Virus record (IMG/VR): IMGVR_UViG_2663762992_000004
DNA from: a virus
Lineage: Duplodnaviria > Heunggongvirae > Uroviricota > Caudoviricetes
Strand: one strand, 5' to 3'
DNA: 6,501 nucleotides
In this document: piece by piece, positions 1-6,501 of the stretch
How the letters are laid out: every line of letters begins with the position of its first letter
Position numbering within the stretch: position 1 is the stretch's first letter
Program-made: the position numbers and the translations under genes
Notes under the pieces: generated by a model
Databases searched by the model: none
What the model was told of the DNA's origin: nothing
Seen by the model: the letters and a program-made list of their open reading frames with translations, nothing else

Positions 1-96
1 ATTTTCTCCAGATGCTCTGTATGGTCAATCAAGTATTGGATCATATGCATAATTAATCTTTTAATCAGTTAATAGAATAAAAACCTAGGTAAACAC
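1..96 (+). promoter_or_regulatory. AT-rich leader upstream of the DNA polymerase gene; probable promoter/5' UTR region, with no confident -35/-10 assignment
   Basis: Non-coding AT-rich stretch directly upstream of the 687-aa ORF. A weak Shine-Dalgarno-like AGGT lies about 8 nt before the ATG at 97, and a TAGAAT hexamer at 73..78 is a possible -10. Promoter elements were judged by eye only. Confidence 0.25.
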
Positions 97-2160
97 ATGT
101 CCAATATACTATGGGGCGACCTGGAAACCTATTGCGAAATCCCTATTACGAACGGTACCCATGCGTATGCCGAAGGCGTTGAAGTGATGCTTTTCGCATG
201 GGCTATCAACGACGGGCCAGTAAACGTGTGGGATATCACTGCCGGTGGTGGTATTCCACACGGCTTATACGAAGCAATCGCAGACCCTGAAACCCTGCTT
301 TATTTCCATAACTCTCACTTCGACCGCACCGTTCTGCGTTATGCAATGCCGCGACTGGCACCGCCAGTCGAACGTTGGCGCGACACGATGGTGCAGGCGC
401 TGGCGCACGGTCTCCCGGGGTCTCTGGGGGAACTCTGCGAAGTACTAGGCGTCCCGCAAGACAAAGCGAAGGACAAAGAAGGTAAAGCGCTGATCCAGCT
501 GTTCTGTAAGCCACGTCCGAAAAACAGCAAACTGCGTCGGGCCACCAGTAAAACCCATCCGGAAGAATGGCGGCGCTTTGTTGCTTACGCCGGACTGGAT
601 ATCGAAGCAATGCGTGAAGTCTATAAACGTCTGCCGAAGTGGAATTATCAGGGGACAGAGCTGGCGCTCTGGCATCGTGATCAGCAGATCAACGACCGGG
701 GCGTCTGCATGGACATGCAACTCGCGCGCGCTGCGATCGAAGCGGTAGACCAGGAGCAAAAGCGCCTGGCAAAGCGTACACAGGAAATGACTGATGGCGA
801 AGTGCAGGCAGCCACACAACGGGACGCGTTGATTAAGCACATCGTTGAATCCTACGGTGTGGAGCTACCAGACATGCAACGCAGTACCCTGGAACGTCGT
901 ATGGCCGACCCCGATTTATCATCTGCCGTGAAAGAACTGCTGGCTATCCGCCTGCAAGCCAGTACTACCAGCACCAGTAAATACAAGGCACTGATGAAAG
1001 GCGTAAGCCACGACGGGCGCTTACGCGGTACGCTACAGTTCTGCGGGGCGTCACGTACCGGTCGTTGGGCCGGACGGCTATTCCAGCCCCAGAACCTTCC
1101 CCGCCCTTCACTAAAACAGGAACAAATAGACGAAGGCATCGAAGCACTGAAAGCCGGATGTGCAGACCTGCTGTTTGACAATATCATGGAACTAACCAGT
1201 TCAGCGTTACGTGGCTGCATTATCGCGCCAACAGGCAAAAAACTAGTGGTAAGTGACTTGTCAAACATTGAAGGCCGTATGCTGGCATGGCTGGCGGGAG
1301 AAGAATGGAAACTGAATGCATTCAGAGAGTATGACGCTGGAACGGGTCCGGACTTATATAAACTGGCGTATGCAAAAGCTTTCGATATTGCACCAGATGA
1401 TGTTGATAAACACATGCGTCAGATCGGTAAAGTCATGGAACTCGGTCTGGGTTATGGAGGTGGTGTATCGGCTTTCATCACTTTTGCTCTGGTTTACGGT
1501 CTCGATCTCGACGAGCTGGCGAACGCCGCACTGCCAAACATTCCCCGCGATGTTATCCGCGAGGCAAAAAGCTGGTACGACGAATCGGTTAAGCGTAAGT
1601 CGACCTTTGGCCTGTCCGAGCGTGTATTCATCGCATGTGACTCGCTCAAGCGCCTGTGGCGCAGGGCGCACCCGGCGACCTGCGATTTCTGGTACGAGCT
1701 GGAGCGCACTGTCCGCACAGCAATCGCCACACCGCAAAAAACATTGTATTGCGGCTATCTTAAAATCCGACGTGATGGCGCGTGGCTGCGCATACAGCTA
1801 CCATCCGGACGCGCTGTATGCTACCCGTCTCCGGTTATCGAACAAGGGAATATCACCTACATGGGTGTTAACTCTTATTCGCGTAAATGGCAACGACTCA
1901 AAACCTACGGCGGAAAGCTGGTGGAGAACGTCACCCAGGCGGCCGCCCGCGACGTTCTAGCCAGAAACATGCCGCTGATCGAGGGTGCCGGTTACAGCAT
2001 TGTGCTAACGGTACACGACGAGGTGATCACCGAAGCACCAGACACAGAAGATTTCAACGATAAAGCGCTTTCCGCGCTTCTCTCCACTAACCCCGAATGG
2101 GCACCCGATATTCCGCTGAACGCTGGCGGCTTTGAGGCGTACCACTACAAAAAAGATTGA
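97..2160 (+). CDS. Family A (Pol I / T7-like) DNA polymerase with N-terminal 3'-5' proofreading exonuclease domain, phage type
   Basis: 687-aa ORF. Exo I motif D-x-E in the N-terminus ([10 protein letters not shown]). Polymerase motif A ([19 protein letters not shown]), motif B ([16 protein letters not shown]) and motif C ([11 protein letters not shown]) are present in canonical order. Long ORF with uniform codon usage and no competing frame. Confidence 0.92.
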
Positions 2161-2224
2161 TATAACTCACCTTATCGAGCTATGGCGACATGCTGAATTC
2201 GAGTAAATTAAAGGTACAATACTT

Positions 2225-2986
2225 ATGCAGGAACTAACTGAAATGCCGATCAACTATCCATACCCGAGAGAATCTTTTCCTGACTTTTTGAGGGAGTGTG
2301 GGTTCACCAATTTTTCCCACGAACAGCGTGAGACTTATGACTGCTATCGTTTAACGAATGGCGTAATTGTTAACCTTTACACCACCCGGACCATTCAGTT
2401 TCAAGGGAACCCTCAAGAACGTCCCAATGTTGAAACTGCAATAATGTCCCATTTAGGAACGCCCCCCACGGCAACACCACTAGCCGTAGAACAGCCATCT
2501 GAGCTTCCCAAAAAGATATTCATTGTTCACGGCCATGACCATACTGCAAAGGAACAACTTGAGCTAATCCTTCATAAACTTGGATTACCAGACCATTTCA
2601 TTTTGCAGAATACGGGAGGGACTGGACTCACCATTATTGAAGAGCTTGAACGTGAAATTGGGCAAGGACAAACTGCTACTCGTTTCGGGATTGTTCTTTT
2701 GACACCTGATGATATGGGATACTCAAAGCGCGCCGGTGAAGCAGAAATCCAACCCCGCGCAAGACAGAACGTTGTACTCGAGATGGGTATGCTTCTTTCG
2801 TCCTTAGGGCGCAGCAATGTAGCAATCCTTCAGAAACAGCACCTAGAACAGCCTTCTGATGCTAACGGGATTTTGTATCTGAATTTCAACGACCATGTAC
2901 GTGAAACAGTTCCTCGTCTAGTGCAACGGTTACAAAATTCTGGTTTCGAATTTACACAAGCTCAAATAGCTAACGCTTCCTCGTAA
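2225..2986 (+). CDS. Two-domain cargo protein: N-terminal domain of unknown function (~aa 1-78), Pro/Thr-rich linker, C-terminal TIR-like nucleotide-processing domain (~aa 96-235); candidate defence/abortive-infection effector
   Basis: 253-aa ORF with a weak AGGT Shine-Dalgarno-like element ~9 nt upstream. C-terminal domain shows the pattern KKIFIVHGHD ... IVLLTPDD ... PRARQNVVLEMGMLLSSLGRSNVAILQK, which I recognise as characteristic of the bacterial 'TIR-like' flavodoxin-fold family (Pfam PF10137-type) with a conserved Glu in NVVLEMG. GC is visibly lower than the flanking polymerase gene. The domain call is from motif recognition, not a profile search. Confidence 0.7.
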   Translation: MQELTEMPINYPYPRESFPDFLRECGFTNFSHEQRETYDCYRLTNGVIVNLYTTRTIQFQGNPQERPNVETAIMSHLGTPPTATPLAVEQPSELPKKIFIVHGHDHTAKEQLELILHKLGLPDHFILQNTGGTGLTIIEELEREIGQGQTATRFGIVLLTPDDMGYSKRAGEAEIQPRARQNVVLEMGMLLSSLGRSNVAILQKQHLEQPSDANGILYLNFNDHVRETVPRLVQRLQNSGFEFTQAQIANASS

Positions 2987-3010
2987 TTACCCCCTTATTG
3001 TTGATTACAA

Positions 3011-3036
3011 CCCTGCATTGCGGGGTTTTTTATTTG
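3011..3036 (+). terminator. Rho-independent terminator downstream of the TIR-like gene
   Basis: GC-rich hairpin CCCTGCATTGCGGGG (stem CCCTGC / GCGGGG with one G-U pair and a short loop) immediately followed by TTTTTTATTT, located 25 nt after the stop codon at 2986. Confidence 0.6.
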
Positions 3037-3050
3037 GGAATAAAAACCCT

Positions 3051-3185
3051 ATGTCATTTAAATACCGGGACAGTCCGCTTTATTACCGGACTGCACGGGA
3101 GGCTTTGCGCCTTGAACAGTCCAGCGGGTACGACCGGGCGATGCAGGTCTGGGCCAAAGCGAACGTCGGTTTGATTTTTGTCTGA
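3051..3185 (+). CDS. Possible small ORF (44 aa, MSFKYRDSPLYYRTAREALRLEQSSGYDRAMQVWAKANVGLIFV), hypothetical
   Basis: ATG at 3051 to TGA at 3183..3185, my own translation; it is below the size cut-off of the supplied ORF track. Codon usage is GC-rich like the phage backbone, but there is no clear Shine-Dalgarno sequence. It could instead be untranslated leader carrying a promoter for the downstream genes. Confidence 0.2.
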   Translation: MSFKYRDSPLYYRTAREALRLEQSSGYDRAMQVWAKANVGLIFV

Positions 3186-3221
3186 TGCAGAACATGCGCG
3201 AAAAGCGTAAGGAGGTGGACG

Positions 3222-3416
3222 ATGTCTAATATCGATAATAAAGGTTGGGGGTTCCCCGCCCTGTCGAAAAAAGCACATTTCTTTAATTCGGGGGAAGCCA
3301 TATCACTATGCGGAAAATGGATGTTCACAGGTATCAGGATTGACGAATGGCATGACCATCCTGAGAACTGCGCTATCTGCATGAAGAAACGCAAAAAGCA
3401 GGAAGGCGAAAGCTAA
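3222..3416 (+). CDS. Small hypothetical protein (64 aa) with a Cys/His cluster (C30, H44, H46, C50, C53); possible zinc-binding
   Basis: Strong Shine-Dalgarno AAGGAGG 7 nt upstream of the ATG at 3222. Its stop overlaps the start of the next gene (TAATG at 3414..3418), indicating translational coupling with the VRR-NUC gene. Confidence 0.6.
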   Translation: MSNIDNKGWGFPALSKKAHFFNSGEAISLCGKWMFTGIRIDEWHDHPENCAICMKKRKKQEGES

Positions 3417-3700
3417 TGGCCTATGAACGTGAAAACCTAATCGAAAAGCACCTCGTCGCTGAAGTAAAAAAGGCTGGCGGGGTTGCCTTTAAGTTCGTAT
3501 CTCCCGGTCTCCGCTCGGTACCAGATCGCATTGTTCTGCTACCCGGCGGTCGCATCGTCTTTGTCGAATGCAAAGCACCAGGCAAACCACCACGACCTGA
3601 TCAGTTGCGCGAGCATGAACGTCTGCGAAAACTGGGCTTTACCGTGGTAGTACTGGATAGTAAGGAGCTTTCATGTATATTAGGCAAAAAATTACAATAG
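3416..3700 (+). CDS. VRR-NUC domain nuclease (PD-(D/E)xK superfamily), phage-associated
   Basis: 94-aa ORF with the pattern PDRIVLLPGGRIVFVECKAPGKPPRPDQLREHERLRKLGF, typical of VRR-NUC proteins (D ... E-x-K catalytic core followed by a conserved Q/E-rich helix). It is translationally coupled to the upstream small ORF. The last ~15 codons become AT-rich, suggesting the native 3' end was remodelled by the adjacent insertion. Confidence 0.82.
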   Translation: MAYERENLIEKHLVAEVKKAGGVAFKFVSPGLRSVPDRIVLLPGGRIVFVECKAPGKPPRPDQLREHERLRKLGFTVVVLDSKELSCILGKKLQ

Positions 3701-3715
3701 GAGTCTGTGTAAGCT

Positions 3716-4633
3716 ATGGCTAAGCAACAAACGAAAGAAATAAACCAAGATGATGTAAAAGACAACAAAAATATGCCACCTCATATATGCGGCATTATTA
3801 TGCCAATTGCGGACATAGAAGGTTATCCCACTGGACATTGGAGAAATGTTCATGACATTATTTGTGAAGCATCAAATGATGCCGGATTCAAGGCAAATTT
3901 GGTAAGTTCAGATGATGATGTTGCAGTAATACAAAAACGAATTGTTCAAAATCTTTATGAAAACCCCATAGTTGTTTGCGATATAAGTGCTCGAAACGCT
4001 AATGTAATGTTTGAATTAGGAATGCGTCTCGCATTTGACAAACCGACCGTAATTATTAAGGACGAGCGCACTCCTTATAGCTTTGACATTTCATCAATTG
4101 AACATTTAGAGTACCCTTCGGATTTAAGATACCAATCAATCAATTTATTCAAAGAAAGACTTGCGAGCAAGATAAAAGAAACATATTTAAAGTCAGTAAC
4201 TGATCCTGAATACACAACATTCCTCAAACATTTTGGCACTTTCAAAGTTGCACAACTAGACCAGAAAGAAGTATCAGAAACTGAGTATCTGGCATCTGAG
4301 ATTAAAGATATCAAATCATTATTGATATCTCTTAGGGCAACAGCAACGACAAAATCCAGATTTTTCGACTCACCGAAAAATTACTCGCAGCAGGAAATTG
4401 ACAACTCTGTAGATATTATTAAAAATGGAGTTGCCAGTTATACTATAAGGAGTGAAGGATTTAGTATATCAAAATCAGCACTAGAAAAGTTACGCCAAAG
4501 ACTACACAACGCAGGATTTCAAGTCGAGCAAATAGTATTGACAGGAAAAGAAGTAATTATTCATCTGTCATCACCTTTAATAAATGAAGAAGAAAATATT
4601 TTTAAAGATGCAATAGTAACAGCACTATTATAA
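3716..4633 (+). CDS. AT-rich cargo protein: N-terminal nucleoside 2-deoxyribosyltransferase-like / TIR-like flavodoxin-fold domain (~aa 24-116) plus C-terminal region of unknown function (~aa 120-305); candidate defence or counter-defence effector
   Basis: 305-aa ORF with AGGAG Shine-Dalgarno ~8 nt upstream. N-terminal pattern ICGIIMPIADIEGYP ... NPIVVCDISARNANVMFELGMRLAFDKPTVIIKD matches the D...N-x-V-x-F-E-x-G...K-P signature of nucleoside 2-deoxyribosyltransferase-like domains, with Glu100 as the putative catalytic nucleophile. GC is markedly lower than the neighbouring genes, and Lys/Asn/Ile-rich codon usage points to foreign origin. Domain call is by motif only. Confidence 0.7.
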   Translation: MAKQQTKEINQDDVKDNKNMPPHICGIIMPIADIEGYPTGHWRNVHDIICEASNDAGFKANLVSSDDDVAVIQKRIVQNLYENPIVVCDISARNANVMFELGMRLAFDKPTVIIKDERTPYSFDISSIEHLEYPSDLRYQSINLFKERLASKIKETYLKSVTDPEYTTFLKHFGTFKVAQLDQKEVSETEYLASEIKDIKSLLISLRATATTKSRFFDSPKNYSQQEIDNSVDIIKNGVASYTIRSEGFSISKSALEKLRQRLHNAGFQVEQIVLTGKEVIIHLSSPLINEEENIFKDAIVTALL

Positions 4634-4645
4634 ATAACATTTTTA

Positions 4646-4680
4646 AAACAACAAAAGGTCTAAATTGGCCTTTTGTTGTT
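4646..4680 (+). terminator. Intrinsic terminator-like hairpin downstream of the AT-rich cargo gene
   Basis: Perfect 12-bp inverted repeat AACAACAAAAGG (4646..4657) / CCTTTTGTTGTT (4668..4679) around a 10-nt loop. The 3' arm is itself T-rich and is followed directly by the helicase Shine-Dalgarno TAGGAG. The AT-rich stem means it may act as a weak or bidirectional terminator, or as an insertion scar. Confidence 0.5.
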
Positions 4681-4695
4681 TAGGAGCCATATTAT

Positions 4696-6090
4696 ATGCC
4701 CCCAAAATATATACCTCGCCCCTACCAAGTTCTCATTATCAACCACGAAACCGAAACCCTGCGCGGCAACATCTGGGCGGGGATGGGAATGGGTAAAACC
4801 GTGGCAACGCTCACTGCGCTGGAAGATCTCTTTATGGCAGGGGCAGAAACATGCCCCGCACTGGTCCTCGCGCCGCTGCGCGTGGCTGCCAGCACATGGC
4901 CGGATGAAGCACTGAAGTGGGGACATTTGCGCAATATCGAGGTGCAGCCAATTATTGGTAATGCCAAAGCGCGCTCTATGGCGCTGACGAACAGCAACGC
5001 AAGCGTGTTCACCATCAACTACGATAACCTTGTCTGGCTGATTGAAGAATTGGGAGAACGATGGCCGTTCGGTACTGTCATTCCAGATGAAAGCACCCGG
5101 CTAAAATCCTTCCGGCTGCGCGGTGGTGGTAAGCGCGCGGCGGCGCTGGGCAAAGTGGCGCATAAGTATGTCCGGCGCTGGATAAATCTCACCGGTACGC
5201 CAGCACCGAACGGCCTGGTAGATTTGTGGGGACAATCGTGGTTTGTGGACCAGGGGCAACGTCTCGGGCGCACTTACGGCGCGTTTACCTCACGCTGGTT
5301 CAACTCGATACAGTTTCCGGGGCAGAGCTGGACCAAACTGGAGCCTTTTGCTCACTCACAGGGTGAAATACAGCGAGCGTTAGCCGATGTAACCCTCTCG
5401 CTGGATGCGGCCGACTGGTTCGATATCAAAGACCCCATCCATAACGTAATCCGCGTGGATATGCCACCGAAGGCCCGTCAGCAGTATCGTGAAATGGAAA
5501 AGGAAATGTTCCTCGAGCTGAATGGCGAAGGCATCGAAGCACCGAACGCCGCGGCAAAGACACTGAAGTGTCTGCAAATCGCCAGCGGCGCAGTATACAC
5601 AGATGACACCGGAAGTTGGTCAGAACTGCATGACACCAAACTACAGGCGCTGGACAGCATACTGACCGAAGCAGCTGGCGCACCTGTGCTGGTTGCTTAT
5701 CACTGGAAACACGATCTTGAACGCTTGCTTAAAGCATTCCCTCGCGGTCGTCACCTCGACCAGGATCCACAGACACTGCGCGACTGGAATTCCGGAAAGA
5801 TTCCTGTTCTCTTTGCACACCCAGCCAGCGCGGGCCACGGCCTGAACATGCAGGACGGCGGAAATATACTGGTATTTTTCTCACACTGGTGGGACCTGGA
5901 GCAATATCAGCAAATTATTGAACGTATCGGCCCCACCAGGCAGATACAGGCCGGACACAATCGTCCGGTATTTATTCACCACATTATTGCTGCCGACACT
6001 ATGGATGAAATGGTGATGGAGCGGCGCAACTCAAAACGAACAGTGCAGGACATCCTGCTCGATGCCATGAAAAAGAGAGGTATAGCATGA
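4696..6090 (+). CDS. SNF2-family (DEAD/DEAH-like superfamily 2) helicase/ATPase, phage replication type
   Basis: 464-aa ORF with Walker A AGMGMGKT, motif II DESTRLK (DExx-type) and motif III LTGTP in the N-terminal RecA-like lobe, and a C-terminal helicase lobe (HPASAGHGLNMQDGGNILVFFSHWWDLEQYQQIIERIGPTRQ). TAGGAG Shine-Dalgarno 8 nt upstream. The polymerase / VRR-NUC / SNF2 arrangement is common in phage replication modules. Confidence 0.9.
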   Translation: MPPKYIPRPYQVLIINHETETLRGNIWAGMGMGKTVATLTALEDLFMAGAETCPALVLAPLRVAASTWPDEALKWGHLRNIEVQPIIGNAKARSMALTNSNASVFTINYDNLVWLIEELGERWPFGTVIPDESTRLKSFRLRGGGKRAAALGKVAHKYVRRWINLTGTPAPNGLVDLWGQSWFVDQGQRLGRTYGAFTSRWFNSIQFPGQSWTKLEPFAHSQGEIQRALADVTLSLDAADWFDIKDPIHNVIRVDMPPKARQQYREMEKEMFLELNGEGIEAPNAAAKTLKCLQIASGAVYTDDTGSWSELHDTKLQALDSILTEAAGAPVLVAYHWKHDLERLLKAFPRGRHLDQDPQTLRDWNSGKIPVLFAHPASAGHGLNMQDGGNILVFFSHWWDLEQYQQIIERIGPTRQIQAGHNRPVFIHHIIAADTMDEMVMERRNSKRTVQDILLDAMKKRGIA

Positions 6091-6287
6091 GCGAGAAACC
6101 CGACGATTTACTCACCCCGGATGAAGTATGCCAAAAGTTAGGTATTACACAGAAAACGCTATGTGAGTGGAATATTAAGCATCGTCATCGGGCTATCCTG
6201 GCACCAATTCGTTTCAGTGCAAAAGTAGTTCGTTATGAGCGCCGAAATATCGACGCTTTTATTCAAAAATGTCGCAGCCAGTATTAA
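6087..6287 (+). CDS. Small helix-turn-helix DNA-binding protein, AlpA/excisionase-like (HTH_17-type) regulator
   Basis: 66-aa ORF whose ATG overlaps the helicase stop (ATGA at 6087..6090), indicating translational coupling. LTPDEVCQKLGITQKTLCEW is a helix-turn-helix, followed by VRYERRNIDAFI, resembling the conserved C-terminal strand/helix of AlpA/Xis-like proteins. Confidence 0.65.
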   Translation: MSEKPDDLLTPDEVCQKLGITQKTLCEWNIKHRHRAILAPIRFSAKVVRYERRNIDAFIQKCRSQY

Positions 6288-6501
6288 CCTCGCCGCCGTA
6301 GCAATGCCACCTGCGCAAGTATGCTCCGCTCGTGAGCCTCGAAAGCTTCGCGCTTCAACGCAATCTCTTCCTGTAAAATCTCATCAGAAAAGTCGTAATG
6401 TTCTGCCATCGGGTCATCTGACTTGCTGGAGTGGTGNNGGCNNNGGNNGAAACCGGCGAAGAGCCGCAGACCACGCGAGTATTGCGGGTAAAACTGCAAA
6501 C
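6284..6501 (-). CDS. Hypothetical protein, 3' (C-terminal) part only; the gene probably continues beyond the window end
   Basis: Minus-strand ORF open to the window edge; the initial M in the supplied translation is probably an artefact of truncation. It contains ambiguous bases (N at 6437-6438, 6442-6444, 6447-6448). Its stop overlaps the stop of the + strand HTH gene (convergent, tail-to-tail). No recognisable domain in ...MAEHYDFSDEILQEEIALKREAFEAHERSILAQVALLRRRG. Confidence 0.35.
   Translation of the reverse strand, partial: LQFYPQYSRGLRLFAGFXXXXHHSSKSDDPMAEHYDFSDEILQEEIALKREAFEAHERSILAQVALLRRRG

What the first reader, a model, noticed from the sequence alone, without database searches (positions are those of the whole stretch)
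2161..4695. Replication-module hotspot: two independent cargo insertions, each ending in a terminator
The backbone order polymerase / (small ORFs) / VRR-NUC / helicase is interrupted twice. Cassette 1 (about 2161..3040) ends with a GC-rich hairpin plus T-run. Cassette 2 (about 3660..4695) ends with a 12-bp perfect AT-rich hairpin abutting the helicase ribosome-binding site. Downstream backbone genes show tight translational coupling, which the cargo genes lack. This matches the moron model of phage accessory genes and marks the locus as a variable hotspot where other relatives may carry different defence cargo.
Basis: partly seen in the sequence, partly recalled or inferred. Interest (0 to 1): 0.5.

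Follow-up and report, generated by a model that had tools for sequence, protein, structure and literature searches.

The report
Prophage replication operon cargo hotspots
Two foreign, low-GC single genes, each followed by its own terminator hairpin, sit at swappable slots between the replication genes of an E. coli prophage; related prophages carry other genes there, including known anti-phage genes, so this is a real but familiar kind of accessory-gene hotspot.

Summary
The window is the integrase-proximal replication operon of a temperate E. coli phage found in about 160 of 5426 complete genomes.

**Cassette 1 (2149-3046, 43.5% GC).** It carries a TIR-domain gene (PADLOC candidate PDC-S35) and a classic terminator. 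In relatives with an empty site, the polymerase stop lies 4-5 nt from the next gene.

**Cassette 2 (3666-4713, 33.9% GC).** It carries an uncharacterised 305-aa gene and a 13-15 bp hairpin that abuts the helicase ribosome-binding site. In one relative, VRR-NUC and the helicase overlap directly (GTGA).

**Variation among relatives.**
- The slots vary independently. The TIR gene occurs in 47 genomes and the 305-aa gene in 24, and the TIR gene pairs with at least five other slot-2 cargos.
- Slot-2 alternatives include BstA, Dcm, PDC-S42, DUF6338, Arc/Rha and several unnamed low-GC genes.
- There are at least two further variable slots.

**The cargo proteins.** Both combine a conserved TIR or NDT-like catalytic domain with a fast-diverging small domain, which fits anti-phage immunity.

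**Not shown.** I could not establish cassette promoters, expression in lysogeny, or actual defence activity.

This is a new example of a known phenomenon (morons, prophage defence hotspots). Its main value is as a source of untested candidate defence genes.

The parts
97..2160 (+). Family A DNA polymerase (backbone). Its last three codons and stop (2149-2160) differ from empty-site relatives (KKD* here, RKD* there).
   Evidence: Pfam PF00476, 2.4e-14; junction alignment.
2149..3046 (.). Cassette 1: an 898-bp foreign segment, 43.5% GC. It is absent from relatives in which the polymerase stop lies 4-5 nt from the ANR start.
   Evidence: blastn breakpoints against L008-L011; junction sequences; GC.
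2225..2986 (+). Cargo gene 1: a 253-aa protein. Residues ~8-76 form an alpha-beta4-alpha N-domain with sub-threshold RnlA_toxin/DUF3378 matches; by recollection both are TBP-like folds, and no fold match for this domain was obtained. Residues 97-222 form a CAP12/Pycsar-type TIR domain with Glu186 in the NVVLEMG motif.
3009..3035 (+). Intrinsic-terminator-like hairpin (AACCCTGC-ATT-GCGGGGTT) plus a T-run, 23 nt after the TIR stop and 16 nt before the ANR start.
   Evidence: Scan; fold. An analogous terminator follows the divergent TIR cassettes in L021 and L022.
3051..3229 (+). ANR-family regulator pseudogene, with a 40-nt deletion relative to intact copies.
   Evidence: NCBIfam NF033650; RefSeq 'frameshifted' flag; alignment.
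3222..3416 (+). 64-aa ORF (phrog_2358) occupying a third variable slot. Relatives have DUF4406, DUF7446, a type II methyltransferase, or nothing here.
3416..3700 (+). VRR-NUC/PD-(D/E)XK nuclease (backbone up to about 3665). Its C-terminal ~11 codons belong to cassette 2.
   Evidence: phrog_93 3.4e-31; PF08774 weak; breakpoints.
3666..4713 (.). Cassette 2: a 1048-bp foreign segment, 33.9% GC. It includes the helicase ribosome-binding site, start codon and first 6 codons.
   Evidence: Breakpoints; empty site in L008 where the VRR-NUC stop overlaps the helicase GTG; GC.
3716..4633 (+). Cargo gene 2: a 305-aa protein. Residues ~23-165 form a flavodoxin-like N-domain of the NDT/TIR type, with an invariant NVMFELG...HLEYPSD motif. 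A helical linker follows, then a small alpha/beta C-domain (~225-305) that is hypervariable across the family.
4646..4681 (+). AT-rich hairpin of 13 perfect bp (15 with G-U and C-G) and a 6-nt loop, with an A-tract/GGNC/T-tract architecture. It is a probable (bidirectional-type) terminator and ends one base before the helicase Shine-Dalgarno sequence.
   Evidence: The homologous K. aerogenes cassette has AAAAAAAAAAGGCC-ATGAC-GGCCTTTTTTTTTT at the same place.
4696..6090 (+). SNF2-family helicase (backbone from 4714 onward).
   Evidence: PF00176 8.4e-11; breakpoints.
6087..6287 (+). HTH_17/AlpA-like small regulator (probable excisionase), overlapping the helicase by 4 nt.
   Evidence: PF12728; annotation.
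6284..6436 (-). 3' end of the tyrosine integrase gene. In complete genomes the prophage ends beside yfhL.
   Evidence: Annotation of L001.

Best explanation
The window is the integrase-proximal early/replication operon of a temperate E. coli phage. Its backbone order is DUF2800, DUF2815, PolA, ANR, VRR-NUC, SNF2 helicase, Xis-like HTH, integrase.

Boundaries between backbone genes serve as exchange slots. In this phage two slots each hold a foreign, low-GC, single-gene cassette that brings its own downstream terminator hairpin. Cassette 2 also brings the helicase translation-start region.

Cassettes are swapped among related prophages by recombination within the conserved flanking coding sequence, not by a transposon or integrase. 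The joints lie in the last codons of the polymerase and VRR-NUC and in codon 7 of the helicase. There are no target-site duplications, terminal repeats or mobility genes.

Both cargo proteins pair a conserved N-glycosidase-type catalytic domain with a rapidly diverging small domain.
- Cassette 1 has a CAP12-type TIR domain with the catalytic-motif Glu.
- Cassette 2 has a related NDT/TIR-like domain.

The most likely function (inferred) is prophage-encoded protection of the lysogen against other phages. The variable domain would sense an infection cue, and the catalytic domain would deplete NAD+ or a nucleotide, giving abortive infection or growth arrest.

Shown: cassette boundaries, variability, independence, composition, hairpins, domain identities.
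Inferred: the recombination mechanism, terminator activity, expression in lysogeny, defence function.
For: - Empty sites: polymerase stop to ANR start is 4-5 nt in L008, L009 and L010. The VRR-NUC stop overlaps the helicase GTG in L008.
- Breakpoints are reproducible across 10 relatives.
- Census of 5426 complete E. coli genomes: backbone in about 160, TIR gene in 47, 305-aa gene in 24.
- At least 10 alternative cargo sets occupy slot 2 in a 59-genome sample.
- Independence: window-type TIR occurs with a 265-aa gene on the minus strand, DUF6338, Arc/Rha and Dcm. K. aerogenes has the 305-aa homolog with slot 1 empty.
- Validated or candidate defence genes occur in the same slots: BstA 1e-110 to 1e-115, PDC-S42, SIR2 PDC-S25, type II methyltransferase. 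BstA is validated in PMC8585504.
- GC is 43.5% and 33.9% against a 54-55% backbone. Cargo homologs stay at 37-38% GC inside 53-59% GC neighbours in Klebsiella.
- Terminator-like hairpins accompany the cargo in independent lineages.
- No flanking repeats.
- The 305-aa protein matches MilB, Cap12 and NDT folds. The hhalign comparison with the TIR family gives E 2e-4 over the catalytic motif.
- Conserved catalytic domain versus hypervariable partner domain in both proteins.
- The 305-aa family is a solo gene in prophages and integrative elements of five genera.
Against: - No convincing cassette promoter. Cassette 1 has none at 9/12 or better. The 9/12 site of cassette 2 (3654-3681) uses a backbone -35 and lies in coding sequence, and such matches are no more frequent than in shuffles.
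- Both cargo genes are co-oriented with the replication operon, so they could be transcribed with it during lytic growth.
- In a lambdoid prophage the 305-aa homolog lies in the early-right (nin-like) region directly after a terminator. That fits lytic-phase expression.
- PDC-S35 is only a computational candidate (bioRxiv 10.1101/2024.01.29.577857). The 305-aa family matches no named defence system in PADLOC.
- If the terminators are efficient, helicase expression needs read-through or an unseen promoter.
- The 24 genomes carrying cassette 2 are at least 99.9% identical there, so they may represent one clonal lineage.
Confidence: 0.75

Rival explanations
1. The cargo genes are phage offence or counter-defence genes rather than lysogen defence. 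On this view they are early lytic genes transcribed with the replication operon. Their N-glycosidase-type domains would destroy host immune signals or nucleotides (for example TIR- or CBASS-derived signals, or NAD-related molecules), or remodel nucleotide pools for phage replication.
For: - The cargo genes are co-oriented with the operon and have no clear own promoter.
- The 305-aa homolog lies in the nin-like early region of a lambdoid prophage, just after a terminator.
- Other cargo in the same slots is typical anti-restriction or regulatory material: Dcm, type II methyltransferase, Ant, Rha, Arc.
- NDT-like DUF4406 and an Nmad5 nucleotide-modification gene occur in the same module.
Against: - Slot neighbours include bona fide or candidate defence genes: BstA, SIR2, PDC-S42.
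- Many alternative cargos lie on the opposite strand, so they are transcribed independently of the operon.
- The TIR protein is a full-length match to a family defined by embedding in defence loci (bioRxiv 10.1101/2024.01.29.577857).
- A conserved effector with a hypervariable partner domain is typical of immune sensors.
Confidence: 0.17
2. The cassettes were inserted by a dedicated mobile element (a transposon, homing-endonuclease cassette or integron-like site-specific system) rather than by recombination between related phages.
For: The joints are sharp and reproducible at gene boundaries.
Against: - No target-site duplication, terminal inverted repeat or mobility gene lies at or within either cassette.
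- The joints lie inside coding sequence, and each cargo carries its own version of the adjoining codons.
- The same cargo family sits at unrelated positions in other prophage types.
Confidence: 0.04
3. The two hairpins are not transcription terminators. They would be chance or structural features, such as mRNA-stabilising 3' stem-loops, processing sites or recombination joints. On this view the genes are ordinary members of one long operon.
For: - Terminator-like motifs are not enriched in the window: 5 found against 7.7 expected.
- Hairpin 1 has only z -1.6.
- Hairpin 2 has a weak G-C core and no separate U-tract beyond its own 3' arm.
- The downstream helicase must still be expressed for phage replication.
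Against: - Both hairpins lie in the only two >60-nt gaps that directly follow cargo stop codons.
- Hairpin 2 has z -4.5.
- Independent cassette lineages carry canonical A-tract/GC-stem/T-tract terminators at the same place (L012, L013, L021, L022).
Confidence: 0.1
4. The two genes are conserved core components of this phage's replication module, and the compositional impression is an artefact.
For: None after testing.
Against: - Empty-site and alternative-cargo relatives exist.
- GC differs by 11-21 points from the backbone.
Confidence: 0.01

Closest known systems
Phage 'morons' (Hendrix/Juhala concept of HK97/HK022; as used in PMC8585504)
   Same: A single gene lies between two genes that are adjacent in relatives. 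It has deviant (low) GC and a factor-independent terminator just downstream.
   Different: An own promoter and expression from the repressed prophage are not demonstrated. The cassette joints reach into the flanking coding sequences, and cassette 2 supplies the helicase start.
Prophage and satellite defence hotspots (P2/P4 hotspots, Rousset et al. 2022, PMC9122126; the cI-N region of lambdoid phages noted in PMC8585504)
   Same: Conserved flanking core genes surround many mutually exclusive cargo sets at the same position. Known defence systems occur among the cargo (BstA, SIR2, methyltransferases), alongside many unknown low-GC genes.
   Different: This is a different phage family (PolA/VRR-NUC/SNF2 replication module, integrated beside yfhL). 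At least four small slots lie inside one operon rather than one or two large hotspots. I found no description of this family's slots in the searchable literature.
Cap12 (TIR-STING) and PycTIR effectors of CBASS and Pycsar
   Different: It has no STING, SAVED or cNMP-binding domain, and no cyclase gene nearby. It scores 35 bits against the 450-bit cutoff of the NCBIfam Cap12 equivalog. Instead it has a small alpha-beta4-alpha N-domain (possibly TBP-like).
PADLOC PDC-S35 (single-gene phage defence candidate, Payne et al. bioRxiv 10.1101/2024.01.29.577857)
   Same: The cassette 1 protein matches end to end (E 1.2e-108).
   Different: The family is a prediction by 'guilt-by-embedding' and is not reported as tested. 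Here it lies in a prophage slot rather than embedded in an RM, BREX or Hma locus.
Nucleoside 2-deoxyribosyltransferase / MilB / DNPH1 (Rcl) N-glycosidases
   Different: The sequence is below Pfam thresholds. It has an extra helical linker and a hypervariable C-domain. Its motif pattern is closer to CAP12-type TIR. No substrate is known.
BstA abortive-infection proteins (PMC8585504)
   Same: BstA occupies the same slot 2 in sister prophages (L009, L010) as a single-gene, prophage-borne cargo.
   Different: It is not present in this window. It is unrelated in sequence to either cargo here and lies on the opposite strand.

Membership tests
Moron (autonomous accessory gene unit of temperate phages) | Lies between two genes that are directly adjacent in related phages. 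| tested here: met
   Polymerase|ANR are adjacent (4-5 nt) in L008-L010. VRR-NUC|helicase overlap in L008.
Moron (autonomous accessory gene unit of temperate phages) | Nucleotide composition differs from neighbouring phage genes. | tested here: met
   43.5% and 33.9% GC against 54-55%.
Moron (autonomous accessory gene unit of temperate phages) | Factor-independent terminator downstream of the gene. | tested here: met
   Met at the level of prediction only. Hairpin plus T-run at 3009-3035. Hairpin 4646-4681, z -4.5. Conserved in other cassette lineages. Activity was not measured.
Moron (autonomous accessory gene unit of temperate phages) | Own promoter upstream of the gene. | tested here: inconclusive
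   No 9/12-or-better site upstream of the TIR gene. One 9/12 site at 3654-3681 upstream of the 305-aa gene, also present in K. aerogenes. Such matches are not above shuffled expectation.
Moron (autonomous accessory gene unit of temperate phages) | Expressed from the repressed prophage. | not testable with these tools
   Needs RNA-seq or reporter data from a lysogen.
Phage-encoded defence hotspot (sensu Rousset et al. 2022, PMC9122126) | Conserved flanking genes with many alternative gene sets at one position. | tested here: met
   At least 10 cargo sets at slot 2 and at least 6 states between the polymerase and VRR-NUC, among about 160 E. coli prophages.
Phage-encoded defence hotspot (sensu Rousset et al. 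2022, PMC9122126) | Known defence systems among the alternatives. | tested here: met
   BstA, PDC-S42, PDC-S25 (SIR2), PDC-S35, type II methyltransferase.
Phage-encoded defence hotspot (sensu Rousset et al. 2022, PMC9122126) | Cargo confers anti-phage activity. | not testable with these tools
   Needs plaque assays with the cloned cassettes.
CAP12/Pycsar-type TIR domain (Pfam PF10137) | HMM score above the gathering threshold. | tested here: met
   Cassette 1 protein scores 108.4 bits against 24.7. Cassette 2 protein scores 16.2 bits, which is not met.
CAP12/Pycsar-type TIR domain (Pfam PF10137) | Conserved Glu of the NVV-x-E-x-G motif and a TIR fold. | tested here: met
CAP12/Pycsar-type TIR domain (Pfam PF10137) | NAD+ hydrolase activity. 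| not testable with these tools
   Needs a biochemical assay.
CBASS Cap12 / Pycsar PycTIR effector (system membership) | Signal-sensing domain (STING, SAVED or cNMP-binding) and an adjacent cyclase gene. | tested here: not met
   NCBIfam Cap12 equivalogs score 30-35 bits against a 450-bit cutoff. The neighbours are the polymerase and ANR. The N-domain shows only sub-threshold RnlA_toxin/DUF3378 matches.
PADLOC PDC-S35 | Full-length match to the family HMM. | tested here: met
   E 1.2e-108, covering residues 10-253 against profile positions 3-245 of 245.
Nucleoside 2-deoxyribosyltransferase family (Pfam PF05014), for the 305-aa protein | HMM score above the gathering threshold. | tested here: not met

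The most novel reading that the evidence does not exclude
The 305-aa cassette-2 protein represents an unrecognised, widespread family (over 4000 homologs across Enterobacterales, Pseudomonas, Aeromonas, Vibrio and others). On this reading it is a single-gene anti-phage system. A conserved NDT/TIR-like N-glycosidase effector would be coupled to a hypervariable ~100-aa C-terminal sensor, and the gene would move as a self-terminated cassette between prophage slots. Because its closest folds are MilB (a CMP/hydroxymethyl-CMP hydrolase) and DNPH1, its substrate might be a nucleotide monophosphate rather than NAD+, possibly a phage-modified one such as hm-dCMP. By extension, the four slots of this prophage family would be a compact discovery resource for further unknown defence genes: the 265-aa, 236-aa and 214-aa genes, DUF6338, YfbU plus a hypothetical gene, and an ATPase.
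Probability: 0.35. Interest if true: 0.65.

Novelty: new member of a known kind. Interest (0 to 1): 0.45.

Why it matters
Prophage hotspots have proved to be productive places to find new anti-phage systems. This locus adds a compact, well-delimited set of exchange slots in a prophage family present in about 3% of complete E. coli genomes, including the reference commensal IAI1 and several EHEC and ETEC strains.

The slots mix validated defence genes (BstA), candidates (PDC-S35, PDC-S42, SIR2 PDC-S25) and several unnamed low-GC genes. That gives a short, testable list of new defence candidates.

The two cargos in this window share one design: a TIR/NDT-type catalytic domain plus a fast-evolving partner domain. 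One of them belongs to a large family with no annotation at all.

The exact joints inside coding sequence also show how phage operons tolerate cargo. Each cassette brings its own terminator, and cassette 2 brings the translation start for the next backbone gene.

Tried and rejected
- The Foldseek search against afdb50 was unavailable.
- hhalign of the 305-aa family against the single TIR sequence gave only 3% probability. With a TIR family profile it rose to 47%, E 2e-4, over 32 columns. I treat this as supportive only.
- A profile search of the 305-aa family against PDB sequences found nothing meaningful.
- Literature searches for 'PDC-S35' and 'vB_EcoM-689R2' returned no papers. A search on DUF2800/DUF2815/VRR-NUC prophages found only unrelated phages.
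- Rfam found no RNA family anywhere in the window at E <= 1.
- The repeat search found no direct or inverted repeats bounding either cassette, so I rejected transposon-like insertion.
- Promoter scans gave only 9/12 matches at chance frequency, so I make no promoter claim.
- I considered that the ANR frameshift might be caused by the TIR insertion. I rejected this as a general rule because prophages with the divergent TIR cassette keep an intact ANR.

Full report
**What the window is.**
The 6.5-kb window matches chromosomal prophages of E. coli. It is 100% identical over positions 1-6436 to many complete genomes. It is also 99.9-100% identical over 1-6090 to three deposited phages, vB_EcoM-689R2, -611R5 and -606R2.

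In strain WP3-W18-ESBL-08 the gene order is DUF2800, DUF2815, a minus-strand hypothetical gene, DNA polymerase, TIR protein, ANR pseudogene, 64-aa ORF, VRR-NUC, 305-aa ORF, SNF2 helicase, HTH and integrase. The chromosomal gene yfhL follows. The window is therefore the integrase-proximal replication operon of a temperate phage. Domain searches confirm the backbone genes.

**Checking the observation.**
- Terminator 1: a terminator-like hairpin lies at 3009-3027 with a following T-run.
- Hairpin 2: a perfect 13-bp inverted repeat lies at 4646-4658/4669-4681. It folds into 15 pairs at -20.8 kcal/mol with z -4.5. It ends one base before the helicase AGGAG.
- Composition: GC is 54.3% (polymerase), 43.5% (cassette 1), 50.7% (ANR to VRR-NUC), 33.9% (cassette 2) and 54.9% (helicase). 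GC3 is 57, 40, 26 and 59% for polymerase, TIR gene, 305-aa gene and helicase.
- Coupling: the 64-aa ORF and VRR-NUC overlap by 1 nt, and the helicase and HTH gene by 4 nt. The cargo genes are followed by gaps of 64 and 62 nt that hold the hairpins.

The only minor correction is 13 bp rather than 12.

**Exact boundaries and empty sites.**
Cassette boundaries come from blastn of the window against ten related loci and inspection of the joints.

Cassette 1 spans about 2149-3046.
- In strains DEC5E, AF20 and B379, the polymerase ends ...TACCACTAC CGTAAGGATTAA and the ANR start codon follows 4-5 nt later.
- In the window, the last three polymerase codons and the stop are replaced (AAAAAAGATTGA), followed by 886 bp of foreign DNA.

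Cassette 2 spans about 3666-4713.
- In strain B379, the VRR-NUC stop overlaps the helicase GTG (GTGA).
- In the window and in every other cargo-bearing relative, homology stops about 11 codons before the VRR-NUC stop. It resumes at helicase codon 7 (CCTCGCCCCTACCAA).
- Each cargo therefore supplies its own VRR-NUC tail and its own helicase ribosome-binding site, start codon and first six codons.

No direct or inverted repeats flank either cassette, and neither contains a mobility gene. This points to exchange by recombination in the conserved flanks rather than to transposition.

**Variability among relatives.**
The backbone is present in about 160 of 5426 complete E. coli genomes. The TIR gene is in 47 of them:
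- 37 carry the window type.
- 10 carry a variant whose TIR part is about 76% identical in DNA and whose N-terminal part is too diverged to align.

The 305-aa gene is in 24 genomes, all at least 99.9% identical. In one of them it is interrupted by IS1.

A spread sample of 59 genomes shows these states in the polymerase-to-VRR-NUC interval:
- TIR gene: 18.
- ANR plus DUF4406: 24.
- Ant plus DUF4406: 4.
- DUF7446: 3.
- A small hypothetical gene plus a methyltransferase: 5.
- YfbU plus a hypothetical gene: 2.
- A minus-strand ATPase: 2.
- Nothing: 1.

For slot 2, a second 59-genome sample shows these approximate counts:
- The 305-aa gene: 9.
- Dcm plus a partner gene: about 14.
- Arc/Arc/Rha: 9.
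- A three-gene minus-strand set: 7.
- A 236-aa minus-strand gene: 6.
- A 265-aa minus-strand gene: about 6.
- BstA-type: about 4.
- DUF6338: 2.
- Single examples of other genes.

Only one fetched relative (B379) has slot 2 empty.

The two slots assort independently. Window-type TIR occurs with the 265-aa gene, DUF6338, Arc/Rha or Dcm. A K. aerogenes prophage carries a 75%-identical 309-aa homolog in the same slot 2 while its slot 1 is empty.

Two further variable positions exist:
- ANR|VRR-NUC, where the window has the 64-aa phrog_2358 ORF.
- DUF2815|polymerase, which holds a hypothetical gene, Nmad5, SIR2 or AntA/B.

**Defence content of the slots.**
PADLOC models give these matches among the alternative cargos:
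- BstA in DEC5E and AF20 (E 1e-110 to 1e-115).
- PDC-S42 in EC0585.
- SIR2 candidate PDC-S25 upstream of the polymerase in 21KM1392.
- A type II methyltransferase.

BstA is an experimentally validated prophage abortive-infection protein (PMC8585504). Most alternative cargos are low in GC, 32-47%.

**Cargo 1.**
The 253-aa protein matches Pfam PF10137 (CAP12/Pycsar TIR) at 108 bits. It matches the PADLOC candidate PDC-S35 end to end at E 1e-108.

Its N-terminal 8-76 is a confident alpha-beta4-alpha unit. Sub-threshold matches to RnlA_toxin and DUF3378 suggest a TBP-like fold.

It is not a CBASS or Pycsar effector. It has no sensor domain of that kind and no cyclase neighbour, and it scores far below the NCBIfam Cap12 cutoffs.

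PDC systems are computational candidates found by 'guilt-by-embedding' and are not reported as individually tested (bioRxiv 10.1101/2024.01.29.577857).

Between the two E. coli variants, the TIR part is 89% identical in protein but the N-domain only 42-43%.

**Cargo 2.**
The 305-aa protein has no Pfam, NCBIfam or named PADLOC family. It nevertheless has 4466 homologs at E <= 1e-3.

The N-terminal ~180 residues are highly conserved, with a median of 70% identity to the window protein in 38 sampled homologs. The C-terminal ~100 residues are essentially unalignable, with a median of 12%.

The AlphaFold model (pLDDT 71) shows three parts: a flavodoxin-like N-domain, a helical linker and a small alpha/beta C-domain.

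The best structural matches are as follows:
- Nucleoside 2-deoxyribosyltransferases and DNPH1.

Supporting sequence evidence is weaker:
- Sub-threshold Pfam hits go to PF05014 in 35/39 homologs and to PF10137 in 16/39.
- PADLOC gives a TIR-effector hit at 1e-6.
- A profile-profile comparison with the cargo-1 family aligns NVMFELGMRL...HLEYPSD with NVVLEMGMLL...HLEQPSD at E 2e-4 and 47% probability.

I conclude that the N-domain is a divergent member of the TIR/NDT N-glycosidase superfamily. Its substrate is unknown.

Homologs are solo genes with intergenic gaps on both sides. I found them in these settings:
- The same slot of a related K. aerogenes prophage.
- The nin-like region of a K. variicola lambdoid prophage.
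- A defective lambdoid element of Enterobacter hormaechei.
- Next to an integrative element in Pseudomonas.
- An unannotated island in Aeromonas.

They remain at 37-38% GC within 53-59% GC neighbours.

**Terminators travel with the cargo.**
- The K. aerogenes cassette ends in AAAAAAAAAAGGCC-ATGAC-GGCCTTTTTTTTTT. The window hairpin has the same A-tract/GGNC/T-tract design.
- The divergent TIR cassettes end in AAAAAAACCCTGCA-AATG-CAGGGTTTTTT (L021) or in a 14-bp G+C-rich stem plus T-run (L022).

This positional conservation across diverged sequences is the best available evidence that the hairpins are functional terminators.

**What is not established.**
- No convincing promoter precedes the TIR gene.
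- The 9/12 site at 3654-3681 before the 305-aa gene recurs in K. aerogenes. However, its -35 is backbone coding sequence, and such matches occur at chance frequency.
- Both cargos are co-oriented with the operon. In the lambdoid context the homolog sits right after a terminator.
- Lytic-phase expression, and hence a counter-defence or host-takeover role, therefore remains a live alternative.
- Neither cargo has been shown to protect against phages.

**Comparison with what is known, and verdict.**
The locus has four of the five defining features of morons (call references are in the membership table). It has all the computationally testable features of prophage defence hotspots as described for P2/P4 (PMC9122126). 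I found no description of this prophage family's slots in the searchable literature.

Its interest is moderate. It lies mainly in the short list of untested candidate defence genes the slots provide, above all the large unannotated 305-aa family.

Noticed in passing
window 6437-6501: After scattered Ns (6438-6449), the last 52 nt are not the prophage integrase gene, as they are in complete genomes. They are a piece of the core gene nei (endonuclease VIII), 100% identical and present in 5165/5426 E. coli genomes. This looks like a chimeric join or assembly artefact (or a rearrangement) at the window's right end. It explains why the whole-window search hit 5173 genomes.
   Followed up: yes
window 3051-3229: The ANR-family regulator gene is a pseudogene because of a 40-nt deletion. 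All fetched prophages with the window-type TIR cassette share it, whereas prophages with Ant, with an empty slot or with the divergent TIR cassette keep an intact ANR. The remaining 3' part still supplies the AAGGAGG ribosome-binding site of the next ORF.
   Followed up: yes
window 3222-3416: The 64-aa ORF (phrog_2358, 44.6% GC) is not backbone. It occupies a third variable slot between ANR and VRR-NUC, where relatives have DUF4406, DUF7446, a type II methyltransferase, or nothing. Unlike the two large cassettes, it overlaps its neighbours on both sides.
   Followed up: partly
window 1-50 and L001 2421-3050; L011 1228-2709; L006 1-107: A fourth variable slot lies upstream of the polymerase. 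It holds a 209-aa minus-strand hypothetical gene (this phage), Nmad5 plus a small gene, a 493-aa SIR2 protein (PADLOC PDC-S25, 4.9e-157), or an AntA/B antirepressor.
   Followed up: partly
H105, NZ_AP045179.1 1259624-1261318: In strain JNEC-KY203 the 305-aa cargo gene is interrupted by an IS1 element.
   Followed up: no
window 3024-3034 / 3039-3049: The T-tract of the cassette-1 terminator (GGTTTTTTATT) can pair with AATAAAAACCC just downstream. This gives an alternative hairpin immediately before the ANR start. Whether it modulates termination is unknown.
   Followed up: no
L021 4415-5176 and L022 4415-5158 versus window 2225-2986: Two E. coli lineages of the TIR cargo share an 89%-identical TIR domain but only 42-43% identity in the N-terminal 95 residues. 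This suggests diversifying selection or domain replacement in the putative sensor.
   Followed up: partly
L015 12894-12909 and L017 12156-12440: The Klebsiella lambdoid prophages that carry a 305-aa homolog also encode an Acb2/Tad1-hairpin family protein (PF24729) near the lysis genes. By recollection this is an anti-defence sponge family. Defence-like and counter-defence cargo would then coexist in one prophage.
   Followed up: no
window 2225 versus 2243: The TIR ORF has two candidate starts, Met1 at 2225 and Met7 at 2243. The PDC-S35 profile begins aligning at residue 10, and a TACAAT -10-like hexamer sits at 2215-2220. A transcript starting there would only allow the Met7 start. This is unresolved.
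   Followed up: no

Follow-up and report, generated by a model that had tools for sequence, protein, structure and literature searches.

The window, that is, the whole stretch of 6,501 nucleotides analysed here, is part of a temperate phage whose integration site in E. coli adjoins yfhL. Its positions 1-6436 are identical to a prophage found in at least 20 complete genomes, ESBL/OXA-named and ST38 isolates included, and the same prophage has been deposited also as the induced phages vB_EcoM-689R2, -611R5 and -606R2. The nearest relatives of its DNA polymerase are those of Yersinia phage YeP4 (73% amino-acid identity), Bordetella phage BPP-1 (67%) and the Hamiltonella APSE phages (64%), and the polymerase grouping also takes in BcepC6B and Xfas53; the carrier is a BPP-1/APSE-like temperate phage of Enterobacterales. 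Directly after the polymerase gene and before the other replication genes lies, just as the sequence-only reading had described it, an open reading frame for a protein of 253 amino acids, followed by an ANR pseudogene, orf64, VRR-NUC and SNF2 (Table 1). In RefSeq, this gene has the name 'TIR domain-containing protein'.

Table 1. Genes of the window and features of the cassette that carries the TIR gene
Feature	Position	Strand	Remark
Family-A DNA polymerase	97-2160		directly 5' of the TIR gene
Inserted cargo cassette (leader, ORF, terminator)	2161-3045	+	from polymerase stop codon to ANR start codon
AT-rich leader, 64 nt, GC 0.36, AAAGG ribosome-binding site	2161-2224	+	no recognisable sigma-70 promoter
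ORF of the TIR protein, 253 aa: TBP-like N-domain, linker, PF10137 TIR domain	2225-2986	+	PADLOC PDC-S35, phrog_16442 member
N-terminal domain, residues 8-78, beta-alpha-beta4-alpha, putative sensor	2246-2458	+	TBP-like fold, RNase HIII-N / RnlA class
Linker, residues 79-96, low-complexity	2459-2512	+	pLDDT <50; 15% mean pairwise identity
TIR domain, residues 97-222, Cap12/Pycsar clade	2513-2890	+	
Active-site helix R180-Q-N182-V-V-L-E186	2762-2782	+	alignment to 7un8
P210-S211-D212 motif	2852-2860	+	D212 aligned with SfSTING D110
C-terminal two-helix extension, residues 223-253	2891-2983	+	conserved, 63% pairwise identity
Intrinsic-terminator-like hairpin (3009-3027) and T-run	3009-3037	+	part of the cassette
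ANR-family gene, frameshifted (pseudogene)	3051-3229		
orf64	3222-3416		
VRR-NUC nuclease	3416-3700		
305-aa low-GC ORF	3716-4633		
SNF2 helicase	4696-6090		
AlpA-like HTH gene	6087-6287		
Integrase end		-	after the AlpA-like HTH gene

The TIR gene is lower in GC content (0.451; GC3 0.398) than the polymerase (0.541; GC3 0.568) and the SNF2 helicase (0.546; GC3 0.594). It also has a downstream terminator of its own, a hairpin with TTTTTATTT located 23 nt past the stop codon; the stem has 8 bp including five G-C pairs, and no second site of this kind exists between positions 1900 and 4800. A consensus scan found no sigma-70-like promoter between positions 1900 and 3650, although a weak or non-canonical promoter could escape such a simple scan. 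The gene had been called stand-alone before, which is right for the terminator and the cassette boundaries but not for the promoter. It had also been called a phage moron. Variable presence in syntenic phages, deviating composition and the terminator of its own agree with this, while the classical definition applies only in part because no promoter was detected.

How is the gene placed between its neighbours? In the O103:H2 prophage, which has no TIR gene, the stop codon of the polymerase is just 5 nt from the ATG of ANR, and both the window and BCE049 have about 890 nt, consisting of leader, ORF and terminator, at exactly this junction. ET729 has a divergent TIR allele at the same site with its own version of the hairpin, in which stem bases are altered, and the terminator is therefore counted as a part of the cassette. 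In the O55:H7 prophage, two unrelated genes occupy the slot between polymerase and ANR, and homology of the window to this prophage ends at position 2161; the last four codons of the polymerase (2149-2160) already differ from those of TIR-less prophages. The junctions of the cassette match gene ends, which fits recombinational cassette exchange. Transposon-like insertion was considered and rejected, since there are no notable direct or inverted repeats in the flanks. No RNA element or tRNA was found to account for the interval.

The presence/absence polymorphism anticipated for related phages is evident. Among 5,426 complete E. coli genomes, the polymerase is present in 162, and 47 of these prophages have the TIR gene (37 with the allele of the window and 10 with the divergent one), whereas it is missing from the other 115 (71%). 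In YeP4, BPP-1, APSE-1 and Acinetobacter phage 4316, the polymerase is followed by VRR-NUC with no TIR gene. It is thus not a universal core replication gene, which was the case named beforehand as one that would speak against a defence cargo. The TIR gene forms a discrete cassette of low GC, complete with its own terminator, that only some prophages have between their polymerase and the replication gene after it; in this sense it is optional cargo in a replication-module hot-spot of the prophage. It is to be noted that Serratia and Providencia prophages of the same family have the TIR gene in the same slot, so that the phage itself may have long made use of it; this counts against the interpretation given below. 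In Salmonella, the gene is found in another slot, upstream of the polymerase, and more distant homologues adjoin integrases, a TrwC relaxase, an Mrr-type nuclease or IS21.

The C-terminal half of the protein belongs to the TIR-like proteins, as had been recognized from the motifs FIVHGHD (residues 99-105), IVLLTPDD (156-163) and PRARQNVVLEMGMLLSSLG (177-195), all of which are found. The expected profile, PF10137 (CAP12-PCTIR_TIR), matches residues 97-222 with E=2.9e-31 and 108.4 bits against a cut-off of 24.7, the alignment covers positions 1-118 of 119 of the profile, and 48 of 48 family members match it; PF08937, which is the Pfam family of ThsB, and PF13676, both named as alternatives, have no match in the 253-aa protein. 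The domain has the TIR (flavodoxin-like) fold of PF10137. In the fold search it gave strong matches, with TIR-STING first and then many TIR domains, ranking above those to deoxyribosyltransferases, although the TIR half of the structure model itself is of moderate confidence only (pLDDT 50-86). A library of viral structures gave no relatives of known function, the matches being weak ones to uncharacterised giant-virus proteins. When the protein is aligned with 7un8, whose chain numbering is the native one plus 8, R180, N182, E186 and D212 fall on R78, N80, the catalytic E84 and D110 of SfSTING, and all four are invariant in the 48 family sequences; the glutamate of NVVLEMG, previously given as E184, is E186. 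In SfSTING, R78 and N80 contact NAD+, E84 is catalytic, and D110 completes the site of the neighbouring TIR domain in the filament (PMC9402430). The C-terminal half is a TIR domain of the Cap12/Pycsar clade with all four NAD+-site residues of TIR-STING, the trans-acting aspartate included, and is predicted to be an enzyme that destroys NAD+. As an effector, this TIR domain is conventional.

The N-terminal domain, formerly described as unknown and here a putative sensor, can be assigned to a fold class. Residues 8-78 are modelled at a pLDDT of about 92 as beta-alpha-beta4-alpha, which is the monopartite TBP-like fold. If a profile of the domain is compared with the PDB, RNase HIII (3vn5) and LsoA (5hy3) rank first, sharing the motif Y-x-TG(S/T)-x-x-x-QGK, and the closest relatives in both structure and sequence are the N-domain of RNase H3 and TBP1 of RnlA, which are nucleic-acid binders. 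Pfam matches are sub-threshold: PF15935 (RnlA_toxin) is matched by 12 of 48 members (best E 8.5e-4) and PF11858 (DUF3378, the RNase HIII N-domain) by 3 of 48, and the window protein scores 12.9 bits with PF15935, below its threshold of 27. Three independent lines agree in placing it among the TBP-like domains of the RNase HIII-N / RnlA class.

What does this relationship tell about its ligand? The isolated N-domain of RNase H3 binds RNA/DNA hybrids only; Tyr43 and His28 stack on deoxyriboses, Gly52 and Glu27 contact 2'-OH groups, and there is one weak phosphate contact, from Arg32 (PMC4132731). As for RnlA, substrate binding is lost when TBP1 is deleted. The conserved motif of the present family is G46..N50.Y52.T54(G)T56.Q58.Q60-G61, together with R/K42. 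Position 52 is aromatic in 47 of the 48 sequences and His in the remaining one, G61 is invariant (48/48), and the spacing of 9 between residues 52 and 61 equals that of Tyr43...Gly52 in RNase H3; position 42, the equivalent of Arg32, is Arg or Lys in 46 of 48, and N50, T54, T56, Q58 and Q60 make up a conserved polar face. The equivalents of Glu27 and His28 of Ta-RNase H3 are not conserved in the family, as judged by indirect residue matching to the Ta sequence. Nor is the domain basic: its mean net charge is -0.8, and a positively charged sheet is found in only 12%. The net-charge test did not support a basic nucleic-acid-binding surface, and its result is kept here as evidence against one. 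Because the Pfam matches are sub-threshold, Glu27 and His28 are not kept, and the domain is not basic, a nucleic-acid sensor, perhaps for RNA/DNA hybrids, is put forward as the leading hypothesis for the N-domain and not as a result.

The N-domain is not confined to TIR proteins. An exhaustive profile search found it in 857 representative proteins (E<=1e-3), and besides the TIR fusions it heads three further kinds of proteins. One kind, represented by P0207 (617 aa) and P0202, matches the dCTP-deaminase defence model of PADLOC (E=7e-173 for P0207); another (P0219, 428 aa) has eight hydrophobic segments, and the third (P0264, 297 aa) has a C-terminal domain of no assigned family. P0207 and P0202 are thus a subset of dCTP-deaminase anti-phage proteins (PADLOC 'dCTPase') that shares the N-domain, with E~1e-12 to the PDC-S35 model introduced below and 6e-13 to the N-domain profile of this analysis; P0207 lacks a region matching the first ~140 positions of the dCTPase model and has the TBP-like domain at its N-terminus instead. 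The effector of these proteins depletes dCTP, whereas NAD+ is the predicted target here. Within the TIR family, mean pairwise identity is 37% for the N-domain versus 76% for the TIR domain, and the two E. coli alleles found in this prophage slot share 45% identity in the former and 91% in the latter. The N-domain, which occurs in fusions with other effector-type modules as well, thus diverges at about twice the rate of the TIR domain and behaves as would a swappable sensor. A conserved effector joined to a fast-evolving modular N-domain, with no partner, is a typical layout of one-protein abortive-infection systems.

The combination of domains had been taken for one that is not a described system. 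This has to be corrected, as the family is already catalogued by PADLOC as the candidate PDC-S35. The model PDLC05003 matches at full length (E=1.2e-108, residues 10-253 on positions 3-245 of 245), four further PDC-S35 models match at 1e-43 to 6e-56, and PHROG 16442, whose function is not annotated, matches the whole protein. The 253-aa protein is a member with no sequence difference from the family, which is itself a bioinformatic candidate (Payne et al., 2024). PDC systems were predicted by guilt-by-embedding, from genes inside BREX, DISARM or type I RM loci (10.1101/2024.01.29.577857). A literature search on PDC-S35 found no mention, experimental test, domain dissection or mechanism, and searches with COG4271, TBP-like plus TIR, RNase HIII plus TIR and follow-ups of TIR-V/IX found no description of the architecture. 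What is new here is the identity and the modular behaviour of the sensor domain. The family has more than 2,700 clusters at 90% identity, each of about 250 aa and constant in architecture, from Enterobacterales, Vibrio, Halomonadaceae, Guyparkeria and an acidobacterial MAG. Like other members of PDC-S35, the gene stands as a single-gene system, since no two contexts have the same neighbours and the small ORFs upstream are unrelated. A two-gene system with such a small ORF, suggested by the contexts in Vibrio and of P0097, was considered and rejected, because these ORFs have no domain in addition to being unrelated and are missing from the window.

The protein can also be set apart from well-known TIR systems. 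Cap12, or TIR-STING (SfSTING; 7un8, 9lmq), has its TIR domain at the N-terminus together with a STING domain and a CD-NTase gene, whereas the TIR domain is C-terminal here and neither of the others is present; the Cap12 equivalogs of NCBIfam, with a cut-off of 450 bits, score 34.8 and 30.5 and match the TIR part only, and a search of the window and of 46 kb covering the prophage and its flanks found no CD-NTase cyclase gene. PycTIR (8jsj) is more alike, being of the same TIR clade with the same order of N-terminal sensor and C-terminal TIR, but its sensor is a cyclic-nucleotide-binding domain that requires a cyclase, while here the sensor is TBP-like with no cyclase; its model PDLC02371 matches the TIR part only (1e-8, residues 132-234). 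Near the TIR gene there is no neighbouring effector partner of the ThsA type, as in Thoeris. Membership in CBASS, Pycsar and Thoeris was thus rejected: the TIR part alone matches, without their sensor domain, cyclase or ThsA partner. In RNase HIII (4py5, 3vn5), where the N-terminal domain binds the substrate, and in the anti-phage toxins RnlA/LsoA with their TBP1 and TBP2, the effector attached to the TBP-like domain is RNase H or HEPN instead of TIR. [quoted passage not shown] TIR-V and TIR-IX can be superimposed in their C-termini, whereas their N-termini diverge; when 32 E. coli TIR clusters were tested, these two and TIR-VI were the three active single-protein systems, and 20 clusters had no activity (PMC11350192). 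Their defence needs the TIR active site, and infected cells die faster (Wang et al., 2024; PMC11350192). The 253-aa protein may have been among the tested clusters; the methods of that study are silent on whether PF10137 was counted as TIR.

TIR NADases are central immune effectors from bacteria to plants and animals, and the question to be asked for each family is what activates them. For the present protein, we infer a defence function and consider it rather probable that sensor and effector, joined in one protein, make up an anti-phage system which the prophage carries as optional cargo in a hot-spot and which acts in a scheme of abortive infection by NAD+ depletion; a suicide switch against other phages would be the most likely role of the prophage cassette. 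In the resting state, the protein would be an inactive monomer or dimer. When another phage infects, the N-domain would bind a trigger. Analogy with RNase H3 and RnlA suggests an intermediate made of nucleic acid, for instance an RNA/DNA hybrid, and analogy with the tested single-protein TIR systems of E. coli suggests a phage protein; within the scheme, these two seem about equally probable. Binding would gather the TIR domains so that D212 completes the active site of the neighbour around E186, NAD+ would be hydrolysed, and the infected lysogen would halt its growth or die before the invader replicates, by which clonal hosts of the prophage might be protected. The interpretation of the sequence-only reading is supported: each of its testable elements held, and none of the findings that it had set against itself was made. 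Two further points count against the scheme. The TIR gene is co-oriented with the replication genes and no promoter was detected, which makes its expression in the lysogen questionable, and no experiments on the family were found in the literature.

If it is a protein of the phage that acts as trigger, such as a portal, tail or replication protein, the TBP-like fold would be a mere scaffold for protein interaction while the logic of the effector stays the same. We regard this as possible but somewhat doubtful. [quoted passage not shown] It is also conceivable, though improbable, that the protein serves the DNA metabolism of the phage itself, as an N-glycosidase like TIR and nucleoside-2-deoxyribosyltransferase enzymes acting on nucleotides or on primer RNA/DNA hybrids. 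A gene that most E. coli prophages with this polymerase lack, as do all four distant relatives examined, is hardly expected for such a role, most homologues are in non-phage islands and ICEs, and the fully kept NAD+-site residues, with the trans Asp, and the ranking of the fold matches both point to TIR.

A counter-defence or competition factor in lytic growth, which would degrade NAD-derived immune signals or manipulate host NAD+ pre-emptively, had been raised as an alternative before, and co-transcription with early or replication genes is possible, yet we hold this very improbable. In 50,697 phage records, the protein was found only in this prophage group and in one weak Salmonella fragment, and the viral structure library was uninformative; the family was catalogued for members embedded in host defence loci, and a sensor plus effector with swappable effectors is typical of defence. 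Counter-defence is disfavoured because distant homologues are found outside phages, in bacterial islands and ICEs, and the contexts examined, in a family with so many clusters, are bacterial islands, ICEs and prophages. Least probable of all is a ThsB-like TIR producing a messenger of the cADPR type that acts on an effector from another locus. TIR domains are able to synthesize signals (10.64898/2025.12.03.692087), but in ten different genomic settings examined there is no conserved neighbouring effector, the small upstream ORFs are unrelated, the ThsB profile has no match, and the PF10137 clade contains terminal NADase effectors.

Whatever its trigger, the sensor of this proposed NAD+-depleting system differs from the described kinds, namely STING, SAVED, cNMP-binding, CARF, NLR/TPR and Argonaute-APAZ. 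The only characterised relatives of the TBP-like module bind RNA/DNA hybrids or RNA, and it is reused with at least three other C-terminal modules. If the N-domain senses a nucleic-acid intermediate, the protein would offer a simple and testable case in which nucleic acid is sensed directly and NAD+ depletion follows, and the TBP domains of RnlA/LsoA, which are poorly understood, would become clearer as well. A broader and rather unlikely generalization is that TBP-like domains sense nucleic-acid patterns directly, as a class that is widespread in bacterial immunity but has gone unrecognised, and switch on whatever effector is fused to them. They would then sense RNA/DNA hybrids or other intermediates of replication or transcription and control TIR NADases, dCTP deaminases, membrane-spanning modules, HEPN RNases (RnlA/LsoA) and Schlafen nucleases, and the TIR domain of PDC-S35 would be activated by templated assembly on nucleic acid, without a second messenger, an Argonaute or an NLR scaffold. 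Since the prophage is found in clinically common E. coli lineages (ESBL/OXA-named, ST38), the cassette could affect susceptibility to therapeutic phages.

The slot of the TIR gene is not the only variable one. The interval between VRR-NUC and SNF2 is a second slot, which holds the 305-aa ORF, DUF6338, Arc/Rha genes or a Dcm methylase; resemblance of this 305-aa ORF to TIR-like proteins is at the level of motifs only (hhalign probability 53%). The minus-strand gene before the polymerase probably marks a third, in which DUF4145, Mrr_cat or a hypothetical gene is found. At least two cargo hot-spots worth mining, and probably three, are thus present in the replication module of this family of BPP-1/APSE-like prophages.

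The cargo of this replication module extends beyond the TIR gene (features are collected in the table below). The VRR-NUC/SNF2 slot holds a second cargo gene of very low GC (0.344; GC3, 0.258), whose 305-aa product belongs to a family of more than 4,400 clusters, all annotated as "hypothetical", and a Pfam domain search of this family found no domain. Its N-terminal ~180 aa are found again in temperate phages of Klebsiella, Staphylococcus, Streptococcus, Dorea and Latilactobacillus. It is to be noted that its invariant motifs, N96-V-M-F-E100-L-G and H130-L-E-Y-P-S-D136, parallel NVVLE186MG and HLEQPSD212 of the TIR protein. Matches to the PADLOC TIR effector model (1e-6) and to PF10137 (0.011) are weak, and hhalign gives a probability of 53%, over the motif segment only. 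The protein may be an unrecognised TIR-like effector carrying a variable C-terminal domain.

Features of the replication module in the window and in related loci (L-numbers)
Feature	Position	Strand	Remarks
Minus-strand gene before polymerase	window 1-50 (its start; gene itself upstream of window)	-	hypothetical gene in E. coli
Minus-strand gene before polymerase	L022:2958-3653, L024:2967-3863	-	DUF4145 in Serratia; Mrr-type restriction nuclease in Providencia
ANR-family regulator, pseudogene	3051-3229	+	directly downstream of TIR cassette
orf64, 64 aa	3222-3416	+	PHROG 2358, unknown function, E=2.6e-25
305-aa ORF, second cargo gene	3716-4633	+	VRR-NUC/SNF2 variable slot
DUF4406 gene between ANR and VRR-NUC; DNA cytosine methyltransferase after VRR-NUC	L019:7282-7581 and 7837-8850		polymerase-to-helicase stretch of E. 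coli O103:H2 str. 12009 prophage, TIR-less relative

Gene content also varies among related prophages at the minus-strand position flanked by the DUF2815 ssDNA-binding gene on one side and the polymerase on the other, which is probably a third defence-cargo hot-spot of the same module. Furthermore, the DUF4406 and cytosine methyltransferase genes of the O103:H2 str. 12009 prophage show that the intervals in which they lie gather nucleotide- and DNA-modifying cargo.

Where else, then, does the TBP-like N-domain of the TIR protein occur? Among the proteins from the N-domain profile search, the domain also stands at the head of a dCTP-deaminase defence protein (P0207 and P0202; L021:3956-5809), which has a DEAD/MZB helicase gene adjoining, of a protein (P0219) with eight hydrophobic segments, and of one (P0264) with an unknown C-terminal domain of ~200 aa. 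TBP-like fusions to HEPN (PMC3710099) and to Schlafen nucleases (PMC13056530) have also been published. Taken together, all these fusions hint that the TBP-like domain is a general sensor module of bacterial immunity.

As for the neighbours of the cassette, the ANR pseudogene of the window lineage has lost 40 nt that are present in the ET729 and O103:H2 prophages, where the gene is intact. The stop codon of orf64 overlaps the start codon of VRR-NUC, and the Cys pairs of the orf64 product (C-x-K-W...C-A-I-C) are suggestive of a small zinc-binding protein.

At its 3' end (6437-6501), the window follows prophage integrase sequence only up to ~6448. There is a patch with seven N's at 6437-6448, after which the last 53 nt match nei, the core gene for endonuclease VIII. 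This switch from integrase to nei most likely arose where sequences were joined during assembly or scaffolding of the source contig and is not biology, and it is because of these terminal 53 nt that the whole window matches ~5,170 E. coli genomes.

Follow-up and report, generated by a model that had tools for sequence, protein, structure and literature searches.

Background

CAP12/TIR-STING (SfSTING) and PycTIR are the TIR effectors of CBASS and Pycsar and fall within Pfam family PF10137. In SfSTING, R78 and N80 bind the ribose/phosphate of NAD, E84 is catalytic, and D110 acts in trans, completing the active site of the dimer mate (PMC9402430). The B. subtilis protein SpbK, a stand-alone abortive-infection TIR of a mobile element, and Thoeris ThsB belong to TIR subfamilies other than those of the two proteins described below. 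N-glycosidases of the NDT superfamily include the CMP hydrolases MilB and BlsM, DNPH1/Rcl, and the nucleoside 2-deoxyribosyltransferases, and NDT-like retron effectors are counted among them. PADLOC additionally lists single-gene "phage defence candidates" chosen by guilt-by-embedding, PDC-S35 being one of 145 such PDC candidates.

Here we describe two genes, ORF1 and ORF2, from a temperate E. coli phage, where both lie in the replication module. Taken as a whole, they are probably two independent, stand-alone sensor-effector N-glycosidase cassettes that serve abortive infection or exclusion.

A replication module with two cargo slots

The DNA analysed (the window, 6,501 nt) is the replication module of the phage, which is integrated beside yfhL. 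The induced phages vB_EcoM-689R2 and 611R5 are 100% identical to the window, as are prophages adjoining yfhL, and the SNF2 helicase/prophage family was found in 159 E. coli genomes. The features of the window, all on the + strand, are as follows.

97..2160, + strand: family A DNA polymerase of the replication module (Pfam DNA_pol_A, RefSeq), left anchor of cargo slot A
2225..2986, + strand: ORF1, 253 aa, stand-alone TIR protein (RefSeq WP_001551506.1, "TIR domain-containing protein")
3009..3037, + strand: terminator-like hairpin with a T-run directly 3' of ORF1 (consensus scan only)
3018..3700, + strand: backbone genes separating both cargo slots (three genes, the next three lines)
3018-3185, + strand: frameshifted ANR regulator (RefSeq annotation, NCBIfam ANR_neg_reg)
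3222-3416, + strand: 64-aa hypothetical protein (RefSeq annotation)
3416-3700, + strand: VRR-NUC/PDDEXK nuclease (RefSeq annotation; Pfam VRR_NUC, weak)
3716..4633, + strand: ORF2, 305 aa, stand-alone gene (RefSeq WP_001551510.1, "hypothetical protein")
4647..4680, + strand: AT-rich 12-bp hairpin in the interval from ORF2 to the SNF2 helicase (read from sequence)
4696..6090, + strand: SNF2-type helicase of the replication module (Pfam SNF2-rel_dom), right anchor of cargo slot B

At least two variable slots for cargo exist in this module, each with one low-GC single-gene cassette: slot A lies 3' of the DNA polymerase, and slot B extends from the VRR-NUC nuclease to the SNF2 helicase. The backbone (polA, SNF2) has a GC content of about 0.54, compared with 0.451 for ORF1 and 0.344 for ORF2, which bears out the difference between the two genes reported in the initial annotation. 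The hairpin at 3009..3037 may form the 3' boundary of the ORF1 cassette, and the one at 4647..4680, which the terminator scan missed for want of a clean T-run, could likewise close the ORF2 cassette. A promoter scan returned sites no commoner than the chance expectation, an Rfam search returned no matches, and the short direct and inverted repeats between 2100 and 4750 were chance-like. Since both genes run in the same direction as the replication genes and are separated from them by gaps of only 64 and 15 nt, they may be expressed in lytic growth and not in the lysogen, a point against the defence reading.

The same slots in sister prophages mostly hold unrelated cargo (Dcm methylases, Arc/Rha regulators, and hypothetical proteins). 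A third gene of the NDT superfamily, DUF4406 (PF14359), lies in the ANR to VRR-NUC interval of the replication module in two sister prophages, those of E. coli H10407 and CREC-544, and Nmad5 nucleotide-modification genes lie nearby in three of the sister prophages examined. That the locus repeatedly captures genes of this type, as had been suggested, is thus weakly supported by the several variable slots and the DUF4406 gene, while the mostly unrelated cargo speaks against it. The presence of independent cargo slots in this replication module matters for reading prophage "moron" content.

ORF1 is a canonical TIR protein

ORF1 (phrog_16442) is a canonical CAP12/Pycsar-type TIR protein. PF10137 matches it with 108.4 bits (gathering cutoff 24.7; E 2.9e-31) over aa 97-222, equivalent to HMM positions 1-118 of 119, and also matches 36 of 36 ORF1 family members. 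The PADLOC profile PDLC05003 (PDC-S35) covers ORF1 end to end (E 1.2e-108; aa 10-253 on profile positions 3-245 of 245). The parts of the protein are listed here.

2225..2458, + strand: N-terminal domain, aa 1-78, alpha-4beta-alpha, putative sensor (predicted model)
2513..2890, + strand: CAP12/Pycsar-type TIR domain, aa 97-222, the last helix extending to about aa 238
2762..2791, + strand: motif R180-Q-N182-V-V-L-E186-M-G188-M189 at the start of helix C, aligning with SfSTING R-D-N-V-V-F-E-F-G
2852..2860, + strand: P210-S211-D212 in the DD loop after strand 5, aligning with SfSTING P-T-D110

HMM alignment to 7un8/9lmq places R180, N182, and E186 on SfSTING R78, N80, and E84, and both the motif residues and P210-S211-D212 are invariant across the ORF1 family. 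The CC-loop beta hairpin described for CAP12/Pycsar-type TIRs is also predicted, the AF2 model placing E163-165 and E176-178 between strand 3 and helix C. The N-terminal domain, predicted with elements H15-24, E30-61, and H66-77 at pLDDT >90, has a mean identity among homologs of 31%, versus 74% for the TIR domain. It appears to bear a weak resemblance to the N-terminal domains of RnlA/LsoA and RNase HIII: PF15935 (RnlA_toxin) matches 11 of 36 family members (best 8.5e-4), DUF3378 matches 3 of 36, and LsoA 5hy3 was retrieved with an E of 0.12. Relatives of ORF1 were located in an island that bears an integrase and an SMC/AAA ATPase gene. As an already-annotated TIR protein and a PADLOC candidate type, ORF1 adds little new.

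ORF2 belongs to a large family with a hypervariable C-terminal domain

ORF2 (phrog_3634) matched no Pfam or NCBIfam family above threshold. PF10137 reached 16.2 bits (cutoff 24.7; E 0.011) on aa 44-112 only and matched 11 of 37 family members, every one below threshold, and PF05014 reached 13.2 bits (threshold 28.8). The family is very large: 4466 homologs of ORF2 were found, and a profile search of 1.84 billion proteins gave 9868 representatives at 50% identity (E<=1e-3) among the strong members listed. Across Proteobacteria, Bacteroidota, Acidobacteriota, Verrucomicrobiota, and others the N-domain keeps about 60% identity, and temperate phages of Firmicutes contain more distant relatives. 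We divide the protein as follows.

3785..4210, + strand: N-terminal TIR/NDT-like domain, aa 24-165, strands alternating with helices
3995..4024, + strand: motif N94-A-N96-V97-M-F-E100-L-G102-M103 at the start of helix C (family conservation, hhalign)
4115..4123, + strand: P134-S135-D136, inside H-L-E-Y-P-S-D after strand 5 (hhalign to ORF1 H-L-E-Q-P-S-D)
4211..4345, + strand: conserved helical linker, aa 166-210 (55% mean identity; model helices)
4397..4630, + strand: hypervariable C-terminal alpha/beta domain, aa 228-305, putative sensor/specificity domain (conservation, model)

Seven motif residues (N94, N96, V97, M98, E100, L101, and G102) are invariant within the family, as are P134 and D136, and position 93 holds either R or K. 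The mean identity of homologs is 72% in the N-domain and 14% in aa 211-305, and tblastn alignments of ORF2 in 80 species mostly stop at residues 200-220. The C-terminal domain is modelled as beta-beta-alpha-beta-beta-alpha (pLDDT 92-97). The linker includes a long amphipathic helix (188-211) in the predicted model and may have a role in oligomerisation.

By structure and by sequence, the ORF2 N-domain is matched best by the nucleotide N-hydrolases MilB, BlsM, DNPH1, and NDT, and it has an NDT/DNPH1/MilB-like fold with a Glu where the helix that follows strand 3 begins. There is no CC-loop beta hairpin in the model, where a 5-residue loop (aa 90-94) joins E85-89 to H95-105. An N-domain-only profile searched against PDB chains retrieved sub-significant NDT-family matches in which E100 lies on the Glu of DNPH1 V-G-Y-E-L-G, which we take to be the DNPH1 catalytic residue; the full-length family profile retrieved irrelevant matches from PDB sequences and was set aside.

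These matches raise another reading, namely that ORF2 (perhaps ORF1 also) is a phage lytic-cycle nucleotide N-hydrolase like NDT, DNPH1, or MilB and not a host-protective defence gene. Such an enzyme would be expressed together with the replication module and would reshape nucleotide pools, modify DNA, or destroy host immune signalling nucleotides as an anti-defence function. We consider this unlikely, although it is a reading to be taken seriously. The N-hydrolase matches fit it, as do the weak PF05014 matches in 35 of 37 family members (best E 0.0041, below threshold), but all family members match a CBASS TIR-effector profile, and the second DNPH1 catalytic Asp (I-H-E-Q-D-L) is not kept, being replaced by Ile76 in a weak alignment. 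Also in its favour, ORF2 follows VRR-NUC on one strand at a distance of 15 nt (in K. aerogenes it follows the preceding gene at 3 nt), and sister prophages carry the DUF4406 and Nmad5 genes. Against it, the family stands alone in 80 unrelated contexts, where neither replication nor modification genes recur as partners, and its hypervariable C-terminal domain is a feature that typifies recognition modules, not metabolic enzymes. Temperate phages, integrative elements, and islands are the only settings of ORF2 relatives, the phage homologs all being in temperate phages; the relative in Streptococcus phage SM1, gp11, lies on the integrase strand, opposite the flanking early genes. The gene appears dispensable: the induced phage 606R2 has a frameshifted copy of ORF2, which also speaks against the lytic-cycle reading, and in strain JNEC-KY203 an IS1 interrupts it. 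Both this dispensability and the defence-like ecology of ORF1 and ORF2 relatives count toward the two genes being independent defence-like cassettes.

The two proteins share putative active-site motifs

The initial annotation had noted the segments RQNVVLEMG in ORF1 (aa 180-188, nt 2762-2788) and NANVMFELG in ORF2 (aa 94-102, nt 3995-4021), and these positions and residues are exact. The short hydrophobic stretches said to follow them, NVAILQK in ORF1 (E199-203) and PTVIIKD in ORF2 (E111-116), are predicted beta strands. The common motif given there, R-x-N-V-x-x-E-x-G-M, as written fits ORF1 only: the Arg register differs, with R180-Q-N182-V in ORF1 and R93-N94-A95-N96-V97 in ORF2, placing Arg at -3 and Asn94 at -2. 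The core truly common to both is N-V-x-x-E-x-G-M, and a second collinear motif, H-L-E-x-P-S-D, is also shared.

Profile-profile comparison of the two domains, which had been proposed as a check, gave an E of 3e-4. In hhalign, ORF2 N96, E100, and G102 fall on ORF1 N182, E186, and G188, and P134-S-D136 falls on P210-S-D212, so that the ORF2 P-S-D corresponds transitively to SfSTING D110. Neither family alignment is diverse, and for this reason the hhalign probabilities come out low (40% and 8%). Global hhalign produced a meaningless alignment, and local or permissive modes alone were informative.

Windows of 12 residues with 6 identities are typical of shuffles, so the raw motif window is unexceptional; the best window lies elsewhere (ILQKQHLEQPSD vs ISSIEHLEYPSD, 7/12 identities) and was reached in 12 of 300 shuffles. 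BLASTP of ORF1 against ORF2 gave an E of 0.042. Its best segment, RETVPRLVQRLQNSGFEFTQ of ORF1 with KSALEKLRQRLHNAGFQVEQ of ORF2 (E 0.01), was discarded as non-equivalent, since the ORF1 side is the last TIR helix and the ORF2 side belongs to the hypervariable C-terminal domain; the KSALEKLRQRLHNAGFQVEQ segment is missing from most homologs. Taken as a pre-specified active-site pattern, however, the motif match becomes significant: NV..E.G arises in 0.27% of ORF2 shuffles, and NV..E.G with P[ST]D 15-50 residues downstream in 2.5e-5 of them, a figure that is partly post hoc, the downstream part having been chosen after seeing the data. It is highly improbable, in our estimation, that the likeness is coincidental and that the ORF2 N-domain is a generic flavodoxin/CheY-like fold with no relation to TIR/NDT enzymes and with a non-catalytic Glu.

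The evidence supports a common fold class, the TIR/NDT-like flavodoxin fold, in agreement with what had been claimed, and the motif apparently occupies an equivalent place in both proteins, namely the loop that follows strand 3 and the first residues of helix C. For ORF2, the equivalence of the Glu motif and DD loop is suggested by profile alignment and secondary-structure order, with Asn94 in place of the Arg equivalent to R78. The proposal that the motif is catalytic is supported for ORF1, where it maps onto the proven CAP12 TIR catalytic Glu motif, and may extend to ORF2 by alignment to ORF1. Judging from sequence, the enzyme domains would be distant relatives with the same NAD/nucleotide-cleaving active site, and the "same chemistry" proposed earlier would extend no further than both being N-glycosidases with a helix-C Glu. 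The domain is indeed C-terminal in ORF1 and N-terminal in ORF2, and each protein is built of a conserved effector and a second domain that diverges fast, in reversed order.

ORF1 and ORF2 are independent cargo

Within E. coli, ORF2 is present in 24 genomes, all of one near-identical prophage lineage, and ORF1 in 47. A producer/effector or defence/anti-defence pairing had been put forward for the two genes, and a functional pair of this kind (Thoeris-like, defence/anti-defence, or toxin/antidote) might be expected from their position 729 bp apart on the same strand of one element, from their common active-site signature, and from the fact that ORF1 accompanies every E. coli copy of ORF2. That co-occurrence, however, reflects a single prophage lineage (>=99% identical). 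ORF1 occurs without ORF2 in at least 13 E. coli genomes and in the Serratia sister prophage, and ORF2 without ORF1 in the K. aerogenes sister prophage. At 80 of 80 ORF2-family loci in other species, no ORF1-like gene was found within 10 kb, nor was there one conserved neighbour. Three backbone genes and a terminator-like hairpin lie between the two genes, and no SLOG, Macro, SAVED, STING, or cNMP-binding domain that could receive a signal was detected in either protein. The gene distribution already largely refutes a functional pair, which we regard as very unlikely. Their different GC, separate variable slots, and sister prophages with only one of the genes indicate that ORF1 and ORF2 were acquired independently, as the initial annotation had proposed, and they are independent cargo that most probably does not work as a pair.

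Proposed mechanism and significance

If the two genes are independent sensor-effector cassettes, the effector of each would be an N-glycosidase domain of the TIR/NDT superfamily, with N-V-x-x-E-x-G-M as the superfamily active-site signature at the start of helix C and H-L-E-x-P-S-D carrying an Asp predicted to reach the active site of the neighbouring subunit, as in CAP12-type TIRs. ORF1 would combine a canonical CAP12/Pycsar-type TIR with an RnlA-NTD-like domain at its N-terminus, and ORF2 would be a divergent TIR/NDT-like domain with a helical linker and a hypervariable C-terminal domain. We infer that the variable domain of each protein senses an infection cue and drives oligomerisation, by which the composite active site is assembled; the enzyme would then cleave NAD+, or possibly another nucleotide for ORF2, leading to abortive infection or exclusion of competing phages. 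Each protein would act independently of the other.

Our more specific reading of the ORF2 family is tentative: its members could be widespread, undescribed stand-alone immune or counter-immune proteins, TIR/NDT-intermediate N-glycosidases with a catalytic E100 and a trans-acting D136 that are switched on by oligomerisation driven by the C-terminal sensor. If true, ORF2 would be a new single-gene system placed between two branches of the superfamily, TIR and NDT. The useful output here is ORF2, in which both active-site signatures of CAP12-type TIR NADases, enzymes activated by oligomerisation, appear on a nucleotide-N-hydrolase-like fold. Its family is huge and horizontally spread, combines a conserved enzyme domain with a second one that is hypervariable, and offers a concrete candidate, cheap to test, for a new single-gene module of phage defence or counter-defence.

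Comparison with known systems

Literature searches on PDC-S35, DUF4406, both RefSeq accessions, the PHROG ids, and the phage names were uninformative. No CD-NTase or pyrimidine cyclase gene was found in the window or about 4 kb to either side; given this and the lack of a STING, SAVED, or cNMP-binding domain, ORF1 and ORF2 are not CBASS or Pycsar effectors. Likewise, no Thoeris ThsA-type SIR2/TM effector with a SLOG or Macro sensor was found in the window or its flanks. Whereas ORF1 corresponds to PDC-S35, ORF2 has no PDC or system-level model in PADLOC, where it matches a generic CBASS TIR effector profile only. DUF4406 resembles ORF1 and ORF2 in belonging to the NDT superfamily, in its place in the same replication module, and in having a Glu motif (S-A-G-A-R-A-E-N-A), but it is a single-domain protein of 99 aa, is absent from the window, and gave no sequence match to either protein. 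ORF2 differs from the CAP12/Pycsar TIRs in scoring below the Pfam threshold, in lacking the CC-loop hairpin, in having Asn for Arg at -2, and in an 11-residue insert between strands 4 and 5. It differs in turn from the NDT-superfamily enzymes in its TIR-type P-S-D and its hypervariable extra domain, both absent from those enzymes. The ORF2 family may be an evolutionary bridge between TIR and NDT enzymes.

Gene order and cargo of the replication module

The induced E. coli phages vB_EcoM-689R2 and 611R5 are 100% identical to window positions 1-6090, and the induced phage 606R2 is 99.9% identical over the same interval. Window-identical prophages were found in 24 complete E. coli genomes, with an integration site adjoining yfhL. 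Several ambiguous bases (N) lie at 6438-6449, in the 3'-terminal part of the minus-strand integrase gene; the phage GenBank records match window 1-6090 only, so the window evidently stems from another assembly. The genes run in the order below.

Genes of the window
97-2160, family A DNA polymerase
2225-2986, plus strand, ORF1
3018-3185, ANR regulator, frameshifted
3222-3416, 64-aa hypothetical protein
3416-3700, VRR-NUC/PDDEXK nuclease
3716-4633, plus strand, ORF2
4696-6090, SNF2 helicase
6087-6287, HTH protein
After the HTH protein, minus strand, 3' end of the integrase gene

The ANR gene is a frameshifted pseudogene in RefSeq copies of the prophage and is intact (71-73 aa) in sister prophages; a terminator-like hairpin at 3009-3037 overlaps its start. 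Between the ANR regulator and VRR-NUC, sister prophages encode a 99-aa DUF4406 protein (PF14359, E 1e-33; L017:2890-3189 in E. coli H10407 and L018:3177-3476 in CREC-544), and the corresponding place in the window, 3185-3416, is taken by an unrelated 64-aa ORF. DUF4406 is a minimal member of the nucleoside 2-deoxyribosyltransferase (NDT) superfamily with the motifs A-G-P and S-A-G-A-R-A-E, and is a third TIR/NDT-superfamily gene type in this module. Several sister prophages also carry, directly upstream of the polymerase, a "putative nucleotide modification protein" of the Nmad5 family (L018:1-502, L019:1-529, L020:1-472), and the cargo slots of some of these hold Dcm and SAM methyltransferases as well, so the replication module may be tied to DNA modification in some lineages.

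ORF1

ORF1 matches the CAP12/Pycsar effector TIR domain (PF10137) end to end (E 2.9e-31) and the PADLOC single-gene candidate PDC-S35 (E 1.2e-108). The PDC systems are 145 candidates predicted by "guilt by embedding" (bioRxiv 10.1101/2024.01.29.577857). ORF1 carries an annotation already and is of a known candidate type, with putative activity. The family-profile alignment places its R180/N182/E186 on the R-D-N-V-V-F-E of solved CAP12 TIR-STING and PycTIR chains, and its P210-S-D212 on their P-T-D. In the TIR-STING protein SfSTING, the ribose and phosphate of NAD+ are held by R78 and N80 (PMC9402430); by our count, residue numbers in the PDB chain are shifted by 8.

The N-terminal 78 residues of ORF1 (window 2225-2458) are confidently predicted as an alpha-4beta-alpha domain. 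This domain weakly resembles the N-terminal domain of the RnlA/LsoA toxins (PF15935 in 11 of 36 homologs; LsoA 5hy3, E 0.12) and also, weakly, that of RNase HIII (DUF3378), similarities which hint that a module for sensing nucleic acids has been joined to the TIR. Mean identity among ORF1 homologs is 31% in the N-terminal domain versus 74% in the TIR domain. Another E. coli allele occupying the ORF1 slot is 71% identical overall, with an almost identical TIR (aa 96-253) and a far more divergent N-terminal region.

A 16-nt direct repeat lies inside ORF1 (window 2487-2502 and 2844-2859, 15/16 identical); one copy, in the interdomain linker, encodes V-E-Q-P-S-E, and the other, in the DD loop of the TIR, encodes L-E-Q-P-S-D. 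The latter copy is the motif with the Asp equivalent to SfSTING D110. The repeat is probably due to chance.

A motif shared by ORF1 and ORF2

The initial annotation described R-x-N-V-x-x-E-x-G-M as common to both proteins. The motif residues and their positions (window 2762-2788 in ORF1 and 3995-4021 in ORF2) proved exact, and both models predict a beta strand in the segment after the motif. The N-V-x-x-E-x-G-M portion is indeed common to the two; the Arg is not, being one residue off in ORF2 (R93-N94-A95-N96-V97). In the ORF2 family alignment, an invariant Asn occupies position -2 relative to the N-V Asn, and residue 93 is R or K. Because the ORF2 Arg is out of register and an invariant Asn stands at -2, we take the common core to be N-V-x-x-E-x-G-M. 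The two genes do differ in GC content (0.451 for ORF1 and 0.344 for ORF2, with the polymerase and helicase at ~0.54).

Judged by raw sequence, the motif segment does not exceed chance. The highest-scoring 12-residue window between the proteins is found 24 to 34 residues downstream of it (ILQKQHLEQPSD versus ISSIEHLEYPSD, 7 identities, a score reached in 12 of 300 shuffles), and the motif segment itself aligns by BLASTP with E 0.042. The pattern NV..E.G occurs in 0.27% of ORF2 shuffles; adding a downstream P[ST]D lowers this to 2.5e-5, a figure that is partly post hoc because P[ST]D was picked after the data had been seen. For one of the two families, NV..E.G is an active-site signature defined in advance, and the residues of the motif do not vary within either family.

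Profile-profile alignment of the two domains recovered NVxxExGM and HLExPSD in one collinear match (E 3e-4), and a permissive run aligned 105 columns with the structural elements in the same order; the hhalign probabilities are low because both family alignments have low diversity. In both predicted models, the motif lies between strands 3 and 4, helix C starts at the motif (H181-194 in ORF1, H95-105 in ORF2), and HLExPSD follows strand 5. The predefined signature, the invariant residues, the collinear profile match, and the agreement of independent profiles and predicted folds together argue convincingly for a similarity between ORF1 and ORF2. That it is pure coincidence is unlikely, since two collinear motifs are invariant and the folds agree.

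Distribution of the two genes

ORF2 is found in 24 complete E. coli genomes, always in one prophage lineage and at no less than 99% identity, with all copies but one identical. ORF1 is found in 47, and the prophage family, traced via the SNF2 gene, in 159. Some family members keep ORF1 and hold Arc and Rha regulators in the VRR-NUC/SNF2 slot. In others neither gene is present, and Dcm methylases, SAM methyltransferases, DUF4406, or hypothetical genes are found instead. In a K. aerogenes sister prophage, ORF2 (75% identical) occupies the same slot as in the window, with no TIR gene after the polymerase; in a Serratia sister prophage, ORF1 (70% identical) likewise keeps its slot and ORF2 is absent. 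In 80 ORF2-family loci from 80 species, searched by tblastn over 10 kb on each side, no ORF1-like sequence was found, and no neighboring protein family recurred in more than 6 of the 80. ORF1 and ORF2 are therefore not linked. Due to this distribution, with one gene present without the other in sister prophages and both together in 0 of 80 loci, the earlier suggestion of a producer/effector or defence/anti-defence pair is not supported.

ORF2 is dispensable: in otherwise near-identical prophage copies it is split into two CDSs by a frameshift (induced phage vB_EcoM-606R2, L103:301-1222) or interrupted by IS1 near codon 48 (E. coli JNEC-KY203, L104:301-1995). Its more distant relatives are stand-alone genes, found in lambdoid Klebsiella prophages (nin region), in a Pseudomonas integrative element, and in an Aeromonas island. 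Within the phage collection, relatives of its N-terminal domain occur in temperate phages only (Klebsiella, Streptococcus, Staphylococcus, Dorea, and Latilactobacillus), and in Streptococcus phage SM1 the relative shares its strand with the integrase gene and runs against the early genes on either side. We would also like to note that the ORF2-homolog-bearing lambdoid Klebsiella prophages encode, near the lysis genes, a small Acb2/Tad1 hairpin-domain protein (PF24729, an anti-CBASS/anti-Thoeris sponge family; L006:14894-15130, L007:14894-15130, L008:14156-14440).

The ORF2 family and its possible function

Two TIR-like cargo genes in one prophage are not surprising; the notable part is the ORF2 family, a large, unannotated family of wide taxonomic range that stands between the TIR and NDT enzymes. 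A word-indexed search retrieved 4466 homologs, and the family comprises 9868 cluster representatives at 50% identity (E<=1e-3). The N-terminal domain (aa 24-165) has a mean identity of ~72%, about 60% across phyla, and is followed by a conserved helical linker (aa 166-210) and a C-terminal region of ~90 residues for which alignment between members essentially fails (14% identity). Across the 80 species loci, which span Proteobacteria, Bacteroidota, Acidobacteriota, Verrucomicrobiota, Lentisphaerota, Nitrospinota, and Desulfobacterota, the N-terminal domain is about 60-65% identical and the C-terminal third unalignable. Such conservation is unusually strong for a sporadic accessory gene without a Pfam model.

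The opposite placement of the putative catalytic domain noted initially is borne out, in that both proteins combine a conserved TIR-superfamily domain with a fast-diverging second domain in reversed order. The Glu motif at helix C is present in both, as is P-S-D. The family's sequence architecture is suggestive of a single-gene sensor-effector. In each protein, the variable domain may act as the sensor; trigger binding would lead to oligomerisation, with the Asp of one subunit completing the active site of its neighbor, as in TIR-STING. Cleavage of NAD+ would follow, in the case of ORF2 possibly of a nucleotide N-glycosidic bond instead, and would lead to aborted infection or the exclusion of competitors.

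As the main alternative, ORF2 may be a nucleotide hydrolase of the lytic cycle or an anti-defence enzyme. Its structural matches are NDT-like, it sits tightly and co-directionally in the replication operon with a start 15 nt past VRR-NUC, and a promoter scan gave no signal above chance. Against this stand the spread of the family as stand-alone genes, its hypervariable domain, and its matches to TIR profiles.

ORF2 has no curated family. Its Pfam matches all fall below threshold (PF10137 at 16.2 bits over aa 44-112, PF05014 at 13.2 bits), and it belongs to neither. All 37 family members compared match the PADLOC CBASS "Effector TIR" profile PDLC00733 (best 9.3e-9), with weak matches to Nuc_deoxyrib_tr in 35 and to PF10137 in 11. 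Within E<10, the N-terminal domain profile matched PDB chains of the NDT superfamily only, all sub-significantly. In these sub-significant alignments E100 falls on the Glu of DNPH1 V-G-Y-E-L-G, which we take to be the DNPH1 catalytic Glu, and no ORF2 residue matches the DNPH1 Asp. From the CAP12 TIRs, ORF2 differs by a CC loop of five residues only, by an Asn at the R78-equivalent position, and by an 11-residue insert between strands 4 and 5. Based on these profiles and on a predicted model of medium confidence, we read the ORF2 N-terminal domain as a genuine but divergent TIR/NDT-superfamily member, with TIR-like active-site signatures on an NDT-like scaffold.

What the first reader, a model, noticed from the sequence alone, without database searches (positions are those of the whole stretch)
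3716..4633. Strongly AT-rich cargo gene encoding an NDT-like/TIR-like domain fused to a large uncharacterised C-terminal region
This ORF has conspicuously lower GC than everything around it (by eye roughly mid-30s % versus low-to-mid 50s for the polymerase and helicase; exact values need computing), indicating recent horizontal acquisition. Its N-terminal domain contains PIVVCDISARNANVMFELGMRLAFDKPTVII, matching the active-site signature of nucleoside 2-deoxyribosyltransferase-like enzymes (catalytic Glu in F-E-L-G, followed by K-P). This domain type occurs in defence contexts, for example as an effector domain in some retron systems, and is related in fold to TIR and SLOG domains. The ~190-aa C-terminal region has no motif I recognise. 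A single gene of this kind wedged between the VRR-NUC and helicase genes and followed by a hairpin is a strong candidate for an undescribed defence or counter-defence effector acting on nucleotides, NAD+ or nucleotide-derived signals.
Basis: partly seen in the sequence, partly recalled or inferred. Interest (0 to 1): 0.8.

Follow-up and report, generated by a model that had tools for sequence, protein, structure and literature searches.

The report
Orphan Thoeris-type effector with hypervariable tail
This AT-rich prophage cargo gene encodes an uncharacterised but very widespread protein whose conserved enzyme-like half matches the effector of a recently described bacterial anti-phage system (type VIII Thoeris), joined to a fast-evolving tail instead of that system's signal sensor; this makes it a strong but untested candidate for a new single-gene immune protein.

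Summary
ORF 3716-4633 (305 aa) exists, has 34.4% GC against 54% for its neighbours, carries the quoted motif, and is followed by a strong hairpin.

It sits in a 1.05-kb replaceable segment (3661-4713) of an E. coli prophage. Related prophages carry other AT-rich cargo in that segment.

The protein belongs to a large family with no Pfam domain (about 900-4,800 clusters at 50% identity, many phyla). It always occurs alone and is always more AT-rich than its flanks.

- **Head (residues 23-207):** extremely conserved, dN/dS 0.02.
- **Tail (residues 208-305):** hypervariable, ACT-like fold.

The head has an NDT/DNPH1-like fold with an invariant Glu100. It is clearly homologous (hhalign 97.6%, E 3e-12) to the N-terminal domain of proteins that pair this head with a TPR-S domain and sit in ThsB-TIR operons. 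That architecture matches the type VIII Thoeris effector ThsI.

This protein has neither the TPR-S sensor nor a TIR partner.

Best reading (about 0.5): a stand-alone abortive-infection effector, a nucleotide or NAD+ N-glycosidase gated by its variable tail. Defence and enzymatic activity are both untested. It is a new variant of a known kind.

The parts
3661..4713 (.). Replaceable cargo segment of the prophage. It includes the last ~13 codons of the VRR-NUC gene, the target gene, the hairpin and the first codons of the helicase gene.
   Evidence: Similarity to three related E. coli prophages stops at 3660. In two of them it resumes at 4714 and 4732; in the third no downstream match was detected within the queried stretch (to 5000). 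Those prophages carry other cargo here. The segment is 33.9% GC.
3716..4633 (+). Target gene, 305 aa. RefSeq annotates it as WP_001551510.1, 'hypothetical protein'.
   Evidence: ORF, annotation, GC 34.4%. It has thousands of homologues and no Pfam domain.
3782..4336 (+). Conserved head, residues 23-207. It comprises an NDT/DNPH1-like alpha/beta core (about 23-135) plus a conserved helical extension containing the YTTFLKHFG motif.
3980..4045 (+). Predicted active-site stretch D89-I-S91-x2-N94-x-N96-x3-E100-L-G102-x-R104...P110.
   Evidence: D89, N94, N96, E100, L101, G102, R104 and P110 are invariant across the family and in Gram-positive phage homologues; S91 is invariant within the family alignments but not in the Gram-positive homologues. 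D89, S91, N94, N96, E100, L101, G102 and R104 align with invariant positions of ThsI-like proteins. The catalytic role is inferred from the NDT superfamily, not tested.
4337..4630 (+). Hypervariable tail, residues 208-305. It comprises a low-confidence linker (211-227 below pLDDT 50) followed by a beta-beta-alpha-beta-beta-alpha ACT-like domain (about 231-304).
4641..4685 (+). Strong hairpin between the target's stop codon and the helicase ribosome-binding site. It may act as a terminator or insulator that travels with the cargo.
   Evidence: Folding energy -21 kcal/mol, z -5.2. It lies inside the replaceable segment. It was not called a canonical terminator.
3654..3681 (+). Weak sigma-70-like promoter match (TGGATA-16-TATATT) straddling the left boundary of the cargo.
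   Evidence: The match scores 9/12. The number of such sites in the region is no higher than in shuffles, so this is only a lead.

Best explanation
The gene is a self-contained prophage-borne immune effector. Its conserved head is the same enzyme module as the effector domain of ThsI-like proteins (type VIII Thoeris). That module has an NDT/DNPH1-like fold and is predicted to cleave an N-glycosidic bond in a nucleotide or NAD+, using Glu100 as nucleophile. ThsI carries a TPR-S domain that is thought to read a TIR-made cADPR signal. This protein instead carries a small, fast-evolving ACT-like tail. I infer that the tail keeps the head off and releases it, probably through oligomerisation, when it meets a phage-specific cue. 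Nucleotide or NAD+ depletion then aborts the infection.

Shown here: the homology, the fold, the solo occurrence, the mobility, the AT-richness and the head/tail contrast in evolutionary rate.

Inferred: the enzymatic activity, the substrate, the sensing role of the tail, and the defence phenotype itself.
For: Head homology to ThsI-like proteins:
- tblastn against plasmids, E 7e-8.
- Pairwise BLASTP, E 8e-15 over residues 20-225.
- hhalign between the two family profiles: 97.6% probability, E 3.4e-12, 180 columns. The match ends where TPR-S (PF20308) begins.
- These relatives sit in TIR-TIR-[head+TPR-S]-TIR operons with ThsB_TIR domains.
- One of their TIRs matches the TIR of the tested Yersinia type VIII system at E 6e-12.
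- The preprint 10.64898/2025.12.03.692087 reports that type VIII protects against T2/T6 and becomes toxic when cADPR is supplied.

Defence-like population features:
- No recurrent neighbour in 77 loci from different species.
- A single-gene integron cassette bounded by attC-like repeats in Vibrio parahaemolyticus.
- Found only in temperate phages, and antisense to the early lytic genes in Streptococcus SM1 and Staphylococcus SA13.
- Lower GC than its flanks in 76 of 76 loci.
- Patchy: 24 of 5,426 complete E. coli genomes.
- Some neighbours match defence models such as LmuA, ThsA, DolB, a dCTPase and methyltransferases.

Head/tail contrast: dN 0.009 against 0.118, and dN/dS 0.02 against 0.47. 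Tail identity is at random level.
Against: - There is no experimental evidence for this family. No paper was found under its accession.
- It matches no PADLOC 2.0 system or candidate model apart from a partial TIR-effector hit.
- The other cargo genes at the same prophage site have no PADLOC hits, so the site is not demonstrably a defence hotspot.
- Many neighbours in environmental genomes are housekeeping genes, and the defence-neighbour fraction was not measured against a background.
- Tail dN/dS is below 1, so positive selection is not shown; relaxed constraint would look the same.
- The enzymatic activity of ThsI itself is still only hypothesised in the preprint.
- In this prophage the gene is co-directional with early replication genes, and only a weak promoter match was found. 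Expression in the lysogen is therefore unproven.
Confidence: 0.5

Rival explanations
1. It is a counter-defence gene. The phage-encoded enzyme would destroy or sequester a host immune signal (for example cADPR-type molecules or cyclic nucleotides), or deplete a cofactor that host defences need. The variable tail would adapt it to different hosts.
For: The gene sits among early replication genes and is transcribed in the same direction as them. NDT/TIR-like folds act on the same chemical class as immune signals. Its closest relative is part of a cADPR-signalling system, so the head may bind related ligands.
Against: Most homologues are in bacterial chromosomes, small islands or integron cassettes rather than phages. 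None is in a virulent phage among 50,697 phage records. In Gram-positive prophages the gene is antisense to the lytic genes, the usual arrangement for genes expressed in the lysogen. The homologous head in ThsI is the toxic effector, not a signal degrader.
Confidence: 0.12
2. It is one half of a two-gene TIR signalling system with the TIR-like gene 730 bp upstream (2225-2986). That would make it a Thoeris-like pair in which the TIR protein makes a signal and this protein executes.
For: A PF10137 TIR gene (PADLOC candidate PDC-S35, E 1e-108) lies in the same transcriptional direction in this window. The head's relatives do work with TIR proteins. The 90%-identical homologue P0002 also has this TIR gene upstream.
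Against: The TIR gene is kept in related prophages that carry other cargo instead of the target. The Klebsiella aerogenes prophage has the target at the same site but no TIR gene. No ThsB-type or PF10137-type TIR was found anywhere within about 8 kb in 80 other loci, and no neighbour recurs. The TPR-S domain thought to read the signal is absent. PF10137 TIRs are known as NADase effectors rather than signal makers (Pfam description).
Confidence: 0.07
3. It is a toxin-like or addiction/competition module, or another lysogen-benefit gene unrelated to phage sensing. The variable tail would be just a poorly constrained oligomerisation or stability domain.
For: The gene is solo, mobile and AT-rich. 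Tail dN/dS of 0.47 fits relaxed constraint. One E. coli strain carries an IS1-disrupted copy, which fits a costly gene.
Against: No antitoxin-like partner recurs next to it. A constitutively toxic solo gene would not persist as a single-gene integron cassette. The tail keeps a confidently predicted compact fold (pLDDT 89) and a constant length of about 97 aa across the family, which argues that it is functional.
Confidence: 0.15
4. It is a phage nucleotide-metabolism or DNA-hypermodification enzyme, for example a dNMP hydrolase that reshapes the precursor pool for phage replication.
For: The best structural matches are DNPH1/Rcl and MilB, which are nucleotide N-hydrolases in metabolic or biosynthetic pathways. 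The gene lies between replication genes.
Against: It is not a core gene of this prophage lineage: only 24 of the 37 E. coli genomes with this prophage region carry it, and the site holds unrelated cargo in others. It has no associated modification genes and no recurrent neighbours. It occurs in integron cassettes and non-phage islands. A hypervariable tail is not expected for a metabolic enzyme.
Confidence: 0.05

Closest known systems
ThsI, the effector of type VIII Thoeris ('CMP hydrolase + TPR'; preprint 10.64898/2025.12.03.692087). Represented here by the TPR-S proteins of Acinetobacter plasmids pAR1 and pC54_003.
   Same: The whole conserved head (target residues 20-208) is homologous. hhalign gives 97.6% probability and E 3.4e-12, and BLASTP gives E 8e-15. 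The two share invariant residues in the predicted active site and the D-P-x-Y-T-x-F-L motif, and the domain boundary falls at the same point.
   Different: There is no TPR-S/DUF4071 sensor domain; a ~97-aa hypervariable ACT-like tail takes its place. There is no co-inherited ThsB TIR gene. The protein is about 300 aa rather than about 410. I did not have the sequences of the tested ThsI proteins. Their equivalence with the Acinetobacter proteins rests on shared architecture and on a TIR match of E 6e-12.
NDT superfamily N-glycosidases: DNPH1/Rcl (2'-deoxynucleoside 5'-phosphate N-hydrolase), MilB CMP hydrolase, nucleoside 2-deoxyribosyltransferase (PF05014)
   Different: No member reaches the Pfam cut-off (13.2 bits against 28.8 for the target). 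No PDB sequence is matched even with a family profile. The head has an extra ~70-residue conserved helical extension plus the tail. The spacing between the conserved Asp and Glu is shorter than I recall for NDT and Rcl; that comparison is from memory and was not tested.
CAP12/Pycsar TIR-like NADase domain (PF10137) and CBASS TIR effectors
   Different: The Pfam score is below the cut-off (16.2 against 24.7). Profile comparison with a true PF10137 family gives 3% probability over 32 columns. The H-G-H-D motif of the first strand is absent.
Retron Ec86 (Eco1) effector with an NDT-like N-lobe
   Same: It is another immune effector built on an NDT-like domain and held inactive until phage infection (preprint 10.1101/2023.08.16.553469).
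   Different: There is no reverse transcriptase or msr/msd next to the target or its homologues. No PADLOC retron model matched at E up to 1.
CapRel-type fused sensor-effector proteins (analogy from my own knowledge, not tested here)
   Same: Both are single prophage-borne genes with a conserved toxic enzymatic N-terminal part and a highly variable C-terminal part. In CapRel that part autoinhibits the enzyme and recognises a phage protein.
   Different: The enzyme domain is unrelated (toxSAS versus NDT-like). The resemblance is architectural only.

Membership tests
Type VIII Thoeris effector ThsI | N-terminal 'CMP hydrolase'-type effector domain | tested here: met
   hhalign between family profiles gives 97.6% probability, E 3.4e-12, over 180 columns. 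BLASTP gives E 8e-15.
Type VIII Thoeris effector ThsI | C-terminal TPR (TPR-S, PF20308) sensor domain | tested here: not met
   Neither the target nor 50 relatives have a TPR or PF20308 hit. The tail folds as a small ACT-like domain. The Acinetobacter relatives do have PF20308, at E 1e-19.
Type VIII Thoeris effector ThsI | Encoded next to a ThsB-type TIR gene | tested here: not met
   No ThsB-type TIR was found in 80 loci and no neighbour recurs. The PF10137 TIR gene upstream in this window is not co-inherited with the target.
Type VIII Thoeris effector ThsI | Activation by canonical cADPR; protection against phage | not testable with these tools
   This needs growth, plaque and biochemical assays. 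The preprint reports these only for complete type VIII systems.
NDT superfamily (PF05014; DNPH1, MilB, NDT) | Significant match to the family profile | tested here: not met
   The target scores 13.2 bits, E 0.1, against a cut-off of 28.8. 32 of 50 relatives match below threshold, best E 6.3e-5. A family profile finds no NDT-family chain in the PDB sequences.
NDT superfamily (PF05014; DNPH1, MilB, NDT) | Flavodoxin-like three-layer fold most similar to NDT-family structures | tested here: met
NDT superfamily (PF05014; DNPH1, MilB, NDT) | Catalytic Glu nucleophile at the start of the helix after the central strand | tested here: inconclusive
   E100 in F-E-L-G is invariant in all alignments, including distant phage homologues and ThsI-like proteins. 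Its equivalence to the NDT/DNPH1 nucleophile was not checked by structural superposition.
NDT superfamily (PF05014; DNPH1, MilB, NDT) | N-glycosidic bond cleavage or transfer activity | not testable with these tools
   This needs enzymology.
CAP12/Pycsar TIR-like domain (PF10137) | Profile match at family level | tested here: not met
   The Pfam score is 16.2 bits against a cut-off of 24.7. hhalign against the neighbour's PF10137 family gives 3.2% probability and only a 32-column local motif. A PADLOC TIR-effector model matches partially at E 1.1e-6.
Prophage accessory cargo ('moron') at a variable site | Conserved flanks with alternative gene content among related prophages | tested here: met
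   Similarity breaks at 3660 and resumes at about 4714-4732 in two of the three related prophages. Three alternative cargo sets were seen. A Klebsiella aerogenes prophage has the target's homologue at the same site.
Prophage accessory cargo ('moron') at a variable site | Deviant base composition | tested here: met
   The cargo segment is 33.9% GC against about 54% in the flanks. Alternative cargo is 33-36% GC in two of three cases.
Prophage accessory cargo ('moron') at a variable site | Own promoter and terminator, expression from the lysogen | tested here: inconclusive
   A strong hairpin lies downstream, but there is no canonical terminator and only a 9/12 promoter match, no better than shuffles. 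No expression data were available.

The most novel reading that the evidence does not exclude
This is the founding example of a very widespread, TIR-independent single-gene immune family derived from a Thoeris effector. The ThsI-type nucleotide or NAD+ N-glycosidase head has swapped its cADPR-reading TPR-S domain for a hypervariable ACT-like tail. That tail would itself recognise phage proteins or infection-specific metabolites, so sensing and killing are combined in one ~300-aa protein that spreads on prophages, integron cassettes and small islands across at least eight phyla.
Probability: 0.4. Interest if true: 0.75.

Novelty: new variant of a known kind. Interest (0 to 1): 0.65.

Why it matters
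If the gene is defensive, it would add a compact single-gene system to the bacterial immune repertoire. The system would be extremely widespread: about 900 close and up to 4,800 total clusters at 50% identity.

It would also show how a signal-dependent Thoeris effector can become a self-sensing protein by swapping its sensor domain.

The ~190-residue head is conserved at 50-65% identity from E. coli prophages to Acidobacteriota and Bacteroidota. Working out its chemistry here would therefore also settle the still-unknown activity of the type VIII Thoeris effector.

The natural series of tails on near-identical heads is a ready-made set of specificity variants for finding what triggers the protein.

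Tried and rejected
- **Direct family assignment failed.** Pfam, NCBIfam and PHROGs gave nothing useful for the target; the PHROG families it matches have unknown function. PDB sequence searches with the protein and with a family profile found nothing relevant. A PDB search with the ThsI-like profile found only TPR proteins, so no structure of the head exists.
- **Identity with the neighbouring PF10137 TIR family** was rejected (hhalign 3%).
- **A conserved partner gene** was sought in 77 loci and not found. ThsB-type and PF10137 TIR neighbours were sought and not found.
- **The alternative cargo at the same prophage site** has no PADLOC hits, so I do not call the site a defence hotspot.
- **Neighbour scans** (PADLOC and Pfam on 145 neighbours) showed some defence and integrase genes among many housekeeping genes. 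There was no background for comparison, so I treat this as weak support only.
- **Shuffling of discrete tail modules among divergent heads:** no pair with divergent heads shared a similar tail. Weak in-register profile matches between some tail clusters suggest rapid divergence rather than unrelated origins.
- **Literature searches** for the accession, for NDT-like prophage defence genes and for integron-cassette screens found no description of this family. The integron glycosylases Dag1/Dag2 appear to be an unrelated type of enzyme (DNA glycosylases with a Lys/Asp catalytic pair), although no sequence comparison was made. Burroughs and Aravind 2020, which first predicted the TPR domain's role in TIR signalling, could not be retrieved.
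Full report
**1. The observation**

Its GC content is 34.4% (third codon positions 25.8%). The family-A DNA polymerase has 54.1%, the SNF2 helicase 54.6%, the VRR-NUC gene 49.1% and the upstream TIR-like gene 45.1% (sliding profile). The quoted peptide is residues 84-114, with F99-E100-L101-G102 and K109-P110. The 62-nt spacer before the helicase gene holds a 14-bp-plus hairpin at about 4641-4685. It folds at -21 kcal/mol, z = -5.2 against shuffles. The simple terminator scan did not call it.

**2. Where the window comes from**

The window is 100% identical to a prophage of E. coli (for example NZ_AP022003, integrated next to yfhL) and to three deposited phage genomes, vB_EcoM-689R2, -611R5 and -606R2. 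RefSeq calls the target WP_001551510.1, 'hypothetical protein'.

Thirty-seven complete E. coli genomes carry this prophage region. Only 24 of 5,426 carry the target, all at 99.8% identity or more. One copy is split by an IS1 element.

In related prophages, sequence similarity stops at window position 3660, forty bases before the VRR-NUC stop codon. In two of the three relatives it resumes at 4714 and 4732, just inside the helicase gene. In place of the target, those prophages carry one of the following:
- a DUF6338 gene plus a small ORF;
- a 265-aa hypothetical gene on the other strand;
- an Arc/Arc/Rha set.

Two of these three alternatives are also AT-rich, at 33-36% GC. None matches a PADLOC model.

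A Klebsiella aerogenes prophage of the same lineage has a 75%-identical homologue at the same site but lacks the TIR gene.

The gene is therefore replaceable cargo, not a core phage gene.

**3. The protein family**

The protein has thousands of relatives. There are 4,466 clusters at 90% identity with E up to 1e-3. Among representatives at 50% identity there are 4,823 with E up to 1e-3, 2,062 up to 1e-10 and 909 up to 1e-30. None has a precomputed Pfam domain. Source names are 'hypothetical protein' or, spuriously, 'RNA helicase'.

A pattern scan of one genome per species found 335 loci in Pseudomonadota, Bacteroidota, Verrucomicrobiota, Acidobacteriota, Planctomycetota, Lentisphaeria, Nitrospinota, Desulfobacterota and Bdellovibrio-like bacteria. 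Head identity to the E. coli protein is 46-69%.

More distant homologues (22-31% identity) occur in temperate phages of Streptococcus, Staphylococcus, Dorea and Latilactobacillus.

**4. Two parts with opposite behaviour**

Alignments show an almost invariant block at residues 23-207, followed by about 97 residues that cannot be aligned between subgroups.

- **Identity:** when heads are 70-80% identical, tails are 18% identical, the same as shuffled tails (17%). Even at 90-100% head identity the median tail identity is 44%. Against the target itself, P0002 has head 98% and tail 77%; P0004 has head 92% and tail 56%.
- **Clustering:** 245 tails fall into 144 BLAST clusters, 127 of them singletons, while all heads form one cluster. 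A few tail clusters retain weak in-register profile similarity, up to 89% probability.
- **Codon level (window against P0002):** the head has dN 0.009, dS 0.47 and dN/dS 0.02. The tail has dN 0.118, dS 0.25 and dN/dS 0.47.

The tail evolves about thirteen times faster at replacement sites. However, dN/dS does not exceed 1 on average, so positive selection is not demonstrated.

**5. What the head is**

Direct profile searches are all below threshold. PF10137 gives E 0.011 and PF05014 gives E 0.1. Nothing useful came from NCBIfam. The PHROG families matched have unknown function. A PADLOC CBASS TIR-effector model matches residues 54-134 at E 1.1e-6. Across 50 relatives, 32 match PF05014 weakly (best 6.3e-5) and 6 match PF10137.

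The AF2 model (mean pLDDT 72) shows a beta-alpha-beta flavodoxin-like core, a long helix, a poorly modelled but highly conserved stretch (YTTFLKHFGTFKVA) and a further helix. Structure searches gave:
- **Foldseek against the PDB:** more specific. The top hits are almost all DNPH1/Rcl, the 2'-deoxynucleoside 5'-phosphate N-hydrolase of the NDT superfamily (best E 4.2e-4, TM about 0.6 on the target). SARM1 TIR appears lower down.

Profile comparison with the neighbouring gene's PF10137 family gives only a 32-column local match (N-V-x-x-E-x-G-M ... H-L-E-x-P-S-D) at 3% probability.

The head is therefore NDT/TIR-like at superfamily level and closest in shape to DNPH1. It is not a member of either Pfam family.

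D89, N94, N96, E100, L101, G102, R104, P110, F123, D124 and Y133 are invariant out to the Gram-positive phage homologues.

**6. The decisive link**

A protein search of plasmids found 26%-identical matches over residues 17-225. They lie in 407-aa 'tetratricopeptide repeat-containing' proteins of Acinetobacter plasmids, next to TIR genes. Details:
- **Operon structure:** TIR, TIR, [head + TPR], TIR.
- **Domains:** the TPR part is PF20308 'TPR-Sensor' (E 1e-19, residues 201-309). Two of the TIRs are ThsB_TIR (E about 3e-20).
- **Pairwise BLASTP:** target against the pAR1 protein gives E 8e-15 over target residues 20-225 and residues 1-211 of the plasmid protein.
- **Profile-profile:** hhalign between the two families gives 97.6% probability, E 3.4e-12, 180 columns. 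It covers target 20-208 against 1-191, stopping exactly where TPR-S begins.
- **Shared invariant residues:** the first-strand Cys, D89, S91, N94, N96, E100-L-G102, R104, F123-D124, Y133 and the D-P-x-Y-T-x-F-L motif.

This architecture is what a December 2025 preprint (10.64898/2025.12.03.692087) names type VIII Thoeris. In it a ThsB TIR makes canonical cADPR on infection, and the effector ThsI carries a 'CMP hydrolase' domain plus TPR. According to the preprint, the systems protect E. coli against T2 or T6, and external cADPR stops growth of cells carrying them. The enzymatic activity of ThsI is only hypothesised to be manipulation of the nucleotide pool.

The TIR sequence of the tested Yersinia system, taken from the preprint's supplement, matches the TIR immediately upstream of the Acinetobacter effector at E 6e-12. 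I did not have the tested ThsI sequences. Their equivalence with the Acinetobacter proteins is therefore an inference from architecture and this TIR match.

**7. What the tail is**

**8. Context across bacteria**

I compared gene neighbourhoods in 77 loci from different species. No neighbour family recurs: the maximum was 7 loci, at scattered positions. Typical spacers of about 110 bp lie on both sides. No ThsB-type or PF10137 TIR gene lies within about 8 kb.

Specific contexts seen:
- the nin region of Klebsiella lambdoid prophages;
- next to int/xis of an Enterobacter prophage remnant;
- a Pseudomonas integrative element;
- in Vibrio parahaemolyticus, a single-gene integron cassette bounded by attC-type repeats in an array of at least 21 cassettes, which also holds a BstA_C gene;
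- in Streptococcus phage SM1 and Staphylococcus phage SA13, the gene points against the surrounding early lytic genes, the usual arrangement for genes expressed in the lysogen.

All 45 phage-database hits appear to be temperate or prophage-derived phages. This is my judgement from their names; lifestyle was not checked for each record.

In 76 of 76 loci the gene has lower GC than its flanks: median 38% against 52.5%.

Among 145 immediate neighbours in 28 loci, single proteins matched LmuA, ThsA-STALD, DolB, a dCTPase, HEC-09, two PDC candidate families and DNA methyltransferases. There were also three integrases and two TIR_2 proteins, but many housekeeping genes as well. I could not measure this against a background.

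**9. Interpretation**

The best-supported reading is a stand-alone immune effector. It would consist of a ThsI-type N-glycosidase head whose control module has been exchanged from a cADPR-reading TPR-S domain to a small, rapidly diversifying tail. This removes the need for a TIR partner. Architecturally it resembles fused sensor-effector proteins such as CapRel (analogy only, from my own knowledge).

Established here:
- homology of the head to ThsI-like effector heads;
- the NDT/DNPH1-like fold;
- solo occurrence and mobility;
- the compositional signature;
- the contrast in evolutionary rate between head and tail.

Not established:
- any enzymatic activity or substrate;
- a sensing role for the tail;
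- expression in the lysogen;
- protection against phage.

Rivals:
- **Counter-defence** is disfavoured by the non-phage contexts and by the antisense orientation in Gram-positive prophages.
- **A two-gene system with the upstream TIR** is disfavoured because the two genes are inherited independently.
- **A phage nucleotide-metabolism role** is disfavoured by the gene's cargo status and its variable tail.
- **A toxin-like or other lysogen-benefit role** with a merely unconstrained tail cannot be excluded.

**10. Novelty and score**

I found no description of this solo family in the literature I could search, and it is absent from PADLOC 2.0. Its nearest characterised relative, ThsI, is itself less than a year old and biochemically unresolved.

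I rate it a new variant of a known kind: a Thoeris-type or NDT-like immune effector with a new sensor module and no signalling partner.

Interest is 0.65. The family is very large, the inferred domain swap is a clean evolutionary statement, and the natural tail variants make the hypothesis directly testable. The central claim, defence, rests entirely on inference.

Noticed in passing
window 2225-2986 (+): A second nucleotide-centred cargo-like gene: a 253-aa protein with a PF10137 CAP12/Pycsar-type TIR domain (E 3e-31). It matches the PADLOC candidate system PDC-S35 over its full length (E 1e-108) and phrog_16442. It is 45% GC, kept in the related E. coli prophages whatever the cargo at 3661-4713, but absent from the related Klebsiella aerogenes prophage.
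   Followed up: partly
window 3051-3229 (+): RefSeq annotates a frameshifted 'ANR family transcriptional regulator' pseudogene here. The same frameshift is annotated in all four related prophages examined, so it may be a programmed or mis-called feature rather than decay.
   Followed up: no
NZ_AP045179.1 1259561-1261333 (E. coli JNEC-KY203): In one of the 24 E. coli genomes that carry the target gene, the gene is interrupted by an IS1 element. This could indicate a fitness cost.
   Followed up: no
window 6437-6448: Seven non-ACGT (masked) bases lie inside the 3' part of the tyrosine integrase gene on the minus strand, which runs off the end of the window.
   Followed up: no
L011 1-14822 (Vibrio parahaemolyticus JANFTP010000010): This is a chromosomal integron array with at least 21 attC-type repeats spaced 460-1,900 bp apart. 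One cassette holds a homologue of the target (7001-7822). Another holds a BstA_C-domain protein (11681-12553), a known abortive-infection family.
   Followed up: partly
L007 14894-15130 and L009 14156-14440 (Klebsiella lambdoid prophages carrying homologue P0035): The same prophages that carry a family member in their nin region also encode a small protein with the Acb2/Tad1 hairpin domain (PF24729). That domain belongs to a family of anti-CBASS/anti-Thoeris signal sponges.
   Followed up: no
L103 3962-6806 and L104 2957-5803 (Acinetobacter plasmids pAR1, pC54_003): These are Thoeris type VIII-like operons with three separate TIR genes around one head+TPR-S effector, on small plasmids. In pC54_003 the operon lies directly next to a RelE/HigA toxin-antitoxin pair.
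   Followed up: partly
window 1-6501 against E. coli genomes: 5,173 of 5,426 complete E. coli genomes match some part of the window, but only 37 match 80% or more of it. I did not determine which short part is nearly universal.
   Followed up: no
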